Sequence record: NC_054927.1
Source of the DNA: Escherichia phage vB_EcoM_Ozark
DNA length: 64,000 nt
Direction: 5' to 3' (one strand)
A model generated the notes under the pieces. That model did not search any database. It was not told the DNA's origin and saw only the letters and a list, made by a program, of their open reading frames with translations. Numbering within the stretch: the stretch's first letter is position 1; each line of letters starts with the position of its first letter. This document shows, piece after piece, positions 1 to 64,000 of the stretch. A program made the position numbers and the translations under genes.

Positions 1-43
1 AATTAATAGCTGCTTCAGTAATAAATTCTTGATATGTTTTCAT
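1..43 (-). CDS. internal protein-like gene, 5' end only (continues past window start)
   Basis: Minus-strand ATG near 41-43 followed by MKTYQEFITEAAIN, the capsid-targeting leader of T4 internal proteins; truncated by window edge. Confidence 0.4.
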   Translation of the reverse strand, partial: MKTYQEFITEAAIN

Positions 44-59
44 GTGTATCCTTTAATTT

Positions 60-377
60 TTATTCTTTAGGGAAGTTTTTAGAATATGCATCATAAAGCT
101 TATTTCCAATACGGCGGAAAACTCTAGCCGCAAAACGATTTTCTGGGTTTTTAATCATGATTTGCATCATATAAGTACCCGCGTCAGAAAGAGCTTCTTC
201 ATAGTACCCGTTAATTTCTTTAAGAGTCCTACGTTTACCACCAGGACCATCAACAGTGATTTTCCATTTACCTGTAGAAGTGCGACTTGGCGGCTCAACT
301 TGTTCAATCCAGATATAACCGCCTTCTACACGTTGTCCTTGGGCAGATTCTGCAATAAATTCTTTAAACGTTTTCAT
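60..377 (-). CDS. internal protein (capsid-targeted, IP-like)
   Basis: 105 aa; N-terminus MKTFKEFIAE matches the internal-protein leader with an L/I-x-E prohead-protease site; RBS GGAA; sits next to e as ipII/ipIII do in T4. Confidence 0.65.
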   Translation of the reverse strand: MKTFKEFIAESAQGQRVEGGYIWIEQVEPPSRTSTGKWKITVDGPGGKRRTLKEINGYYEEALSDAGTYMMQIMIKNPENRFAARVFRRIGNKLYDAYSKNFPKE

Positions 378-414
378 ATGGTTCCTTTAAATATTTTAAT
401 TAGTAACTATGAAT

Positions 415-444
415 ATACTATCACAGTTCTAGGAGAAAGTAAAC
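415..444 (-). promoter_or_regulatory. early-type promoter (GTTTAC-N18-TAGTAT on minus strand) upstream of 60..377
   Basis: Plus strand shows atacta...gtaaac, i.e. -35 GTTTAC and -10 TAGTAT on the minus strand; same motif recurs upstream of other IP genes. Confidence 0.4.
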
Positions 445-448
445 AACT

Positions 449-1417
<969 letters not shown>

Positions 1418-1421
<4 letters not shown>

Positions 1422-1780
1422 TTTAATTTCCTGCAATCACTCACAAACTCTTTCATTGATTCATTTTCAATATAAGACATGTAGTTATTATATTCTTTTA
1501 ATTGTATTTTGTAATCTTTTTTTCTTTGCCAATTTATTTTAAAATTATCATAATGAAAATATAACATGGTACCAAAGAATGAAAATAATGAAATAATTTT
1601 AGTATAGTGAAGTTCACTCCAAACTTCTATTATATTTACTGTGCCGTCAATGTTTAAAATAAGACAGTCAATTAACAATCCAAAAAGACTACCCGCAAGA
1701 GCTGCAGCCAACGCCACAGCAAAAATTAAAAATGACTCAGGAAACGAATATTTGACTTTATTTAGTTTTGGCTTTTGCAT
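1418..1780 (-). CDS. small membrane protein, unknown function
   Basis: 120 aa, ATG start with RBS AGGA, one or two hydrophobic segments; ATGA overlap with nudE start. Confidence 0.5.
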
Positions 1781-2154
1781 CGTGATTCCTTAACAAATTT
1801 CATAATTTCATCAAATTCATACACAGCAAGTTTAAGCTGGTGTTCCTTTTTAATCTTTTTACACTGTGCTTTCCAATCACGTACGCGTTTACGATAATGC
1901 CTTCCTTGATACCAGTATCCTACCCAATTTACAGGTACTAATAAAAGTGGAACTATTAATGGAAGAATTAGCATTAACACAAGTATTTCGCCAGAATCAA
2001 TATCAGTCATAACATCTAAAACACCTCCAATAATCAATAGAATTACAAATGATATGAGTATAACAGGACCTATTAATACATCAGTAGGAATTAGCTGGCG
2101 CTTTAATTCATACTTCAAAGGTTTACTTGGAAGGTATAGTGATGGCTTTGACAT
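1762..2154 (-). CDS. small membrane protein, unknown function (apparent paralog of 1418..1780)
   Basis: Track start is TTG; first ATG gives MSKPSLYL..., 130 aa, two hydrophobic segments; C-terminal EIMKFVKESRCK resembles ESMKEFVSDCRK of the neighbour. Confidence 0.5.
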   Translation of the reverse strand: MSKPSLYLPSKPLKYELKRQLIPTDVLIGPVILISFVILLIIGGVLDVMTDIDSGEILVLMLILPLIVPLLLVPVNWVGYWYQGRHYRKRVRDWKAQCKKIKKEHQLKLAVYEFDEIMKFVKESRCKSQN

Positions 2155-2734
2155 ATTCTCTGCATTCCTTAACAAATTTTTCTAGTAATAAATCACTTTC
2201 AAAATTAGGATTTTCCACTAATTTATCAAAAAGATCATCAACAATATTCAAGATATTCTTTTTACTAAGAATACGTTTATTTTCATGCTTCGTTTCAGAA
2301 TCAACTATAAGAGTAAAGAAATATTTCTTTCCCTGAAATTTTACTGTAGTATCAATATAGAATAAATTTGACTTTTGTAAGTTACGTTTAAACCATGCGT
2401 CACTTAAACTATAAACACCGAGATAATCAAAATCGTCGTTTAAATAACAAACTGTCCATTCAGGAGAAATGAAATCAGTAAATTCAACATCAAAATCACA
2501 TGTTAATGAATGAATTGATTCAATACTGTTAATAAGTATTCCAGGGCGTATTAAAGACTTTTTACCTCTAGAAAATCTTCCAGAAAGACTTTCATCAGTT
2601 TCATATGAAGAACCCCAATAATAATTACGTCCTTCTGCCATACGTTTAAGAGCATTTAATAATTGGTCTGGAACATCAACTTGTCTTTGGAATTCTTCAA
2701 ACATTGAATTGAAATCAATTTGCATTCTTCTCAT
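2123..2734 (-). CDS. hypothetical protein
   Basis: 203 aa, ATG with GGAG/AGGA RBS; no motif recognised. Confidence 0.55.
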   Translation of the reverse strand: MRRMQIDFNSMFEEFQRQVDVPDQLLNALKRMAEGRNYYWGSSYETDESLSGRFSRGKKSLIRPGILINSIESIHSLTCDFDVEFTDFISPEWTVCYLNDDFDYLGVYSLSDAWFKRNLQKSNLFYIDTTVKFQGKKYFFTLIVDSETKHENKRILSKKNILNIVDDLFDKLVENPNFESDLLLEKFVKECREYVKAITIPSK

Positions 2735-2756
2735 TCCTATTTACTCCAAGTAATAG

Positions 2757-2774
2757 GGGCCGAAGCCCCTTATC
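2757..2774. repeat. GGGGCCGAAGCCCC hairpin (copy 1 of 3 identical)
   Basis: Perfect 5-bp GC stem with GAAG loop; identical 14-mer recurs near 43257 and 63668. Confidence 0.5.
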
Positions 2775-2775
2775 A

Positions 2776-3369
2776 TTATTTCAGAGAATTAATGTATTCC
2801 TGTACATCGGCAGAGGTAGTTTCAACCCCAGAAATATTACCATTAAAGGTTTCAACTCGAGCGAGAGTGTCTTCAATATCAACCTTAGTCAGTGCTGCAA
2901 TTTCAACTACATCATCGGCAGTACTAATTCCAAGTGCATTCGCCGCTCGAGTTTCACGGATATATTCCAATTTAACTGCAAGTTCTTGGCGAGCATCATC
3001 CAATTCAACTACTTTCTTGGCGATTTCAATTCGCATTTCAGCATACCCATCAGCTTTAGTAGTTAACTGTTCAGCTGTTCGACGATATAGTAAGCCGAGT
3101 TTAGCATGCATTGTTACATCTTGACCTTCGGAAAGAAGCTTGCGAATTTCACGCTCTTTTGATTCAGCCTGCTTATTCTTTTCGACAATAAGTTCACGAA
3201 TACGCTTTTCTTCATTAATAGATTTAACAGAAGCAGTTTTTAGATCTTTAATCTTATCAAGTAGTTTTGCTGCCGCAGCAGTATACTGTTCTTCAACAGA
3301 TAGATTTTTAGCCATAGCAGAACCAAGTTTAGTGCGAATAAACTCAACAATTTTCTTCAGTGTGTTCAT
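2776..3369 (-). CDS. coiled-coil protein, unknown function
   Basis: 197 aa, ATG start, K/E/A-rich heptad-like sequence along most of its length. Confidence 0.55.
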
Positions 3370-3412
3370 AGTATTTCCTTAGGTTAATTAAGATTTAAAA
3401 TCCATGAGAGTA

Positions 3413-3589
3413 TTATACTCCGGATAGTTTGTAAACTATTTCAACATCGCCTTTTGCTGCTTTATAACCTTCAGCCCAAGATACAACCGAGTTTTTATCT
3501 GAAGATTCAAATTCTGGCATTGGGCTTTCGCCAATGTTCACGCAGTATGTTTCTTCATTTTCGTCGAACCAAATAATTAAAGTAGTCAT
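3413..3589 (-). CDS. small acidic protein (58 aa), not in ORF track
   Basis: ATG preceded by GGAGAAATAA RBS; MTTLIIWFDENEETYCVNIGESPMPEF...; coordinates approximate. Confidence 0.35.
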   Translation of the reverse strand: MTTLIIWFDENEETYCVNIGESPMPEFESSDKNSVVSWAEGYKAAKGDVEIVYKLSGV

Positions 3590-3657
3590 TTATTTCTCCG
3601 TTTCTGTATTTGTTTTGATAAGTCTATAATAACACCGTCCTTGGTGTTTGTACACAA

Positions 3658-3921
3658 TTATTTCATATTATTGAAATGTTCTTCTGCAATTTCGTCGTTA
3701 TCATGGTAAACTTTAGAAGACAGTTTAACATAACCTTCAGCAGTGAACATGTTAATCACAACCTTTACAGTATACCACTGACCATCTTCATTACCCATTA
3801 CTGCATAGGTTTCAAACATCGGATGATCAGGACCGATAACTTTAATATCATTCACTGTACGACCAAAATCTTCTGAAACACATTTCATAAAGAAGTTGAA
3901 CAGTTCGCCGTAATTATCCAT
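3658..3921 (-). CDS. hypothetical protein
   Basis: Track start is TTG; first ATG with GGAG RBS gives MDNYGELFNFF..., 87 aa. Confidence 0.45.
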   Translation of the reverse strand: MDNYGELFNFFMKCVSEDFGRTVNDIKVIGPDHPMFETYAVMGNEDGQWYTVKVVINMFTAEGYVKLSSKVYHDNDEIAEEHFNNMK

Positions 3922-3964
3922 TTCATTCTCCAAGTTGTTTTCTGTATCAGTAGTTGATAGTTGT

Positions 3965-3994
3965 ATAGTACCATGGAAGGACAAGGATGTAAAC
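3965..3994 (-). promoter_or_regulatory. early-type promoter (GTTTAC-N18-TACTAT, minus strand)
   Basis: Plus strand atagta-N18-gtaaac just upstream of the 3921 ATG; same architecture as the IP-gene promoters. Confidence 0.4.
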
Positions 3995-4130
3995 AGTTTT
4001 GTGAAAAAATTTTTAAAAAGTTTTAGGGAATTCTAGGGTCAGGAGGGGCAATTAAAAGGTAGGATAATATATTATAAAGGGTATAAACTAAATGATGCCT
4101 AGAGAGGCCCGGAAAGGCCTAGATACCAAA

Positions 4131-4157
4131 AAGCCCCAACCTTTCGGTCGGGGCTAA
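4131..4157 (-). terminator. intrinsic terminator hairpin (minus strand)
   Basis: Reverse complement reads AGCCCCGACC-GAAA-GGTTGGGGCT followed by TTTTT; immediately 3' of 4163..4636. Confidence 0.6.
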
Positions 4158-4162
4158 GAATG

Positions 4163-4636
4163 TTATTTGATTTGTTTAGCAGACCAAATGCGGTCTTTAA
4201 TAATTTTTTGGATGTCTTCAACATACTCAAGAGAGTGAGCATGTGGGTTATCTTTAAAACTATAAGCACGAGCTAACTTTTGACCTTCAGTTTTGATTAC
4301 TAAAAGCTCTTTAAGGATAGCTTCATATCTGGAGATAATTCCTTTAACAATATTTTTTTCTTGTGTAGCTTTAGGATCTGCTTTAGGAGCAGGTTTACCC
4401 GAAGCCTTTGCAAAAGCAGCGCCAGTAGCAACTAAACTTTTCCAGGCCATACTAACTGCATTCCCTGTAAATCCTTCGGCTTTCATATCACGAGCAAATT
4501 GGAATCGTGATTCATCGGAAGCATCTTTATAGGAATATTTACCCGCGGCAATGGCTGCTTTTGCGACAGCTTGAATTTCGGTGCTAGACGCTTCATTTAA
4601 CACCGCTTCATTTAAAAATTGAGTATATGATTTCAT
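4163..4636 (-). CDS. candidate capsid-targeted internal protein-like gene
   Basis: 157 aa; N-terminus MKSYTQFLNEAVLNEA resembles the MKTYQEFIAEA leader, with two L-x-E motifs; RBS GGAA; late promoter upstream; Ala/Lys-rich body. Confidence 0.6.
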   Translation of the reverse strand: MKSYTQFLNEAVLNEASSTEIQAVAKAAIAAGKYSYKDASDESRFQFARDMKAEGFTGNAVSMAWKSLVATGAAFAKASGKPAPKADPKATQEKNIVKGIISRYEAILKELLVIKTEGQKLARAYSFKDNPHAHSLEYVEDIQKIIKDRIWSAKQIK

Positions 4637-4674
4637 CTTATTTCCTGTTTTAATTCGTGAATTTAATATACTAA

Positions 4675-4682
4675 TATTTATA
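4675..4682 (-). promoter_or_regulatory. late promoter TATAAATA (minus strand)
   Basis: Plus-strand tatttata about 40 nt upstream of the 4636 ATG, between terminator and RBS. Confidence 0.5.
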
Positions 4683-4691
4683 CTAAAAAAG

Positions 4692-4718
4692 CCCCAACCT
4701 TTTGGCTGGGGCTAAGCC
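4692..4718 (-). terminator. intrinsic terminator hairpin (minus strand), likely end of the tRNA operon
   Basis: Reverse complement AGCCCCAGCC-AAAA-GGTTGGGGCT plus TTTTT; near-identical to the 4131..4157 hairpin. Confidence 0.6.
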
Positions 4719-4765
4719 TTGCGGCAACCTTGTCGGGGTTCCACCTGCTAAGGCAAGTGTTTGTA

Positions 4766-4856
4766 CGAAACGCCGGGATTCGAACCCGGTTATTAAGTAG
4801 TTGACGCTACTCAATATTTTTAAAAGGCCATATCTCAACCATATCCGAACGTTCCG
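4766..4856 (-). ncRNA. tRNA-like stable RNA candidate (acceptor stem plus T-arm, non-canonical body)
   Basis: T-arm CCGGG-TTCGAAT-CCCGG and a 7-bp acceptor pairing CGGAACG/CGTTTCG, but no clean D or anticodon arm; position matches T4 stable RNA species 1/2. Confidence 0.3.
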
Positions 4857-5029
4857 TCAAAAACGCTACTCGGCTTACGGCAAAGATATTTCCTCGAATC
4901 GATAATTCGGTGCGCCGTTTCTGCTGTGATATAAGGGGGCATTAACAAAACATAAAGATTTATTAATGCCAGTCCTTAAACAGGGAACATCAGTCCGACG
5001 ACTTGCCGGTAGCGACCCGGCTTCTTGTC

Positions 5030-5105
5030 TGGTCGAGGCAGTAGGGATCGAACCTACGACCCAGGACTTAGAAGGTCCTTGCTCTTCCTTCTGAGCTATG
5101 CCCCG
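5030..5105 (-). tRNA. tRNA-Arg (anticodon UCU)
   Basis: Hand-folded cloverleaf: acceptor CGGGGCA/UGCCUCG, anticodon loop CUUCUAA, T-loop UUCGAUC, CCA encoded. Confidence 0.8.
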
Positions 5106-5109
5106 TAAT

Positions 5110-5185
5110 TGGGGTGACCGATGGGAGTCGAACCCATGACTACGAGAATCACAATCTCGAGTTCTACCAACTGAACTACGGCCAC
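5110..5185 (-). tRNA. tRNA-His (anticodon GUG)
   Basis: Hand-folded: anticodon stem CGAGA/UCUCG, loop UUGUGAU, discriminator C, CCA encoded. Confidence 0.75.
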
Positions 5186-5299
5186 ATTAATACCTACTCC
5201 AATAATCAAGATGTCTTCACACGAAATTAAGAGAAGAGTGATCAGTTCAACCCCTATAATCGCGTCAAGTAGATATTAATGTGACAGTTGTCACAAATT

Positions 5300-5374
5300 T
5301 GGCGGACGTGATAGGATTCGAACCTATAACCAATCGCTTAACAGGCGATCGCTCTGCCATTGAGCTACACATCC
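5300..5374 (-). tRNA. tRNA-Asn (anticodon GUU)
   Basis: Hand-folded: D-arm GCUC/GAGC, anticodon stem AUCGC/GCGAU, loop CUGUUAA, CCA encoded. Confidence 0.75.
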
Positions 5375-5378
5375 AAAT

Positions 5379-5465
5379 TGGTGGGGAGTGGTGGAGTCGA
5401 ACCACCCGAGTCGCAATGACAATGGATTTACAGTCCACACCGCTACCTCTACGGGATAACTCCCC
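5379..5465 (-). tRNA. tRNA-Tyr (anticodon GUA), long variable arm
   Basis: 87 nt; acceptor GGGGAGU/ACUCCCC, anticodon loop CUGUAAA, T-loop UUCGACU, CCA encoded. Confidence 0.75.
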
Positions 5466-5478
5466 TTAATTCTTAATT

Positions 5479-5553
5479 TGGTGGCCCTGGGTGGAATTGA
5501 ACCACCATCTGGCGATTATGAGTCGCTTGCTTGAACCTTCCAGCTACAGGGCC
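5479..5553 (-). tRNA. tRNA-Ile or Met (anticodon CAU)
   Basis: Hand-folded: acceptor GGCCCUG/CAGGGCC, anticodon loop CUCAUAA; CAU could be Met or lysidine-modified Ile. Confidence 0.75.
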
Positions 5554-5554
5554 T

Positions 5555-5630
5555 TGGTGCTGATTGACGGAATCGAACCGCCGACCTTCTCATTACAAGT
5601 GAGTTGCTCTACCTACTGAGCTAAATCAGC
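5555..5630 (-). tRNA. tRNA-Thr (anticodon UGU)
   Basis: Hand-folded: acceptor GCUGAUU/AAUCAGC, anticodon loop CUUGUAA, CCA encoded. Confidence 0.8.
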
Positions 5631-5635
5631 AAAAC

Positions 5636-5725
5636 TGGCGGAGGCGATAGGATTTGAACCTATGAGTCGCCGGAGCGACTGCCGGTTTTCAAGACCGGTG
5701 CATTAAACCACTCTGCCACGCCTCC
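5636..5725 (-). tRNA. tRNA-Ser (anticodon UGA), long variable arm
   Basis: 90 nt; acceptor GGAGGCG/CGCCUCC, anticodon stem CCGGU/ACCGG, loop CUUGAAA, CCA encoded. Confidence 0.8.
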
Positions 5726-5727
5726 AG

Positions 5728-5801
5728 TCTCCATACAAGGATTTGAACCTTGGACCTCCTGATCCCAAATCAGGCGCTCTACCAAACTGAGCTACACGGA
5801 G
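5728..5801 (-). tRNA. tRNA-Pro (anticodon UGG)
   Basis: Hand-folded: acceptor CUCCGUG/UAUGGAG with G-U pairs, anticodon loop UUUGGGA; CCA not encoded. Confidence 0.75.
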
Positions 5802-5811
5802 TAAATTAAAT

Positions 5812-5885
<74 letters not shown>

Positions 5886-5890
5886 AAATT

Positions 5891-5977
5891 TGGTGCGAGA
5901 AGTGGGACTCGAACCCACAAGGAAATCATTCCGCAGCATTTTAAGTGCTGTGCCTTTACCAATTTGACCATTCTCGC
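5891..5977 (-). tRNA. tRNA-Leu (anticodon UAA), long variable arm
   Basis: 87 nt; acceptor GCGAGAA/UUCUCGC, anticodon loop CUUAAAA, T-loop UUCGAGU, CCA encoded. Confidence 0.8.
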
Positions 5978-5983
5978 GTTATA

Positions 5984-6592
5984 TTATTTATTACGTGAAA
6001 AAGACTGTTCTATCAATTCTGGACACTTTCGTTCTATCCATTTTCTAGCTTTTTGTGGGCTTATACCTATTATTTTAGCAGCTTTACTAACCCATCCAAA
6101 TTTAGAATAATCGATTTTAACTAATTCTTCGTAAATTTCATCAGTTAAAATCTTTTCATTAATATTTACCAGTAAATGATATAATTTGTTATCATTAGCA
6201 ATTTTAATGAATCTTTTATAGTTTCCGCCTTTACTTAAACCTAATGAAGTAATTGCAGATGATATAGTAGCCGAATTTAATAATGCGTTTAAAATTTCTT
6301 CATCACTAACATTATAACGCTTTTTATTATTTTTAATATTTTTACCAGCAAAAGTATCAGTTTGCGAATGACAGTTTGGACATAATAATCTTAAATTTGA
6401 TTTAAGATGATTTTTGTTATTTCCATCAATATGGTCTAATTGCAGAACAATATGCTTATTTTGCCATTTTGAAATTTTACAAATTGCACACTCATATGGA
6501 AAAATATTTTCTTTTATTATTTTGTCTTTCAGCTTTCCTGTACTAAAATTTGGATGTTTTCCTTCAAAAATTTCAGCTAATTTAGTATCCAT
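5984..6592 (-). CDS. HNH endonuclease, likely free-standing homing endonuclease
   Basis: CAIC...LDHIDGNNKNHLKSNLRLLCPNCH is a textbook HNH motif; C-terminal helix-turn-helix-like segment; track start is TTG, moved to ATG (MDTKLAEIF...); stop 7 nt from tRNA-Leu. Confidence 0.7.
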   Translation of the reverse strand: MDTKLAEIFEGKHPNFSTGKLKDKIIKENIFPYECAICKISKWQNKHIVLQLDHIDGNNKNHLKSNLRLLCPNCHSQTDTFAGKNIKNNKKRYNVSDEEILNALLNSATISSAITSLGLSKGGNYKRFIKIANDNKLYHLLVNINEKILTDEIYEELVKIDYSKFGWVSKAAKIIGISPQKARKWIERKCPELIEQSFSRNK

Positions 6593-6702
6593 AATATGAT
6601 TCCCAATTATTAACAAAGGCTCTCAAGCAAGAACCCTTGATGATAGAGGGTATTAATCAGTGCGATATGAGTTAATAATAACAAATAATTCTTAAAGCAT
6701 AT

Positions 6703-6990
6703 TTACCATTTATGATAATACATATTTACGATGCATTCAAGACCCAAAGGATTCTTGAAAATATCATATTCAAGAGGACCTTTTTCCGTTTCAATAAAGA
6801 AATCAAAATTTACTGTATTAAATTTACGGTCTTCCTTCACTAATTTAACCTGAGAAGATGAACGGTCAATGTAAACCTTTTCAACTTCAAAACATGTTAA
6901 AATGCCATAATCATCAATCAAGGCTTTAGCTGCTTCTTGATCATATTTATATCCATTTTCAACGGATGATACTTTCGCATAAAGAATCAT
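6703..6990 (-). CDS. hypothetical protein
   Basis: 95 aa, ATG start, no recognised motif. Confidence 0.5.
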   Translation of the reverse strand: MILYAKVSSVENGYKYDQEAAKALIDDYGILTCFEVEKVYIDRSSSQVKLVKEDRKFNTVNFDFFIETEKGPLEYDIFKNPLGLECIVNMYYHKW

Positions 6991-6992
6991 TA

Positions 6993-7376
6993 TCAGCCTT
7001 CATCAACAATAGTATGAGTATGGGCATTTACGATTTGCCACCAATCAAAGCGATTAGAACCATACATCGGTTTGTTTTCATTTTCTTTGATAATATCACG
7101 GAGTTCATCTTCGGTAGCGGCTTTCGCGATTAAATCAGCATATCCACCACGAGGATAATAATTATCACCTGCAAAAAGTAAAAAATTTGGTGTAATATTA
7201 TTGAACTCTTCAAGAGTAATAACTGTTCCTGATGGTAATTGAACAATCTCTACATAGTTATATCCTAATTTTTGAGCAGCATCTACTGCTTCAAGCAGAG
7301 TATCATGAGCCCGTCCTATTTGGCAATTTGGCTTTTTAGATGGATTAGCCTGATAATCCGCGTACACTTTATACAT
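6993..7376 (-). CDS. hypothetical protein
   Basis: Start set at internal ATG (MYKVYADYQ...) with RBS AAAGGTG, 127 aa; abuts the upstream ORF stop. Confidence 0.5.
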   Translation of the reverse strand: MYKVYADYQANPSKKPNCQIGRAHDTLLEAVDAAQKLGYNYVEIVQLPSGTVITLEEFNNITPNFLLFAGDNYYPRGGYADLIAKAATEDELRDIIKENENKPMYGSNRFDWWQIVNAHTHTIVDEG

Positions 7377-7377
7377 T

Positions 7378-7563
7378 CTATTCACCTTTAGAAATTTTAT
7401 CCATAACGATAGCAATTAAACCAATTACAAATGCTACTACAAGTGAAAACACATTTTCTGCTGTAGTTAATAATCCGCATATAAATCCAACAAACATTGA
7501 AAAACTAAAAGCGGAAGCAGAAATTGCAATAGCAACATTTCGAATTAATTCACAGCGTTTCAT
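7378..7563 (-). CDS. small membrane protein
   Basis: 61 aa, ATG start, single long hydrophobic segment. Confidence 0.45.
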   Translation of the reverse strand: MKRCELIRNVAIAISASAFSFSMFVGFICGLLTTAENVFSLVVAFVIGLIAIVMDKISKGE

Positions 7564-7582
7564 TTTATTCTCCTCAGTAGTT

Positions 7583-7621
7583 GATAGGGTAATAGTATCA
7601 CTACCCTATCTAAAAGTAAAC
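7583..7621 (-). promoter_or_regulatory. promoter-hairpin cassette (PeSL-like): early promoter with -10 inside a stem-loop
   Basis: Plus strand gatagggTAATAGTATCACTAccctatc (7-bp inverted repeat) followed by gtaaac; minus strand reads GTTTAC-N18-TACTAT. Confidence 0.5.
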
Positions 7622-7855
7622 TTATTTTTTACGAAAAATTGATTTATTTTCTGCTGCCCATTTTTCAATAACTGCAGCAGGACCAGTAACAACAATTTTA
7701 TCACCGTAATCTTCTGCAGCGAGTTGACCGAAATTATCTAATGCATCACGAAGAACTCCATGAGGCATTTCGCCCATTTTATCCTTCTTGCCAATGTAAA
7801 TAAACTCAACTTTTACATCAACAGCTTCAGCAATAAATTCTTGATATGTTTTCAT
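7622..7855 (-). CDS. internal protein (IPI-like, capsid-targeted)
   Basis: Start set at second ATG with GGAG RBS: MKTYQEFIAEAVD..., 77 aa; position matches ipI (between tRNAs and 57B). Confidence 0.65.
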   Translation of the reverse strand: MKTYQEFIAEAVDVKVEFIYIGKKDKMGEMPHGVLRDALDNFGQLAAEDYGDKIVVTGPAAVIEKWAAENKSIFRKK

Positions 7856-7880
7856 TTTATTCTCCAATTTCACATTTGTT

Positions 7881-7919
7881 TTGATAGGGTAATAGTATCA
7901 CTACTAAAACCCCGTGTAA
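7881..7919 (-). promoter_or_regulatory. promoter-hairpin cassette (PeSL-like), copy 2
   Basis: gatagggtaatagtatcactac followed by gtaaacaactttgtgaaatt; same core as copies 1 and 3. Confidence 0.5.
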
Positions 7920-7940
7920 ACAACTTTGTGAAATTGTTTA

Positions 7941-8231
7941 TTACAAAAGATTTTTAGCAATAATCTTGAGATGTGCTGCAGAAATGTGTTTAGCTTTAAA
8001 CAACGCAGTTTCTTCGGCAGGAGAGATAACGATTGTAGCACCATCCTTTTTAGCAGACCACCCATCACCTAGGTAAACAGTACCTTTGATTTCTTCGCCA
8101 TCAACCAGACTAATCATTGGTTTACCTTCTCGTCCTTTATTTGCTTTAATAACTTCAGAAGTAAGAGTAGCTTCGGTAATGGTAGAAACCGGGGTAGTTG
8201 TAGTAGAAGTAAATTCTTTAAATGTTTTCAT
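7941..8231 (-). CDS. internal protein-like (capsid-targeted)
   Basis: 96 aa; MKTFKEFTSTTTTPVSTITE with I-T-E cleavage motif; RBS AGGAA. Confidence 0.6.
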   Translation of the reverse strand: MKTFKEFTSTTTTPVSTITEATLTSEVIKANKGREGKPMISLVDGEEIKGTVYLGDGWSAKKDGATIVISPAEETALFKAKHISAAHLKIIAKNLL

Positions 8232-8252
8232 TTTTATTTTCCTAATTAATTT

Positions 8253-8292
8253 TGATGAGGTAATAGTATCACTACCTCATCAGTATGTAAAC
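8253..8292 (-). promoter_or_regulatory. promoter-hairpin cassette (PeSL-like), copy 3
   Basis: tgatgaggTAATAGTATCACTAcctcatca (10-bp inverted repeat around the same core) followed by gtaaacaactttgtgaaatt. Confidence 0.5.
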
Positions 8293-8304
8293 AACTTTGT
8301 GAAA

Positions 8305-9001
<697 letters not shown>

Positions 9002-9002
<1 letters not shown>

Positions 9003-9715
9003 TATAGTACCTTTAGTGTATTTTTTAATTTTAGAAAAAGTTCTTCAAGAGAACCATCGTTTGTAATTACTAAATCGCCATCACGAATTGGCAATCCAGC
9101 TTCTGTAATATGTGTATCATTGGATTTTTGACCAGGACGAACTACATGAATTACTGTAGCACCCATCGCCCTAGCCGCATCCATTTCATGATCTTGACGA
9201 GTATCAGGAACGATATAATAATCATAACCTGAGTTAAATTTATCAAGATAATCTAAAGCAAATAATTTTACCCAATACATGCGGTCGAAGTTATTAACAA
9301 TCAAATCCGTACCTAGGGCTTGCATCAGACGACGGACTGACCATTGATCTTCAATATTATTTATAACGTCAGCAATCTTGTTAAATGCTACGAAATTAAC
9401 TGCGTCATCAAAAACAAACACGCCTTTAATTGGGCTTTTACTATTAAGATAGCAAAATGCTTGTTCCATAATCGTAATTACTTCTAATTTAGTCAGATTT
9501 AAATTAGTCTCGCGATCATAGTCAATTCCTTCAAACTCTTTACGAGTTAAACAAGGATAGTCAGTGTTTGCTGCAAATACGCCCCATGCATAAGCCAATG
9601 CATCTTTAATAGGACCAGCAAGTTGATATTTAACTGCAGAATAATTATTCATAATAAAATCTGCAGTAGTATCTTTTCCACTACGCTTTACACCGCTTAA
9701 AAAGATTAGTTTCAT
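9002..9715 (-). CDS. 1: deoxynucleoside monophosphate kinase gp1
   Basis: P-loop GVKRSGKDT; start set at MKLIFLSG... with GGAG RBS (about 237 aa); synteny. Confidence 0.9.
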
Positions 9716-9764
9716 ATGTTTCTCCTCAAATTTAGTTAAGATTATAACACACAAAACTGAAGCA

Positions 9765-10295
9765 TTAAACTTCTGCTATAATTTTTCCATCTTTTTCTAC
9801 TTGAAAATACGTATAAGGAATCGTTGCTGTGCATACTAAAGCTGGGTCTGAATCTTCCGTGTAGCTAAATTCTACTTCAGACAGGTCAGAAACCCAAGGC
9901 TTATAAAAATTTATTGACATCACGATTTCAGTTTTACTATTATCTAAAATGTAAAGCGTAATGTATTCAGGACCTGTTTTTTGGGCAGTATTTTCGCCTG
10001 TAAGATAGTTACTAGTTCCTAGCATCCATTCATACATTCCTATCCACGACTTAAGTTCTTCATCAACTATAAATCTCACAATGAGTGGATCATACTCAAA
10101 TGTAACACCTGGACGTTGTGCTCGGCCCAGTCCAAACGGCCCAGTCACGGTATCAGTAACAGGTATTCTAATTCCTGGAATAGGAACTGACTGAGCATTT
10201 AAAGTAAAAGCAGATGTAGTATTACTATGTGGTATTGATACTACAAAGTTAGTTGTATTTGCTTGGTTAAAAATTTGTTGCAGAGCTTGCGACAT
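9765..10295 (-). CDS. 3: tail completion / tube terminator protein gp3
   Basis: Start set at MSQALQQIF... with GAGGA RBS, 176 aa as T4 gp3; synteny. Confidence 0.8.
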   Translation of the reverse strand: MSQALQQIFNQANTTNFVVSIPHSNTTSAFTLNAQSVPIPGIRIPVTDTVTGPFGLGRAQRPGVTFEYDPLIVRFIVDEELKSWIGMYEWMLGTSNYLTGENTAQKTGPEYITLYILDNSKTEIVMSINFYKPWVSDLSEVEFSYTEDSDPALVCTATIPYTYFQVEKDGKIIAEV

Positions 10296-10401
10296 ATATT
10301 CCTCATAATGCTTTATAACTGTTGGTGGTATAATGGGTCTAAGTCCCTTCCATTCAATTCCATTTAGAACAAACAACAGAAAAGAATGGAAGATAATAGA
10401 A

Positions 10402-11226
10402 TTAAATATTTGACCAGACTTTGTTTGCAGAGAAACGTTTTCCTTTTGAAACGAACTGCTGAAGTGGCATTAACACAACGTTCGCCCAGTCTTTCGGGGC
10501 GATTTCAACAAGGCTACCCATAATATTACCGGGTATATATGCCTTAATCATTTGGTCTGCACCCCTAAATCCTTTCACTTGACTCCAATCAATTTTTAAT
10601 TTCGTTTTATTAGTAATAGTAGGTGTATTTGCATATTGCTTTAAAAGCTCTTCTAGAAATTGCTGACGAGCTTTAGGTGGAATATAGTGCAAGTTCAATC
10701 CGTACATTAAATTATGCTTACCTAAACCAAGGTAAATTATCAAAGGAAATTTATCCCAGTAAGGAAGAGTTTCCTTGTGTTTAGCATCATAAGCAAAAGC
10801 ATATATTCGTCCCGGCTGCGGGCGAACAACTTTATGTCCTTTTACTTGCTTAATAGTTTCAGCAAACCACTTTCTGGTTTTATTATTAATTGCTGCACCT
10901 TCATTACGAATTTTATCACGCAATGTTTGTCTGAATGAATTTATCATAAGCAGTTGTCTTTCTTGCTTATTGAGTTTATTCATTGGTTTTGATTCAAGCT
11001 TTTGAATCTTTTCAGCTGTTTTAATTCCTGAAGCATATTTTGACATTGCTGAAGTAAACGTAGAGTATTTGATTCCTCTTTCTTCAGCAAATTGCTTTCC
11101 TGTCATTCCTTTTGCTTTGGCCTTTTTATATTCAAGACCTATTTGAATCCATTTCTTTTCGTTTAATGATTGCTTAACCTTTGGAACTTGGGGAGTGCTT
11201 TCATTAATTATTTGAAAAATAGCCAT
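10402..11226 (-). CDS. 2: DNA end protector protein gp2
   Basis: 274 aa; length and position match T4 gp2. Confidence 0.8.
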
Positions 11227-11678
11227 TATGCCCCCTTAAAGCCAAGAGCTCGTAATCCATCTTCTGTTAGAATTCTAAATTTTATTCCACGCTTTTCAGC
11301 TAAAGCTTGCGCTGCTTTCCATTTGTCGGTATTAACAGAATATGTATAAATTTCATTCATAAATCTTTTCTTCGCTGCGGTTGTTAGATGTGCTGGTTTA
11401 ACTGGTGGTTGTGTTTCTTTTTTAGGTTTTATTTCAATAAAAAATTCTTGTCCAGAAGAATCTTTCATCCAAATATCCATGAAGTATCTACGTTTTTTCC
11501 CTTCTGCATTACAAAAATAAGGAATTACTGCTGTTTCACTACCCCATGCAATAATTTCTGGATTTTTATCTAACCATTCAAAAAAGAATTTTTCCCAATT
11601 TGATCTATACGTAATTTTTTTAGGGTCACCTCTATACTTTGATATATTTTTAGGAACCCATTTTCCAGAATATGCCAT
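11226..11678 (-). CDS. 4: head completion protein gp4
   Basis: 150 aa; length and position match T4 gp4. Confidence 0.8.
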
Positions 11679-11689
11679 TGGATTCTCCT

Positions 11690-11712
11690 TATAAATAGAT
11701 AATATATTTATA
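11690..11712. promoter_or_regulatory. divergent late promoters (TATAAATA on plus for 53/5; on minus for 4/2/3/1)
   Basis: tataaata near 11690-11697 and tatttata near 11705-11712 in the 47-bp gap between divergent genes 4 and 53. Confidence 0.5.
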
Positions 11713-11725
11713 AACAGGAGGGCCC

Positions 11726-12316
11726 ATGCTCTTTACATTTTTTGATCCGATTGAATATGCGGCCAAAACGGTGAATAAAAACGCGCCGACTATTCCTATG
11801 ACAGATATTTTTAGAAACTATAAAGACTATTTTAAACGCGCTCTTGCGGGATACCGCTTACGTACTTACTATATTAAAGGTTCACCACGCCCGGAAGAAT
11901 TAGCAAATGCTATATATGGAAATCCGCAGTTGTATTGGGTTTTATTGATGTGTAATGATAATTATGATCCGTATTATGGATGGATTACTTCGCAAGAAGC
12001 TGCTTATCAAGCATCTATACAAAAATACAAAAATGTGGGTGGAGACCAAATAGTATATCATGTGAATGAGAATGGTGAAAAATTTTATAATTTAATATCA
12101 TACGATGATGATCCATATGTTTGGTATGACAAAGGCGATAAAGCTAGAAAATATCCTCAATATGAAGGAGCACTTGCTGCGGTCGATACGTATGAAGCGG
12201 CTGTTCTTGAAAATGAAAAACTTCGTCAAATAAAAATAATAGCAAAATCAGACATCAATTCATTTATGAACGACCTTATACGTATAATGGAGAAATCTTA
12301 TGGAAATGATAAGTAA
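11726..12316 (+). CDS. 53: baseplate wedge protein gp53
   Basis: 196 aa; length and synteny. Confidence 0.85.
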   Translation: MLFTFFDPIEYAAKTVNKNAPTIPMTDIFRNYKDYFKRALAGYRLRTYYIKGSPRPEELANAIYGNPQLYWVLLMCNDNYDPYYGWITSQEAAYQASIQKYKNVGGDQIVYHVNENGEKFYNLISYDDDPYVWYDKGDKARKYPQYEGALAAVDTYEAAVLENEKLRQIKIIAKSDINSFMNDLIRIMEKSYGNDK

Positions 12317-14027
12317 TAACCTTAATTGGTTTGTTGGTGTTGTTGAAGATAGAATGGACCCATTAAAATTAGGTCGTGTTCGTGTTCGTGTGGTTGGTTT
12401 GCATCCACCCCAAAGAGCACAAGGTGATGTAATGGGTATTCCAACTGAAAAATTACCATGGATGTCAGTTATTCAACCTATAACTTCTGCAGCGATGTCA
12501 GGAATTGGAGGTTCTGTTACAGGGCCAGTAGAAGGAACTAGAGTTTATGGTCATTTTTTAGACAAATGGAAAACTAACGGAATTGTCCTTGGCACATATG
12601 GTGGAATAGTTCGCGAAAAACCGAATAGACTTGAAGGATTTTCTGACCCAACTGGGCAGTATCCTAGACGTTTAGGAAATGATACGAACGTACTAAACCA
12701 AGGCGGAGAAGTAGGATATGATTCGTCTTCTAACATTATCCAAGATAGTAACTTAGACACCGCAATAAATCCCGATGATAGACCACTATCAGAAATTCCA
12801 ACCGATGATAATCCAAATATGTCAATGGCTGAAATGCTTCGCCGTGATGAAGGATTAAGACTAAAAGTTTATTGGGATACCGAAGGATATCCGACAATTG
12901 GTATTGGTCATCTTATCATGAAGCAGCCAGTTCGTGATATGGCTCAAATTAATAAAGTTTTATCAAAACAAGTTGGTCGTGAAATTACAGGAAATCCAGG
13001 TTCTATTACAATGGAAGAAGCGACAGCTTTATTTGAGCGTGATTTGGCTGATATGCAACGTGACATTAAATCACATTCTAAAGTAGGACCAGTCTGGCAA
13101 GCTGTCAACCGTTCTCGTCAAATGGCATTAGAAAATATGGCATTTCAGATGGGTGTTGGTGGTGTAGCTAAATTTAACACAATGTTAACTGCTATGTTAG
13201 CCGGAGATTGGGAAAAAGCATATAAAGCTGGTCGTGATTCATTGTGGTATCAACAAACAAAAGGCCGTGCATCCCGTGTTACCATGATTATTCTTACGGG
13301 GAATTTGGAATCATATGGCGTTGAAGTGAAAACCCCAGCTAGGTCTCTATCAGCAATGGCTGCTACTGTAGCTAAATCTTCTGACCCTGCTGACCCTCCT
13401 ATTCCAAATGACTCGAGAATTTTATTCAAAGAACCAGTTTCTTCATATAAAGGTGAATATCCTTATGTGCATACGATGGAAACTGAAAGCGGACATATTC
13501 AGGAATTTGATGATACCCCTGGGCAAGAACGATATAGATTAGTTCATCCAACTGGAACTTATGAAGAAGTATCACCGTCAGGAAGAAGAACAAGAAAAAC
13601 TGTTGATAATTTGTATGATATAACCAACGCTGATGGTAATTTTTTGGTAGCCGGTGATAAAAAGACTAACGTCGGTGGATCAGAAATTTATTACAACATG
13701 GATAATCGTCTTCACCAGATAGATGGAAGCAATACAATATTTGTGCGTGGAGATGAAACTAAGACGGTTGAAGGTAATGGAACTATCCTAGTCAAAGGTA
13801 ATGTTACTATTGTAGTTGAAGGCAATGCTGACATTACAGTTAAAGGAGATGCTACCACTTTAGTTGAAGGTAATCAAACTAATACAGTAAATGGAAATCT
13901 TTCTTGGAAAGTTGCTGGGACAGTTGATTGGGACGTTGGCGGTGATTGGACAGAAAAAATGGCATCTATGAGTTCTATTTCATCTGGTCAATACACAATT
14001 GATGGATCGAGGATTGACATTGGCTAA
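12300..14027 (+). CDS. 5: baseplate central spike with lysozyme domain, gp5
   Basis: 575 aa; internal lysozyme domain (MAEMLRRDEGLRLKVYWDTEGYPTIGIGHLI) and C-terminal VxGxxxxxV beta-helix repeats. Confidence 0.95.
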   Translation: MEMISNNLNWFVGVVEDRMDPLKLGRVRVRVVGLHPPQRAQGDVMGIPTEKLPWMSVIQPITSAAMSGIGGSVTGPVEGTRVYGHFLDKWKTNGIVLGTYGGIVREKPNRLEGFSDPTGQYPRRLGNDTNVLNQGGEVGYDSSSNIIQDSNLDTAINPDDRPLSEIPTDDNPNMSMAEMLRRDEGLRLKVYWDTEGYPTIGIGHLIMKQPVRDMAQINKVLSKQVGREITGNPGSITMEEATALFERDLADMQRDIKSHSKVGPVWQAVNRSRQMALENMAFQMGVGGVAKFNTMLTAMLAGDWEKAYKAGRDSLWYQQTKGRASRVTMIILTGNLESYGVEVKTPARSLSAMAATVAKSSDPADPPIPNDSRILFKEPVSSYKGEYPYVHTMETESGHIQEFDDTPGQERYRLVHPTGTYEEVSPSGRRTRKTVDNLYDITNADGNFLVAGDKKTNVGGSEIYYNMDNRLHQIDGSNTIFVRGDETKTVEGNGTILVKGNVTIVVEGNADITVKGDATTLVEGNQTNTVNGNLSWKVAGTVDWDVGGDWTEKMASMSSISSGQYTIDGSRIDIG

Positions 14028-14556
14028 TATACTTCCAATGAGCGCTGATTTAGGAGAATCCATGGAAGGTTCTTCTATCGACGTCACCTTTACCGCTCAA
14101 TTAGAAACAGGTGAAACGTTAGTATCTATAAATATAACTAGTTACGAAGAAACTCCTGGGGTTTTAGTAGAAGAAAATCGCTTATATGGAACATATGAAT
14201 CTGTGTTTGGATTTGGAAATGACGCGTTGAAATATCGTTTAGGCGATGAATTTAAAACTGCTGCTTCATGGGAAGAACTTCCTACTGATTCTGATACTCA
14301 GTTGTATTTGTGGAAAGCTCCTCAAAACCTCCAGAAGACCTTCACTTACGAAGTAACATTAATATATGACTACCAAGAACAAAGTGAATCTGGAGGTTCT
14401 GGCAGTAATTCTAGGTCATCTTCTGATACTACTGAACCGACAGATCCTCCTGCTCCAGTAAGAAAAACTCTCGTTAAAAATTACACAAAAACTATAGTTG
14501 GAAATTGGAGTCGTTGGGCTAATAAACTGAGAAGCTATGTATATGAGAGGTCATAA
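14002..14556 (+). CDS. 5.1: hypothetical protein (5.1-like)
   Basis: Track start is TTG; ATG candidates at 14002 and 14038, neither with a clear RBS; start uncertain. Confidence 0.5.
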
Positions 14557-14850
14557 ATGTCAGGATTAAGTTATGATAAGTGTGTTACTGCTGGCCATGA
14601 AGCGTGGCCTCCAACAGTTGTGAATGCTACGCAAAGTAAAGTATTCACTGGAGGAATTGCTGTTCTCGTAGCAGGCGATCCAATTACAGAACATACAGAA
14701 ATTAAAAAGCCATATGAAACACATGGCGGAGTGACACAACCTAGAACTTCTAAGGTATATGTCACTGGAAAGAAAGCTGTTCAAATGGCTGATCCAATAT
14801 CATGCGGTGATACTGTGGCTCAGGCATCATCTAAAGTATTCATTAAATAG
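14557..14850 (+). CDS. 5.4: PAAR-repeat spike tip protein gp5.4
   Basis: 97 aa, Gly/Val-rich PAAR-like repeats, RBS GAGG; length and position match T4 gp5.4. Confidence 0.85.
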
Positions 14851-14858
14851 GATTTAAA

Positions 14859-16841
14859 ATGGCAAATACCCCTGTAAATTATCAATTAACAAGAACAGCA
14901 AATGCTATTCCCGAGATATTCGTCGGGGGTACGTTTGCTGAAATAAAACAAAACCTCATTGAATGGCTTAATGGCCAAAATGAATTTTTGGATTATGATT
15001 TTGAAGGCTCAAGATTAAACGTTCTGTGTGACCTTTTGGCTTATAATACGCTGTACATTCAACAGTTTGGTAATGCTGCTGTGTATGAAAGCTTTATGCG
15101 TACTGCTAACTTACGAAGTTCAGTTGTTCAAGCTGCACAAGATAACGGATATTTACCTACTTCAAAATCCGCTGCACAGACCGAAATTATGTTAACATGC
15201 ACCGACGCATTGAATAGGAATTACATTACAATTCCTCGCGGAACTCGCTTTTTAGCATATGCAAAAGATACTTCTGTTAATCCATATAACTTCGTTTCTA
15301 CCGAAGACGTTATTGCTATTCGTGATAAAAATAACCAATATTTTCCGCGTTTAAAATTGGCCCAGGGACGTATAGTAAGAACTGAAATCATTTATGATAA
15401 ATTAACACCTATTATCATTTATGATAAAAATATTGATAGAAACCAGGTTAAATTATATGTTGATGGAGCGGAATGGATTAACTGGACGAGAAAGTCAATG
15501 GTTCATGCTGGTTCAACATCAACGATTTACTATATGCGTGAAACTATTGATGGAAACACTGAATTCTATTTTGGCGAAGGTGAAATTTCTGTTAATGCTT
15601 CTGAAGGAGCTTTGACCGCTAATTATATCGGAGGTCTTAAACCTACCCAGAACTCTACGATTGTTATTGAGTACATCAGTACTAACGGTGCAGATGCGAA
15701 TGGCGCAGTCGGATTTTCATATGCAGATACATTAACAAATATAACTGTCATCAATATTAATGAAAATCCAAACGACGACCCAGATTTTGTCGGAGCAGAT
15801 GGCGGCGGTGATCCAGAAGATATTGAACGTATTCGTGAATTGGGTACTATTAAGCGTGAAACTCAGCAGCGATGTGTAACTGCGACAGATTATGATACAT
15901 TTGTCTCAGAAAGATTTGGTTCTATTATTCAAGCCGTTCAGACTTTCACTGATTCTACTAAACCTGGTTATGCATTTATTGCTGCTAAACCTAAATCAGG
16001 ATTGTATTTAACTACTGTGCAGCGTGAAGATATTAAAAATTATCTCAAAGATTATAATTTAGCACCTATTACGCCATCAATTATTTCTCCTAATTATCTT
16101 TTCATTAAGACTAATTTAAAAGTCACATATGCTTTAAATAAACTGCAAGAATCCGAGCAGTGGCTTGAAGGTCAAATAATTGATAAAATTGATCGCTATT
16201 ATACCGAAGATGTAGAAATTTTTAACTCATCTTTCGCTAAATCTAAGATGTTGACATATGTAGATGATGCAGATCATTCTGTCATCGGTTCATCAGCGAC
16301 TATTCAAATGGTTCGTGAAGTACAAAACTTCTATAAAACGCCTGAAGCGGGTATTAAATACAATAATCAAATAAAAGATCGTTCTATGGAATCTAATACG
16401 TTTTCATTTAATTCTGGACGAAAGGTTGTAAATCCTGATACTGGTTTAGAAGAAGATGTATTATATGACGTTCGTATAGTATCAACAGACCGAGATTCTA
16501 AAGGAATTGGTAAAGTTATTATTGGTCCATTTGCTTCTGGCGATGTTACAGAAAATGAAAACATTCAGCCGTATACAGGCAACGATTTTAACAAATTAGC
16601 AAATTCTGATGGACGCGACAAATACTATGTTATCGGTGAAATAAATTATCCGGCTGACATGATTTATTGGAATATCGCTAAAATTAATTTAACATCTGAA
16701 AAATTTGAAGTTCAGACTATTGAATTATATTCTGACCCAACCGATGATGTTATCTTTACTCGCGATGGTTCACTGATTGTATTTGAAAATGACTTACGTC
16801 CACAATACTTAACTATCGATTTGGAGCCTATATCACAATGA
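14859..16841 (+). CDS. 6: baseplate wedge protein gp6
   Basis: 660 aa; length and synteny. Confidence 0.9.
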   Translation: MANTPVNYQLTRTANAIPEIFVGGTFAEIKQNLIEWLNGQNEFLDYDFEGSRLNVLCDLLAYNTLYIQQFGNAAVYESFMRTANLRSSVVQAAQDNGYLPTSKSAAQTEIMLTCTDALNRNYITIPRGTRFLAYAKDTSVNPYNFVSTEDVIAIRDKNNQYFPRLKLAQGRIVRTEIIYDKLTPIIIYDKNIDRNQVKLYVDGAEWINWTRKSMVHAGSTSTIYYMRETIDGNTEFYFGEGEISVNASEGALTANYIGGLKPTQNSTIVIEYISTNGADANGAVGFSYADTLTNITVININENPNDDPDFVGADGGGDPEDIERIRELGTIKRETQQRCVTATDYDTFVSERFGSIIQAVQTFTDSTKPGYAFIAAKPKSGLYLTTVQREDIKNYLKDYNLAPITPSIISPNYLFIKTNLKVTYALNKLQESEQWLEGQIIDKIDRYYTEDVEIFNSSFAKSKMLTYVDDADHSVIGSSATIQMVREVQNFYKTPEAGIKYNNQIKDRSMESNTFSFNSGRKVVNPDTGLEEDVLYDVRIVSTDRDSKGIGKVIIGPFASGDVTENENIQPYTGNDFNKLANSDGRDKYYVIGEINYPADMIYWNIAKINLTSEKFEVQTIELYSDPTDDVIFTRDGSLIVFENDLRPQYLTIDLEPISQ

Positions 16842-19800
16842 CAGTAAAAGCACCTTCAGTCACTAGTCTCAGAATTTCCAAGTTATCCGCAAATCAGGTG
16901 CAAGTACGCTGGGATGACGTTGGTGCTAATTTCTACTATTTTGTAGAAATCGCTGAGACAAAAACAAACTCGGGGGAAAATCTCCCGAGTAATCAATACA
17001 GATGGATTAACTTAGGATATACATCAAATAATAGTTTCTTTTTTGATGATGCTGATCCATTAACAACATACATTATTAGAGTAGCTACAGCTGCGCAAGA
17101 TTTTGAGCAGTCTGATTGGATTTATACCGAAGAGTTTGAAACTTTTGCTACAAATGCTTATACATTTCAAAACATGATTGAAATGCAATTAGCCAATAAA
17201 TTCATTCAGGAAAAATTTACTCTTAATAATTCTGATTATGTTAATTTTAATAATGATACTATAATGGCTGCATTGATGAATGAATCGTTCCAATTCAGCC
17301 CATCATATGTTGATGTTTCATCAATAAGTAATTTTATTATTGGTGAAAATGAGTATCATGAAATACAAGGTTCCATTCAGCAAGTATGTAAGGATATTAA
17401 TCGAGTTTATTTGATGGAATCAGAAGGGATTCTATATCTTTTTGAGCGCTATCAGCCTGTAGTTAAAGTATCCAATGATAAAGGACAAACCTGGAAAGCT
17501 GTAAAGCTCTTCAATGATCGTGTAGGATATCCTTTATCTAAGACAGTATATTACCAATCTGCGAACACAACATACGTTCTAGGATACGACAAGATTTTCT
17601 ACGGCCGTAAATCTACTGATGTTAGATGGTCAGCTGATGATGTCAGATTTAGTTCGCAGGATATAACATTTGCTAAACTTGGTGACCAATTGCATCTAGG
17701 ATTTGATGTAGAAATTTTTGCCACTTATGCGACTTTACCAGCGAATGTATACCGCATTGCAGAAGCTATTACTTGTACAGATGATTACATTTACGTTGTC
17801 GCCAGAGACAAAGTTAGATACATAAAAACGAGTAATGCACCTATAGATTCTGATCCATTATCTCCAACATATTCGGAAAGACTTTTTGAACCTGATACTA
17901 TGACTATAACTGGAAATCCTAAAGCAGTATGTTATAAAATGGATTCTATCGGTGATAAAGTTTTTGCTCTTATTATTGGTGAAGTTGAAACATTAAATGC
18001 CAATCCGAGGACTTCAAAAATAATTGATTCCGCTGATAAAGGAATATATGTTTTAAATCATGACGAAAAGACATGGAAAAGAGTTTTCGGTAATACCGAA
18101 GAAGAAAGAAGACGTATTCAACCAGGATATGCGAATATGTCAACTGACGGTAAATTAGTTTCTCTGTCTTCGAGTAATTTTAAATTTTTAAGTGATAATG
18201 TTGTTAATGACCCTGAAACTGCAGCAAAATATCAGTTAATTGGTGCTGTCAAATATGAATTTCCTCGTGAATGGTTAGCTGATAAACATTATCATATGAT
18301 GGCATTTATAGCAGATGAAAAATCTGATTGGGAGACTTTTACTCCTCAACCAATGAAATACTACGCAGAACCATTCTTTAACTGGTCTAAAAAATCTAAC
18401 ACACGTTGTTGGATAAACAACTCCGATAGGGTTGTAGTAGTTTATGCTGATTTAAAATACACCAAAGTTATAGAAAATATTCCGGAAACATCACCAGATA
18501 GATTAGTTCATGAATACTGGGATGATGGTGATTGCACGATAGTAATGCCAAATGTTAAATTCACGGGATTTAAAAAATATGCGTCTGGGATGCTTTTTTA
18601 TAAATCTTCTGGTGAAATAATTTCTTACTATGATTTTAACTATCGAGTGAGAGACACAGTTGAAATAATTTGGAAGCCAACTGAAGTATTTTTAAAAGCA
18701 TTTTTACAAAACCAAGAGCATGAAACTCCTTGGTCACCAGAAGAAGAGCGTGGACTAGCTGACCCCGATTTAACACCATTAATTGGCACAATGATGCCTG
18801 ATTCTTATTTGTTACAGGATTCGAATTTTGAGGCATTTTGCGAAGCATATATTCAATATCTTTCTGATGGATATGGAACTCAGTATAACAATTTACGAAA
18901 TTTAATTCGTAACAAATATCCACGAGAAGAGCATGCATGGGAATATTTGTGGTCAGAGATATATAAAAGAAACATCTATTTAAATGCTGACAAACGTGAC
19001 GCTGTTGCAAGATTTTTCGAATCACGTAGCTATGATTTTTATTCTACTAAAGGAATTGAAGCATCATACAAGTTTCTTTTTAAAGTTCTTTATAATGAAG
19101 AAGTTGAAATTGAAATTGAATCTGGGGCTGGTACTGAATATGATATAATCGTTCAATCTGATTCTTTGACTGAAGACTTAGTAGGACAAACGATTTATAC
19201 GGCAACAGGAAGATGTAATGTTACTTATATAGAAAGAAGCTATTCTAACGGTAAATTGCAATGGACCGTAACTATTCATAATCTTTTAGGACGATTAATT
19301 GCTGGTCAAGAAGTTAAAGCAGAAAGACTCCCTAGTTTTGAAGGCGAAATTATTCGTGGGGTTAAAGGAAAGGATTTGCTTCAAAACAATATAGACTATA
19401 TTAATAGAAGTAGATCATACTATGTAATGAAAATTAAATCCAATTTACCTTCTTCTCGTTGGAAATCTGACGTTATTCGTTTTGTTCATCCAGTAGGATT
19501 TGGATTTATAGCAATTACCCTTTTAACAATGTTTATTAATGTTGGTTTAACTCTTAAACATACAGAGACTATAATTAATAAATACAAAAACTATAAATGG
19601 GATTCTGGATTGCCTACTGAATATGCCGATAGAATAGCTAAATTAACTCCAACCGGTGAAATTGAGCATGATTCAGTAACAGGCGAAGCAATTTATGAAC
19701 CTGGCCCAATGGCTGGCGTAAAATATCCTCTTCCTGATGACTATAATGCTGAAAATAATAATTCAATATTTCAAGGTCAATTGCCGTCTGAACGACGTAA

Positions 19801-19936
19801 ATTAATGAGTCCTTTATTTGATGCATCTGGAACAACATTTGCACAATTTAGGGATTTAGTTAATAAACGTCTAAAAGACAATATAGGAAATCCAAGAGAC
19901 CCTGAAAATCCAACACAGGTTAAAATAGATGAATGA
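16838..19936 (+). CDS. 7: baseplate wedge protein gp7
   Basis: 1032 aa; ATGA overlap with gene 6; length and synteny. Confidence 0.9.
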   Translation: MTVKAPSVTSLRISKLSANQVQVRWDDVGANFYYFVEIAETKTNSGENLPSNQYRWINLGYTSNNSFFFDDADPLTTYIIRVATAAQDFEQSDWIYTEEFETFATNAYTFQNMIEMQLANKFIQEKFTLNNSDYVNFNNDTIMAALMNESFQFSPSYVDVSSISNFIIGENEYHEIQGSIQQVCKDINRVYLMESEGILYLFERYQPVVKVSNDKGQTWKAVKLFNDRVGYPLSKTVYYQSANTTYVLGYDKIFYGRKSTDVRWSADDVRFSSQDITFAKLGDQLHLGFDVEIFATYATLPANVYRIAEAITCTDDYIYVVARDKVRYIKTSNAPIDSDPLSPTYSERLFEPDTMTITGNPKAVCYKMDSIGDKVFALIIGEVETLNANPRTSKIIDSADKGIYVLNHDEKTWKRVFGNTEEERRRIQPGYANMSTDGKLVSLSSSNFKFLSDNVVNDPETAAKYQLIGAVKYEFPREWLADKHYHMMAFIADEKSDWETFTPQPMKYYAEPFFNWSKKSNTRCWINNSDRVVVVYADLKYTKVIENIPETSPDRLVHEYWDDGDCTIVMPNVKFTGFKKYASGMLFYKSSGEIISYYDFNYRVRDTVEIIWKPTEVFLKAFLQNQEHETPWSPEEERGLADPDLTPLIGTMMPDSYLLQDSNFEAFCEAYIQYLSDGYGTQYNNLRNLIRNKYPREEHAWEYLWSEIYKRNIYLNADKRDAVARFFESRSYDFYSTKGIEASYKFLFKVLYNEEVEIEIESGAGTEYDIIVQSDSLTEDLVGQTIYTATGRCNVTYIERSYSNGKLQWTVTIHNLLGRLIAGQEVKAERLPSFEGEIIRGVKGKDLLQNNIDYINRSRSYYVMKIKSNLPSSRWKSDVIRFVHPVGFGFIAITLLTMFINVGLTLKHTETIINKYKNYKWDSGLPTEYADRIAKLTPTGEIEHDSVTGEAIYEPGPMAGVKYPLPDDYNAENNNSIFQGQLPSERRKLMSPLFDASGTTFAQFRDLVNKRLKDNIGNPRDPENPTQVKIDE

Positions 19937-20933
19937 TTCAAGTGTTATCTATCGTGCGATAGTTACTTCAAAATTTAGAACAGAAAAAATGTTGAATTTT
20001 TATAATTCAATTGGAAGTGGTCCGGATAAAAACACTATCTTTATCACATTTGGAAGATCAGAACCGTGGTCATCAAATGAAAATGAGGTGGGCTTTGCCC
20101 CACCTTATCCAACCGATTCTGTATTAGGCGTAACTGACATGTGGACTCATATGATGGGAACTGTAAAGGTTCTTCCATCTATGCTTGATGCAGTTATTCC
20201 TCGTAGAGATTGGGGAGATACTAGATATCCGGATCCATACACATTTAGAATTAACGATATTGTAGTATGTAACTCAGCTCCTTACAATGCTACCGAATCA
20301 GGCGCAGGCTGGTTAGTATATCGTTGTTTAGATGTTCCTGATACCGGAATGTGTTCAATAGCATCTTTAACTGATAAAGATGAATGCCTTAAGTTAGGTG
20401 GAAAATGGACTCCTTCTGCTAGGTCAATGACTCCTCCTGAAGGTCGAGGAGATGCGGAAGGAACAATCGAACCTGGAGACGGATATGTTTGGGAATATCT
20501 TTTTGAGATTCCGCCTGATGTATCTATAAATAGATGCACGAATGAATATATCGTGGTTCCTTGGCCTGAGGAATTAAAAGAAGACCCGACTAGATGGGGA
20601 TATGAAGATAATCTCACATGGCAACAAGATGATTTTGGATTAATTTATCGGGTTAAGGCAAATACTATCCGTTTTAAAGCATATTTAGATTCAGTTTATT
20701 TTCCTGAAGCTGCATTGCCGGGAAATAAAGGATTTAGACAAATATCAATAATCACGAATCCTCTTGAAGCTAAAGCTCATCCAAATGACCCAAACGTTAA
20801 AGCTGAAAAGGATTATTATGATCCGGAAGATTTAATGAGGCATTCGGGCGAAATGATTTATATGGAAAATAGGCCACCTATTATCATGGCAATGGATCAA
20901 ACAGAAGAAATCAATATTCTGTTTACATTTTAA
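19929..20933 (+). CDS. 8: baseplate wedge protein gp8
   Basis: 334 aa; length and synteny. Confidence 0.9.
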   Translation: MNDSSVIYRAIVTSKFRTEKMLNFYNSIGSGPDKNTIFITFGRSEPWSSNENEVGFAPPYPTDSVLGVTDMWTHMMGTVKVLPSMLDAVIPRRDWGDTRYPDPYTFRINDIVVCNSAPYNATESGAGWLVYRCLDVPDTGMCSIASLTDKDECLKLGGKWTPSARSMTPPEGRGDAEGTIEPGDGYVWEYLFEIPPDVSINRCTNEYIVVPWPEELKEDPTRWGYEDNLTWQQDDFGLIYRVKANTIRFKAYLDSVYFPEAALPGNKGFRQISIITNPLEAKAHPNDPNVKAEKDYYDPEDLMRHSGEMIYMENRPPIIMAMDQTEEINILFTF

Positions 20934-20937
20934 CTTA

Positions 20938-20962
20938 AGGGAGCCCATGGGCTCCCTTTTTC
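20938..20962 (+). terminator. intrinsic terminator after gene 8
   Basis: GGGAGCCC-ATGG-GCTCCC hairpin followed by TTTTTCTTT. Confidence 0.6.
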
Positions 20963-20964
20963 TT

Positions 20965-20972
20965 TATAAATA
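20965..20972 (+). promoter_or_regulatory. late promoter TATAAATA for gene 9
   Basis: tataaata about 25 nt upstream of the gene 9 ATG. Confidence 0.5.
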
Positions 20973-20996
20973 CTATAAACTCATAAGGAAACCGCT

Positions 20997-21863
20997 ATGT
21001 TCATTCAAGAACCAAAGAAATTGATTGATACCGGCGAAATTGGTAACGCTTCTACTGGTGATATCTTATTCGACGGTGGTAATAAAATTAATAGTGATTT
21101 TAACGCAATTTATAATGCGTTTGGCGATCAACGTAAAATGGCAGTAGCAAATGGCACTGGAGCAGATGGTCAAATTATCCATGCTACTGGATATTATCAA
21201 AAACACTCTATCGCAGAGTACGCAACTCCAGTAAAAGTTGGCACTAGGCATGATATTGATACCTCTACTGTAGGTGTTAAAGTTATCATTGAAAGAGGCG
21301 AACTCGGCGACTGCGTTGAATTTATTAACTCAAATGGATCAATATCAGTTACTAATCCTTTAACAATTCAAGCCATTGATTCAATTAAAGGTGTTTCAGG
21401 TAATTTAGTAGTAACTAGCCCATATAGTAAAGTAACTTTACGTTGTATTTCATCTGATAATTCTACATCGGTGTGGAATTATTCTATTGAAAGTATGTTT
21501 GGTCAAAAGGAATCACCAGCTGAAGGTACATGGAATATTTCTACATCCGGATCAGTTGATATTCCACTATTTCATCGTACTGAATATAACATGGCTAAAT
21601 TGTTAGTTACATGCCAATCAGTAGATGGAAGAAAAATTAAAACGGCAGAAATAAATATTCTTGTGGATACTGTTAATTCAGCGGTCATTTCTTCTGAATA
21701 TGCTGTCATGCGAGTTGGGAATGAAACCGAAGAAGACGAAATCGCTAATATTGCATTTAGTATTAAAGAAAATTATGTAACGGCGACTATAAGTTCTCCA
21801 ACTGTCGGTATGAGAGCAGCAGTTAAAGTTATCGCTACGCAGAAAATCGGGGTGGCTCAATAA
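20997..21863 (+). CDS. 9: baseplate wedge / long-tail-fibre attachment protein gp9
   Basis: 288 aa, RBS AGGAA; length and synteny. Confidence 0.9.
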   Translation: MFIQEPKKLIDTGEIGNASTGDILFDGGNKINSDFNAIYNAFGDQRKMAVANGTGADGQIIHATGYYQKHSIAEYATPVKVGTRHDIDTSTVGVKVIIERGELGDCVEFINSNGSISVTNPLTIQAIDSIKGVSGNLVVTSPYSKVTLRCISSDNSTSVWNYSIESMFGQKESPAEGTWNISTSGSVDIPLFHRTEYNMAKLLVTCQSVDGRKIKTAEINILVDTVNSAVISSEYAVMRVGNETEEDEIANIAFSIKENYVTATISSPTVGMRAAVKVIATQKIGVAQ

Positions 21864-23671
21864 TGAAACAAAATATTAATATCGGTAATGTTGTTGATGA
21901 TGGTACCGGTGACTACCTGCGTAAAGGTGGTATAAAAATAAATGAAAACTTTGATGAGCTTTATTATGAGCTTGGTGATGGAGATGTTCCATATTCAGCC
22001 GGTGCCTGGAAAACTTATGATGCTTCATCTGGCCAAACACTAAAAGCTGAGTGGGGAAAATCATACGCTATTAATACATCTTCTGGAAGAGTAACTATAA
22101 ATCTTCCAAAAGGAACTGTCAATGATTACAACAAGGTAATTAGAGCTAGAGACGTATTTGCTACATGGAACGTCAACCCAGTTACATTAGTAGCTGCTTC
22201 CGGCGATACGATTAAAGGGTCTGCAGTACCAGTTGAAATTAATGTTCAATTCAGCGATTTGGAATTAGTGTATTGCGCCCCAGGACGTTGGGAATATGTC
22301 AAAAATAAGCAAATTGACAAAATTACCAGTTCAGACATCAGTAATGTAGCTCGTAAAGAATTTTTAGTCGAAGTCCAAGGGCAAACAGACTTTTTAGATG
22401 TTTTCCGTGGAACTAGTTATAATGTAAATAACATCAGAGTAAAACATCGTGGTAACGAATTGTATTACGGCGATGTGTTTAGCGAAAACAGCGATTTTGG
22501 CTCTCCGGGCGAAAATGAAGGAGAACTAGTTCCTCTTGATGGATTTAATATTCGATTAAGACAGCCTTGTAATATTGGTGACACCGTTCAAATTGAAACA
22601 TTTATGGATGGTGTATCGCAGTGGAGAAGTTCATATACAAGACGTCAAATTAGATTGTTAGATTCAAAATTAACGTCAAAAACTTCTTTAGAAGGAAGTA
22701 TTTACGTTACTGATTTATCAACAATGAAATCAATTCCATTTTCTGCTTTTGGATTAATTCCAGGAGAACCTATTAATCCTAACTCTCTTGAGGTTCGTTT
22801 TAACGGGATTTTGCAGGAATTGGCTGGCACAGTTGGAATGCCATTATTTCATTGTGTTGGTGCCGATTCAGACGATGAAGTAGAATGCTCTGTTTTAGGT
22901 GGAACTTGGGAACAATCTCATACCGATTATTCAATTGAAACTGATGAAAACGGCATACCGGAAATTTTACATTTCGATAGAGTATTTGAGCATGGTGACA
23001 TTATCAATATCACCTGGTTTAATAATGATTTGGGTACATTATTAACAAAAGACGAGATTATTGATGAAACTGATAATCTCTATGTATCGCAAGGACCAGG
23101 GGTAGATATTTCCGGTGATGTAAATTTAACAGACTTCGATAAAATTGGTTGGCCAAATGTAGAAGCAGTTCAATCTTATCAACGCGAATTTAATGCTGTT
23201 TCAAATATCTTTGATACGATTTATCCTATTGGAACTATATATGAAAACGCTGTTAATCCAAATAACCCTGTTACATATATGGGATTCGGCTCATGGAAAT
23301 TATTCGGGCAAGGAAAAGTTTTAGTTGGATGGAATGAAGATATTTCGGACCCTAACTTTGCTCTAAATAACAACGATTTAGATTCGGGTGGAAATCCTTC
23401 GCATACTGCAGGTGGAACAGGTGGTTCTACTTCTGTTACATTGGAAAATGCTAATCTTCCTGCAACTGAGACAGATGAAGAAGTTCTAATAGTTGATGAA
23501 AATGGATCAGTCATTGTTGGTGGGTGTCAATACGATCCAGATGAGTCTGGTCCGGTTTACACGAAATACCGTGAAGCTAAAGCATCTACTAACTCTACTC
23601 ACACTCCGCCAACATCAATAACTAACATTCAACCATATATTACAGTTTATCGTTGGATAAGGATTGCATAA
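21863..23671 (+). CDS. 10: baseplate wedge / short-tail-fibre attachment protein gp10
   Basis: 602 aa; length and synteny. Confidence 0.9.
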
Positions 23672-24330
23672 TGAGTTTACTTAATAATAAAGCGGGAGTT
23701 ATTTCCCGCTTAGCCGATTTTCTTGGTTTTAGACCTAAAGCTGGTAATATAGATGTAATGAATCGTCAATCAGTTGGGTCAGTGACAATTTCTCAATTAG
23801 CGAAAGGATTTTATGAACCAAACGTAGAATCAGCTATTAATGACGTTCATAATTTTTCTATAAAAGACGTTGGTACAATTATTACTAATAAAACTGGTGT
23901 TTCTCCTGAGGGTGTTTCTCAAACTGATTATTGGGCATTTTCTGGAACTGTAACAGACGATTCTCTTCCTCCGGGTTCTCCTGTTACAGTATTAGTATTC
24001 GGTCTTCCAGTTTCAGCAACAACCGGAATGACAGCTATTGAGTTTGTCGCCAAAGTTCGTGTTGCTCTACAAGAAGCTATTGCGTCATTTACTGCTATCA
24101 ATTCATATAAAGACCATCCAACTGACGGTAGTAAATTAGAAGTTACTTATTTAGATAATCAAAAACATGTATTAAGCACATATTCTACATATGGAATAAC
24201 TATTTCCCAAGAAATTATTTCCGAATCTAAGCCTGGATATGGCACATGGAATTTGCTTGGTGCACAAACTGTAACTTTAGATAATCAGCAAACTCCAATA
24301 GTACTTTATCATTTTGAGAGAACAGCATGA
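23671..24330 (+). CDS. 11: baseplate wedge protein gp11
   Basis: Track ORF starts at TTG; ATG at 23671 gives [13 protein letters not shown]..., 219 aa as T4 gp11; 1-nt overlap with gene 10 stop. Confidence 0.9.
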
Positions 24331-25910
24331 GTAATAATACATACCAACACGTTTCTAATGAATCTCGTTATGTAAAATTTGATCCTACCGATACGAATTT
24401 TCCACCAGAGATTACTGATGTTCAGGCTGCTATAGCAGCCATTTCTCCTGCTGGTGTAAATGGAGTTCCTGATGCATCATCAACAACAAAAGGAATTTTA
24501 TTTCTTGCCACTGAACAGGAAGTTATCGACGGAACTGATAATACCAAAGCAGTTACACCAGCAACGTTGGCAACAAGATTATCATATCCAAACGCAACTG
24601 AAACTGTTTACGGATTAACAAGATATTCAACCAATGATGAAGCCATTGCCGGAGTTAATAATGAATCTTCTATAACTCCAGCTAAATTTACTGTTGCCCT
24701 TAATAATGCCTTTGAAACACGAGTTTCAACTGAATCCTCGAATGGTGTTATTAAAATTTCATCTCTACCACAAGCATTAGCTGGTGCAGATGATACTACT
24801 GCAATGACTCCATTAAAAACACAACAGTTAGCTATTAAATTAATTGCGCAAATTGCTCCTTCTGAAACCACAGCTACAGAGTCTGACCAGGGTGTTGTTC
24901 AATTAGCAACAGTAGCTCAAGTTCGTCAGGGAACTTTAAGAGAAGGCTATGCAATTTCTCCTTATACGTTTATGAATTCTACTGCTACTGAAGAGTATAA
25001 AGGTGTAATTAAATTAGGAACACAGTCAGAAGTTAACTCGAATAATGCTTCAGTAGCAGTTACTGGCGCAACTCTTAATGGTCGTGGTTCTACAACGTCA
25101 ATGAGAGGCGTAGTTAGATTAACAACAACCGCTGGTTCACAAAGCGGAGGTGATGCTTCATCAGCATTAGCTTGGAATGCTGACGTTATCCACCAAAGAG
25201 GTGGTCAAACGATTAATGGAACACTCCGCATTAATAACACGCTCACGATAGCTTCAGGCGGAGCAAATATTACCGGCACAGTTAACATGACCGGTGGTTA
25301 TATTCAAGGTAAGCGTGTCGTAACACAAAATGAAATTGATAGAACTATTCCTGTCGGAGCTATTATGATGTGGGCCGCTGATAGTCTTCCTAGTGATGCT
25401 TGGCGTTTTTGCCACGGTGGAACTGTTTCAGCTTCAGATTGTCCATTATATGCTTCTAGAATTGGAACAAGATATGGCGGAAGCTCATCAAATCCTGGAT
25501 TGCCTGACATGCGTGGTCTTTTTGTTCGTGGCTCTGGACGTGGCTCTCACTTAACGAATCCAAATGTTAATGGTAATGACCAATTTGGTAAGCCTAGATT
25601 AGGTGTAGGTTGTACCGGTGGATATGTCGGTGAAGTACAAAAACAACAGATGTCTTATCATAAACATGCGGGCGGATTTGGTGAATGGGATGATTCTGGG
25701 GCATTCGGTAATACCCGTAGATCAAATTTTGTTGGTACACGTAAAGGACTTGACTGGGATAACCGTTCATACTTCACCAATGATGGATATGAAATTGACC
25801 CAGCATCACAACGAAATTCCAGATATACATTAAATCGTCCCGAATTAATTGGAAATGAAACACGTCCATGGAACATTTCTTTAAACTACATAATTAAGGT
25901 AAAAGAATGA
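24327..25910 (+). CDS. 12: short tail fibre gp12
   Basis: 527 aa; length and synteny. Confidence 0.9.
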
Positions 25911-27370
25911 CAGATATTGTACTGAATGACTTACCATTCGTTGACGGCCCTCCTGCAGAGGGCCAGAGCCGCATTTCCTGGATTAAAAACGGCGAAGAAA
26001 TATTAGGAGCTGACACACAATATGGAAGTGAAGGCTCAATGAATAGGCCCACAGTTTCTGTATTAAGAAATGTTGAAGTTCTCGATAAAAACATCGGAAT
26101 ACTTAAAACATCTTTAGAAACCGCAAATAGTGATATTAAAACAATTCAGGGCATCTTAGATGTATCTGGTGATATTGAAGCTTTGGCCCAAATAGGTATC
26201 AATAAAAAGGATATTTCTGACCTCAAAACGCTAACCAGTGAACACACAGAAATATTAAATGGAACTAATAGTACGGTTGACAGCATTCTTGCAGATATTG
26301 GTCCATTTAACTCCGAGGCCAACTCTGTATACAGAACAATCAGAAATGATTTACTGTGGATAAAGCGTGAACTTGGACAATACACAGGTCAAGATATTAA
26401 TGGTCTTCCTGTTGTAGGAAATCCTAGTAGTGGAATGAAGCATCGCATTATTAATAATACTGATGTCATTACTTCACAGGGAATACGTTTAAGCGAATTA
26501 GAAACAAAATTTATTGAATCTGATGTAGGTTCTTTGACTATTGAAGTTGGCAATCTTCGTGAAGAGCTTGGACCGAAACCGCCGTCATTTTCCCAAACTG
26601 TTTATAGTCGTTTAAATGAAATTGACACTAAACAGACAACAGTTGAGTCTGACATTAGTGCTATTAAGACCTCAATAGGATATCCGGGAAATAATTCGAT
26701 TATTACGAGTGTTAATACAAACACTGATAATATTGCATCTATTAATTTAGAGCTAAATCAAAGTGGAGGTATTAAACAGCGTTTAACCGCTATAGAAACT
26801 TCTATCGGTTCAGATGATATTCCTTCGAGTATTAAAGGACAAATTAAAGATAATACAACTTCAATCGAAGCTCTAAACGGAATTGTAGGTGAAAACACTT
26901 CATCTGGTTTAAGAGCGAATGTTTCATGGTTAAACCAAATTGTTGGAACTGATTCTAGCGGTGGACAACCGTCTCCTCCTGGGTCTCTTTTAAACCGAGT
27001 TTCTACAATTGAAACTTCTGTTTCAGGCTTGAATAACGATGTTCAAAACCTACAAGTAGAGATTGGGAATAACAGCACAGGAATTAAAGGGCAAGTTGTA
27101 GCGTTAAATACTTTAGTAAATGGAACTAATCCAAATGGTTCAACTGTCGAAGAACGCGGATTAACCAATTCAATAAAAGCTAACGAAACCAACATTGCAT
27201 CAGTTACACAAGAAGTGAATACAGCTAAAGGCAATATATCTTCTTTACAAGACGATGTTCAAGCTCTTCAAGAAGCAGGTTATATTCCTGAAGCTCCAAA
27301 AGATGGCCAAGCTTACGTTCGTAAAGACGGCGAATGGGTATTACTTTCTACCTTTTTATCACCAGCATAA
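25907..27370 (+). CDS. wac: fibritin (whisker antigen control)
   Basis: 487 aa; coiled-coil repeats and C-terminal foldon [27 protein letters not shown]. Confidence 0.95.
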
Positions 27371-27402
27371 CATGGGGCCGCAAGGCCCCAAAGGATTTTT
27401 AA

Positions 27403-29104
<1,702 letters not shown>

Positions 29105-29145
29105 TAAATATTATAAACTAATTAAAGCCCAGATTAGGAGAAATC

Positions 29146-32283
<3,138 letters not shown>

Positions 32284-32314
32284 ATATATTAAAGCATATT
32301 AAAGAGGATTAAAA

Positions 32315-34294
32315 ATGACTTTATTATCTCCGGGCATTGAGCTCAAAGAAACTACGGTTCAAAGCACCGTGGTTAATAACTCTACTGGTACAGCAGCTTT
32401 GGCCGGTAAATTCCAGTGGGGTCCTGCTTTTCAGATTAAACAGGTTACAAATGAAGTAGATTTAGTTAATACTTTTGGTCAACCAACCGCTGAAACTGCT
32501 GACTATTTTATGTCTGCGATGAATTTCTTGCAGTACGGAAATGACTTACGAGTTGTTCGTGCTGTCGATAGAGATACCGCTAAAAACTCATCTCCGATTG
32601 CTGGTAATATTGAATACACAATTTCTACCCCAGGTAGTAACTATGCGGTTGGAGATAAAATCACGGTCAAATATGTTTCAGATGATATTGAAACTGAAGG
32701 TAAAATCACCGAAGTAGATGCTGATGGAAAAATCAAGAAAATTAGTATTCCTACTGCAAAAATTATCGCTAAAGCGAAAGAAGTCGGTGAATATCCAACA
32801 CTAGGTTCTAACTGGACTGCGGAAATTTCTTCGTCTTCCTCTGGTTTAGCTGCAGTAATAACTCTTGGAAAAATTATTACTGATTCTGGTATTTTATTAG
32901 CTGAAATTGAAAATGCTGAAGCTGCTATAACAGCAGTTGACTTTCAAGCAAATCTCGAAAAATACGGAATTCCAGGAGTAGTAGCTCTTTATCCAGGCGA
33001 ATTAGGCGATAAAATTGAAATTGAAATCGTATCTAAAGCTGACTATGCAAAAGGAGCTTCTGCATTACTCCCAATTTATCCAGGTGGTGGTACTCGTGCA
33101 TCTACTGCCAAAGCAGTGTTTGGATATGGACCGCAAACTGATTCACAGTACGCTATTATAGTTCGTCGTAATGATGCTATTGTTCAAAGCGTTGTTCTTT
33201 CAACTAAGCGTGGTGAAAAAGATATTTACGATAGTAACATCTATATCGATGACTTTTTCGCAAAAGGTGGTTCAGAATATATTTTTGCAACTGCACAAAA
33301 CTGGCCAGAAGGCTTCTCTGGAATTTTAACTCTGTCTGGTGGATTATCATCAAATGCTGAAGTAACAGCAGGAGATTTGATGGAAGCTTGGGACTTCTTT
33401 GCTGACCGTGAATCTGTTGACGTTCAACTGTTTATTGCGGGTTCTTGTGCCGGTGAATCTTTAGAAACAGCATCTACTGTCCAAAAACATGTTGTTTCAA
33501 TCGGGGATGCTCGTCAAGATTGCTTAGTATTGTGCTCTCCTCCGCGTGAAACTGTAGTTGGAATTCCTGTAACTCGTGCTGTTGATAACTTAGTCAATTG
33601 GAGAACTGCGGCAGGTTCATACACTGATAATAACTTTAATATCAGTTCAACCTATGCAGCAATCGACGGCAACTACAAATATCAGTATGACAAATATAAT
33701 GATGTGAATCGTTGGGTTCCATTAGCAGCTGATATTGCTGGTTTATGCGCAAGAACTGATAACGTTTCTCAAACTTGGATGTCTCCAGCTGGTTATAATC
33801 GTGGCCAGATTCTTAACGTTATTAAACTTGCTATTGAAACTCGCCAAGCTCAGCGCGACCGTTTATACCAAGAAGCTATTAACCCGGTAACTGGTACAGG
33901 TGGCGATGGTTACGTATTGTATGGTGATAAAACAGCTACTTCTGTTCCTTCTCCGTTTGATCGTATTAACGTTCGTCGTCTGTTTAATATGTTGAAAACG
34001 AATATCGGACGTAGTTCAAAATATCGTTTGTTCGAATTAAACAACGCGTTTACTCGTTCATCATTCCGCACAGAAACTGCCCAGTACTTACAGGGAATTA
34101 AAGCTCTCGGTGGAATTTATGAATATCGTGTAGTTTGCGATACAACAAATAACACTCCGTCAGTAATTGATAGAAATGAGTTTGTTGCAACATTCTACAT
34201 CCAACCTGCGCGCAGTATAAATTATATTACTTTGAATTTCGTCGCAACTGCTACTGGTGCAGACTTCGATGAGTTAACTGGTCTTGCAGGTTAA
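32315..34294 (+). CDS. 18: tail sheath protein gp18
   Basis: 659 aa; late promoter tataaata near 32279; RBS AGAGG. Confidence 0.95.
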   Translation: MTLLSPGIELKETTVQSTVVNNSTGTAALAGKFQWGPAFQIKQVTNEVDLVNTFGQPTAETADYFMSAMNFLQYGNDLRVVRAVDRDTAKNSSPIAGNIEYTISTPGSNYAVGDKITVKYVSDDIETEGKITEVDADGKIKKISIPTAKIIAKAKEVGEYPTLGSNWTAEISSSSSGLAAVITLGKIITDSGILLAEIENAEAAITAVDFQANLEKYGIPGVVALYPGELGDKIEIEIVSKADYAKGASALLPIYPGGGTRASTAKAVFGYGPQTDSQYAIIVRRNDAIVQSVVLSTKRGEKDIYDSNIYIDDFFAKGGSEYIFATAQNWPEGFSGILTLSGGLSSNAEVTAGDLMEAWDFFADRESVDVQLFIAGSCAGESLETASTVQKHVVSIGDARQDCLVLCSPPRETVVGIPVTRAVDNLVNWRTAAGSYTDNNFNISSTYAAIDGNYKYQYDKYNDVNRWVPLAADIAGLCARTDNVSQTWMSPAGYNRGQILNVIKLAIETRQAQRDRLYQEAINPVTGTGGDGYVLYGDKTATSVPSPFDRINVRRLFNMLKTNIGRSSKYRLFELNNAFTRSSFRTETAQYLQGIKALGGIYEYRVVCDTTNNTPSVIDRNEFVATFYIQPARSINYITLNFVATATGADFDELTGLAG

Positions 34295-34410
34295 TACGGT
34301 GCATTCTAAAGGCCTGTTTCGGCAGGCCATATAAATACACTATATCCTTAATTCTTTAATTCTATATGCCCTAGGTTAAACATAGGGATATAAATACTAC
34401 AGAGGCTAAT

Positions 34411-34902
34411 ATGTTTGTAGATGATGTAACACGAGCGTTTGAATCTGGTGATTTTGCTCGACCTAACTTATTCCAAGTAGAAATTTCTTATCTTGGACAA
34501 AATTTTACGTTCCAATGTAAAGCTACTGCTCTACCAGCTGGTATTGTAGAAAAAATTCCAGTCGGATTTATGAACCGTAAAATTAACGTAGCAGGCGATC
34601 GTACATTCGATGACTGGACTGTTACAGTAATGAACGATGAAGCTCATGATGCTCGCCAGAAGTTCGTTGATTGGCAAAGCATTGCTGCGGGGCAAGGAAA
34701 CGAAATTACTGGTGGAAAACCTGCAGAGTATAAAAAGAGCGCTATTGTTCGCCAATATGCTCGTGACGCTAAAACAGTAACAAAAGAAATTGAAATTAAA
34801 GGCTTGTGGCCTACTAACGTGGGTGAACTTCAATTAGATTGGGATTCAAACAATGAAATCCAAACCTTTGAAGTAACTCTTGCTCTCGATTATTGGGAAT
34901 AA
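34411..34902 (+). CDS. 19: tail tube protein gp19
   Basis: 163 aa; late promoter tataaata near 34389; RBS AGAGG. Confidence 0.9.
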   Translation: MFVDDVTRAFESGDFARPNLFQVEISYLGQNFTFQCKATALPAGIVEKIPVGFMNRKINVAGDRTFDDWTVTVMNDEAHDARQKFVDWQSIAAGQGNEITGGKPAEYKKSAIVRQYARDAKTVTKEIEIKGLWPTNVGELQLDWDSNNEIQTFEVTLALDYWE

Positions 34903-34934
34903 AATGAATGGGGAGAAATCCCCATCCTGCTTAA

Positions 34935-36559
<1,625 letters not shown>

Positions 36560-36560
<1 letters not shown>

Positions 36561-36808
36561 TGGAAGGTTTAATTGAAGCTATTAAATCAAACGACCTCGT
36601 AGCCGCTCGTAAATTATTTGCTGAAGCCATGGCTGCAAGAACGATTGATTTAATTAAAGAAGAAAAAATCGCTATCGCTCGTAATTTCTTAATCGAAGGT
36701 GAAGAACCTGAAGACGAGGATGAAGATGATGACGAAGATAGCGATGATAAAGACGACAAAAAAGACAAAGACTCTGACGAAGATGACGAAGACGAGGATG
36801 ATGAATAA
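36560..36808 (+). CDS. 67: prohead core protein gp67
   Basis: 82 aa with strongly acidic Asp/Glu-rich C-terminal tail; synteny. Confidence 0.8.
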
Positions 36809-37233
36809 TGCTTCTGATCCCTGAAACTCATGAATTAGTTCTCGAGAATGTCGAAGCACTTATTCCTGAAGCACAGGGTCGCTTTGACGAATTGTCTTCT
36901 GCTTTAAATAAAGACGATATAAATACAATTGTCGAGAATATGCTTGATGATGAAACTGATTTAGCGGTTGCATTAGCTTCTATTAATGAAAATATGCCGT
37001 TAAATGAATTTATCGTTAAACATGTTTCTGCCCGTGGTGAAATTACTCGCACTAAAGATCGCAAAACGCGTGAACGTAATGCATTTCAAACCACTGGGCT
37101 GTCTAAAGCAAAACGTAGACAAATTGCTCGTAAAGCTACCAAAACGAAGATTGCCAATCCAGCAGGTCAATCTCGTGCTCAGCGTAAGCGTAAAAAAGCT
37201 CTTAAACGCCGTAAAGCATTAGGATTAAGCTAA
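36808..37233 (+). CDS. 68: prohead core protein gp68
   Basis: 141 aa, basic C-terminus; synteny. Confidence 0.8.
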
Positions 37234-37871
37234 TGAATGAACCCCAATTACTAATTGAAACTTGGGGTCAACCTGGCGAAATTATTGATGGTGTGCCAAT
37301 GCTCGAATCCCACGATGGAAAAGACTTAGGTTTAAAACCGGGTTTATACATCGAAGGAATATTCATGCAAGCGGAAGTCGTCAATAGAAATAAACGTCTT
37401 TATCCAAAACGCATATTAGAAAAAGCGGTAAAAGACTATATTAATGAGCAAGTTTTAACTAAACAAGCTCTCGGAGAATTAAATCATCCTCCACGCGCTA
37501 ATGTTGACCCAATGCAAGCCGCTATCATTATAGAAGATATGTGGTGGAAAGGAAATGACGTATACGGACGAGCTCGTGTTATTGAAGGTGACCACGGTCC
37601 TGGAGATAAATTAGCAGCTAATATTCGTGCCGGATGGATTCCAGGAGTTTCTTCTCGTGGATTAGGTTCATTGACTGACACAAATAAAGGTTATCGTATC
37701 GTAAACGAAGGATTCAAATTAACTGTAGGTGTTGATGCAGTATGGGGTCCAAGTGCTCCAGATGCATGGGTAACTCCTAAGGAAATTACCGAATCACAGA
37801 CGGCGGAAGCCGATACAAGTGCCGATGACGCCTATATGGCTCTCGCAGAGGCCATGAAAAAAGCGTTATAA
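37233..37871 (+). CDS. 21: prohead core protease gp21
   Basis: 212 aa; length and synteny. Confidence 0.9.
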   Translation: MNEPQLLIETWGQPGEIIDGVPMLESHDGKDLGLKPGLYIEGIFMQAEVVNRNKRLYPKRILEKAVKDYINEQVLTKQALGELNHPPRANVDPMQAAIIIEDMWWKGNDVYGRARVIEGDHGPGDKLAANIRAGWIPGVSSRGLGSLTDTNKGYRIVNEGFKLTVGVDAVWGPSAPDAWVTPKEITESQTAEADTSADDAYMALAEAMKKAL

Positions 37872-37901
37872 ATATTATTATCTAAACAACAGGACTACAA
37901 A

Positions 37902-38711
37902 ATGCTTAAAGAACAACTGATTGCCGAAGCGCAGAAAATTGATGCTTCCGTTGCTCTTGATAGTATTTTCGAATCAGTTAATATTTCTCCGGAAGCAAAA
38001 GAAACTTTCGGCACTGTATTCGAAGCTACCGTCAAGCAGCACGCCGTTAAATTAGCTGAATCTCATATCGCTAAAATTGCTGAAAAAGCAGAAGAAGAAG
38101 TAGAAAAAAATAAAGAAGAAGCCGAAGAAAAAGCTGAGAAGAAAATCGCTGAGCAAGCTTCTAAATTCATTGACCATCTTGCAAAAGAATGGCTCGCTGA
38201 AAATAAATTAGCAGTTGATAAAGGCATCAAAGCCGAACTGTTTGAATCCATGCTTGGTGGATTAAAAGAGCTCTTTGTTGAACACAACGTTGTTGTTCCA
38301 GAAGAATCAGTTGATGTTGTAGCTGAAATGGAAGAAGAGCTGCAAGAACATAAAGAAGAATCAGCTCGTCTGTTCGAAGAACTCAATATGCGCGACGCAT
38401 ATATCAATTATGTGCAGCGTGAAGTGGCATTGAGCGAAAGTACTAAAGATCTGACTGAGTCTCAAAAAGAAAAAGTCTCTGCTCTGGTCGAAGGTATGGA
38501 TTATTCAGATGAATTCTCAAATAAATTGAGTGCCATCGTAGAAATGGTGAAGAAGTCTAATAAAGATGAAAGCACTATTACTGAGGGTATAAATACTCCT
38601 GATACTGAAGCAGCCGGACTAAATTTCGTCACTGAAGCTGTAGAAGATAAATCTGCATCTGGTGCAGAAGATATTGTAAGTGTATATGCGAAAGTCGCAT
38701 CTCGTTTCTAA
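37902..38711 (+). CDS. 22: prohead scaffold protein gp22
   Basis: 269 aa acidic coiled-coil protein; late promoter tataaata near 37867. Confidence 0.85.
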   Translation: MLKEQLIAEAQKIDASVALDSIFESVNISPEAKETFGTVFEATVKQHAVKLAESHIAKIAEKAEEEVEKNKEEAEEKAEKKIAEQASKFIDHLAKEWLAENKLAVDKGIKAELFESMLGGLKELFVEHNVVVPEESVDVVAEMEEELQEHKEESARLFEELNMRDAYINYVQREVALSESTKDLTESQKEKVSALVEGMDYSDEFSNKLSAIVEMVKKSNKDESTITEGINTPDTEAAGLNFVTEAVEDKSASGAEDIVSVYAKVASRF

Positions 38712-38729
38712 TTTTAAAGGTTAACACAA

Positions 38730-40295
38730 ATGACTATCAAAACTAAAGCTGAACTTTTGAACAAATGGAAGCCATTACTGGAAGGTGAAGGTTTACCGGA
38801 AATTGCTAATAGCAAACAAGCGATTATCGCTAAAATCTTTGAAAACCAGGAAAAAGATTTCCAGACAGCTCCGGAATATAAAGACGAAAAAATTGCTCAG
38901 GCATTCGGTTCTTTCTTAACAGAAGCTGAAATCGGTGGTGACCACGGTTACAATGCTACCAACATCGCTGCAGGTCAGACTTCTGGCGCAGTAACTCAGA
39001 TTGGCCCGGCTGTTATGGGTATGGTACGTCGTGCTATTCCTAACCTGATTGCTTTCGATATTTGCGGTGTTCAACCGATGAGCAGCCCAACCGGTCAGGT
39101 ATTCGCACTCCGCGCGGTATATGGTAAAGATCCGATCGCTGCCGGTGCTAAAGAAGCATTCCACCCAATGTATGGTCCAGATGCAATGTTCTCTGGTCAG
39201 GGTGCTGCTAAGAAATTCCCAGCTCTGGCTGCTAGCACACAAACCACAGTAGGTGATATCTATACTCACTTCTTCCAGGACACTGGTACTGTGTATCTGC
39301 AAGCTTCTGTTCAAGTAACAATCGATGCTGGTGCGACTGATGCTGCTAAATTAGATGCTGAAATTAAGAAACAAATGGAAGCTGGTGCACTGGTAGAAAT
39401 CGCTGAAGGTATGGCTACTTCTATCGCTGAACTCCAGGAAGGTTTCAACGGTTCTACCGATAACCCATGGAATGAAATGGGCTTCCGTATCGATAAACAA
39501 GTTATCGAAGCTAAATCTCGCCAGCTGAAAGCTGCTTACTCTATCGAATTAGCACAAGACCTCCGCGCTGTTCACGGTATGGATGCTGATGCCGAACTGT
39601 CTGGTATTCTGGCTACCGAAATCATGCTGGAAATCAACCGTGAAGTTGTTGATTGGATTAACTACTCGGCTCAGGTTGGTAAATCTGGTATGACCCTGAC
39701 TCCAGGTTCTAAAGCTGGTGTATTTGACTTCCAGGATCCGATTGATATTCGTGGTGCTCGCTGGGCGGGTGAATCCTTTAAAGCTCTGTTGTTCCAGATT
39801 GACAAAGAAGCAGTTGAAATTGCTCGTCAGACCGGTCGTGGTGAAGGTAACTTCATTATCGCTTCCCGTAACGTAGTTAACGTTCTGGCTTCAGTTGATA
39901 CTGGCATTTCTTATGCTGCACAGGGTCTGGCTACCGGCTTTAACACTGATACTACCAAGTCAGTATTTGCTGGTGTTCTGGGTGGTAAATACCGTGTATA
40001 TATCGACCAGTATGCTAAACAGGATTATTTCACTGTAGGTTATAAAGGTCCGAACGAAATGGATGCTGGTATTTACTATGCTCCATATGTAGCTCTGACT
40101 CCGCTGCGTGGTTCCGATCCGAAGAACTTCCAACCAGTAATGGGATTCAAAACTCGTTACGGTATCGGTATCAACCCATTTGCAGAATCCGCTGCTCAGG
40201 CTCCGGCTTCTCGCATTCAAAGCGGTATGCCTTCTATTCTGAATAGCCTTGGTAAAAACGCTTACTTCCGCCGTGTATATGTTAAAGGTATCTAA
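38730..40295 (+). CDS. 23: major capsid protein gp23
   Basis: 521 aa; N-terminus MTIKTKAELLNKWKPLLEGEG... as T4 gp23; strongly E. coli-optimal codon usage. Confidence 0.97.
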   Translation: MTIKTKAELLNKWKPLLEGEGLPEIANSKQAIIAKIFENQEKDFQTAPEYKDEKIAQAFGSFLTEAEIGGDHGYNATNIAAGQTSGAVTQIGPAVMGMVRRAIPNLIAFDICGVQPMSSPTGQVFALRAVYGKDPIAAGAKEAFHPMYGPDAMFSGQGAAKKFPALAASTQTTVGDIYTHFFQDTGTVYLQASVQVTIDAGATDAAKLDAEIKKQMEAGALVEIAEGMATSIAELQEGFNGSTDNPWNEMGFRIDKQVIEAKSRQLKAAYSIELAQDLRAVHGMDADAELSGILATEIMLEINREVVDWINYSAQVGKSGMTLTPGSKAGVFDFQDPIDIRGARWAGESFKALLFQIDKEAVEIARQTGRGEGNFIIASRNVVNVLASVDTGISYAAQGLATGFNTDTTKSVFAGVLGGKYRVYIDQYAKQDYFTVGYKGPNEMDAGIYYAPYVALTPLRGSDPKNFQPVMGFKTRYGIGINPFAESAAQAPASRIQSGMPSILNSLGKNAYFRRVYVKGI

Positions 40296-40303
40296 TCTTT
40301 GAC

Positions 40304-40332
40304 GATTTAAGGGACCTTCGGGTCCCTTTAGT
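40304..40332 (+). terminator. intrinsic terminator after gene 23
   Basis: GGGACC-TTCG-GGTCCC hairpin followed by a T-rich tract. Confidence 0.7.
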
Positions 40333-40378
40333 TGTTTTTATGGTATAAATAAATCATATAAACCAAAAGGAAAGCGCA

Positions 40379-41662
40379 ATGGCTAAAATCAACGAACTTC
40401 TGCGCGAATCAACCACAACGAATAGCAACTCAATCGGTCGCCCAAATCTCGTTGCTTTGACTCGCGCTACCACTAAATTAATATATTCTGACATTGTAGC
40501 AACGCAAAGAACTAATCAACCTGTTGCTGCTTTTTACGGTATCAAATACCTTAACCCAGATAACGAATTTACGTTTAAAACTGGTGCTACTTACGCTGGC
40601 GAAGCTGGGTACGTAGACCGAGAACAAATCACAGAATTAACAGAAGAGTCTAAATTAACTCTCAATAAAGGCGATTTATTCAAATATAATAATATCGTTT
40701 ATAAAGTATTAGAAGATACACCATTTGCTACCATTGAAGAAAGCGATTTAGAATTAGCTCTTCAGATTGCAATTGTTCTTTTAAAGGTTCGTCTATTTTC
40801 TGACGCAGCATCAACAAGCAAATTTGAAAGCTCTGATAGCGAAATTGCTGATGCTAGATTCCAGATTAATAAATGGCAAACCGCAGTTAAATCTCGTAAA
40901 CTTAAAACTGGCATCACAGTTGAATTAGCACAAGATTTAGAAGCAAATGGATTCGATGCTCCTAATTTCTTGGAAGATTTGCTTGCAACTGAAATGGCGG
41001 ATGAAATCAATAAAGATATTCTACAGTCTTTGATTACAGTATCAAAACGATATAAAGTTACAGGAATTACTGATACTGGATTCATTGATTTGAGTTATGC
41101 ATCTGCACCTGAAGCTGGCCGTTCATTATACCGAATGGTATGTGAAATGGTTTCGCATATCCAAAAAGAATCAACTTATACAGCAACGTTCTGCGTTGCT
41201 TCAGCTCGTGCCGCTGCGATTCTTGCTGCATCAGGTTGGTTAAAACATAAACCAGAAGATGACAAATATCTTTCACAAAATGCCTACGGGTTCTTAGCTA
41301 ATGGTTTACCACTTTATTGTGATACTAACAGCCCATTAGATTATGTAATCGTTGGTGTGGTAGAAAATATCGGTGAAAAAGAAATTGTCGGATCAATTTT
41401 CTATGCTCCGTATACAGAAGGTCTTGACTTAGATGACCCTGAACATGTAGGTGCATTTAAAGTTGTAGTTGATCCAGAAAGCTTACAACCATCTATCGGT
41501 TTATTGGTTAGATATGCTTTATCTGCAAATCCTTACACTGTAGCAAAAGATGAAAAAGAAGCAAGAATAATTGACGGTGGAGACATGGATAAAATGGCAG
41601 GTCGTTCAGATTTGTCTGTTTTATTAGGTGTTAAGCTACCAAAAATTATTGTTGATGAATAA
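40379..41662 (+). CDS. 24: capsid vertex protein gp24
   Basis: 427 aa paralog of gp23; late promoter tataaata near 40344; RBS AAGGAAA. Confidence 0.9.
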   Translation: MAKINELLRESTTTNSNSIGRPNLVALTRATTKLIYSDIVATQRTNQPVAAFYGIKYLNPDNEFTFKTGATYAGEAGYVDREQITELTEESKLTLNKGDLFKYNNIVYKVLEDTPFATIEESDLELALQIAIVLLKVRLFSDAASTSKFESSDSEIADARFQINKWQTAVKSRKLKTGITVELAQDLEANGFDAPNFLEDLLATEMADEINKDILQSLITVSKRYKVTGITDTGFIDLSYASAPEAGRSLYRMVCEMVSHIQKESTYTATFCVASARAAAILAASGWLKHKPEDDKYLSQNAYGFLANGLPLYCDTNSPLDYVIVGVVENIGEKEIVGSIFYAPYTEGLDLDDPEHVGAFKVVVDPESLQPSIGLLVRYALSANPYTVAKDEKEARIIDGGDMDKMAGRSDLSVLLGVKLPKIIVDE

Positions 41663-41667
41663 AACAA

Positions 41668-41691
41668 AGGGACCGAAAGGTCCCTTTTTAT
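41668..41691. terminator. bidirectional terminator between convergent 24 and rnlB
   Basis: GGGACC-GAAA-GGTCCC with A-run upstream and T-run downstream. Confidence 0.6.
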
Positions 41692-42696
41692 TTAACTTAC
41701 CAATTCAATCCAAGCCGGACGAAGTACATCTTGTACCATTTTAACTAATTCCTTTTTAATCAAAGAAGGATTATCCGCTTGAGTTAGAGTAATACCTTCA
41801 CGAGAAGTTTCTTCCAAAATATCTTGAACAGTTAGTCCCATCACCTTTCCAAAATCTTTTGGACCAATTTCGCCAATTTTAGAAATAACGTTATTTACTC
41901 GGTTCAGTGTAACGTAGCAAGCTAAAATTCCCAGCAATTTATTATCAGCTTCTGACAGCTCAACTTTAGCTTTAATAGGCTTATCAGACTTTTTCTTTTC
42001 ACTAAATTTGGAATTCTTGCATTTGATGGCTACACGATTGCCATTAGGCATCCAAGAAGGATAACAAGGTTTCAATACATATCCTTCAGCAGTAAATACT
42101 TCGCCTTTTGCTTCAGCATTCCAAACACATTTATTTGCATCAACTAATCCAGCATGGTCTACTGTAAAATTATAATCTTGAACAACAGAATCTAAATCAT
42201 TTGGCAATTTAATAAGCTCTTCAAATTTACCGCGACCTAAAAGTGGAGCCATTTTAAATTTAAATGTATTACAGAATGATTCCATCATATAATCATCGAC
42301 ATAAGTCACATCACCACTTTCTGTAGTGACAATAATGTCAAATACATAAAAATCTTTATCGCCATAATCAACATTCTTCTGAATGCCAGGTCCAGCGAAT
42401 TCGCCAAAAACTTGATAAGATACAACCGCTGAAGTTTCCATAATATCTTGTACTGCTTTAATGGAATCAGCGTAATTCTTTAGAATAATTTCATACCCAA
42501 AGAAATCTTCAGCAGGAAGAATTGGTCCAGTACGTTTAGCGCAAGTTACTTTATCACGCTCAATAATCAATGAGAAATTTGTGCCGTGAATCTTTTCACG
42601 AGCTACCCACTCCCCACCAGTCAATCCCAGGCTATAAAGTTTTTCAATAAATTTAGAGTTGTAATGATTTTCAAGACTGCTATACTTTTTAAACAT
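41692..42696 (-). CDS. rnlB: RNA ligase 2
   Basis: 334 aa; nucleotidyltransferase motif I KIHGTN; synteny. Confidence 0.9.
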
Positions 42697-42705
42697 AATT
42701 AATCC

Positions 42706-42984
42706 TCAAAATGTAATTTCTAACCAATCACCATCACGCTGATCACTATTGACTTTAAAGCTAAATCCTTCTTTTCTCAGCCAATCACCAATTTCTTCAG
42801 TAATCAATTTATCACGAGCAATACAATAATAATTAAAATGTGTTTTACCTTGTTCAGCTGCTTTATTAGCAAGTTCCGAAAAATCTTTAATAAAACATTC
42901 TAGCTTAAACTGTTTACTTTTGAATGCTTTTTCGCGTAATTGATTAGCAAAAGATGCATTTTCATAAAGATCATACTGTTCCAT
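42706..42984 (-). CDS. hypothetical protein (24.2-like)
   Basis: 92 aa, ATG start; position as T4 24.2. Confidence 0.5.
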   Translation of the reverse strand: MEQYDLYENASFANQLREKAFKSKQFKLECFIKDFSELANKAAEQGKTHFNYYCIARDKLITEEIGDWLRKEGFSFKVNSDQRDGDWLEITF

Positions 42985-43186
42985 TTTTCACCTTTTTATT
43001 GATATGTCTTTTTCTATAGACAACTTTTTCTCGAGTTTCAAATTTATTCTTAGCAGTCATAGCTCGAGCCCATAATACAGCCACTTCTTTTGCCTGTAAG
43101 TTTAATTCACGAGCAATTTCAATGAATGACTTTCCAGACTCATGAAGAGTAAACACCACAACCTCAGTTCTCATAATCAATCTCAT
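42971..43186 (-). CDS. hypothetical small protein with possible helix-turn-helix (24.3-like)
   Basis: 71 aa; segment SGKSFIEIARELNLQAKEVAVLWARA looks like a DNA-binding HTH; weak RBS. Confidence 0.4.
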   Translation of the reverse strand: MRLIMRTEVVVFTLHESGKSFIEIARELNLQAKEVAVLWARAMTAKNKFETREKVVYRKRHINKKVKNGTV

Positions 43187-43275
43187 GTTATCGAGTTGGT
43201 GCCATTATATACATCATTTTCTGATTGTGTTTTGTGTGCTTTCAAAATGAAGAAAGGGGCCGAAGCCCCTTATGA

Positions 43276-44406
43276 TTATGGATAGGTATAGATGATACCA
43301 GTTTCTAAAGCAGTTTTATGAATGATGTATCCATTACGCGATTCTTGAACATCAACTTCTGGATAGTCTTTCATCATCTTCTGAAGAGTGTAACGATGCA
43401 AGTAGTACTTACTATCTGGATCGTCAGTTTTCCAATCTTTACCTTCTTCGGTCATTTTTTGGATTTCATCCATAACCCACCAACCGCACCAGATGTAAGC
43501 TGAAGTACGATGTGGAAGAGGATGAACATAAGGTAATTCACCTTCTGGTTCTGGAGCAACTTTATCAGTTACCTGAACTTGACCTGTTGCTGTAATAGTT
43601 TTGCTATCATAATCAGCAGCAGTAACAGTTGCAGTAACTTCAATAGTTTGACTTCCAACAGATGAAGTATCAACGGTATATACATTAGTTGACCCTTCTA
43701 CAGGAGAAGAATCTTTCTTCCATGAATAAGTAATTTGCGCTTCTTCTGGAGCATCAGTAACATTAGCAGTAAATGTAGCCGAAGCATCTTGCTGAACGTT
43801 AATAGAAGGAGGAGTCAATGTAACCTGTGGATTCATTGTCTTCTTATTAACCGTTAATGATACTTCATTAGAAGTAACTTCCTTTGCATCATAATCAGCC
43901 GCGGTTACTTGGGCTACGCATTTAATTCTTTTTACTCCACTTGTAGTTGGAGTATAGCTAAATGTAGAGTTAGTTTCTCCACCAACTTGTGAATCATCTA
44001 CATACCACTGATACGTAGCAGACGCTCCAACGGGTTGAGAAGCTAAGGCAGCGGTAAATTCAACAGCTGTTCCAATCACTCCAGCAGCAGGACTATCAGG
44101 AGTTACTGCCAAGGTAGTCGTTTGTGTCTTATTTTGAACTGTGATAGTTGTTGTCGCTTCAGCCGTTTCCGGGCCTCCTTCAGAAAGTGTATTTGTTGCA
44201 ACTACTTTAATAGTCTTTTGACCGGCAGGTCCTTTTAGTACATAACTAAAAGTTGCTTCAGCTCCATCTTGTGGAGCATCATCTACAATCCAAGCATATG
44301 TAATAGTTCCGCCTCCAGTTTCACCACTGGGTGTAGCAGTAAACTGCTGAGTCTGATCTATAACTCCAGTAGGTGTTTTAGGAGTTATATCAACTGTAAA
44401 AGCCAT
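43276..44406 (-). CDS. hoc: highly immunogenic outer capsid protein Hoc
   Basis: 376 aa; repeated Thr/Val-rich Ig-like modules (...TYSW/TYQW... repeats) and C-terminal capsid-binding region. Confidence 0.85.
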   Translation of the reverse strand: MAFTVDITPKTPTGVIDQTQQFTATPSGETGGGTITYAWIVDDAPQDGAEATFSYVLKGPAGQKTIKVVATNTLSEGGPETAEATTTITVQNKTQTTTLAVTPDSPAAGVIGTAVEFTAALASQPVGASATYQWYVDDSQVGGETNSTFSYTPTTSGVKRIKCVAQVTAADYDAKEVTSNEVSLTVNKKTMNPQVTLTPPSINVQQDASATFTANVTDAPEEAQITYSWKKDSSPVEGSTNVYTVDTSSVGSQTIEVTATVTAADYDSKTITATGQVQVTDKVAPEPEGELPYVHPLPHRTSAYIWCGWWVMDEIQKMTEEGKDWKTDDPDSKYYLHRYTLQKMMKDYPEVDVQESRNGYIIHKTALETGIIYTYP

Positions 44407-44415
44407 AAGTTATCC

Positions 44416-45096
44416 TTATTTTAATGTTACGAAAGAAGAATTGCGTGTTTCACGAATTAAAACTGATCCGTCACGGTTAATGTAATAAATTAAGCTAAAT
44501 AAAGTTTGGTGTGCTGACGCATGCTCAAAACTTGTTGGGTGAGATTTCCAATCCGGAGTTTCAGCAATCCATTGATAAATCCACCAAGGAACAGTGCAGA
44601 ATCCTGGATTTTTTCCAATCAGCTGAAGATTCGGACTAAAGTTTTCCGGAAGAGTAAATACAGACGGCTTTTCAGATTCAATAATCTCAGCTACAGCTTG
44701 TTCGAATTTTTCTTCAACAAAAGGAGTATCTTCAATCAAAACATCGGTATTTTCAGGAATTTTATCCTTTTCTACTACTTCAATTTTAATGTCAGATTTA
44801 ACCGGAGAATCAATCAAAAGTGCTGCTTCTGGATTGACTTCTTCATCGTCATATTTTAATCCCTCTGCGGCATCAGCAGCATCAATTAAGTCTTTAATAG
44901 ATAACCCATCAGTCTCTGGCATAGGTTCACTAGCGAGCTTCTGGAGGGCTTCTTCAATATCAACAACGATATTATCAAAAGATTTATTCTTTTTGACCTT
45001 TATACCAAACTGTTCAGCGTATTCAGCTAATTTAGCTTTAGCTTCTTTATTATCATCAAGAGCCTTCAGCTCTGCAATATAATCTTTATCTATCAT
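44416..45096 (-). CDS. inh: inhibitor of prohead protease
   Basis: 226 aa; length and synteny. Confidence 0.75.
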   Translation of the reverse strand: MIDKDYIAELKALDDNKEAKAKLAEYAEQFGIKVKKNKSFDNIVVDIEEALQKLASEPMPETDGLSIKDLIDAADAAEGLKYDDEEVNPEAALLIDSPVKSDIKIEVVEKDKIPENTDVLIEDTPFVEEKFEQAVAEIIESEKPSVFTLPENFSPNLQLIGKNPGFCTVPWWIYQWIAETPDWKSHPTSFEHASAHQTLFSLIYYINRDGSVLIRETRNSSFVTLK

Positions 45097-45109
45097 AATA
45101 TTTCCTCAG

Positions 45110-45117
45110 TATAAATA
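45110..45117 (+). promoter_or_regulatory. late promoter TATAAATA for uvsW
   Basis: tataaata about 30 nt upstream of the uvsW ATG. Confidence 0.45.
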
Positions 45118-45146
45118 TAGATATATTTATTACATGGTATTTAGAC

Positions 45147-46658
45147 ATGACTGACATTAAAGTACATTTTTATGATTTTAGTCACGTGAGAATTGATTGT
45201 GAAGAAAGTACATTTCATGAACTCCGTGATTTCTTTAGCTTTGAAGCTGATGGGTATCGTTTTAATCCGAAATACAAATATGGCCACTGGGATGGACGAA
45301 TCCGTCTTTTAGATTATAATCGTCTTCTTCCATTCGGCTTAGTCGGGCAAATTAAAAAGTTCTGTGATAACTTTGGCTATAAAGCCTGGATTGACCCACA
45401 AATTAACGAAAAAGAAGAATTATCAAGAAAAGATTTTGATGAATGGCTTTCTAAATTAGAAATCTATTCAGGAAATAAAAGAATTGAACCACACTGGTAT
45501 CAAAAAGATGCAGTGTTCGAAGGATTAGTTAATCGTCGTAGAATTCTTAATCTTCCAACATCCGCAGGTAAATCGTTAATTCAAGCTTTGCTTGCGCGAT
45601 ATTATTTGGAAAATTATGAAGGTAAAATTCTTATCATTGTTCCAACAACTGCCTTAACAACTCAGATGGCTGATGACTTTGTTGACTATCGTTTATTCAG
45701 TCATGCAATGATAAAGAAAATTGGTGGCGGAGCATCAAAAGATGATAAATATAAAAATGATGCACCAGTCGTTGTTGGTACATGGCAAACTGTAGTTAAA
45801 CAACCGAAAGAGTGGTTCTCCCAATTTGGAATGATGATGAATGATGAATGTCATCTTGCTACAGGAAAAAGTATTTCATCTATCATATCAGGTTTAAATA
45901 ACTGCATGTTCAAATTTGGTCTATCTGGTTCATTACGTGATGGCAAAGCCAATATCATGCAGTATGTTGGAATGTTTGGTGAAATATTTAAGCCAGTAAC
46001 GACTTCTAAATTAATGGAAGATGGACAAGTAACTGAGCTAAAAATTAATAGTATTTTTCTTCGCTATCCCGATGAGTTTACTACTAAATTAAAGGGAAAA
46101 ACTTACCAAGAAGAAATAAAAATTATTACTGGGCTTAGTAAAAGAAATAAATGGATCGCTAAATTAGCTATTAAGCTTGCACAAAAAGATGAAAACGCTT
46201 TTGTCATGTTTAAACATGTATCACATGGTAAAGCTATTTTCGATTTAATTAAAAATGAATACGATAAAGTTTATTACGTATCAGGGGAAGTTGATACCGA
46301 AACTCGAAACATAATGAAAACCTTAGCTGAAAACGGTAAAGGAATAATTATAGTAGCTAGTTATGGTGTATTTTCTACTGGTATTTCAGTTAAAAATCTG
46401 CATCATGTTGTTTTAGCGCACGGTGTTAAATCTAAAATTATTGTATTGCAAACAATAGGTCGTGTATTACGTAAGCATGGTTCTAAAACAATCGCAACGG
46501 TCTGGGACCTCATTGATGATTGCGGTGTTAAGCCAAAATCTGCTAATACAAAAAAGAAATATGTTCATTTGAACTATCTTTTAAAACACGGCATTGATCG
46601 TATTCAGCGCTACGCAGATGAAAAATTTAATTACGTAATGAAAACAGTTAATTTATAA
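45147..46658 (+). CDS. uvsW: UvsW DNA/RNA helicase
   Basis: 503 aa; Walker A PTSAGKS and DECH box. Confidence 0.95.
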   Translation: MTDIKVHFYDFSHVRIDCEESTFHELRDFFSFEADGYRFNPKYKYGHWDGRIRLLDYNRLLPFGLVGQIKKFCDNFGYKAWIDPQINEKEELSRKDFDEWLSKLEIYSGNKRIEPHWYQKDAVFEGLVNRRRILNLPTSAGKSLIQALLARYYLENYEGKILIIVPTTALTTQMADDFVDYRLFSHAMIKKIGGGASKDDKYKNDAPVVVGTWQTVVKQPKEWFSQFGMMMNDECHLATGKSISSIISGLNNCMFKFGLSGSLRDGKANIMQYVGMFGEIFKPVTTSKLMEDGQVTELKINSIFLRYPDEFTTKLKGKTYQEEIKIITGLSKRNKWIAKLAIKLAQKDENAFVMFKHVSHGKAIFDLIKNEYDKVYYVSGEVDTETRNIMKTLAENGKGIIIVASYGVFSTGISVKNLHHVVLAHGVKSKIIVLQTIGRVLRKHGSKTIATVWDLIDDCGVKPKSANTKKKYVHLNYLLKHGIDRIQRYADEKFNYVMKTVNL

Positions 46659-46683
46659 GGGCTTCGGCCCTTTGGAGAAAAAG

Positions 46684-46914
46684 ATGTTACTAGAATTTAA
46701 ACAATTTCTTTATGAAGCTTCTATTGATGAATTTATGGGTAAAATTGCCTCTTGTCAAACATTAGAAGGTTTAGAAGAACTTGAAGCTTATTATAAGAAA
46801 AGAGTCAAAGAAACTGAATTAAAAGATACTGATGACATCTCAGTCAGAGATGCTTTGGCAGGAAAAAGAGCTGAATTAGAAGATTCAGACGATGAAGTAG
46901 AAGAAAGCTTTTAA
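46684..46914 (+). CDS. uvsW.1: UvsW.1 small acidic protein
   Basis: Track start is TTG; ATG after GGAGAAAAAG RBS gives MLLEFKQFLYEAS..., 76 aa. Confidence 0.7.
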   Translation: MLLEFKQFLYEASIDEFMGKIASCQTLEGLEELEAYYKKRVKETELKDTDDISVRDALAGKRAELEDSDDEVEESF

Positions 46915-46968
46915 ATTAAAAAAGGCCCAACCAAAAAGGAAGGGCCAAAACTATAGACTAAAGGTCAC

Positions 46969-47137
46969 ACTATAGCAAAAGTTGTGTTTCATTTAATTGT
47001 TCTTCCGAACTTTCTGAAACTGGTAGTTCTTTAATGTAATTATAGCAAGGCCCAGGATGTACAGGACCTTTGTCTGTTTCAACAACCAATGCAGAATCGA
47101 TTGGAGTTTTACAGACAACACAAATCTTATCTGACAT
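46969..47137 (-). CDS. small Cys-containing protein (55 aa), not in ORF track
   Basis: RBS GAGGAGACAATC then ATG; MSDKICVVCKTPIDS...HPGPCYNY (C-x2-C ... H-x3-C); coordinates approximate. Confidence 0.4.
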
Positions 47138-47165
47138 GATTGTCTCCTCTGAATTATATATCTAT

Positions 47166-47390
47166 TTATACAACTCTCATATGCATATCAATGCCCATAT
47201 CTTTAGAATAAAAATATTCATCAAGATATCCGGCAAATTTTCCTTTAATATAAAGGACATCTTCACCACACGGATGGTCGGCCAGGATACGAATATCCTG
47301 ACGCTTAAGATTATGCTTTTTCATTAAGAATTGAATTTCCGTTTCAAATTCTTCTTCATAATTAAAAGCATCATCAATGCTATATCTCAT
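47166..47390 (-). CDS. hypothetical protein (uvsY.-2-like)
   Basis: 74 aa, ATG start, immediately downstream of uvsY. Confidence 0.5.
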   Translation of the reverse strand: MRYSIDDAFNYEEEFETEIQFLMKKHNLKRQDIRILADHPCGEDVLYIKGKFAGYLDEYFYSKDMGIDMHMRVV

Positions 47391-47803
47391 TATTTTCCAG
47401 CCTCAAATGCCCGCATGTCTTGAATATGCTTAATAGCAAATCCGCGTGATTTGATAGCATCAAGAGCTCCACTACAGAAATCTAATAAAATCCCCCAATA
47501 CTGTAGCGAGGTATCAACCTTTAAAACATCCTTATCAGCTGATAGAACTGTTTTCATTTCTGATTTCTCGTAACGATCCATACTAAATTCATCACCATCT
47601 CCTCGTCCCGAGTAGTAGTCTAATTTAGCTTTAAGAGCAACTTTTTTCTGTGCATCAATTCTAAGCATTTCCTTTTTAATACTTGAATGCTTATTAAGCC
47701 ATTTACTATATAACATCACATTATTAGCTGCTTCATACTGTAATTTAGTCGAATCTATAAACACATCTTTCTTCAATTCTTCTTGAAGATCTTCTAATCT
47801 CAT
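47390..47803 (-). CDS. uvsY: recombination mediator UvsY
   Basis: 137 aa; length and synteny. Confidence 0.85.
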   Translation of the reverse strand: MRLEDLQEELKKDVFIDSTKLQYEAANNVMLYSKWLNKHSSIKKEMLRIDAQKKVALKAKLDYYSGRGDGDEFSMDRYEKSEMKTVLSADKDVLKVDTSLQYWGILLDFCSGALDAIKSRGFAIKHIQDMRAFEAGK

Positions 47804-47869
47804 ATTGTTCTCTATTCAATTGTTATTGGATGGACTTAGATTCATTATACCACGTTTATACGTGAAGCA

Positions 47870-48268
47870 TTATACTCTATTACTAGAAGCCAATTGCAGT
47901 TTTATCTGCTCAATATCATCAGGGTTATCGATGACCGAAAAGCGTATTTCTACTATCAGAGTATAATCATCATAAACGGGTATCACATTAACTGCTAATT
48001 TATCAATACGTGGCTCATAGTTTCTTACTGCGCTTTCGATATTGCGCTCAACCGTGTCAGCAGTAAGAGGAGTCATATTTTCAAAAAGCTGGTCTGATAA
48101 ATCACATCCAAATTCAGGGTCAAACGGTCTTGAACCTTTTCTTGTTGTAATAATTCCTAAAAGGCTATTTTTAATTGACCTTAATCCAAGAGATCTGGAA
48201 ACGTCTTTGTCCCAGTCCATTTTCATTTCTGGGTCAATGTCAGAATAAAGCTTATTAATATTTGCCAT
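47870..48268 (-). CDS. 25: baseplate wedge protein gp25
   Basis: 132 aa; length and synteny. Confidence 0.85.
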   Translation of the reverse strand: MANINKLYSDIDPEMKMDWDKDVSRSLGLRSIKNSLLGIITTRKGSRPFDPEFGCDLSDQLFENMTPLTADTVERNIESAVRNYEPRIDKLAVNVIPVYDDYTLIVEIRFSVIDNPDDIEQIKLQLASSNRV

Positions 48269-48894
48269 TATAATAACTCAAAGAACTCTTTGAGGCCTCT
48301 TATTACATGAGCATGGGTTTTTCCACACTCTGGACATTTAATTGGAACAGCCAAATAAACGGTAGGCTTTAAAAGCATATCTTTTATAGCTACAATATCT
48401 GACTCTGTGATGATAGAATATAAATCTTCCAACTCTTTTTCATTTAAGTCTTCAATTGGAATGCTTTCCCCGTTAGCATGAATCGTTTCTATACATGATA
48501 CTATCATATGGGCTATATTTTTATCATCAAAAATTTTGGGGTAATGGAACTTAATTTTAATGTCACCTAGTGTATACCAGAGGTCTTCTGGTGCATCTAT
48601 TTGTGTATGTAATAGATTTATATGGGTTGGTATTTCAGTTCCACAGGTGCACTTCCAGGAGTTTTCGTGATTAACTTCACCAAGAGAATGTGCCCATAAA
48701 TGAATCAGCAATAGTTCTGATTCTTGACGGTTTAAATCTTTTGCATTTGTGCAGTCTTTGATTAGCTTTTTAACAATTACTTCTACAGAACCATTATTTT
48801 TTGCAGTAATAAGTTCTAGATATTCTTTAAGCGTGAATGCGCGACAATTGATTATTTTAGAACCAACTCTCACATCAAATTTGTATTCATACAT
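48268..48894 (-). CDS. 26: baseplate hub protein gp26
   Basis: 208 aa; length and synteny. Confidence 0.8.
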
Positions 48895-48915
48895 ATTTAG
48901 CTCCTTTATTTATCA

Positions 48916-48927
48916 TATTTATAAATA
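48916..48927. promoter_or_regulatory. palindromic bidirectional late promoter TATTTATAAATA
   Basis: Overlapping tatttata (minus, for 26/25) and tataaata (plus, for 51) in the 50-bp gap between divergent genes. Confidence 0.5.
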
Positions 48928-48944
48928 GAATAAAAGGAGCATCT

Positions 48945-49694
48945 ATGGCAAACATTATTCGTTGTAAATTACCAGATGGTGTTCATCGTTTTAAACCATT
49001 TACGGTAGAAGATTATCGAGATTTTTTGTTAGTTCGAAACGATATAGAACATCGGTCACCACAAGAACAAAAAGAAGTAATTGCTGATTTAATTGCTGAT
49101 TATTTTGGAGACTATCCGAAGACTTGGCAACCATTTATATTTTTGCAGGTATTTGTAGGGTCAATAGGTAAAACTAAAGTACCGGTCACATTTGTATGTC
49201 CAAAATGTAAAAAAGAAAAGACAGTTCCATTTGAAATATATCAAAAAGAATTAAAGGAACCTGTTTTTGATGTAGCTAATGTTAAAATTAAATTAAAGTT
49301 TCCTTCTGAGTTTTATGAAAATAAAGCAAAGATGATTACTGAAAATATTCATTCTGTTCAAGTAGATGAAATATGGTATGATTGGAAGGAAATTAGTGAA
49401 TCAAGTCAAATAGAACTTGTTGACGCCATCGAGATAGAAACATTAGAAAAAATTCTCGATGCAATGAATCCTATTAATTTAACGCTACACATGTCATGCT
49501 GTGATAAGTATGTAAAAAAATACACTGATATAGTAGATGTGTTTAAGCTATTAGTTAACCCAGATGAGATATTTACTTTTTATCAAATTAATCACACACT
49601 CGTAAAAAGTAATTATAGTTTAAATTCAATAATGAAAATGATTCCTGCCGAGCGCGGATTCGTATTAAAACTGATTGAGAAGGATAAACAATAA
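48945..49694 (+). CDS. 51: baseplate hub assembly protein gp51
   Basis: 249 aa, RBS AAGGAG; length and synteny. Confidence 0.8.
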
Positions 49695-50869
49695 TGAGTA
49701 TGTTGCAACGCCCAGGATATCCAAATCTCAGCGTTAAATTGTTTGATAGCTACGACGCTTGGAGTAATAATAGATTTGTTGAATTAGCTGCTACTATTAC
49801 CACATTAACTATGCGGGATTCTCTTTATGGTCGAAATGAAGGAATGCTGCAGTTTTATGATTCTAAAAACATCCATACAAAAATGGATGGAAATGAAATA
49901 ATTCAGATTTCTGTAGCTAATGCAAACGATATTAATAATGTTAAAACAAGAATTTATGGATGTAAGCATTTTTCCGTGTCAGTAGATTCAAAGGGTGATA
50001 ACATCATTGCTATTGAATTGGGAACTATTCATTCTATAGAAAATCTTAAATTTGGCAGACCGTTTTTCCCTGATGCAGGTGAATCTATAAAGGAAATGCT
50101 TGGTGTCATTTATCAAGACCGTACGCTATTGACTCCACCTATAAATGCTATAAATGCTTATGTTCCTGATATTCCGTGGACTAGTACATTTGAAAACTAT
50201 TTGTCATATGTCAGAGAAGTTGCTCTAGCTGTAGGAAGTGACAAATTTGTGTTTGTGTGGCAAGACATCATGGGAGTTAACATGATGGACTATGATATGA
50301 TGATAAATCAAGAACCGTATCCAATGATTGTCGGTGAGCCATCTTTAATAGGTCAATTCATCCAAGAATTAAAATATCCATTAGCATATGATTTCGTTTG
50401 GTTGACTAAATCGAATCCTCACAAACGCGACCCAATGAAAAACGCTACCATCTACGCGCATTCATTTTTAGATTCTTCATTGCCAATGATTACTACAGGA
50501 AAAGGCGAAAACTCTATTGTAGTGTCAAGGTCAGGTGCTTATTCTGAAATGACTTATAGGAATGGATATGAAGAAGCTATTCGTCTTCAAACTATGGCGC
50601 AATACGATGGCTATGCTAAATGTTCTACTGTCGGTAATTTTAACTTGACTCCTGGCGTTAAAATTATTTTTAATGATAGTAAAAACCAATTTAAAACAGA
50701 ATTTTACGTTGATGAAGTCATCCATGAATTATCAAATAATAATTCAGTAACTCATCTATATATGTTCACTAATGCAACGAAACTGGAAACAATAGACCCA
50801 GTTAAGGTTAAAAATGAATTTAAATCTGATACTACCACTGAAGAAAGTAGTTCTTCCAATAAGCAATAA
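49694..50869 (+). CDS. 27: baseplate hub protein gp27
   Basis: 391 aa; length and synteny. Confidence 0.85.
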
Positions 50870-51347
50870 AGAAGTTTCTATTCCTAAAATGGGTCTTAAA
50901 CACTATAACATTTTAAAAGATGTTAAAGGTCCTGATGAAAATTTAAAACTTCTTATTGATTCTATTTGTCCGAATTTATCACCGGCAGAAGTTGATTTCG
51001 TTTCTATTCATTTATTGGAATTTAATGGAAAGATTAAATCTCGTAAAGAAATAGATGGTTATACTTATGACATTAATGATGTTTATGTGTGCCAAAGATT
51101 AGAATTTCAATACCAAGGAAATACATTTTATTTTAGACCTCCTGGAAAATTTGAACAATTTTTAACGGTGAGCGATATGTTATCCAAATGCTTGCTTAAG
51201 GTCAATGATGAAGTTAAAGAAATTAATTTTCTTGAGATGCCAGCATTCGTTTTAAAATGGGCAAATGACATTTTTACAACTTTAGCAATTCCTGGCCCTA
51301 ATGGTCCAATAACTGGAATTGGCAATATTATTGGATTATTTGAATGA
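50814..51347 (+). CDS. 28: baseplate hub distal protein gp28
   Basis: 177 aa; starts inside the 3' end of gene 27 in another frame. Confidence 0.8.
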
Positions 51348-53116
51348 AAAAGCCACAAGAAATGCAAACAATGCGTAGAAAAGTTATTTCAGATAATAAA
51401 CCAACACAGGAAGCGGCTAAATCCGCTTCCAACACTTTATCTGGACTTAACGATATATCTACGAAATTGGATGATGCTCAAGCTGCTTCTGAGTTAATTG
51501 CTCAAACTGTCGAAGAAAAATCGAATGAAATAATTGGAGCAATTGACAACGTAGAAAACGCAGTGAGTGATACTACTGCTGGTTCTGAGTTAATTGCTGA
51601 AACTGTCGAAATTGGCAATAATATTAATAAAGAAATCGGTGAATCACTCGGGAGCAAATTAGATAAATTAACGAGTTTACTAGAGCAAAAAATTCAGACA
51701 GCCGGAATTCAACAAACAGGAACTAGTTTAGCCACGGTTGAAAGCGCTATTCCTGTTAAAGTTGTTGAGGATGATACAGCTGAATCTGTGGGTCCTTTAT
51801 TACCAGCTCCTGAAGCAGTTAATAATGATCCTGACGCTGATTTTTTCCCTGCCCCTCAGCCAGTTGAACCCAAACAAGAATCACCAGAAGAAAAACAGAA
51901 AAAAGAAGCATTTAACTTAAAATTATCTCAAGCTTTAGATAAATTAACAAAGACAGTTGATTTTGGATTTAAGAAATCCATTTCAATTACTGATAAAATA
52001 TCAAGCATGCTATTTAAGTACACCGTTAGTGCTGCTATTGAAGCTGCTAAAATGACTGCAATGATATTGGCTGTTGTTGTTGGAATAGACCTTTTGATGG
52101 TTCACTTTAAATACTGGTCAGGTAAATTTTCACAAGCCTGGGACTTGTTTAGTGCAAACTTTACTAAATTCTCTAGCGAAACCGGAACATGGGGTCCTTT
52201 ATTACAGAGCATCTTTGGTTCTATTGATAAAATTCAACAATTTTGGGAAAAGGGAGATTGGGGCGGATTGACGGCAGCTATCATAGAAGGACTCGGAAGT
52301 GTTCTTTTTAATTTAGGAGAGCTTATTCAATTAGGCATGGCTAAATTATCTGCTGCAATTCTTCGAGTCATTCCTGGCATGAAAGACACTGCTGATGAAG
52401 TAGAAGGAAGAGCACTGGAAAATTTCCAAAATACTACTGGAGCATCTCTCAATAAAGAAGACCAGGAAAAAGTTGCAAATTATCAGTACAAAAGAATGAA
52501 TGGAGACCTTGGTCCAATAGCAAAAGGATTAGACAAAATTGCGAACTGGAAAACTCGTGCATCTAACTGGATTCGTGGTGTAGATAATAAAGAAGCACTA
52601 ACATCTGATGAAGAGAGAGCAGAGGAAGAAGAAAAATTAAAGCAGCTTTCTCCAGAGGAAGCTAAAATTGCTTTAATGAAAGCTAATGAAGCTCGTGCTG
52701 CTATGAATCGTTTTGAAAAATATGCTGATTCAGCTGATATGAGTAAAGACTCAACGGTTAAATCTGTTGAATCTGCCTATGAAGACCTTAAAAAACGGAT
52801 GGATGACCCGGATTTAAACAATTCACCGGCAGTTAAAAAAGAACTTGCTGCTAGATTTTCTAAAATTGATGCTACTTATCAAGAGCTCAAGAAAAATCAG
52901 CCTAATGCCAAACCTGAAACTTCTGCTAAATCGCCAGAAGCGAAACAGGTCCAAGTTATTGAAAAGAACAAAGCACAGCAAGCTCCTGTTCAGCAAGCAT
53001 CTCCTTCAATCAATAATACTAATAATGTTATTAAGAAAAATACTGTCGTTCATAATATGACACCTGTCACAAGCACAACTGCTCCTGGTGTATTTGATGC
53101 GACTGGAGTTAATTAA
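51344..53116 (+). CDS. 29: tail tape measure protein gp29
   Basis: 590 aa, Ala/Lys/Glu-rich helical protein; ATGA overlap with gene 28. Confidence 0.85.
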   Translation: MKKPQEMQTMRRKVISDNKPTQEAAKSASNTLSGLNDISTKLDDAQAASELIAQTVEEKSNEIIGAIDNVENAVSDTTAGSELIAETVEIGNNINKEIGESLGSKLDKLTSLLEQKIQTAGIQQTGTSLATVESAIPVKVVEDDTAESVGPLLPAPEAVNNDPDADFFPAPQPVEPKQESPEEKQKKEAFNLKLSQALDKLTKTVDFGFKKSISITDKISSMLFKYTVSAAIEAAKMTAMILAVVVGIDLLMVHFKYWSGKFSQAWDLFSANFTKFSSETGTWGPLLQSIFGSIDKIQQFWEKGDWGGLTAAIIEGLGSVLFNLGELIQLGMAKLSAAILRVIPGMKDTADEVEGRALENFQNTTGASLNKEDQEKVANYQYKRMNGDLGPIAKGLDKIANWKTRASNWIRGVDNKEALTSDEERAEEEEKLKQLSPEEAKIALMKANEARAAMNRFEKYADSADMSKDSTVKSVESAYEDLKKRMDDPDLNNSPAVKKELAARFSKIDATYQELKKNQPNAKPETSAKSPEAKQVQVIEKNKAQQAPVQQASPSINNTNNVIKKNTVVHNMTPVTSTTAPGVFDATGVN

Positions 53117-53124
53117 GGAATAAT

Positions 53125-54219
53125 ATGGCAATTGTTAAAGAAATAACTACTGATTTAATTAAAAAGTCCGGTGAGAAAATTTCAGCCGGACAGAGCACTA
53201 AATCAGAAGTAGTAACTAAAACATACACTGCCCAGTTTCCAACTGGGCGTGCTAGTGGTAATGACACTACAGGGGACTTCCAGGTAACAGATCTATATAA
53301 GAATGGATTATTATTTACTGCATACAATATGTCATCTAGGGATTCTGGAAGTCTTAGATCGATGAGATCTAACTACTCTTCTTCATCTTCGAGTATTTTA
53401 AGTACAGCTAGAAACACTATTAGTAGTACAGTATCAAAACTATCAAATGGATTAATATCAAATAATAATTCAGGAACAATAAGTAAAGCTCCTGTCGCAA
53501 ACATTCTTTTACCGAGATCTAAATCTGATGTTGACACATCATCACATAGATTTAATGATGTTCAAGAAAGCCTTATTAGTAGAGGCGGAGGTACTGCTAC
53601 TGGTGTGCTAAGTAATATTGCTTCAACCGCAGTATTTGGGGCACTGGAAAGTATAACACAAGGTATAATGGCTGATAATAATGAGCAGATTTATACGACA
53701 GCCAGAAGTATGTACGGTGGCGCTGAAAATAGAACTAAAGTGTTTACATGGGATTTGACTCCACGTTCAACAGAAGATTTAATGGCTATTATTAATATCT
53801 ATCAGTATTTTAACTATTTTTCTTATGGTGAAACAGGTAAATCTCAATATGCTGCTGAAATAAAGGGGTATTTAGATGATTGGTATCGTTCTACGTTAAT
53901 TGAACCTTTATCTCCGGAAGACGCAGCTAAAAATAAAACACTATTTGAGAAAATGACAGCAAGTTTAACTAACGTTCTAGTGGTTTCAAACCCGACAATT
54001 TGGATGGTGAAAAACTTTGGTGCAACATCTAAGTTTGATGGAAAAACGGAAATATTTGGCCCATGCCAAATACAGAGCATTAGATTTGATAAAACACCTA
54101 ATGGTAACTTTAACGGATTAGCTATTGCTCCAAACCTCCCTAGTACATTTACTCTCGAGATTACTATGAGAGAAATTATCACGTTAAACCGTGCTTCTTT
54201 ATATGCGGGGACTTTTTAA
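53125..54219 (+). CDS. 48: baseplate tail-tube junction protein gp48
   Basis: 364 aa; length and synteny. Confidence 0.85.
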   Translation: MAIVKEITTDLIKKSGEKISAGQSTKSEVVTKTYTAQFPTGRASGNDTTGDFQVTDLYKNGLLFTAYNMSSRDSGSLRSMRSNYSSSSSSILSTARNTISSTVSKLSNGLISNNNSGTISKAPVANILLPRSKSDVDTSSHRFNDVQESLISRGGGTATGVLSNIASTAVFGALESITQGIMADNNEQIYTTARSMYGGAENRTKVFTWDLTPRSTEDLMAIINIYQYFNYFSYGETGKSQYAAEIKGYLDDWYRSTLIEPLSPEDAAKNKTLFEKMTASLTNVLVVSNPTIWMVKNFGATSKFDGKTEIFGPCQIQSIRFDKTPNGNFNGLAIAPNLPSTFTLEITMREIITLNRASLYAGTF

Positions 54220-55184
54220 TGTATTCTTTAGAGGAATTTAATAATCAAGCAATAAACGCAGATTTCCAACGTAATAATATGTTTAGCTGCGTTTTTGCAA
54301 CAACTCCATCAACTAAAAGCTCTTCGTTGATAAGTTCAATTAGCAACTTTTCTTATAATAACTTGGGCCTAAATTCAGATTGGTTAGGATTAACTCAAGG
54401 CGATATTAATCAGGGAATTACTACGCTAATTACAGCTGGCACACAAAAACTGATAAGAAAATCAGGGGTTAGTAAATATCTTATTGGTGCCATGAGTCAA
54501 CGTACAGTTCAAAGTTTATTAGGCTCGTTTACAGTTGGTACATATTTAATTGACTTCTTTAACATGGCATATAACTCATCTGGATTGATGATATATTCTG
54601 TAAAAATGCCAGAGAATAGATTATCCTATGAAACTGACTGGAACTATAATTCTCCTAATATTCGTATAACTGGGAGAGAATTAGATCCTTTGGTTATTTC
54701 ATTTAGAATGGATTCAGAAGCTTGTAACTATCGTGCAATGCAAGACTGGGTTAACTCTGTTCAAGACCCAGTAACTGGATTACGTGCTTTGCCACAAGAT
54801 GTCGAGGCAGATATTCAGGTTAATCTTCATGCTCGTAATGGATTACCTCATACTGCGGTGATGTTCACCGGATGCATTCCAATATCAGTGAGCGCTCCTG
54901 AGTTATCATATGATGGAGATAACCAAATAACTACATTTGACGTTACTTTTGCGTATAGAGTGATGCAGGCTGGAGCAGTTGATAGACAAGCTGCGCTTGA
55001 ATGGCTTGAATCTGCTGCTATAAATGGTATTCAAAGCGTTCTCGGAAATAGTGGAGGTGTTACTGGACTATCTAATTCGCTTTCACGGCTTAGTAGATTA
55101 GGAGGGACTGCAGGAAGCATTTCAAACATTAATACTATGACAGGGATTGTCAATTCGCAGAGTAAAATATTAGGAGCAATATAA
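54219..55184 (+). CDS. 54: baseplate tail-tube initiator gp54
   Basis: 321 aa; length and synteny. Confidence 0.85.
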   Translation: MYSLEEFNNQAINADFQRNNMFSCVFATTPSTKSSSLISSISNFSYNNLGLNSDWLGLTQGDINQGITTLITAGTQKLIRKSGVSKYLIGAMSQRTVQSLLGSFTVGTYLIDFFNMAYNSSGLMIYSVKMPENRLSYETDWNYNSPNIRITGRELDPLVISFRMDSEACNYRAMQDWVNSVQDPVTGLRALPQDVEADIQVNLHARNGLPHTAVMFTGCIPISVSAPELSYDGDNQITTFDVTFAYRVMQAGAVDRQAALEWLESAAINGIQSVLGNSGGVTGLSNSLSRLSRLGGTAGSISNINTMTGIVNSQSKILGAI

Positions 55185-55187
55185 CAA

Positions 55188-55212
55188 TGGGGACCGAAAG
55201 GTCCCCATATTT
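55188..55212. terminator. bidirectional terminator between convergent 54 and the alt-proximal genes
   Basis: GGGGACC-GAAA-GGTCCCC hairpin followed by TATTTTTATTT. Confidence 0.6.
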
Positions 55213-55503
55213 TTATTTACGGAATGAAATAAAAGCAGCAACTGAAGCAACTAAACTGTCTTCAATATAAACTTCAATTTTTACCGGAGCTTCTGACTCA
55301 AATTTACCTGTTACTACACCCTGAAAAATACTTTCAGTCTGTTCTGGCTTTGAAAAATTTTCAGAAGGAAAAATTCCGAACTTTTTATCTGTTCCAAAAA
55401 TTTTAATAAATTCATCGTAAACTGCTTCATTAAAAGCATTATCAGCAGGAATAACGCCTTCAACTACAAGTTCTTGACCTAAAAAGCGCAAAGAAGATTT
55501 CAT
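55213..55503 (-). CDS. hypothetical protein
   Basis: 96 aa, ATG start; between gene 54 and the alt-like genes. Confidence 0.5.
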   Translation of the reverse strand: MKSSLRFLGQELVVEGVIPADNAFNEAVYDEFIKIFGTDKKFGIFPSENFSKPEQTESIFQGVVTGKFESEAPVKIEVYIEDSLVASVAAFISFRK

Positions 55504-55563
55504 TTTGTGTTCCTCATGTTATGTCAGTAAGACTACTATAACACAACACGAGAGACTTGTAAA

Positions 55564-57621
55564 CTACATTTTGAACTTTTTAGACATTCCGTTAATGTTA
55601 ACCAAAGAAGCTAAGATTTGAGAAACTTCGTTTTCCTCTTCTTTTGATTCTTCTACAAGGAATTGATTAAATCCAGTCATTGGACGAACTTCACCAGTTT
55701 CCATTAGATGGTCGCCATCATATACTGATTCCTCTAATTGTTCAGAAGGAGGAACGATTGTACCTTCTATTAGATACTTGTTATAAGCAGTTTCTTTCAT
55801 AAAGTACGTACTTACTTTATTAATCTTCAGTAAAATTCCGCGCGGTAGAATAACTTCAGCTTCTGATGGAAATCCTGATAAATGACCTGGAACGATAACT
55901 TTGATTCGCTCAGCTCCTTTAATTACCATACCCACGCTAGTTTCAGCATCTTCATTAGCATATGTAGAATGACTACCCATATGCATCAAATCTTCTGCAT
56001 CAACGGAACCTTCTCCTTCACCAGAAAATACTGCACCGGAATCATCTAGAGCCATATAGTTTTTACCATGCTCACCGAAGATATTTGGTTTAAGCGATGT
56101 GGATACGAAGTTCTTGAAATAGAACATTTTATTTTCAATGTTATGACGCAAAGTTTTAAAGGTAACTTCTTGTCCACGGTAAAGTGTAGTTCCTGGAGGA
56201 AGAACTGATCCTTTGGCAAAGGCAGAATCCAACGTCTCGATGTGCTTAATAGCTCGTTCCATGTATTCTTCACGGGTAGAATCTGGTTTACCCAAAAGGA
56301 ACGAGTTCATTTCAACATATGAATCTGCACAATAATCTTCAATTACATCAGATTCAGCTTGGGTTAGTCCTTTTGGAGTTACTTCGGTGCTTGCGTATTC
56401 ATATGCCTGAGCAGCAGATTCATTAATCAATTTATAAATGCCATTCATTACAAATTGAATAATAGCTGTCTTTTCATCTGGCGTAGCTTTAGAACCTTTA
56501 ACTAAATCATTAATAATTTTCTTAATAACATCAAAGCTATTAGAAATATTAATGTCAGCAAGATCGCTTAAAATTTTATCAGTTTTATAATCAAAGAATT
56601 CTTTATTCTTTAAATATTCTTGAGAACCTTGATATGTTATATCGCTCTGCAACTTGATGGATGGATCACGTAAACGTGCATGGGCTAATGCAATGTGATT
56701 TCGGAAGTTTTCTAGTTCATAATCGCTAGATTTAAAACGAGAAGCACTCCTCATGCCACCGATAGCTCCTTTGCTGAAGTTTGAACCAATCTGAATAACG
56801 CCAGAGTTCATTGGTCCTTCTGCTTTATATACCGGAACTTTAGATTCAAACTCTTGATATTTCTTAGCAGCGAAGCTATCACCCTGAAGTGAAGCATCAA
56901 CAGTAGAATATTGAGCTTGTGCTGCTAATCGACGACTAATTTTAGTTTTCTGAATAACAGCTTGGTCCGTGCGCTTATCATTTTCTAAAGCAATAGAAGC
57001 AGCAACAGCAACAGCTTTAGGAACAGCATTACCTGTTTTAATGTCTACATAAACATCACCAACCTTCGATTCAACTTTTGTGAATAACTCAGTTGAAATA
57101 GGAGGTACACCTGGAATGTCTTCTAAATTGGCATTTTTACGGTAAACCATAATATATGCATATTTCTTATCATAGTCCCAGATTTCCTTTAAAAGAACAT
57201 ATCGACCTGCTCCTTTAGTACGTACTAAACGGTCAGCAATAACTTGCATTTGACGAGCTGCGCCATTTGTTTTACTTTTTAGTACGCGGAATAGGCATGC
57301 GTCGATTTTATACTGTTTCATTGTTTGAAGAGCAGTATCAAAAACAGCATTAATGACGCCAATTGGATTTCCACCCAAGTTTCTAAGCTTAACCAGTGAT
57401 AATTTCTCGTTGACACCTATCATTACGATATGCATCATTTTATCGCCTGGCTTAACGTTTTTATTTGTATCACCGCCAGAGGTGTATGTACAAAATCTAA
57501 ATCCAGGAAGCACACTTTCTTCACCAGCTTGAATAGCAAAAATTTGTGGTATTTTATGCTTAGGATTTAAGTTAACAACCGGCGCCGAAGCGCCGTCAAA
57601 TAATTCTGTAATAAGTTCCAT
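55564..57621 (-). CDS. Alt-like ADP-ribosyltransferase, diverged paralog
   Basis: 685 aa; N-terminal MELITELFDG... leader; C-terminal ART motifs (LYRGQ, FVSTSL, SEAEVILPRG); RBS AGGA. Confidence 0.8.
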   Translation of the reverse strand: MELITELFDGASAPVVNLNPKHKIPQIFAIQAGEESVLPGFRFCTYTSGGDTNKNVKPGDKMMHIVMIGVNEKLSLVKLRNLGGNPIGVINAVFDTALQTMKQYKIDACLFRVLKSKTNGAARQMQVIADRLVRTKGAGRYVLLKEIWDYDKKYAYIMVYRKNANLEDIPGVPPISTELFTKVESKVGDVYVDIKTGNAVPKAVAVAASIALENDKRTDQAVIQKTKISRRLAAQAQYSTVDASLQGDSFAAKKYQEFESKVPVYKAEGPMNSGVIQIGSNFSKGAIGGMRSASRFKSSDYELENFRNHIALAHARLRDPSIKLQSDITYQGSQEYLKNKEFFDYKTDKILSDLADINISNSFDVIKKIINDLVKGSKATPDEKTAIIQFVMNGIYKLINESAAQAYEYASTEVTPKGLTQAESDVIEDYCADSYVEMNSFLLGKPDSTREEYMERAIKHIETLDSAFAKGSVLPPGTTLYRGQEVTFKTLRHNIENKMFYFKNFVSTSLKPNIFGEHGKNYMALDDSGAVFSGEGEGSVDAEDLMHMGSHSTYANEDAETSVGMVIKGAERIKVIVPGHLSGFPSEAEVILPRGILLKINKVSTYFMKETAYNKYLIEGTIVPPSEQLEESVYDGDHLMETGEVRPMTGFNQFLVEESKEEENEVSQILASLVNINGMSKKFKM

Positions 57622-57624
57622 GAT

Positions 57625-59721
57625 TTATCCTTGAACGAACTTGTAAGGCATGTTTGTAATATCTATGCAAGACGCAATAATTCCAAGAGATGATTCTACT
57701 TTCTGTTTAACATTTGATGAAACAAATGATGCAAAGTCAACTCTATCTTCTATTTCAATACCACCAGTCATTGCAACTACTTCGCCGGTTTCCATTAAAC
57801 GGTCTCCGTCATAGATTACCGATTCGGTGAGTTCTTCTGTGGTCATAACTTCAGCTTGAATGAGTTTTGTATTATTAGACGTGGTTCCGTCATTATTAGA
57901 AGCATCAGTTATTTTATTAACTTTAACCATCAATCCGCGCGGTAGAATAACTTCAGCTTCTGTTGCTATTCCGAGACTTCCTGGATATACAACATTAACT
58001 TTATGAGCTCCATCAATTGCCCATCCTATTTGAACTTTAACGTATTCAGGATTTTCTTTATACGCTCTTATTTCGTTTGGATTAATAGTTATTCCTTCTT
58101 CATTTTTATCAACCGTTAATTCGTTACGAGCTTCTGGTTCTAAAAGACCAATACCAGCATGTGTAATTCCAAAACGCCCAAAAATGATAGGAGTTAAAGA
58201 AGTAGATACAAAATTTCTGAAATAGAACACTTTATTTTTAACTAGCGCTTCGTATATAGGAGCAGTCATACTTTGAGCACGATAAACTGTAATGCCTTCC
58301 GGTATGCGGTCACCATTTTCAAAAGCTGAATCTAAATTATTTATAGCAGATTCAATTTCTTTTTCACTCATTACATCATATCGTTCTGGATTGTAACGAC
58401 CTAAAAGAAGATTATTGATGTCAGTATATCCTGAACCACAATACTCTCTAATGCCGCGCTTTTGTGATGGAGTATATTTAGAACCATCACGGGCAATAGT
58501 AATATCAATCATTGGACCTGCACCAATTCCAGAAAAACTATAAATCATTCTTTTGAGGAATTTAGTTTTTGCTGCGTTCCAGGAATTTTTAGTCATTTCT
58601 TCCCAGACTTCATCTTGCTGCCCTTTACGAGTTTTATTATGTTTATCAAGCCAATTATCTTTATATTCTTCAAAGAATTTATTAATAGCTGCTGCGTATT
58701 TCTCTAAACATTTTATTGAAGTAGTTGGTTCATTTTTTATCGCGTTAAAAATTACATCTTTAATTTTTTCGGAAACTTCATTAACCTCACTTTTTGAAAA
58801 GAATTTATAGTCATAGTGAAGTTCATTCGCAGTTCCTTCGGCAATAATTTTTGCTGCCTTAGTTTTAGAAGCTAATGAATTAATTCCAAGCTTCATTTCT
58901 TCTGCTTCGGGAATTAAAGGAGCGGTAGCGGGTTTATTGAAATTAGCTGCGGTAGATTCATACTTCTGAAATAATTCACTTTCAAATCTAGAAGATTCCA
59001 ATGACTGACTTTGTGCAATTGCTCTACGGGAAATTTTAACTTTAACGATTACAGCTTGATCAGAACGTTTATCATTTTCTTGCGCAATAGATGCTGCAAT
59101 TGCCTCATTTTTAGTTACTTGAGCTCCAGTATCTTTATTGATATAAACATCACCGACCTTCGATTCAACTTTAGTAAAGAGCTCGGTACTAATTTCCGGA
59201 ACCCCTGGAATGTCTTCTAGTGATACATTTTTGCGATGTATAAGAATATATGCATACTTTTTATCGTAATCCCAGAGTTCCTTAAGAAGGACGTATCTGC
59301 CACCTGAACGACTACGGATAAGTCTATCAGCAATAACCTGAATTTGTCGAGCTTGACCAGCGGTTTTAGACTTAAGAATACGAAGCATACAGGCATCAAT
59401 TTTATACTGACGCATTGTTTGCATTGCAACAGTAAAAACTGAATTGATATAATTAATTGGGCTTGAACCAAGACCTTTCAATTTAGCAATTGAACCTTTA
59501 GCAGTTAATGTAAAAGGAACAATATGCATCATTTTATCGCCCATCTTTAAATCGCGATTAGTATCACCTCCAGATGTATAGGTACATAAACGAAAGCCTG
59601 GTTGTTCAATTGCGTCATCAACATGAACTGAAAAAATTTGTGGTATTTTCTTCTTTGGATTTAAGTTTGTAATCGGAAGAGTAGTATCTTCGTCAAATAA
59701 TTCTGTAATGAGTTCCATCAT
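57625..59721 (-). CDS. alt: Alt ADP-ribosyltransferase (capsid-packaged)
   Basis: 698 aa; MMELITELFDEDTTLPITNL... as I recall T4 Alt; ART motifs (VYRAQ, FVSTSL, TEAEVILPRG); RBS GAGGA. Confidence 0.85.
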   Translation of the reverse strand: MMELITELFDEDTTLPITNLNPKKKIPQIFSVHVDDAIEQPGFRLCTYTSGGDTNRDLKMGDKMMHIVPFTLTAKGSIAKLKGLGSSPINYINSVFTVAMQTMRQYKIDACMLRILKSKTAGQARQIQVIADRLIRSRSGGRYVLLKELWDYDKKYAYILIHRKNVSLEDIPGVPEISTELFTKVESKVGDVYINKDTGAQVTKNEAIAASIAQENDKRSDQAVIVKVKISRRAIAQSQSLESSRFESELFQKYESTAANFNKPATAPLIPEAEEMKLGINSLASKTKAAKIIAEGTANELHYDYKFFSKSEVNEVSEKIKDVIFNAIKNEPTTSIKCLEKYAAAINKFFEEYKDNWLDKHNKTRKGQQDEVWEEMTKNSWNAAKTKFLKRMIYSFSGIGAGPMIDITIARDGSKYTPSQKRGIREYCGSGYTDINNLLLGRYNPERYDVMSEKEIESAINNLDSAFENGDRIPEGITVYRAQSMTAPIYEALVKNKVFYFRNFVSTSLTPIIFGRFGITHAGIGLLEPEARNELTVDKNEEGITINPNEIRAYKENPEYVKVQIGWAIDGAHKVNVVYPGSLGIATEAEVILPRGLMVKVNKITDASNNDGTTSNNTKLIQAEVMTTEELTESVIYDGDRLMETGEVVAMTGGIEIEDRVDFASFVSSNVKQKVESSLGIIASCIDITNMPYKFVQG

Positions 59722-59747
59722 ATCCTCTCTAGTGTTTATTCTATTTA

Positions 59748-59768
59748 TAAAATTAAAGGCCCGAAGGC
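59748..59768 (-). terminator. terminator-like hairpin (minus strand)
   Basis: AAAGGCC-CGAA/TTCG-GGCCTTT hairpin in the gap between alt start and the upstream small ORF. Confidence 0.5.
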
Positions 59769-59770
59769 CT

Positions 59771-59959
59771 TTAATAATCTATTGGTAAGAGAGTACGATA
59801 TATTTCAAACTTTGGACCTTTTTCATAAGCATCAAAAGTTTCTGTGAATTTATTATAAGCATATGCATCTATAAATTCAATCATGATTTGTGATACAGAA
59901 GTAGAAACATCTCCACCTTCTTTTTGAGCCACGACAATTGTTTCTAAGTAAGCTTTCAT
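59771..59959 (-). CDS. hypothetical small protein
   Basis: 62 aa, ATG start overlapping the ligase stop. Confidence 0.45.
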   Translation of the reverse strand: MKAYLETIVVAQKEGGDVSTSVSQIMIEFIDAYAYNKFTETFDAYEKGPKFEIYRTLLPIDY

Positions 59960-61419
59960 AAACCAGTTACCTCATGAAAATCACCAAATACATCCTCGAA
60001 TGTATTAGCTTTAGTTTTATCTTCACGCAAACGAATCGCAATTGGAAGAAATAATTTAACGTAATCAGTGCGGCCATCGGATTTTAACCAACCGTTGCAT
60101 TCGCACTCTAGAATTTTTCCAATATAATAATTTTGGTTTTCCATAATGCGAGTACGGTCAAGTTCATGTGATTTTACGCCGGCTTTATCTTTTAAGCCTG
60201 AACCGGCATTTACCTTAATTTTTCCACACTCTGACTCAAGAATAAATCCACCTGCTTTAGTAGGGTCTTTACGGTGAGGATAAATTCCTACAATTTTTAA
60301 ATCAACATCAATTACTTCTTTAAATTTATAGAGATTTTTTGAACGAGCATTTTCCCATAATCCATCGATATTTTTGAGAATAATACCTTCAAGACCTTGG
60401 TCAATATACTTTTTATAAATTACCTTAGCTTCATCTAGGTTATTTACTACTTGGTTTTCAATTAAAATTACTTTATCATATCCTGATGTCATTTGTTCTA
60501 ATTTAGAAAAACGTACATCATATTTTAAACGAAATGCTGGAAGACCGTATATTTCTACCAACGGAACATAATCCCAGACCTGAAACTTCATGCATTGAGC
60601 TTCTTTTTCTGAAATAGTTCCCTTTAAAGATTTATTAGCGATTCCATTAGAAGTAGTACGTGATTCAGCTACTTCAGCAAACTCTTTAGCTTTACTAATT
60701 TCAGGATAAGCATCAAAAAGAAAATCTAGGCCTTCTGGCTCCTTTTTAACTTGCTCATGGTATACCAATTCGCCATCAATTAACACACCTTCTGGATGAA
60801 TCTGGCGGGCTTCAGCGGTCATTTTGATTAACTCTTCCTTAAGAAGATCTAATCCTAGATATTCATTACCAGCTCGTGATAAAAGACGGACATCATCTAA
60901 TTCATCGCCTCGGACTTCAGCAAAACACCTGGCTCCATCTGCTTTTAACTGTGCAAAGGCTGGAAATTTGATATTCTTACTAATGCCCTTTTCATCATAA
61001 GAACTTGCCAGCATTTGAGGTTGTTCAGGAATTAAACCTGGCCAAACTTTGTTTGCAATAGATACTGAAGCACCGCATTCAAGGTCTCGCATCATCACTC
61101 GACGCAAAACTTCAACATCATCCTTTTTACCATCGGTGATATATCCAGTCAATTCCTCAATTGCAGCATTTCCGGTCAATTTCCGAGTAGCTAACGTGAA
61201 TTCAATGAAGTCAAGCATATCGGTAATGGTCAGCATTCCAAAACTCTGGGTAGCAATACCAGGTTTAGGCCATTTCTTGATATAATACTGTAACCCACGA
61301 GAATAAGTTAGACGATATACTCGTTTAAGCAATTCATTATCTTTATTCTTTTCAAGAATTGCTTGCTTCTGCTTAGTTGATCCAATAGATGCTATTTCAT
61401 TCAGAATTTTAAGAATCAT
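59956..61419 (-). CDS. 30: ATP-dependent DNA ligase gp30
   Basis: 487 aa; adenylation motif LKADGAR (KxDG); length as T4 ligase. Confidence 0.95.
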   Translation of the reverse strand: MILKILNEIASIGSTKQKQAILEKNKDNELLKRVYRLTYSRGLQYYIKKWPKPGIATQSFGMLTITDMLDFIEFTLATRKLTGNAAIEELTGYITDGKKDDVEVLRRVMMRDLECGASVSIANKVWPGLIPEQPQMLASSYDEKGISKNIKFPAFAQLKADGARCFAEVRGDELDDVRLLSRAGNEYLGLDLLKEELIKMTAEARQIHPEGVLIDGELVYHEQVKKEPEGLDFLFDAYPEISKAKEFAEVAESRTTSNGIANKSLKGTISEKEAQCMKFQVWDYVPLVEIYGLPAFRLKYDVRFSKLEQMTSGYDKVILIENQVVNNLDEAKVIYKKYIDQGLEGIILKNIDGLWENARSKNLYKFKEVIDVDLKIVGIYPHRKDPTKAGGFILESECGKIKVNAGSGLKDKAGVKSHELDRTRIMENQNYYIGKILECECNGWLKSDGRTDYVKLFLPIAIRLREDKTKANTFEDVFGDFHEVTGL

Positions 61420-61685
61420 TGTTCATCCTTCAGAGTTTGATTTACAGCTCTATTATAAATCAATTCATCATTAAGCTCAGTCAAAGACCTATGATATGTA
61501 GTTCTAACTTTATTTCCTTGCATCCAGTGCTTGACGTAAATGAAACCTTGCTCTACACATTTTTTAAAAATTCGTTCGTCTTTTTGAGCTCGGAATTCTG
61601 GATTGCATCTAAAAAATTGATTTACGTGACCGTAATCACGTGTAGTATTACCTTCATTTTCATAAATAGTGTGAACGACAAACAT
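61416..61685 (-). CDS. hypothetical protein (30.1-like)
   Basis: 89 aa; ATGA-type overlaps with both neighbours. Confidence 0.5.
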   Translation of the reverse strand: MFVVHTIYENEGNTTRDYGHVNQFFRCNPEFRAQKDERIFKKCVEQGFIYVKHWMQGNKVRTTYHRSLTELNDELIYNRAVNQTLKDEQ

Positions 61686-62518
61686 TAGAATGCTCCTTGG
61701 AAAATATTATCACCACTAGTAAATCTATTAAAATACCCTGCATCACCAGGCTTAGTATAGTTCCATGTCTGAAACGGATGTGTCTGATATAGATGATATG
61801 GATTATAAGGATTAAATCCAGGAGTTCTCCAGGTAGTGTTCCAACGAAAAGAATCGTTTTTAACCATCTTCTCAATTACATCTTTTATAGCTTTTTCACT
61901 ATCAAAACTTTCTTTATTTTCCTTCGGTGAAAAAAGCTTATTTTCTACATCATTCCATGTATAAACTCGCTGAGCGGTTTTTGGAATATTGTCACGCTCT
62001 CCTCGCGCCATCCAATAAACAGGAACATTTAATATTTCACTCGCATGATCGCAGTGGTGAGCGAGATCGTCAATATAACAAATTACGTTATATTTCTCTT
62101 TTGCCTTTTTGAACAACTCTTCTTTTGAAGAATCATGACCACACATCATTACTTCTGAGAAGGCACCAGGAAAAAGAGCATTCAAATTAAATTGACGATT
62201 CAACAGAGCGTCAATAGAATCACCCAACGCTGTAACAGCTACAAAATTATAATCTTCTTTTAATTTGTTAATTACGCACAGGGCGTCTTTATATGGAGAC
62301 AAATAACGAATAAAATCTGAACGATTGTATTTTTCAATTAACTTGACGCCAAGTTCTTCATCACAATTAAAGAGTTTACCCGGAGAAATAAATTTCTCAT
62401 CTTGGATCATTTTTAAAATATGTTCTAACGGAAGATTATATTTCTGAGCAAAATAAGGAAGGCCTGATTGCCAGCTTAAACATACTCCATCAATATCAGT
62501 TAAAATAGTAGGCTTCAT
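61685..62518 (-). CDS. HAD-superfamily hydrolase-like protein (30.2-like)
   Basis: 277 aa; N-terminal ILTDIDGV matches HAD motif I (DxDG). Confidence 0.6.
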   Translation of the reverse strand: MKPTILTDIDGVCLSWQSGLPYFAQKYNLPLEHILKMIQDEKFISPGKLFNCDEELGVKLIEKYNRSDFIRYLSPYKDALCVINKLKEDYNFVAVTALGDSIDALLNRQFNLNALFPGAFSEVMMCGHDSSKEELFKKAKEKYNVICYIDDLAHHCDHASEILNVPVYWMARGERDNIPKTAQRVYTWNDVENKLFSPKENKESFDSEKAIKDVIEKMVKNDSFRWNTTWRTPGFNPYNPYHLYQTHPFQTWNYTKPGDAGYFNRFTSGDNIFQGAF

Positions 62519-62973
62519 AGAGAGTCTCTTAATAGATTTAACACATCAATAAATTCAGCTTCGGTTAGTATTGTATCATCTTTTGTTAGACCACTAGCCA
62601 TGCTGTGCTTCAAAACTTTTCCTTTCGAGGCTTGTAATGCATCACGAAAGCCCTTGTTTTGGATCGCTGCTTCAAAATATGCATTTGTGTATAATTCTTT
62701 CCACGCCGGGGAGTATCTTGAAAACGGAACTCCAATCCAGAAGAGGGTCCCACGGTCCTGAGCTCTAGCATAAGACCTTCCAGCTTGTTGGGCGGCAAGC
62801 CCGGATAACCCAAATATACGACGTTGTTGTTCAACATTTTTCACCTTACACCCTTGGAGGAATCCTTCAAGACCTCCAAATTGAATACCATCCATAACGA
62901 AAGGCCATTGGGCGAAATTACTTAATGCGCATGATGGCCATCTAAAATTACTTCTAATCTCTAACTCAGACAT
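62515..62973 (-). CDS. NADAR / YbiA-like (DUF1768) domain protein (30.3-like)
   Basis: ALSNFAQWPFVMDGIQFGGLEGFLQGCK resembles the FSNF...W-P...DG...E-x-F-Q-x-x-K signature of YbiA/NADAR proteins; track start is TTG, first ATG two codons in. Confidence 0.55.
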   Translation of the reverse strand: MSELEIRSNFRWPSCALSNFAQWPFVMDGIQFGGLEGFLQGCKVKNVEQQRRIFGLSGLAAQQAGRSYARAQDRGTLFWIGVPFSRYSPAWKELYTNAYFEAAIQNKGFRDALQASKGKVLKHSMASGLTKDDTILTEAEFIDVLNLLRDSL

Positions 62974-63172
62974 TTTCAATGCTTATAATTTCAACATCAG
63001 CCCAATGACCATAGCAAGGAAGACGAAATTCAACTGGCCAGTTAGGGTCCTTTTCTAATATAATAGACTTAACTTGTGGTTCTTCGTGTTCATCAGTATA
63101 CGGATTTTTATCTGTTACTTTATATGTGACCTTAATGTACTGAATTCCAAAAATCTTATTAATTATATTCAT
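62966..63172 (-). CDS. hypothetical protein
   Basis: 68 aa, ATG start. Confidence 0.45.
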   Translation of the reverse strand: MNIINKIFGIQYIKVTYKVTDKNPYTDEHEEPQVKSIILEKDPNWPVEFRLPCYGHWADVEIISIENV

Positions 63173-63366
63173 ACTAATTCCTTTAATCCGTAGATAGGAG
63201 ATAATTCATCACCCATACGAAGGTCTTCATTTCCATCTACCCAGGAAACAATATAAGCCTCTTTTATTTGAATACCACTCCATTTAAATGGAGGTAGAAC
63301 CTTAGAAATTAATCCAGGTATACCAACTCCCTTTAATTCAACGGTTTGACCTAAAAAGAATTTCAT
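63169..63366 (-). CDS. hypothetical protein
   Basis: 65 aa, ATG start. Confidence 0.45.
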   Translation of the reverse strand: MKFFLGQTVELKGVGIPGLISKVLPPFKWSGIQIKEAYIVSWVDGNEDLRMGDELSPIYGLKELV

Positions 63367-63653
63367 TAAAACCTCATCTGAAAACCATGCGATTTAACGT
63401 TACCACCGCCAATATCAGAAATATTAATTTCACGCGCAATTGAAGGGTCAATGTCAATTTCACGATTGAGTTTAGTGATAGCTAAAGTATCGCGCCCATT
63501 TACAGTACGGAACTCTAAAGGACAAACCACATCAACGTAGTTTTTAATCGATTCACTAGTAGGCTGCAAATGAGCAGGAAGGTCTTTAGGCGCCTTTGAG
63601 AAAACCACTTCACAGAAATTTTTGCGGGTATCAAAATAAGTAGTCATAAACAT
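63366..63653 (-). CDS. hypothetical protein
   Basis: 95 aa, ATG start. Confidence 0.5.
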   Translation of the reverse strand: MFMTTYFDTRKNFCEVVFSKAPKDLPAHLQPTSESIKNYVDVVCPLEFRTVNGRDTLAITKLNREIDIDPSIAREINISDIGGGNVKSHGFQMRF

Positions 63654-63695
63654 AATATTTTCCTCAGTAAGGGGCCGAAGCCCCTCATTTTATTT

Positions 63696-63947
63696 TTAAA
63701 TATCAAATTCGTTAAGAACTACATCAAAGATTGCTTCCAAGTGCTCAGGTTTAGCTTTGTTACTCAGAATATGACGAATCCAAGTTTTAACTAAGAGTTT
63801 ACGATTAGCACCATTCCAGCAAGGATGAGTCCCTAAATCGCGTTGGCGGAAATCATCATCCAGAGCGATTTTGAAGTTGGAACCTTTCATCGTGATTGAA
63901 ACCGTGATACCGTTTTCAAATCGCATATAAACGTAGTTAGGAGTCAT
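63696..63947 (-). CDS. hypothetical protein
   Basis: 83 aa, ATG with GGAG RBS. Confidence 0.5.
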   Translation of the reverse strand: MTPNYVYMRFENGITVSITMKGSNFKIALDDDFRQRDLGTHPCWNGANRKLLVKTWIRHILSNKAKPEHLEAIFDVVLNEFDI

Positions 63948-64000
63948 ATACTGTTCAATTTCGCATACTGATCCGTTTTGATGTTTCCAGAGGCAAATAG
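63944..64000 (-). CDS. 3' end of an upstream minus-strand gene (partial)
   Basis: Open frame from window edge ending ...DQYAKLNSI-stop, with ATGA overlap to the next gene. Confidence 0.3.
   Translation of the reverse strand, partial: LFASGNIKTDQYAKLNSI

Follow-up and report, generated by a model that had tools for sequence, protein, structure and literature searches.

We examined a 64,000-nucleotide stretch of a Tequatrovirus genome (referred to here as the window) and identified on its minus strand, at 4163..4636, an open reading frame of 157 aa (ORF157, start MKSYTQFLNEAVLNEA), which we regard with moderate confidence as a late-expressed accessory gene for a previously unnamed internal (capsid-targeted) protein. 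Its product matched the PHROG 2280 profile over residues 1–157 (E 7.3e-60), and this PHROG, labelled "unknown function", probably represents a family that resembles internal proteins and is encoded at a third locus, outside the two known internal protein (IP) loci. Internal proteins are anti-restriction proteins that have only their leader in common (PMC3012670; PMC12373910; 10.1101/2025.11.20.689424), and their genes have been placed in two loci only, ipI and ipII/ipIII (PMC2839356; PMC12373910). Among anti-defence proteins delivered ahead of phage gene expression, they offer the best examples to date. The ORF157 family, with its putative packaging signal, occupies a third site in some 500 sequenced phages, of which many are candidates for phage therapy; the model phage T4 does not have the gene, and this probably explains why the family was never studied.

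Genomic context of ORF157 and the empty site in T4

ORF157 is located between rnaC and e.8; each of the two IP loci in the window lies approximately 3–4 kb away. Upstream of it lie the homologue of rnaC (species 1 RNA; 4764..4902, minus strand), with 100% identity to T4, the adjoining rnaD homologue (about 4909–5025) and, next to the latter, a tRNA-Arg gene (5030–5105); Rfam, which holds no rnaC or rnaD model, scored the tRNAs alone. The next gene downstream is the homologue of T4 e.8 (3658..3921, minus strand), and the 206-nt spacer at 3922–4127 shows 94.7% identity to T4 with no gaps. The flanks of the locus are 95–100% identical to T4 and gap-free.

The first-pass annotation had proposed to align this locus across T4-like genomes, and the alignment revealed an empty site at the same spot in T4, T6 and RB9, where the left flank, a single copy of a 31-bp repeat and the right flank follow each other without the gene. 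The difference amounts to 558 bp, with the breakpoints falling within the repeat. The gene was also missing in HEMP5, and its homologue was truncated in SfPhi01, G28 and T4_ev240; on this comparison ORF157 is a dispensable gene, variable among close relatives.

Duplicated terminators and expression signals

The two direct repeats that flank ORF157 in the window, each 31 nt long, are found at 4128–4158 and 4686–4716, at an offset of 558 nt, and are identical at 28 of 31 positions. With up to 3 mismatches allowed, they were the only 2 copies in the 64 kb, where none was expected (100 shuffles), and on this count a dispersed repeat family was rejected. Both read as strong intrinsic terminators on the minus strand, in which a 10-bp stem closes a loop of 4 nt and a T-run follows. 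The upstream copy (4686..4716; stem-loop from 4713 to 4690, then a U-run) is the putative terminator of the tRNA/rnaD/rnaC cluster, and the downstream copy (4128..4158; stem-loop from 4155 to 4132, then a U-run), which starts 4 nt past the stop codon, is that of ORF157. Folding gave −20.5 kcal/mol for the hairpin at 4128–4158 and −24.4 kcal/mol for that at 4686–4716 (z about −3.9), values that none of 200 shuffles equalled, and the 3 mismatches between the copies leave the stem paired, with G-U/A-U exchanged for A-U/G-U. T4 has a single homologous hairpin, which record X03016 annotates, behind species 1 RNA, as a potential terminator; this terminator downstream of rnaC corresponds to the upstream repeat, and it is single in T4 but duplicated around the gene in the window. 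T4 deletion endpoints often lie at GGGC/GCCC inverted repeats (PMC2839356), and such inverted repeats are contained in both hairpins flanking ORF157.

A T4-type late-promoter motif, TATAAATA, is present on the minus strand at 4675..4682, 3 nt past the repeat at 4686–4716 and 38 nt 5′ of the ATG, and a Shine-Dalgarno sequence, AGGAA, was read at 4642..4646 on the same strand, 5 nt 5′ of the ATG. The elements that the first-pass annotation had listed, namely two near-identical terminator hairpins of ~31 bp bracketing the gene, a minus-strand late promoter motif of its own and a GGAA ribosome-binding site, were all recovered, the promoter as a motif. The window contains 24 copies of TATAAATA against 9.1 ± 2.6 expected; since about 9 would occur per window by chance, the lone copy before ORF157 could itself be a chance occurrence. 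The position of the motif was kept in all other occupied loci surveyed, with TATAAATA in most of them and AATAAATA in L010 and L011, the two loci of Mosigvirus type. From the motif, we infer late-promoter activity before ORF157.

Leader and cleavage motifs

Codons 1–15 of ORF157 (4592..4636, minus strand) encode a CTS-like propeptide, MKSYTQFLNE/AVLNE/A, with predicted gp21 cuts (slashes) after Glu10 and Glu15. According to the account of Mullaney & Black (1996) given in PMC9026906, the targeting and processing determinants of the T4 CTS are residues 4, 7, 8 and 10, targeting requiring an aromatic residue 4 and Phe7. ORF157 agrees with that account at all four of these positions (Tyr4, Phe7, Leu8, at which T4 has Ile, and Glu10), and the resemblance to the T4 leader MKTYQEFIAEA pointed out earlier is borne out to this extent. 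The two L-x-E motifs claimed with it were found by the sequence test as gp21-type L/I-x-E sites, Leu8-Asn9-Glu10 followed by Ala11 and Leu13-Asn14-Glu15 followed by Ala16, and a third L-x-E motif lies beyond them at residues 108–110. ORF157 has two L-N-E sites because of a 15-nt tandem duplication (4589..4615, minus strand; exact 12-nt copies at 4589–4600 and 4604–4615) that encodes LNEAV/LNEAS. The duplication is missing in the homologues of 153/154 aa, where the alignment shows an indel of 4–5 residues.

In six frames of the 64 kb, the motif MK[STAN][YF]x[EQDK]F was matched 5 times, always at an ORF start, against about 0.06 matches expected by chance per 64 kb (a rough estimate from residue frequencies). 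The other 4 matches are classic IP genes, one of which matched Pfam IPI_T4 (E 7.5e-54). Tyr4 and Phe7 are conserved in most of the homologues aligned, and the leader is retained in homologues down to 39–43% identity; a lack of the leader in homologues had been named in advance as evidence against the capsid-targeting claim, and the opposite was found. As judged from these counts and alignments, the match of the leader to the CTS is real and chance resemblance is excluded. The window also encodes the prohead protease gp21 (37233..37871, plus strand; Peptidase_S77, E 1.5e-111), the scaffold protein gp22 (37902..38711; T4_CASP, E 2e-89) and gp67 (36560..36808; GP67, E 1e-43), of which gp21 is the enzyme expected to take off the ORF157 leader.

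Homologues, selection and predicted structure

Homologues of ORF157 were found in 510 phage records from several genera, nearly all annotated as "hypothetical", and the earlier description of the protein as undescribed holds for nearly all of these records. For a Klebsiella-phage homologue, one submitter chose the name "Internal head protein". The Karam-lab curators applied the label "internal head protein" to other genes of RB69 and left its family member hypothetical; this choice, together with the literature view of only two IP loci, counts against the internal-protein reading.

The same site is occupied in Tequatrovirus, Mosigvirus, Dhakavirus-like and Jiaodavirus genomes. Its content varies from zero to one or two CTS cassettes, all of PHROG 2280, including a 187-aa ORF (MKTYAEFLTEA...; phrog_2280, E 1e-53) and a 205-aa ORF (MKTYNEFLNESVLNEA...; phrog_2280, E 6e-60). 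Purifying selection across the homologues is strong (dN/dS 0.03–0.09, dS saturated), by which measure ORF157 is a genuine gene. The C-terminal half is near-invariant between genera (dN about 0.04), and recent recombination was rejected as the cause of this identity because synonymous divergence there is equally saturated.

The ORF157 protein is rich in Ala and Lys and all-alpha by prediction; its pI of 9.5 is similar to those of T4 IPII (9.33) and IPIII (9.54), and we propose that the mature product would be basic, of about 15.5–16 kDa. The AlphaFold2 model (pLDDT 75) has six helices, with a C-terminal helical hairpin at residues 88–154 and the leader as a low-confidence part. Foldseek searches of PDB and BFVD with this model returned its own family and a weak relative in Serratia phage PS2, with no functional clue; the ferritin-type helical matches were dismissed as meaningless. 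Among 1.84 billion representatives, searched exhaustively with HMMER, there were 11 matches with E up to 0.001, of which 8 are credible and represent family members or fragments, while 3 weak multi-stretch matches to very long proteins (P0073–75) were dropped as they look like Ala/Lys-rich low complexity. ORF157 had no meaningful match in Pfam, NCBIfam or PADLOC, where no defence or anti-defence model was hit, and none among the PDB sequences searched with a profile. A literature search for virion proteomics of gene carriers (fHe-Yen9-01, JS98, RB69 and Tequatrovirus generally) retrieved nothing usable, and no virion-proteomic or N-terminal data on any family member were found in it.

Proposed mechanism and function

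We infer from the sequence how the promoter is used and how the product is packaged, cleaved, injected and employed. The upstream hairpin would halt transcription of the tRNA/rnaD/rnaC cluster, and the late promoter TATAAATA just past it would give a monocistronic mRNA ending at the second hairpin. Through its 10-residue N-terminal CTS (Tyr4, Phe7), ORF157 would be bound to the gp22 scaffolding core during prohead assembly, and the gp21 protease would cut after Glu10 and/or Glu15. The basic mature protein may then remain inside the head alongside the DNA and be injected with it, after which it would most likely aid the incoming genome, by analogy with the GmrSD inhibitors Ip1–3 and the McrBC inhibitor Bas37_0260.

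Of the GmrSD type IV restriction enzymes, Ip1, Ip2 and Ip3 each inhibit a different one; several GmrSD variants active on T-even phages have no known inhibitor (PMC12373910); a new internal protein inhibits McrBC (10.1101/2025.11.20.689424). It is conceivable, and we put it forward only tentatively, that injected PHROG 2280 products neutralise host defence beyond that covered by T4 Ip1–3, either an uninhibited GmrSD variant or another system. If true, the many therapeutic isolates of Tequatrovirus and Mosigvirus with the gene would differ from T4 in host range partly for this reason. A near-invariant C-terminal half is unusual for effectors in an arms race, which counts against that role, and would be just as compatible with a conserved partner inside the phage.

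Less likely, in our view, ORF157 is packaged but has no injected anti-defence role, being instead a dispensable accessory component of the prohead core or the packaged chromosome, such as a basic, alpha-helical protein that binds DNA or scaffold and tunes DNA condensation or the assembly of the head. Such a component would agree with residues 88–154 being near-invariant at saturated synonymous sites, as for a conserved phage-encoded partner, with the basic, Lys/Ala-rich composition, with the contacts of IP lysines to DNA phosphates noted in a head review (PMC3012670), and with the lack of any match among the defence and anti-defence models. It fits less well with a gene that T4, T6 and RB9 do without and that is truncated in several phages, and with divergent paralogues in variable number at one site, which are typical of accessory counter-defence loci; moreover, all T4 IPs of known role are anti-restriction proteins (PMC12373910; 10.1101/2025.11.20.689424).

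Origin of the cassette and its probable loss in the T4 lineage

Whether a counter-defence protein or a head component, ORF157 forms part of a cassette unit (late promoter, CTS-bearing ORF and terminator) at the putative third IP locus. The terminators form a direct repeat, and homologous recombination across it could therefore excise the cassette precisely, as would have happened in T4, T6 and RB9. The occupation of the same site in several genera, the saturated dS and the low dN/dS point to an old resident gene that was deleted in the T4 lineage, and the gene is probably ancestral, lost there through recombination between the terminators. On that reading, the terminator-bracketed layout is a clean natural case of gene loss via recombination between duplicated terminators.

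The reverse direction, a recent insertion of a mobile promoter-ORF-terminator module into a T4-like empty site, appears improbable. It would account for the direct repeats around the gene and the breakpoints inside them, and cassette shuffling of the PeSL type is known in T4-type phages (PMC2839356, PMC4122927). For the 187-aa cassette, 164 of 165 records show 95–99% identity, and both Tequatrovirus (RB14) and Mosigvirus (PhAPEC2) are represented among them, a pattern suggestive of recent lateral spread for this module at least. For ORF157, however, the divergence at the shared site roughly follows genus and dS is saturated; both bracketing hairpins are present in Mosigvirus as diverged copies; and carriers are the large majority, with 510 records against roughly 12% empty sites, an estimate from a spread sample, as the junction-spanning BLAST counts were unclean with split hits merged. 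Of the first-pass proposal of a module inserted or exchanged by recombination, the presence or absence of the gene and the variation of cassettes at the repeats are retained, while insertion is the less likely direction.

The terminator-bracketed ORF157 resembles the PeSL cassettes (Arbiol 2010, Comeau 2014), in that both are single ORFs between repeated regulatory motifs that contain stem-loops, both are present or absent between close relatives and both have their breakpoints in the repeats. PeSLs combine a sigma-70-like early promoter with a stem-loop, whereas ORF157 has terminator hairpin repeats and the late TATAAATA as its only promoter motif; the two kinds of repeat share no sequence homology, and the resemblance is by analogy alone.

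Comparison with known internal proteins

T4 IPI–III and the Ip4–10 variants of T-even phages (Repoila et al. 1994) share with ORF157 a leader of the type MK[TS][YF]x[EQ]F[IL]xE followed by Ala. In both cases a gp21-type L/I-x-E site is present, the phage encodes gp21 protease together with a gp22 core, and the protein is small, basic, non-essential and variable, with a body lacking similarity to other IPs. ORF157 differs in its site, between the rnaC terminator and e.8 rather than at ipI (57B-tRNA.4) or ipII/ipIII (e-denV), in the strong conservation of its body between genera and in having no Pfam family. It also has a late-promoter motif and GC-rich terminators, in contrast to the early-promoter/AT-rich stem-loop motif of the classic IP genes of the window, a difference in context that counts against the internal-protein reading. 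ORF157 does not appear to be one of Ip4–10, because their genes are described as lying within the two IP loci (PMC2839356; PMC12373910).

That ORF157 is not packaged at all, its leader-like N-terminus being inherited or recombined without targeting and its product an ordinary late cytoplasmic protein, is the least probable alternative: the locus and the type of promoter and terminator are unlike those of classic IP genes, residues 3, 5, 6 and 9 of MKSYTQFLNE differ from the T4 CTS (MKTYQEFIAE in IPIII), and the literature search returned no virion association, but the four CTS positions critical in experiments all agree, the leader is kept where bodies are <45% identical and also in the 187- and 205-aa paralogues, its motif occurs otherwise only on IP genes in the window, in far greater number than by chance, and ten CTS residues are enough to package foreign proteins (PMC9026906).

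As a candidate internal protein, ORF157 has a close parallel in Bas37_0260 of the HIDEN-SEQ preprint (10.1101/2025.11.20.689424), which was likewise unannotated, recognised only by its N-terminal packaging signal and unlike IPI–III in its body. Bas37_0260 is encoded at the classic ipI locus with McrBC inhibition demonstrated, whereas ORF157 lies at another locus and is a candidate by sequence.

Cassette between rnaC and e.8

In the first 10 kb of the window, all genes lie on the minus strand and follow the T4 map (ipII/ipIII, e, nudE, e.2–e.8, rnaC/rnaD, the tRNA cluster, ipI, 57B, 57A and gene 1), and positions 3600–5200 show 95–97% identity to many Tequatrovirus genomes. Comparative sequence analysis of the rnaC–e.8 interval indicated that its minus-strand ORF (4636→4163, 157 codons), here referred to as ORF157, most likely represents an unrecognised internal-protein (IP) family from a third locus, the gene forming a late cassette that is bracketed by terminators and was lost in T4. 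The interpretation given in the first-pass annotation was largely upheld by in silico tests.

The near-identical hairpins of ~31 bp that had been claimed around the gene were confirmed at 4128–4158 and 4686–4716; the two 31-nt repeats are identical at 28 of 31 positions, are spaced by 558 nt and are the only copies in the 64 kb, where none is expected by chance. Both are intrinsic terminators on the minus strand, each composed of a 10-bp stem closed by a GAAA or AAAA loop and followed by a U-run; their folding energies are -20.5 and -24.4 kcal/mol (none of 200 shuffles was as stable). Between them, the expected minus-strand late-promoter motif, TATAAATA (4682→4675), and a ribosome-binding site, AGGAA, 5 nt ahead of the ORF157 ATG, were found, and a gap of just 4 nt separates the ORF from the second hairpin. 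The window has an excess of TATAAATA (24 observed vs 9.1 ± 2.6 expected), and a lone copy would be weak promoter evidence by itself. A motif follows the upstream hairpin at the same position in every other occupied locus examined, reading TATAAATA, or AATAAATA in two of the compared loci (L010 and L011). Elsewhere, the lysozyme gene e (449..943) is directly preceded by a pair of TATAAATA motifs spaced 13 nt apart (957–977, minus strand), consistent with the late-promoter control of this gene in T4.

Probable capsid-targeting leader

The pattern MK[STAN][YF]x[EQDK]F matched five times in the six frames of the window, each match starting a minus-strand ORF, against a chance expectation of ~0.06 (a rough estimate from residue frequencies). 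Four matches fall in the two classic IP loci, namely a homologue of IPI (E 7.5e-54 to Pfam IPI_T4), a protein of 77 aa labelled "internal virion protein" (7622..7855, minus strand, phrog_8111) and two genes of the ipII/ipIII locus, while the remaining one is ORF157. Mutagenesis of the IPIII capsid-targeting sequence (CTS), as summarised in PMC9026906, assigned targeting mainly to residues 4 and 7 and processing to residues 8 and 10 (Mullaney & Black 1996); ORF157 has Tyr4, Phe7, Leu8 and Glu10, vs Tyr4, Phe7, Ile8 and Glu10 in T4. The leader is also kept in homologues whose bodies fall to 39–43% identity. The proposed resemblance to the T4 leader therefore stands on the critical residues, the rarity of the pattern and its retention in homologues.

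A 15-nt tandem duplication within the ORF157 leader gives two L-N-E sites, and homologues of 153 and 154 aa are without it. In the AlphaFold model, the leader is of low confidence (pLDDT <50, residues 4–15) and is followed by a helical body. The predicted mature protein has 142–147 residues and a pI of ~9.5, near T4 IPII and IPIII, and the window also carries genes for the protease gp21, the scaffold protein gp22 and gp67.

Relation to known internal proteins

The internal proteins of T-even phages are varied and have only the CTS in common (PMC3012670). Silas et al. 2025 (PMC12373910) referred to "the two Ip loci" and reported that Ip1–3 (IPI, IPII and IPIII of T4) each inhibit a different GmrSD, with no reproducible new inhibitory interaction for ip4–10; Bas37_0260, an ipI-locus protein, inhibits McrBC (2025 preprint, 10.1101/2025.11.20.689424). 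ORF157 differs from classic IPs in being encoded outside both loci, and in its putative late promoter and GC-rich terminators, whereas the classic IP genes of the window have an early-promoter/AT-rich stem-loop motif. It would be an addition to a known kind of protein and no new type of system. The prediction, both specific and inexpensive to check, comes while injected anti-restriction proteins are being actively studied.

ORF157 had no match in Pfam, NCBIfam or PADLOC, and no informative structural neighbour was found. Its family, PHROG 2280 ("unknown function"), was restricted to T4-like phages in sequence searches and is almost always labelled "hypothetical", a single Klebsiella-phage homologue being named "Internal head protein"; the Karam-lab annotation of RB69 puts "internal head protein" on other genes and leaves the family member unnamed.

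Among the classic IP genes, those at 7622..7855 and 7941..8231 are preceded by near-identical units (7856–7940 and 8232–8300, minus strand) that read aatttcacaaagttgtttaca...gtgatactattacc(c/t)(t/c)atc. Each combines a motif like a T4 early promoter with an AT-rich stem-loop that overlaps it, and corresponds to the IP-associated "PeSL-like" element noted by Arbiol 2010 (PMC2839356). The 77-aa protein is acidic (pI 5.8), in contrast to the basic IPs; its ORF call reaches a GTG at 7873, while the CTS starts at the ATG at 7855. At the ipII/ipIII locus, a 105-aa CTS ORF (60..377, minus strand, MKTFKEFIAES) belongs to phrog_3966, "unknown function" despite its leader, and a second minus-strand CTS ORF starts at 43 (MKTYQEFITEAAIN...) and continues past the window edge.

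Empty sites and age of the gene

The rnaC of the window is 100% identical to that of T4, and the upstream hairpin is the terminator after rnaC; its T4 homologue, located after species 1 RNA, is listed as a potential terminator in record X03016. The e.8–rnaC interval of T4 has one hairpin copy and no ORF. When T4, T6 and RB9 were aligned to both window junctions, as a check for presence or absence of the gene between the repeats, their empty sites consisted of the left flank, one repeat and the right flank, with ungapped flanks of 95–100% identity and breakpoints within the 31-bp repeat. Thus, the polymorphism is exactly one unit of promoter, ORF and terminator (558 bp). T4 deletions ending at motifs of the GCCCC...GGGGC hairpin type have been reported (Mosig et al. 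1998, as cited in PMC2839356).

Judging from these alignments and from the homologues, the gene is probably old at this site, and T4, T6 and RB9 probably lost it via recombination between the two terminators. Protein homologues were detected in 510 of 50,697 phage records; the T4 site was matched by ~578 records, and ~5 of 40 evenly sampled ones were empty. The same position, directly after the tRNA/rnaC cluster, is taken by the gene in Mosigvirus (mogra), a Jiaodavirus (KpV477) and Dhakavirus-like contigs; the two hairpins that bracket it in mogra have diverged, are still recognisable and have GGTTGGGGCTTTTT in common. The first-pass annotation had suggested a module inserted or exchanged by recombination, of which the repeat-bounded unit, present or absent between relatives, stood; recent insertion is the weaker alternative, since the same site is occupied in several genera and dS to other-genera homologues is saturated (1.2–3.9, dN/dS 0.04–0.09). 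Synonymous sites are just as saturated in the near-invariant C-terminal half, which rules out recent transfer as the cause of its conservation and points to selection. Conservation this strong could also fit a protein with a structural or DNA-associated role instead of an arms-race effector.

Variation of the interval and its surroundings

Across 15 genomes, the rnaC–e.8 interval was empty in T4 and held one cassette (157, 153 or 154 aa) in the window, L002, L003, L007, L008 and L011. L004, L009, L010 and L015 have two cassettes, the 157-aa type (154 aa in L010) and a 187-aa ORF starting MKTYAEFLTEA; L012 and L014 have a membrane-like 184-aa ORF (phrog_2143) and a 205-aa ORF starting MKTYNEFLNESVLNEA; L013 has a 157-aa-type ORF with the 184-aa ORF; and L016 has a 154-aa ORF with further unclassified sequence. 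The 187- and 205-aa proteins show almost no BLAST similarity to ORF157 past the leader; on their strong PHROG 2280 matches (E 7e-60 for ORF157, 1e-53 and 6e-60 for the 187- and 205-aa proteins), all three are divergent paralogues. The 187-aa cassette sits between the ORF157 terminator stem and the conserved GGTATCTAGG flank and carries its own terminator stem. A recent spread of this module is possible, given its 95–99% identity across 164 of 165 records, with Tequatrovirus as well as Mosigvirus phages among them. In RB69 (L019, 11429–11991), the 187-aa family is represented by two overlapping annotated ORFs, ORF149c and ORF148c, and the split is due either to a frameshift or to an error in sequencing the reference genome. 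The 184-aa ORF (2136–2690 in L012; also L013 and L014), from JS98-like genomes, has a hydrophobic N-terminus (MKLLKYLSWILLVPLDF...) and its phrog_2143 is of unknown function; it shares the rnaC–e.8 site with CTS cassettes and has no CTS.

A 210-aa ORF (5984–6616, minus strand) directly precedes the tRNA cluster, at a position without a gene in T4, and carries an HNH-like motif (HIDGNNKNH...CPNCH). It had no Pfam match at E <= 0.001 and probably encodes a homing endonuclease different from segB, the GIY-YIG gene that in T4 is located elsewhere, between tRNA-Arg and tRNA-Ile. An extra ORF of ~115 aa (~360 nt) was seen between tRNA-Arg and rnaD in vB_Eco_EL, Shigella phage A2 and mogra (L003 2423–2773, L004 3103–3453, L005 1801–2145); neither the window nor T4 has it, so it marks another small indel in the region. 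The cluster itself (5030–5977, minus strand) has ten tRNA genes (Arg, His, Asn, Tyr, Met, Thr, Ser, Pro, Gly and Leu), differing from the eight of T4 (Arg, Ile, Thr, Ser, Pro, Gly, Leu and Gln), and its 114-nt tRNA-His/tRNA-Asn spacer (5186–5299) holds the palindrome TGTGACAGTTGTCACA.

Follow-up and report, generated by a model that had tools for sequence, protein, structure and literature searches.

Introduction

The T4 endonuclease SegB cuts tRNA genes, and its homing erases the tRNA markers of the recipient phage T2; processing of the tRNAs has been put forward as a limit on segB expression (PMC2330249). An association between HNH genes and viral tRNA clusters has been described in mycobacteriophages and other viruses, together with a proposed role in turnover of the tRNA repertoire (PMC6409571). 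The phage T5 enzyme F-TflIV, cited by title as a site-specific DNA endonuclease, has been grouped with T4 MobA-E in group 1 of the His-Me finger nucleases (PMC5714182).

Here we analysed a 64,000 nt stretch of the genome of Escherichia phage vB_EcoM_Ozark (NC_054927.1), referred to throughout as the window, in which an open reading frame (ORF) with an HNH motif stands at the head of a tRNA array. We assign a probability of about 0.72 to the reading that a free-standing homing endonuclease of the HNH (His-Me finger) type, from a lineage resembling T5 F-TflIV, is encoded by this ORF, which has replaced tRNA-Gln; the nuclease activity and homing implied by this reading are argued by analogy with named enzymes.

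Results

The HNH gene and its surroundings

The window belongs to Tequatrovirus (T4-like), with ~97% identity to phages slur03, slur14 and MLF4 over the 2.9 kb around the HNH gene. Genes of this region run on the minus strand in the order gp1, 57A, 57B, ipI, trna.4, trna.3, trna.2, the HNH ORF and ten tRNAs. The ORF lies where a preliminary description of this DNA had placed it, at 5984-6592, and encodes 202 aa. The longest mechanical ORF begins further upstream at an in-frame TTG (6616) that is without homologue support; the ATG at 6592 is favoured as the start because the equivalent Met is the first residue in every homologue aligned and database annotations give 609 nt for all copies. Its stop codon, previously said to lie ~7 nt from tRNA-Leu, is indeed adjacent to that gene, with the distance corrected to 6 nt.

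6703..6990, minus strand: trna.2 homologue, upstream neighbour of the HNH gene, 98% amino acid identity to T4
6593..6702, minus strand: trna.2-HNH intergenic region, the left homology arm, almost the same in sequence as the region preceding tRNA-Gln in T4
5984..6592, minus strand: HNH endonuclease ORF, 202 aa (ATG 6590-6592, stop TAA 5984-5986)
5978..5983, minus strand: 6-nt spacer between the HNH stop codon and nucleotide 1 of tRNA-Leu
5891..5977, minus strand: tRNA-Leu(UAA), first gene of the remaining array and right-hand homology boundary
5030..5977, minus strand: tRNA array Leu Gly Pro Ser Thr Met Tyr Asn (114-nt spacer) His Arg

The array contains neither tRNA-Gln nor segB, and an Rfam search of 4000-8000 returned tRNAs only. 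The 114-nt spacer between tRNA-Asn and tRNA-His (5186-5299, minus strand) has no tRNA or Rfam match and a predicted fold of -31.5 kcal/mol (z = -3.46; one of 200 shuffles was as stable); in every locus examined it co-occurs with tRNA-His and is absent where tRNA-His is absent. It may be a processing element or encode a small structured RNA. In slur14, ACG-C40 and CM8 a 351-nt trna.2-like ORF lies downstream of tRNA-Arg; it is missing from the window. Approximately 400 nt upstream of the HNH gene, trna.3 (6993-7376, minus strand) looks like a local allelic replacement, since its product has 57% identity to the T4 protein, against 98% for the flanking trna.2 and trna.4, and 89% identity to its counterpart in L011, a T4-like contig that is far more distant.

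The protein has an HNH core and two putative DNA-binding domains

HNH or His-Me finger nucleases are marked by a catalytic His that acts as general base, a conserved Asn and a metal-ligand His or Asn. The HNH motif that had been reported for this ORF, CAIC ... LDHIDGNNKNHLKSNLRLLCPNCH, is present, and its catalytic and zinc residues do not vary among 32 aligned homologues, in which C35, C38, W43, H54, G57, N66, L67, C71, P72, N73, C74, H75 and T78 are all invariant. This set includes the H-N-H catalytic residues H54 (in LDH), N66, N73 and H75, as well as the two CxxC pairs (C35-x2-C38 and C71-x2-C74) of a structural zinc site of the McrA/Mob-type subgroup, and the protein has the features of the beta-beta-alpha-metal fold by which these nucleases are defined. 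Family classification by profile search, the check proposed in the preliminary description, gave an end-to-end match to PHROG 14736 'HNH endonuclease' (E=5e-124); the Pfam HNH family PF01844 scored below its gathering threshold for the window protein (17.3 vs 21.4 bits), and precomputed PF01844 matches are present on several homologues.

6338..6592, minus strand: N-terminal HNH (His-Me finger) nuclease domain, residues 1-85
6368-6490, minus strand: CxxC...DH...N...CPNCH motif, residues 35-75
6308..6337, minus strand: flexible linker, residues 86-95, with pLDDT <50 at residues 88-92
6182..6307, minus strand: middle three-helix domain, residues 96-137, putatively DNA-binding (AlphaFold model and homologue alignment)
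5993..6145, minus strand: C-terminal helical HTH-like domain, residues 150-200, with the conserved GWVSKAAKIIGISPQKARKWI

A C-terminal helix-turn-helix-like (HTH-like) region had likewise been suspected. It is borne out by weak Pfam matches to HTH_29, P22_Cro, HTH_17 and HTH_28 at residues 164-192, by a conserved block in the homologue alignment (GWVSKAxKIIGISPQKxRKW), within which G166, W167, P179, Q180 and K181 are invariant in the 10 nearest homologues, and by an AlphaFold model of high confidence in which the region is helical. In the model the two small helical domains that follow the HNH domain both look DNA-binding.

These domains bear on the possibility that RNA is the substrate of the HNH domain, which might for instance cut host or rival tRNA much as PtuB (Septu, retron Eco7) cuts tRNA-Tyr. 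The gene does lie within a tRNA operon, and HNH-containing Septu cleaves tRNA-Tyr (PMC13096335), yet we consider an RNA target most improbable: the two HTH-type domains, as modelled, suggest that the protein recognises double-stranded DNA, it resembles PtuB in structure no more than it resembles other HNH domains, and the closest named relative is F-TflIV, a DNA endonuclease according to the title under which it is cited (PMC5714182).

Precise replacement of tRNA-Gln

T4 has, in succession, trna.2, an intergenic region of 97 nt, tRNA-Gln, a spacer of 1 nt and tRNA-Leu. The window aligns to T4 with near identity up to nucleotide 9 of tRNA-Gln, is then occupied by the ORF, and regains identity at nucleotide 1 of tRNA-Leu, so that in alignments with both T4 and slur14 a cassette of ~621 nt stands in place of tRNA-Gln nucleotides 10-73 and the 1-nt spacer. 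Junction coordinates were compared in 18 loci. The first nine nucleotides of tRNA-Gln survive as a relic immediately upstream of the ORF.

6597..6605, minus strand: relic of tRNA-Gln, first 9 nt, TGGGAATCA (T4: TGGGAATTA), from alignment with T4

Position 8 of a tRNA is the universally conserved U8. This position is T in 9/9 Gln-bearing loci, and in the relic it is C in six of the nine HNH-bearing loci, a drift that is expected of a fragment freed from tRNA constraint.

The preliminary description had recognised that an HNH enzyme occupies the expected position of tRNA-Gln, which the T4 alignment resolves into a precise replacement, and had suggested that tRNA-Gln was displaced. It has been lost from its slot and not relocated, being deleted except for the 9-nt relic. 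There is no tRNA-Gln anywhere in the 64-kb window; relocation was also considered for JoYop, in which a T4 query containing tRNA-Gln has a single place of match. Locus tags gt001-gt010 in slur14, ACG-C40 and teqhad list ten non-Gln tRNAs, which suggests that these are the full set in each phage. No allele with both tRNA-Gln and the HNH gene was found in Tequatrovirus among 62 GenBank records, 10 metagenomic or other contigs and 7 IMG/VR loci.

T4 does carry the GIY-YIG endonuclease gene segB in its tRNA region, as had been noted, and it is located downstream, between tRNA-Ile/Met and tRNA-Arg. The HNH enzyme is unrelated to segB and sits in a different slot; the idea of an independent endonuclease acquisition is therefore upheld.

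A single origin followed by spread across backbones

The HNH gene occurs in 62 GenBank phage records, each with at least 97.9% nucleotide identity. Alignment with relatives to find empty sites, as had been proposed, identified ~450 Tequatrovirus records (about 446-456) with either a contiguous trna.2-tRNA-Gln-tRNA-Leu region or the conserved flanks only; 508 records match a T4 trna.2-Gln-Leu-Gly query, including the 62 HNH-bearing ones (84-87% query cover), which were excluded from the empty-site count. The empty site thus accounts for ~88% and the HNH gene for ~12% of Tequatrovirus records. Universal conservation at this position and missing catalytic residues, the two patterns held in advance to count against the proposal, were both contradicted: empty sites are common and the residues are intact.

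A synthetic query in which the left-hand and right-hand junctions were fused was fully covered in exactly the 62 HNH-bearing records, over the same 728-nt span in all except KarlGJung, where a 9-nt in-frame duplication in the linker extends it to 737 nt. (KarlGJung/Bas37 is a member of the public BASEL phage collection.) Both junctions are common to 62/62 records, and we therefore conclude that the replacement arose once and then spread. The comparisons show one ancestral Tequatrovirus event in which the cassette replaced tRNA-Gln nucleotides 10-73 and the spacer, leaving the upstream intergenic region and tRNA-Leu intact. All 19 HNH-bearing loci that were scanned (the window, L001, L004, L016-L021 and L035-L044) have tRNA-Leu 6-7 nt past the stop codon and no tRNA-Gln.

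Arrays of at least five different architectures lie downstream of the cassette, and its upstream surroundings likewise come in several forms. The downstream arrays carrying the HNH cassette are:

array with tRNA-His
array without tRNA-His
array with a 666-nt segB-type gene
array with a 609-nt GIY-YIG gene replacing tRNA-Pro
array with a 160-aa ORF replacing tRNA-Thr

Judged from sequence comparison, this distribution, incongruent with the flanking backbone, shows lateral movement across backbones. No flanking SNP, not even one within 30 nt of the junction, was linked to the gene when 9 HNH-bearing loci were compared with 9 HNH-lacking ones over 1.5 kb on the upstream and 1 kb on the downstream side (smallest Fisher p = 0.08). 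The flanks being unlinked, no co-conversion tract is visible; a co-conversion haplotype was sought in these loci and set aside, as no conversion tract could be defined. The spread could equally come from the generally high recombination of T4-like phages. Carriage of ~12% does not look like that of an aggressively sweeping element.

Eight equal-length copies of the gene segregate for 11 synonymous and 2 nonsynonymous sites (pN/pS ~0.04), a ratio indicating that the protein is maintained by purifying selection, and all sampled copies are full length. Both amino acid polymorphisms (residues 90 and 92) lie in the linker, as does the 3-aa insertion of KarlGJung.

The absence of a flanking co-conversion haplotype would also be expected if the HNH gene and tRNA-Gln were merely accessory alleles shuffled by ordinary homologous recombination, with an enzyme that is inactive or irrelevant to its own spread. 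Such passive exchange finds further support in the non-nuclease ORFs that replace or interrupt tRNA slots (160 aa for tRNA-Thr in pSe_SNUABM_01; 171 aa upstream of the Gln/HNH position), from which it follows that the array is generally plastic. We nevertheless regard it as quite unlikely. Invariant catalytic residues together with a pN/pS of ~0.04 make an inactive relic improbable, three different endonuclease genes (HNH, the 609-nt GIY-YIG gene and segB) occupy slots of one small array, and homologues recur in the tRNA arrays of unrelated phages.

Parallel swaps in related arrays

Among Tequatrovirus arrays an HNH gene is found in the slot of tRNA-Gln, a GIY-YIG gene in that of tRNA-Pro and segB in that of tRNA-Tyr/Asn. 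The gene in the tRNA-Pro slot encodes a 202-aa 'SegB-like' protein with GIY-YIG and NUMOD3 domains and replaces the tRNA exactly in slur07 (L003, 2526-3134) and CM8 (L004, 3077-3685): homology to T4 and the window stops in the Gly-Pro spacer and is restored at nucleotide 1 of tRNA-Ser, a few nucleotides past the stop codon. This swap has the same design as that of HNH for tRNA-Gln, and CM8 has both. In pSe_SNUABM_01 (L019), whose array reads Leu, Gly, Pro, Ser, an ORF, Met, a segB-type gene and Arg, the 160-aa ORF (4065-4547; no Pfam match) lies in the tRNA-Thr slot, which is therefore a third tRNA slot occupied by an ORF. The 171-aa ORF, also without a Pfam match, is situated between trna.2 and the Gln/HNH slot in slur07 (1638-2153), CM8, phiD1, teqhad, L035 and L036; it is found in relatives of both HNH states and is absent from the window and T4.

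A wider family associated with tRNA arrays

A large protein collection contains >5,500 homologues at E <=1e-5. The closest, with 68% and 58% identity, come from T4-like contigs of metagenomic origin, in which their genes occupy the syntenic position, heading a tRNA array and with gp1, 57B and trna.x genes upstream; related HNH genes at array heads in such distant T4-like phages indicate that the lineage has long been associated with this locus. Apart from the Tequatrovirus copies, no closer relatives of the 68%-identical homologue (P0002) were found in GenBank. The HNH protein is 58-68% identical in these distant contigs, compared with 44-54% for gp1 and 42% for trna.2.

The contig encoding the 68% homologue (L012) has the gene starting 14 nt after an intact tRNA-Gln, with rnaD-like sequence next. 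Homologues of 41-45% identity that were looked up lie inside co-oriented tRNA arrays of other phages: in two (L026 and L028) the stop codon overlaps tRNA-Lys, and in a third (L029) the gene is between tRNA-Gln and tRNA-Asp. A further homologue (L033, which aligns to 57% of the query at 49% identity) is ~500 nt upstream of tRNAs, and the only context examined without a nearby tRNA is that of L031/L032. Across the homologues of 41-68% identity, two directly follow tRNA-Gln, and three end within 7 nt of the next tRNA or overlap it. With tRNA-Gln intact beside the homologue in L012 and L029, its deletion is evidently not required in the HNH family.

The tRNA region of L012 consists of tRNA-Met, tRNA-Gln, the HNH gene, stable-RNA-like sequence and tRNA-Met; the ~400-nt noncoding stretch after the HNH homologue (4604-5009) contains rnaD-like CAAGTCGTCGAACTGACGTTCCCTGTT, compared by eye only with CAAGTCGTCGGACTGATGTTCCCTGTT of the window. 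In the 16-tRNA array of the unrelated metagenomic phage L026, the stretch 3001-4436 holds the 42%-identical HNH homologue, whose stop overlaps the first tRNA-Lys by ~10 nt, then two tRNA-Lys genes and after them a SegE-like GIY-YIG gene, so two endonuclease families are together in one array.

It is possible, and we propose it tentatively, that this HNH-HTH lineage consists of specialist homing endonucleases which recognise tRNA genes, especially tRNA-Gln, as DNA targets and thereby remodel phage tRNA repertoires.

The long association also raises the question of domestication, in which the nuclease would be kept for the benefit of the phage and not as a purely selfish homing element, whether by excluding competing T-even genomes or by introducing breaks that promote recombination of the tRNA/anti-defence locus or its segmental amplification. 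Strong purifying selection on the nuclease and DNA-binding-type domains, persistence of the lineage at array heads in distant T4-like phages and conservation of the HNH protein beyond that of its neighbours all agree with such a role, and SegB was recently found to drive tRNA-locus amplification that escapes Septu (PMC13096335). Set against this are the patchy distribution (~12% of Tequatrovirus records) and a carriage cost of one tRNA gene. We think domestication unlikely as the better description of the gene; it is in any case compatible with homing and not exclusive of it.

Expression and a model for homing

The operon has the following candidate control and downstream elements:

8263-8291 and 7892-7920, minus strand: two T4-early-type promoter-like sites (TTTACA-17-TACTAT with TG)
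4909-5025, minus strand: rnaD-like sequence, 86% identity to T4
4764-4902, minus strand: rnaC, 100% identity to T4 species 1 RNA
4690-4713, minus strand: strong terminator-like hairpin closing the operon

No convincing promoter-like site was seen directly upstream of the HNH gene. The two early-type sites are the likely source of a transcript on which the HNH gene would be joined to the upstream trna.4-.2 ORFs and the tRNAs. The only Shine-Dalgarno-like element of the gene is a GGGA in the relic, 8 nt upstream of the ATG, which may allow weak ribosome binding. A fold test of the 3' end of the ORF gave no hairpin (z = 0.13). Were RNase P to process the 5' end of tRNA-Leu, the message would stop 6 nt beyond the stop codon and lack a protective hairpin; expression of the HNH gene is on that account probably low, as proposed for segB.

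By analogy with SegB and the T5 F-Tfl enzymes, we suggest that in a mixed infection the HNH enzyme would nick or cut the tRNA-Gln-bearing allele of a co-infecting relative, while its own genome, lacking the target sequence, would be immune. Repair from the HNH-bearing genome, with the intergenic region and tRNA-Leu as arms, would then convert tRNA-Gln to the HNH gene at the price of one tRNA.

Discussion

HNH genes in phage tRNA clusters are already known (PMC6409571; PMC2330249), and the gene described here is an expected kind of element, annotated as 'HNH endonuclease' or 'homing endonuclease' in many GenBank records. In a literature search, no characterisation of the gene and no account of its replacement of tRNA-Gln came to light. 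What is modestly new is the exact one-for-one exchange of a tRNA for an endonuclease gene with a relic left behind, its single origin combined with unlinked flanks, the recurrence of the lineage next to tRNA-Gln and the parallel swaps in relatives. The locus provides a clean natural example of a homing-type gene swapped for a tRNA gene, in which the relic is datable and relatives with the empty site number in the hundreds. If the tRNA-Gln gene is the target, a second and mechanistically unrelated endonuclease would join SegB in the model of homing at the T-even tRNA locus, and this would help to explain why near-identical T4-like phages differ in their tRNA repertoires. Phage tRNAs counter tRNA-targeting host defences. 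Variation in the repertoire therefore bears on their use against tRNA-cleaving immunity, and selfish endonucleases would, if the lineage does specialise in tRNA genes, set which counter-defence tRNAs a phage keeps.

Comparison with known systems

The nearest named relative of the window protein is T5 F-TflIV (hegA), with 35% identity over residues 16-184 (170 aa; BLASTP E=2e-22) and, by tblastn, 34.7% identity over 84% of the query; several database records, that of ACG-C40 included, label the protein of the window 'similar to T5 H-N-H endonuclease TflIV'. The CxxC...DH...N...CPNCH core and the C-terminal HTH-like segment align between the two, and hegA, located in the tRNA region of T5, is also co-oriented with tRNAs and has its start 23 nt past one of them. 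F-TflIV differs in its length of 227 aa, with a ~55-aa N-terminal extension, and in a gap that faces the middle helical domain of the window protein (residues 96-137; ~110-150 in the alignment). T5 itself belongs to Demerecviridae and has other neighbouring tRNAs, and replacement of a tRNA is not known for hegA.

T4 SegB resembles the HNH gene in being free-standing, co-oriented within the same tRNA operon, placed so as to end right before the next tRNA, and polymorphic for presence or absence among T-even phages; HY03 and pSe_SNUABM_01 carry both genes. It differs in having a GIY-YIG fold and in its slot between tRNA-Ile/Met and tRNA-Arg, and cleavage of tRNA genes by SegB has been demonstrated experimentally, whereas cleavage by the HNH protein is a prediction from sequence. 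T4 MobA-MobE share with the HNH gene a place in the His-Me finger group (PF01844 clan, by literature classification; PMC5714182), a T4-group host and a free-standing intergenic position; T4 was absent among the tblastn matches listed for the window protein, and the Mob genes lie at other loci, none within the tRNA array. The HNH genes in tRNA clusters of mycobacteriophages and other phages belong to other sequence lineages, and it is for the present cassette that the one-for-one swap with its 9-nt relic is documented here.

Follow-up and report, generated by a model that had tools for sequence, protein, structure and literature searches.

The 64,000 nucleotides of Escherichia phage vB_EcoM_Ozark analysed here (NC_054927.1, hereafter the window) carry two adjoining minus-strand genes, 55564-57621 (685 aa) and 57625-59721 (698 aa) in the ORF list of the window. 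To judge from their sequences, these are likely to be the alt/alt.-2 late operon of a T2/T6/RB32-like Tequatrovirus, with Alt.-2 a second packaged and injected arginine ADP-ribosyltransferase that has its own host targets. The preliminary description of this DNA had proposed two tandem, diverged Alt-type ADP-ribosyltransferase genes at these minus-strand coordinates, and this was confirmed: against Pfam PF03496 (ADPrib_exo_Tox, gathering cut-off 23.4) the products scored 128.8 bits for alt and 71.9 bits for alt.-2, and both matched PHROG 802 'Alt-like RNA polymerase ADP-ribosyltransferase' end to end (E 1.8e-272 and 5.4e-256). The pair is already known, the second gene being alt.-2, annotated under this same name in most T4-type coliphages. 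The possible novelty of the second copy therefore fails, this alt-proximal gene being known from annotation, and the result is the correct identification of a known gene pair, not a discovery.

The genes and signals of the locus were as follows.

59750..59769, minus strand: terminator-like stem-loop behind alt.1, GGCC-TTCG-GGCC and then a T-rich run
59742..59749, minus strand: T4-type late promoter TATAAATA, exact match, 21 nt upstream of the alt ORF
57625..59721, minus strand: alt, Alt ADP-ribosyltransferase (T2/T6/RB32-type allele), 698-aa ORF
57628..57632, minus strand: AAGGA Shine-Dalgarno for alt.-2 within the last alt codons, seen in the alignment
55564..57621, minus strand: full-length alt.-2, second Alt-family ADP-ribosyltransferase, 685 aa
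55535..55563, minus strand: T4 early-type promoter immediately beyond the alt.-2 stop codon (GTTTAC, 17 nt, TG-n-TATAGT)
55213..55503, minus strand: alt.-3 (DUF5498, 96 aa), downstream neighbour outside the ART pair
55187..55208, no strand assigned: bidirectional terminator hairpin between alt.-3 and gene 54

The hairpin after alt.1, which was read by eye and is absent from the terminator consensus-scan list, evidently marks the end of the upstream gene 30/alt.1 unit. Exact matches to TATAAATA numbered 24 in the window versus 9.1 expected. One of them, inside alt (58338-58345, codons A-I-N-N), was rejected as a promoter and is probably due to chance, because T4 Alt has A-I-D-N at the aligned site, which cannot encode TATAAATA. 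The alt stop codon and the ATG of alt.-2 are separated by 3 nt, and a sequence-signal scan of the alt to alt.-2 interval found neither promoter nor terminator; the two genes are predicted to share one T4 late promoter and to be transcribed late. The early-type promoter evidently serves alt.-3. The upstream length of 698 aa given previously stands for the ORF but not for the probable protein: alt is more likely 697 aa long, starting at the second ATG (59718), because a GAGG Shine-Dalgarno (59727-59724) lies 2 nt from the first ATG and 5 nt from the second and because alt is annotated with 697 aa in RB32, T2 and T6.

Pairwise protein alignment of alt and alt.-2 gave 41% identity overall (E 2e-158). 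As the preliminary description had it, the two are alike over the N-terminal ~240 residues and at the catalytic end and unlike in between, with 68% identity in the N-terminal 238 aa, 17% in the middle (~177 aa), 37% in the ART domain and 40% in the C-terminal tail. At the nucleotide level, a 29-nt stretch at the ExE motif is identical between the two genes and is the sole exception to their divergence. The domains and motifs were located as follows.

59701..59709, minus strand: alt N-terminal I-T-E motif for the gp21 prohead protease (cleavage after E), same motif as T4 Alt ITE-6
58279..58281, minus strand: alt catalytic Arg481 (ITVYR), aligned with the CdtA/iota YR arginine and invariant in the family alignment
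58198..58206, minus strand: alt S506-T507-S508 motif, from the family alignment
57952..57960, minus strand: alt ExE motif E588-A-E590, closing the ARTT loop GIATEAE, from the alignment
57823..57831, minus strand: alt C-terminal L-T-E motif for gp21 (cleavage before SVIYDGD), aligned with T4 Alt LTE-619
56908..57621, minus strand: alt.-2 residues 1-238, the N-terminal domain (region of PF26846 Tevenvirinae_ADPRT), with an alpha/beta fold predicted
57604-57612, minus strand: alt.-2 gp21 motif I-T-E, in the N-terminal domain
56377..56907, minus strand: alt.-2 middle region, aa 239-415, predicted all-helical, sequence unrelated to the alt middle
55762..56376, minus strand: alt.-2 ART domain, aa 416-620, ARTT loop GFPSEAE
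56176-56178, minus strand: alt.-2 catalytic residue R482
56095-56103, minus strand: alt.-2 catalytic motif S507-T508-S509
55855-55863, minus strand: alt.-2 ExE motif E587-A-E589
55729..55737, minus strand: alt.-2 C-terminal gp21 motif L-E-E (cut before SVYDGD), at the aligned C-terminal position

The PF26846 assignment was precomputed on a 98%-identical cluster representative and on single-gene hybrids rather than scored directly on the window proteins. In both proteins the R, STS and ExE motifs of the ART fold are in register with the C3/VIP2/iota-type R-S-E clade. No variation at the R, S-x-S and E-x-E residues was seen among 13 family members (43-98% identity), and in a set of 53 members their conservation was 90% or higher. 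The capsid-protein leader and the R/S-T-S/E-x-E signature described earlier for both genes were recovered, with the catalytic residues intact on alignment. The MELITE leader is common to both, and L-T-E in alt or L-E-E in alt.-2 is followed by a conserved S-x-x-YDGD block. In T4 Alt, gp21 cleavage sites were mapped at ITE-6 and LTE-619 (PMC5694885), and this mapping yields 68.2 kDa, the published mature mass; both motifs are retained as predicted sites in the alt and alt.-2 products. The 65 alt residues downstream of L-T-E form a predicted propeptide, and the acidic 54-aa tail of alt.-2 past L-E-E is predicted to be disordered. The AlphaFold model of alt.-2, built on a shallow 13-sequence alignment with a mean pLDDT of 75, loses order at residue 629, where the C-terminal cut is predicted (after E631), and no fold was assignable to the N-domain. 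A PDB search found no solved Alt structure: alt matched toxin ARTs only (E 4e-4 or weaker) and alt.-2 gave no matches. No NCBIfam model matched.

An exhaustive search with the N-domain only returned 69 clusters among 1.84 billion proteins, always covering residues ~1-240 and all of them Alt-like. The same ART domain was present in 51 of 53 carriers and other Pfam families in none of the 53, so the idea of a general capsid-delivery module for varied effectors is unsupported.

The alt/alt.-2 duplication is evidently old, because dS between the copies is saturated (1.2-1.45 in every region) and Dhakavirus has positional orthologues of both. A recent duplication or ongoing gene conversion behind the similar N-termini is ruled out by the same dS values together with a third-codon identity of ~0.4-0.5. 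Comparison of the alt.-2 orthologues of the window phage, RB32, T6, T2 and PYps14T gave dN/dS of 0.013-0.053 at dS ~0.1; the gene is, by this measure, under very strong purifying selection, and these values with the intact catalytic triad rule out a pseudo-enzyme or decayed copy. The alt gene is by all signs a mosaic, its central and ART portion differing between T4 and the window phage. Identity to T4 Alt is 99% in the N-domain and 93% in the C-tail versus 31% in the middle and 65% in the ART domain, and dS exceeds 1 in the central cassette against ~0.1 in the flanks; the proposal that 57625..59721 is the T4 alt orthologue holds by position, with the qualification that the gene is a mosaic. 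The effector cassette of alt is swapped among alleles and shared between genera.

Unequal crossing-over in the conserved N-domain has evidently collapsed the pair repeatedly into single alt::alt.-2 hybrid genes. Such a hybrid, in which the alt N-part is fused to the alt.-2 effector at one of five different points with the frame intact, is the lone Alt-family gene of ECML-134 and of several metagenomic phages, which indicates that the alt.-2 effector can stand alone. Assembly chimeras are an unlikely source of the metagenomic hybrids, since exact matches between the paralogues in the N-domain are at most 20 nt and ECML-134 is a sequenced isolate.

Full-length alt.-2 is present in ~400 of roughly 500-540 Tequatrovirus records (T2, T6, RB32 and others). 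Copies with at least 90% protein identity occur in ~400 phage records and those with at least 95% in 395, followed by a gap in identity; one 90%-identity cluster comprises 772 member sequences. The window alt.-2 sits between alt and alt.-3, as in RB32, and shows 98-100% protein identity in every region to the RB32 (685 aa), T2, T6 and PYps14T copies. T4 is the exception, with one intact alt and a decayed alt.-2 remnant (ORFs alt.-1/alt.-2), and the single alt gene that the preliminary description gave T4 was essentially correct. The T4 ORFs (NP_049810, NP_049809) represent the same locus as the window alt.-2, because they are collinear with it base for base over ~350 nt at its start and ~20 nt at its end. 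The damage consists of a 1-bp deletion (frameshift) in an A-run and the loss of 1,699 bp between two CTAAAAAGT repeats, located in the window at:

57274..57282, minus strand: upstream CTAAAAAGT copy, one end of the T4 1,699-bp deletion
55575..55583, minus strand: downstream CTAAAAAGT copy, the other end of this deletion

The T4 deletion was also found in 91 records; as T4 grows well, alt.-2 appears dispensable in the laboratory. Descriptive mentions of alt.-2 date from 2006 and 2026 (PMC1524935, PMC13600099), and the searchable literature on full-length Alt.-2 yielded only such mentions, with no experiment and no functional or virion-proteomic work found.

T4 Alt is carried in ~40 copies per head and injected with the DNA. 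We infer from its sequence that Alt.-2 would be packaged, cleaved, injected and enzymatically active. In the proposed course of events, the TATAAATA promoter alone would drive late transcription of both genes, with translation of alt.-2 coupled to that of alt, and the conserved N-terminal part would bring both proteins into the prohead core. The gp21 prohead protease would trim both ends, after I-T-E and after L-x-E ~55-65 residues from the C-terminus, leaving products of ~69-70 kDa that would be ejected together with the DNA at the next infection. In the host, each would act on host proteins as an arginine-specific mono-ADP-ribosyltransferase of the C3/VIP2 (R-S-ExE) type, arginine being the expected acceptor from ExE (not QxE) and the known T4 Alt chemistry. 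Host proteins ADP-ribosylated by T4 Alt include E. coli RNA polymerase alpha (PMC10468400, PMC9503650), and this activity is known for T4 Alt only. The target set of Alt.-2 would probably be different, because its middle region and substrate-recognition (ARTT) loop differ from those of Alt, and distinct host targets are plausible. Three positions before ExE, the ARTT loop has F in alt.-2 and Y in the Dhakavirus orthologue, an aromatic residue as in iota toxin, versus I in the window alt and P in T4 Alt; this reading of specificity rests on established knowledge of C3/iota-type toxins.

That Alt.-2 is instead a redundant dosage or back-up copy, acting on the targets of Alt (chiefly RNA polymerase alpha) and adding to the injected enzyme, appears unlikely. 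Architecture, leader, processing motifs and operon are common to both genes, either effector can go (T4 is without alt.-2, ECML-134 without the alt effector) and T4 Alt is non-essential (PMC9026906). However, the duplication is old (dS 1.2-1.45, Dhakavirus orthologues), yet both copies are under strong purifying selection; pure redundancy seldom lasts so long, and the middle (17%), the ART domain (37%) and the ARTT-loop residues are unlike between the copies. We consider it quite improbable that Alt.-2 is unpackaged and either acts late on proteins of host or phage inside the cell that makes it, or serves head assembly instead of host takeover. The late promoter would fit such a role, as would an N-domain confined to the Alt family and without assigned function, and virion proteomics for Alt.-2 was not found in the searchable literature. 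Yet Alt.-2 keeps an unaltered MELITE leader and the two gp21 motifs at which T4 Alt is cleaved within the prohead, the N-domains appear interchangeable given the in-frame hybrids, and an ADP-ribosyltransferase is abundant in virion preparations of a related Klebsiella T4-like phage (PMC13119998).

Marginally less probable again is a primarily counter-defence role, with retention or loss of Alt.-2 tracking the host defence repertoire, which would be a special case of the best explanation. T4 Alt has been reported to inactivate the MazF toxin. The variable presence of alt.-2 (lost in T4-type phages) and the swapping of the alt cassette between alleles and genera follow the usual pattern of conflict genes, and the neighbouring alt.-3 gives escape mutants of the CmdTAC defence system (PMC11618068); but Alt.-2 is nearly invariant (395 records at >=95%, dN/dS 0.01-0.05), unlike a fast-evolving arms-race protein, and alt is the variable one.

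We thus retain the reading of Alt.-2 as a second packaged and injected enzyme with its own targets. Its fuller form, that this enzyme was overlooked because T4 deleted alt.-2, is put forward tentatively, as possible but somewhat short of probable. If it is true, mature Alt.-2 (69.2 kDa) would nearly co-migrate with Alt (68-70 kDa), the 'alteration' activity classically ascribed to T2 and T6 virions would be that of two enzymes summed, and the conserved N-domain and C-propeptide would make up a constant delivery vehicle into which effector cassettes are swapped, even across genera. T4, the most-studied phage, is atypical here, since roughly 75% or more of its close relatives carry genes for two Alt-type enzymes, and its puzzling alt.-1/alt.-2 ORFs are explained as a deletion remnant. 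The comparison also shows copy-number change at the locus through unequal crossing-over in the N-domain. As the effector cassettes of alt are interchangeable, target results for T4 Alt need not carry over to T2-, T6- and RB32-type phages of therapy cocktails.

Among known systems, the window alt is the positional orthologue of T4 alt (UniProt P12726), between alt.1/gene 30 and alt.-3; it is like T4 Alt in its late promoter position, two gp21 motifs and R/STS/ExE triad, and unlike it in the central cassette. Alt.-2 has the entire architecture in common with T4 Alt at 41% identity, but its effector part differs throughout and it belongs to a separate paralogue lineage. It shows no substantive difference from RB32 alt.-2 (YP_803136) and the T2, T6, RB27 and RB33 equivalents, annotated 'Alt-like RNA polymerase ADP-ribosyltransferase', and is the same gene. 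The T4 record describes alt.-1/alt.-2 as 'a duplication of the first part of gene alt', whereas we find the remnant of a full-length paralogue. The clostridial and Bacillus C3/VIP2/iota/CDTa toxins and the Vibrio Vis toxin, all R-S-ExE mono-ADP-ribosyltransferases, rely on secretion or a binary-toxin pore, whereas Alt proteins use the phage head and DNA ejection and have in addition a family-specific N-domain, a helical middle and two propeptides predicted to be removed by protease. T4 ModA and ModB are also phage ARTs of the R-S-E clade acting on host transcription and translation machinery (PMC10468400), but unlike Alt they are small, early and unpackaged, their genes lie elsewhere in the genome, and they have neither the N-domain nor the propeptides.

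The segment runs from gene 30 to gene 54 of a T4-like phage; over 5 kb it shares 97-98% identity with many Tequatrovirus genomes, RB32, RB33, T6 and T2 among them. The following genes were located on the minus strand, in transcription order, with the baseplate genes 54, 48 and 29 on the opposite strand, convergent with the alt.-3 side:

59956-61419, minus strand, gene 30 (DNA ligase)
59771-59959, minus strand, alt.1
57625-59721, minus strand, alt, ORF of 698 aa
55564-57621, minus strand, alt.-2, ORF of 685 aa
55213-55503, minus strand, alt.-3 (DUF5498)

The alt and alt.-2 proteins are 41% identical (E 2e-158); both exceeded the Pfam gathering score of PF03496 (ADPrib_exo_Tox) and both matched PHROG 802 ("Alt-like RNA polymerase ADP-ribosyltransferase") end to end. 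The preliminary description of two adjacent Alt-type ADP-ribosyltransferase (ART) genes was thus confirmed, and the similarity pattern that it gave along the two proteins was accurate. The alt.1 product (62 aa) matched Pfam PF24647 "Phage_blade" (E 7.5e-29); its name in one T6 RefSeq record, "siderophore-interacting protein", looks like an annotation-transfer error. Elsewhere in the window, a tRNA cluster at 5033-5977 (minus strand) gave ten matches at the Rfam gathering score, the one at 5384-5463 being marginal (30.3 bits for a cut-off of 29). T4 has eight tRNA genes, and the phage may carry extra ones relative to T4.

The second gene is alt.-2: its 685-aa equivalent in RB32 is annotated "alt.-2 ... 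similar to alt", and RefSeq labels both genes of RB32, T6 and T2 "Alt-like RNA polymerase ADP-ribosyltransferase". A tblastn census over 50,697 phage records found alt.-2 at ≥95% protein identity in 395 records and at 90-95% in 5 more, followed by a gap down to <60%, where the paralogues lie; in a large protein collection, one 90%-identity cluster of the alt.-2 protein held 772 member sequences. In T4, alt is accompanied by a pair of short ORFs, alt.-1 and alt.-2, which carry the annotation "an old duplication of the first part of gene alt". Alignment of the T4 segment with the window showed that this remnant aligns collinearly with the initial ~350 nt of the full alt.-2, that one base absent from an A-run causes the frameshift dividing it into two ORFs, and that it then skips to the last ~20 nt of alt.-2, with CTAAAAAGT at both ends of the absent stretch. 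As these repeats lie at 57274-57282 and 55575-55583 in the window, T4 lacks 1,699 bp. The deletion junction was shared by 91 records, T4 strains, RB55 and RB59 among them, and the two-gene arrangement was present in about 400 of 496-543 Tequatrovirus records matching the region. The two-gene arrangement is the common state and the T4 locus a derived one, T4 being the exception because most of alt.-2 is deleted there.

We found the following expression signals around the two genes:

3' of the alt.1 stop, GGCC-TTCG-GGCC hairpin with a T-rich run
59749-59742, minus strand, T4 late promoter, perfect TATAAATA, after the hairpin and before GAGG
between the late promoter and the alt start, GAGG Shine-Dalgarno
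55563-55535, minus strand, T4 early-type promoter (GTTTAC, 17 nt, TG-n-TATAGT), only after the alt.-2 stop and right next to it, serving alt.-3

Judged by its distance from the Shine-Dalgarno, the second ATG of alt (59718) is the likelier start; it gives 697 aa, the length annotated for alt in RB32, T2 and T6. The alt.-2 ATG follows the alt stop after a gap of only 3 nt, with AAGGA within the last codons of alt, and a promoter and terminator scan found no terminator or convincing promoter between the two genes. With a shared late promoter, the 3-nt gap and an early promoter only after alt.-2, the two genes look like one late bicistronic unit. A second exact TATAAATA, inside alt at 58338-58345 (minus strand, codons A-I-N-N, ~720 nt upstream of alt.-2), could in principle act as an internal late promoter for alt.-2; it is probably there by chance, since the corresponding residues of T4 Alt are A-I-D-N, for which no choice of codons yields TATAAATA. 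The downstream gene alt.-3 ends at a bidirectional terminator; in T4, Alt.-3 C-terminal extension mutants escape the CmdTAC defence system (PMC11618068).

T4 Alt is cut by the prohead protease gp21 after ITE-6 and LTE-619, yielding 68.2 kDa (PMC5694885), a mass that was reproduced when both sites were applied. Both alt and alt.-2 retain I-T-E at the N-terminus; the aligned C-terminal position reads L-T-E in alt and L-E-E in alt.-2 and is directly followed by a family-invariant block, S-x-x-Y-D-G-D...E-x-G-E. The mature masses predicted from these motifs are 70.2 kDa for the window Alt and 69.2 kDa for the alt.-2 product, with two predicted protease-removed segments:

57628-57822, minus strand, alt C-terminal propeptide, 65 aa
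55567-55728, minus strand, alt.-2 C-terminal propeptide, 54 aa

Both C-terminal tails are acidic (pI 4.3-4.6), predicted to be disordered, and carry family-invariant residues (YDGD, E-x-G-E and a terminal K-F). It seems possible that they target the proteins to the core or prevent the enzyme from acting within the cell that makes it.

In HMMER alignments of the alt protein with CdtA and iota Ia, enzymes of clostridial binary toxins, the arginine of the YR motif and the glutamates of E-x-E were in register. The residues R482, S507, S509, E587 and E589 (alt.-2 numbering) were invariant in a 13-sequence family alignment (43-98% identity) and ≥90% conserved in a 53-sequence alignment reaching down to 19% identity; these kept catalytic residues rule out that either protein is a pseudo-enzyme. 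In the substrate-recognition (ARTT) loop, the residue three positions before the catalytic E-x-E (ExE) is F in alt.-2 and Y in the third ART gene of the Dhakavirus Shigella phage PSD9, versus I in the window alt and P in T4 Alt. Iota-type toxins have an aromatic ARTT residue at this position. An AlphaFold2 model of alt.-2, built on the 13-sequence alignment (mean pLDDT 75.4, pTM 0.61), comprised an alpha/beta N-domain (~aa 12-222), an all-helical region (~aa 240-470, pLDDT 80-92), the ART core and a tail disordered from residue 629, coincident with the predicted cut after E631. A search of 1.84 billion representative proteins with the N-domain alone gave just 69 clusters; the domain was always N-terminal in Alt-sized proteins, with the same ART domain in 51 of 53. 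It is therefore Alt-specific (Pfam PF26846 "Tevenvirinae_ADPRT"), and a general delivery module is not supported.

The duplication is old: dS between alt and alt.-2 of the window is 1.2-1.45 in every region, and third-codon identity stays at ~0.4-0.5 even in stretches with 70-80% protein identity. The likeness of the N-domains reflects constraint, recent gene conversion being excluded by the saturated dS. At the same position PSD9 has three tandem ART genes, of which the second groups with alt and the third with alt.-2 (46% identity in the middle region, 59% in the ART domain and 64% in the C-tail), so that the paralogues are older than the Tequatrovirus/Dhakavirus split. The three PSD9 genes (3100-9212 of L006) encode proteins of 631, 693 and 707 aa, the first being a third paralogue with W at the ARTT position (NWSTETE). 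Among Tequatrovirus orthologues, dN/dS was 0.013-0.053 for alt.-2 (dS ~0.1) and 0.03-0.08 for alt, and alt.-2 is constrained at least as much.

The window alt is itself a mosaic. Its identity to T4 Alt is 99% in the N-domain and 93% in the C-tail, versus 31% in the middle and 65% in the ART domain; since dS is low in the flanks (0.11 and 0.085) and high in the centre (1.18 and 1.39), the centre is a replaced cassette. The window type occurred in ~315 records and the T4 type in ~211, besides further types (P0016, P0019). In PYps14T a T4-type alt occurs alongside a full alt.-2, which shows that cassette type and alt.-2 presence assort independently. Identity between the window-type alt and the second PSD9 gene is 95% in the ART domain (dS 0.5), compared with 47% (dS 2.6) in the N-domain, which indicates that the ART module was exchanged between genera. 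The longest exact match between alt and alt.-2, CAGAAGCTGAAGTTATTCTACCGCGCGGA (29 nt; 57932-57960 and 55835-55863, minus strand), covers the catalytic S/T-E-A-E-V-I-L-P-R-G motif at the 3' edge of the exchanged cassette. Synonymous sites are saturated elsewhere between the two genes, unlike in this match, and T4-type alt uses other synonymous codons there; the match may represent a short gene-conversion tract or a joint at which recombination occurs preferentially.

The tandem pair has also collapsed repeatedly via unequal crossing-over. In ECML-134 the alt locus is occupied by one gene (686 aa), whose DNA is alt to nt 462-475 and alt.-2 beyond, with the switch within the shared TATGCATATATT. 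Three metagenomic hybrid proteins have breakpoints at nt 150-159, 546-564 and 657-660; two are single-gene loci between alt.1 and alt.-3, and the contig of the third ends at the gene. The single alt::alt.-2 hybrid genes are:

3504-5564 of L007 (ECML-134)
4001-6055 of L008
4001-6061 of L009
4001-6061 of L010

In the mapped hybrids, one breakpoint accounts for 246-251 of ~255 informative sites, and the four one-step breakpoints are all different and all within the N-domain. A fourth metagenomic protein (P0004) looks similar, with a breakpoint at ~aa 100 by window profile. Assembly chimeras are unlikely, because exact alt/alt.-2 matches in the N-domain are ≤20 nt; the hybrids are what deletion by unequal crossing-over between tandem paralogues is expected to produce, and they show that a phage is able to carry the alt.-2 effector as its sole Alt-type effector.

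By analogy with T4 Alt, both proteins are probably made late, incorporated into the core of the prohead, cleaved by gp21 near both termini and ejected with the DNA, to act immediately as arginine-specific mono-ADP-ribosyltransferases; all the sequence features examined are in line with this course. The alternatives are that alt.-2 acts late inside the cell without packaging, that its role is primarily anti-defence, or that it is a redundant dosage copy of alt. The middle region is unrelated in sequence, the ART domain is only 37% identical to that of alt, and the ARTT residue is aromatic (F, or Y in PSD9) versus I or P in the alts, so that the alt.-2 enzyme probably has its own targets. For alt.-2, packaging, cleavage and activity, like its own targets, are inferences from the sequence.

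The literature searched yielded no experimental work on the full-length alt.-2 protein. Nolan et al. 2006 described T4 alt.-1/alt.-2, RB49ORF183c and 44RRORF187c/188c as paralogous duplications of alt (PMC1524935), and a 2026 genome paper reported a Tequatrovirus with two Alt-like paralogues, 43% identical, and suggested functional divergence (PMC13600099). The second copy, whose novelty had been left uncertain, is thus not new: alt and alt.-2 are an already known, annotated pair, typical of T2/T6/RB32-type phages.

Follow-up and report, generated by a model that had tools for sequence, protein, structure and literature searches.

The window, the whole stretch of 64,000 nucleotides of Escherichia phage vB_EcoM_Ozark (NC_054927.1) that was analyzed, derives from a T4-like phage (Tequatrovirus), and between positions 61400 and 63200 it shares 97-98% identity with phage teqdroes and with hundreds of relatives. 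The window contains an array of genes on the minus strand in the order 30.4, 30.3, 30.2, 30.1 (DUF3045), 30 (DNA ligase), alt.1 and two genes for Alt-type ADP-ribosyltransferases (Table 1). The gene numbers 30.3 and 30.2 were assigned against the annotated T4 genome. In a preliminary description of the sequence, a 277-aa HAD-like hydrolase and a 152-aa NADAR/YbiA-like protein had been placed side by side, close to two Alt genes. Both open reading frames could be identified as neighbors on the minus strand and gave profile matches far beyond chance, and the two Alt genes were recognized by the Pfam ADPrib_exo_Tox family.

Table 1. Genes and gene parts around 30.3 and 30.2, with the evidence used for their assignment.
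Feature	Coordinates	Strand	Evidence
Gene 30.4, 68 aa	62966..63172	-	phrog_2042 E 2e-35
Gene 30.3 (adfN), phage-clade NADAR, 152 aa	62515..62973	-	identity to T4 NP_049816; PF08010
Gene 30.2, whole ORF, 277 aa	61685..62518	-	phrog_420 E 1.2e-90
Gene 30.2, catalytic core (residues 1-195), predicted C1-capped HAD phosphatase, NT5C-like	61934..62518	-	motifs; model
Gene 30.2, C-terminal tail (residues 196-277 and stop)	61685..61933	-	pLDDT; homologue lengths; composition
Gene 30.1, DUF3045, 89 aa	61416..61685	-	PF11243 E 2.9e-64
Gene 30, ATP-dependent DNA ligase	59956..61419	-	PF01068 E 2.4e-32
Alt-type ADP-ribosyltransferase paralogue 1, 698 aa	57625..59721	-	PF03496 (ADPrib_exo_Tox) E 2.1e-37
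Alt-type ADP-ribosyltransferase paralogue 2, 685 aa	55564..57621	-	PF03496 (ADPrib_exo_Tox) E 5.8e-20

The stop of 30.4 and the start of adfN overlap by 8 nt, 30.3 and 30.2 overlap in the sequence ATGA (62515-62518), and the stop of 30.2 overlaps the start of 30.1 in TAATG. The genes 30.4-30.3-30.2-30.1-30 form a tightly packed array of a T4-like phage, which is probably translationally coupled. When positions 59700-64000 were scanned for promoters and terminators, the counts did not differ from those in shuffled sequences. For 30.3 the ATG start was used, which gives the T4 numbering; in the program-made list of open reading frames it starts two codons upstream, at a TTG (62979). The N-terminus of the 277-aa ORF is MKPTILTDIDGV, and ILTDIDGV corresponds to residues 5-12.

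The product of gene 30.3 has the same length as T4 NP_049816 (gp30.3/AdfN) and is identical to it at 150 of 152 residues; the two differences, L80I and I125M, are conservative substitutions. It matched the Pfam family Phage_30_3 (PF08010) with 234 bits compared to a cut-off of 36 (E 4.5e-70). This family was also matched by all of the aligned relatives (43/43), and Pfam NADAR was matched by 16 of these 43. In the alignment of the 43 relatives, LSNF, E36-G-F-x-Q, H123 and a TxLT-xx-EF segment were invariant, and K43 was nearly invariant (at least 90% conserved). The catalytic residues E36, K43 and H123, of which K43 is the phosphate-binding Lys, are encoded at 62866-62868, 62845-62847 and 62605-62607, respectively. 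The protein is full length and its C-terminal helix (residues 138-151) is intact. The motif pattern FSNF...WP...DG...E-F-Q...K, which had been read from the sequence beforehand, is present in the form LSNF...WP...DG...EGFLQGCK, with LSNF and not FSNF as its first element.

A search of the PDB with the single sequence of gp30.3 gave no match. With the family profile, E. coli YbiA (2b3w) was found with an E-value of 0.0046; the SNF and E-x-F-Q-x-x-K motifs common to both proteins were aligned, and the E36/K43 segment was placed on EHYFQAQK of YbiA. The AlphaFold model of gp30.3 had a pLDDT of 93 and the alpha+beta fold of the YbiA type, and Foldseek gave probabilities of at least 0.99 only for the three solved NADAR structures 2b3w, 8bat and 8bau, which are YbiA, the Geobacter lovleyi NADAR and a Phytophthora NADAR with ADP-ribose. 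The best structural match was YbiA (TM 0.68, E 8e-5). Membership of the NADAR superfamily was thereby upheld by profile, Pfam and fold, with the catalytic Glu (E36) alignable, and the YbiA part of the earlier family call had to be given up. At the third catalytic position, Glu is found in YbiA, Asp in the BC4488 family and His in phage NADARs, where it takes the place of the Glu that defines the YbiA subfamily (Schuller 2023). In gp30.3 and its 43 relatives this residue is the invariant H123, with the positional equivalence taken from the literature. By its sequence, gp30.3 falls into the NADAR superfamily as a member of the phage gp30.3 clade and not of the YbiA subfamily, because the subfamily-defining Glu is replaced by this His; the physiological role of YbiA is also different.

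NADARs reverse the ADP-ribosylation of guanine that is catalyzed by DarT1 (Schuller 2023). All NADARs that have been assayed in vitro, including T4 gp30.3, hydrolyze guanine-linked, and not thymidine-linked, ADP-ribose on DNA (Toxins 2024). [quoted passage not shown] AdfN is impaired by E36A, by K43A and by loss of the C-terminal helix, the last of which is the natural defect of RB69 (Johannesman 2025). In an independent transposon screen of T4, insertions in 30.3 were lost under DarTG1 with a log2FC of -7.25 (HIDEN-SEQ 2025). The protein encoded in the window shares with T4 AdfN the residues E36, K43 and H123, the full C-terminal helix and the genomic position between 30.4 and 30.2. Therefore, AdfN function can be predicted for it with high confidence, and the phage would be expected to be resistant to DarTG1. 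During infection, AdfN would hydrolyze the N-glycosidic bond that links ADP-ribose to guanine on the phage DNA, a mark written by the host DarT1, and removal of the ADP-ribose would let the phage replicate in hosts that carry DarTG1.

The NADAR antitoxins associated with DarT1 (DarG1; BC4488 family, e.g., Geobacter lovleyi 8bat) have the fold, the Glu and the Lys in common with gp30.3, and with T4 AdfN they share the reaction, in which DNA guanine is freed of ADP-ribose. In contrast to these antitoxins, gp30.3 is encoded without a DarT and has His where they have Asp at the third catalytic position, and T4 AdfN fails to protect uninfected cells from DarT1 toxicity. No DarT1 gene lies beside gp30.3: its neighbors are 30.4 and 30.2, and the nearby ADP-ribosyltransferases are of the Alt type, the nearer one being ∼2.8 kb away with four genes in between. 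gp30.3 is thus an orphan antitoxin-like (DarG1-like) gene. The preliminary description had proposed a counter-defense against host DNA ADP-ribosylation. Since experiments on the 99% identical T4 AdfN have shown that it takes ADP-ribose off guanine and is needed against DarTG1, this reading was right; it is also already known, as the role of T4 AdfN was published in 2023-2025, and nothing in the NADAR part is new. It illustrates that a real anti-defense enzyme can be recovered from reading a sequence alone.

The product of gene 30.2 is identical to the T4 protein at 264 of 278 positions. The HAD motif I that had been recognized in ILTDIDGV could be confirmed as D8-x-D10 (62489-62497), and the other motifs of the superfamily are present as T96 (II), K132 (III) and D150-D151 (IV). 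In 41 relatives of gp30.2, D8, D10, G11 and K132 were invariant and T96, D150 and D151 were at least 90% conserved, and in 111 more distant relatives D8, D10, R108 and K132 were still invariant. A second Asp in motif I (Asp+2) is characteristic of phosphoryl-transfer HADs and not of dehalogenases. The AlphaFold model had a pLDDT above 90 over residues 1-195 and matched only structures of the HAD superfamily. It consists of a Rossmannoid HAD core with a cap inserted after motif I (C1), which is helical and comprises ∼75 residues (16-86). By motifs and fold, gp30.2 would be a Mg-dependent HAD phosphomonoesterase, and with its catalytic motifs intact it is a genuine HAD phosphatase whose activity is predicted.

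For the placement of gp30.2, its relatives gave stronger evidence than the protein by itself. With the single sequence, no Pfam match (even at E<=1), no NCBIfam match and no PDB sequence match could be obtained, and phrog_420 was the sole PHROG family with a strong score; the polynucleotide kinase family of PHROG was matched as well, but weakly (E 0.002). The best PDB match of the close-family profile was mouse cdN, with which it shares the extended motif I DxDGVLxx[W/F]xSGL. An exhaustive profile search showed that the gp30.2 family comprises ∼1,400 clusters at 50% identity. The Pfam family NT5C (PF06941) was matched by 7 of the 41 close and by 35 of the 111 distant relatives that were sampled. 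A single relative (P0346) passed the curated threshold, with 32.3 bits compared to a cut-off of 24.8 bits, and this protein was matched by the gp30.2 profile at 3e-20. With the wider gp30.2 profile, a full-length match (E 3.5e-7) was obtained to 3bwv, a putative 5'(3')-deoxyribonucleotidase of S. epidermidis. The link to NT5C runs at the profile level and transitively through relatives, as gp30.2 itself did not match the NT5C model directly, and by the fold ranking alone NT5C could not be told apart from other HADs with a C1 cap. Based on the profile links to NT5C, cdN and 3bwv, gp30.2 is assigned to a putative branch that diverged within the 5'(3')-deoxyribonucleotidase-like NT5C family. It has the C1-capped HAD fold and the extended motif I in common with human and mouse cdN and mdN and with the S. 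epidermidis enzyme, but it scores below the Pfam threshold, is only about 15-20% identical to them and has an additional disordered tail of ∼80 residues. The favored substrate would be a small nucleotide-type, (d)NMP-like phosphomonoester, a proposal that has about an even chance of being correct. Biochemical data on gp30.2 were not found in the literature under that name.

The tail of gp30.2 contains one predicted helix (residues 207-220), which is followed by a disordered segment rich in F, N, T, P, W and Y; for residues 228-277 the pLDDT was below 50. Most homologues comprise 190-220 aa, and their alignment is confined to residues 1-195, so the tail is variable and missing in most of them. 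Some distant members (P0255, P0318, P0206, P0244 and P0082) have extra regions of their own. No Pfam domain was detected in these regions, and therefore they gave no hint on function.

The gene neighborhood of the 30.2 family was analyzed in 80 viral loci with a 30.2 homologue, which were searched by profile for genes of NADAR, ligase and Alt and were dereplicated at 70% identity to 25 lineages. A ligase gene was found near the 30.2 homologue in 75 of the 80 loci and, after dereplication, in 23 of the 25 lineages, and directly adjoined it in 22. A NADAR gene lay within 6 kb in 10 of the 25 lineages and adjoined the homologue in 6. Alt was nearby in 18 of the 25 lineages. Different arrangements were observed: in an Acinetobacter phage the order is NADAR-HAD-ligase, HAD-ligase without NADAR occurs in a Shewanella phage and in a further T4-like lineage, in one distant lineage the ligase lies upstream of the HAD gene, and a NADAR of a jumbo phage has no HAD neighbor. 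Searches with hhalign for hidden NADARs beside the HAD genes in NADAR-less contexts, and for a hidden HAD beside the jumbo-phage NADAR, gave none. As the ligase was adjacent in 22 lineages and a NADAR was near in only 10, the ligase gene is the stable partner of 30.2, possibly through nothing else than conserved gene order, and the NADAR gene is an accessory insertion upstream of 30.2. The evolutionary linkage of gp30.2 would then be to the DNA ligase gene, outside the mechanism of AdfN. Taken together, the locus very probably encodes AdfN as gp30.3 and a separate, ligase-linked HAD phosphatase as gp30.2, with the proximity of Alt being a matter of conserved gene order. A functional grouping of HAD, NADAR and Alt, as the preliminary description had implied, found no support, since 30.2, like alt, is neutral under DarTG1 and tracks the ligase far more than the NADAR.

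A role of gp30.2 in the nucleotide pool or in counter-defense that is needed only on particular hosts is rather unlikely, but deserves mention. If true, gp30.2 could remove a toxic or signaling nucleotide made by a defense system, or it could serve in ligase-linked DNA repair. The early phosphatase Dmp of phage T5, a dNMP 5'-phosphatase that acts on nucleotide pools and counters Kongming, would be a possible functional analogue. Homology of gp30.2 to T5 Dmp was rejected, as the hhalign probability was 1.7% and Dmp has no Pfam match. Two other candidate relatives were also discarded: the phage phosphatase that counters the NAD+ depletion by aRES is a Macro-domain enzyme and not a HAD, and NARP3 is unrelated.

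Like T4 PseT, whose phosphatase domain works with RNA ligase, gp30.2 might be an end-healing 3'-phosphatase for nucleic acids that prepares nicks for the DNA ligase. The adjacency to ligase in 22 of the 25 lineages, which include rearranged ones with the ligase upstream, and the weak match to the polynucleotide kinase family would fit such a function. C1 caps in HAD enzymes generally go with small-molecule substrates, whereas phosphatases of the PNKP type are capless, and gp30.2 is modeled with the helical C1 cap described above. Its profile links lead to the NT5C nucleotidases, PseT is already encoded nearby in T4-like genomes, and the adjacency to ligase might just reflect conserved gene order. 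A nick-healing function of gp30.2 is therefore considered improbable, and an NT5C-like phosphatase is favored.

It could also be imagined that HAD and NADAR form a two-step module in which gp30.2 would, for instance, process a phosphorylated ADP-ribose product or adduct. The overlap of 30.3 and 30.2 and their adjacency in all close T4 relatives are in line with this. AdfN of T4 gave no rescue in uninfected cells or in phages outside the T-even group, and an additional T-even protein was suggested by the authors (Johannesman 2025), a part for which gp30.2 was considered. However, T4 insertions in 30.2 were neutral under DarTG1 (log2FC -0.12, p 0.61), the condition under which insertions in 30.3 were lost (HIDEN-SEQ 2025). 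According to the transposon data, gene 30.2 was fully dispensable on K-12, with 72 of 72 TA sites hit, and was dispensable in LB and in M9 minimal medium, with a log2FC of -0.10 (p 0.61) in the latter. Together with the scarcity of NADARs near HAD genes (10 of the 25 lineages) and the NADARs outside T4-like phages that have no HAD neighbor, this makes the module very improbable, and gp30.2 was rejected as the additional T-even protein on the basis of the T4 transposon data and the co-occurrence counts. For T4 and DarTG1 a two-step module is already largely contradicted: despite the reported need of AdfN for a T-even context, the neutrality of 30.2 rules out a non-redundant partnership. This conclusion, that there is no sign of HAD and NADAR acting as one module, covers a non-redundant requirement in T4 and one DarTG1 system. 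AdfN and gp30.2 are thus regarded as separate. In the same transposon data, the T4 homologue of 30.4 was mildly depleted under DarTG1 (log2FC -1.79, adj p 0.014), possibly through polarity on adfN.

The residue that Alt modifies in proteins is arginine. The preliminary description had also suggested that the NADAR modulates the output of the phage's own ADP-ribosyltransferases, so that Alt and NADAR would act as writer and eraser. This idea draws on the short distance between the genes (∼2.8 kb), on the early expression of T4-like NADARs together with ADP-ribosyltransferases (Iyer et al.) and on the presence of Alt nearby in 9 of the 10 NADAR-positive lineages. Alt was nearby in 9 of the 15 NADAR-negative lineages as well, and therefore the association could not be distinguished from conserved gene order. 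The target of Alt does not correspond to the specificity of the assayed NADARs for ADP-ribose linked to guanine on DNA. In addition, alt insertions in T4 were neutral in the presence of DarTG1, and T4 can do without adfN on K-12, a host on which Alt is active. No support was left for an erasure or tuning of Alt products, which is extremely unlikely, and the closeness of Alt to the NADAR gene would reflect the conserved gene order of the T4 early region. The number of Alt genes varies between these phages: the two full downstream paralogues in the window, both annotated as Alt-like in phage teqdroes, compare to one alt and the remnants alt.-1 and alt.-2 in T4 itself.

Practically no weight is left for gp30.3 as a housekeeping N-glycosidase of the YbiA type that would act on intermediates of the riboflavin pathway and not on DNA adducts; YbiA is its top match in fold and profile, but gp30.3 has the invariant His instead of the subfamily-defining Glu, and this reading is already contradicted by the published data on the T4 protein, which clears DNA of ADP-ribose and whose loss sensitizes T4 specifically to DarTG1. 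AdfN function remains the assignment for gp30.3.

For gp30.2, a widely conserved phosphatase that is predicted to be catalytically intact, the persistent pairing with ligase offers a modest lead for T4 biology. As a separate observation, gp30.2 is kept beside the ligase in nearly all T4-like lineages, yet it was dispensable in each laboratory condition that was assayed.

Among the 25 lineages of T4-like viral loci obtained by dereplication at 70% identity, the gene of the 30.2-type HAD phosphatase was linked far more tightly to the ATP-dependent DNA ligase gene than to the NADAR gene. The ligase gene adjoined the HAD gene in 22 of the 25 lineages (59956-62518 on the minus strand in the window; loci L013-L092). 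In loci L088-L090 and L007 the ligase gene was found upstream instead of downstream of the HAD gene, but the pairing was retained.

Most of the differences between gp30.2 of T4 and of the window phage, including an indel, fall in the C-terminal tail of the protein. This tail is variable and mainly disordered, is enriched in F, N, T, P, W and Y, and is missing from most members of the 30.2 family; it may serve as an interaction tail. Some distant family members carry large extra regions as fusions, namely P0255 (591 aa), P0318 (660 aa), P0206 (430 aa), P0244 and P0082, and no Pfam domain could be found in the extra regions of these five proteins. A DNA polymerase I gene is located near the P0255 gene (locus L093, 58-kb contig).

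In the T4 transposon-insertion screen, gene 30.4 was, besides adfN, the sole gene significantly depleted of insertions in the presence of host DarTG1 (log2FC -1.79, adjusted p 0.014). The stop of 30.4 and the start of adfN overlap by 8 nt. The depletion may reflect a polar or translational-coupling effect; gp30.4 could also be the additional T-even factor that has been suggested to aid AdfN. Within adfN itself, the alternative frame annotated in T4 as 30.3' is open only in close T4 relatives, where it spans 53-75 aa with a shifting start position, and it is not kept open in more distant NADAR genes. This ORF is probably a side effect of the constraint that acts on the adfN reading frame.

Features of the gene 30 region and of the neighboring Alt genes in the window
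Feature	Position	Strand	Location or source
Two tandem Alt-type ADP-ribosyltransferase paralogues, both full-length (685 and 698 aa)	55564-59721	-	window
C-terminal tail of gp30.2, residues 196-277	61685-61933	-	window
75-aa ORF in another frame within gene 30.3 (adfN)	62610-62837	-	window; T4 annotation 30.3'
Gene 30.4	62966-63172	-	window
Perfect GC-rich hairpin AGGGGC-CGAA-GCCCCT	63670-63685	plus-strand call	short intergenic gap, 30.7/30.6

Whereas T4 has a single alt and the decayed duplicates alt.-1 and alt.-2, both Alt paralogues of the window phage are intact in length, and two or three Alt-like ORFs were observed at several related loci. The hairpin is the single terminator-like site within 59700-64000. 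Concerning base composition, two 2-kb bins (4001-6000 and 38001-40000) reached a G+C content of ∼0.43 on a window background of ∼0.33-0.39.
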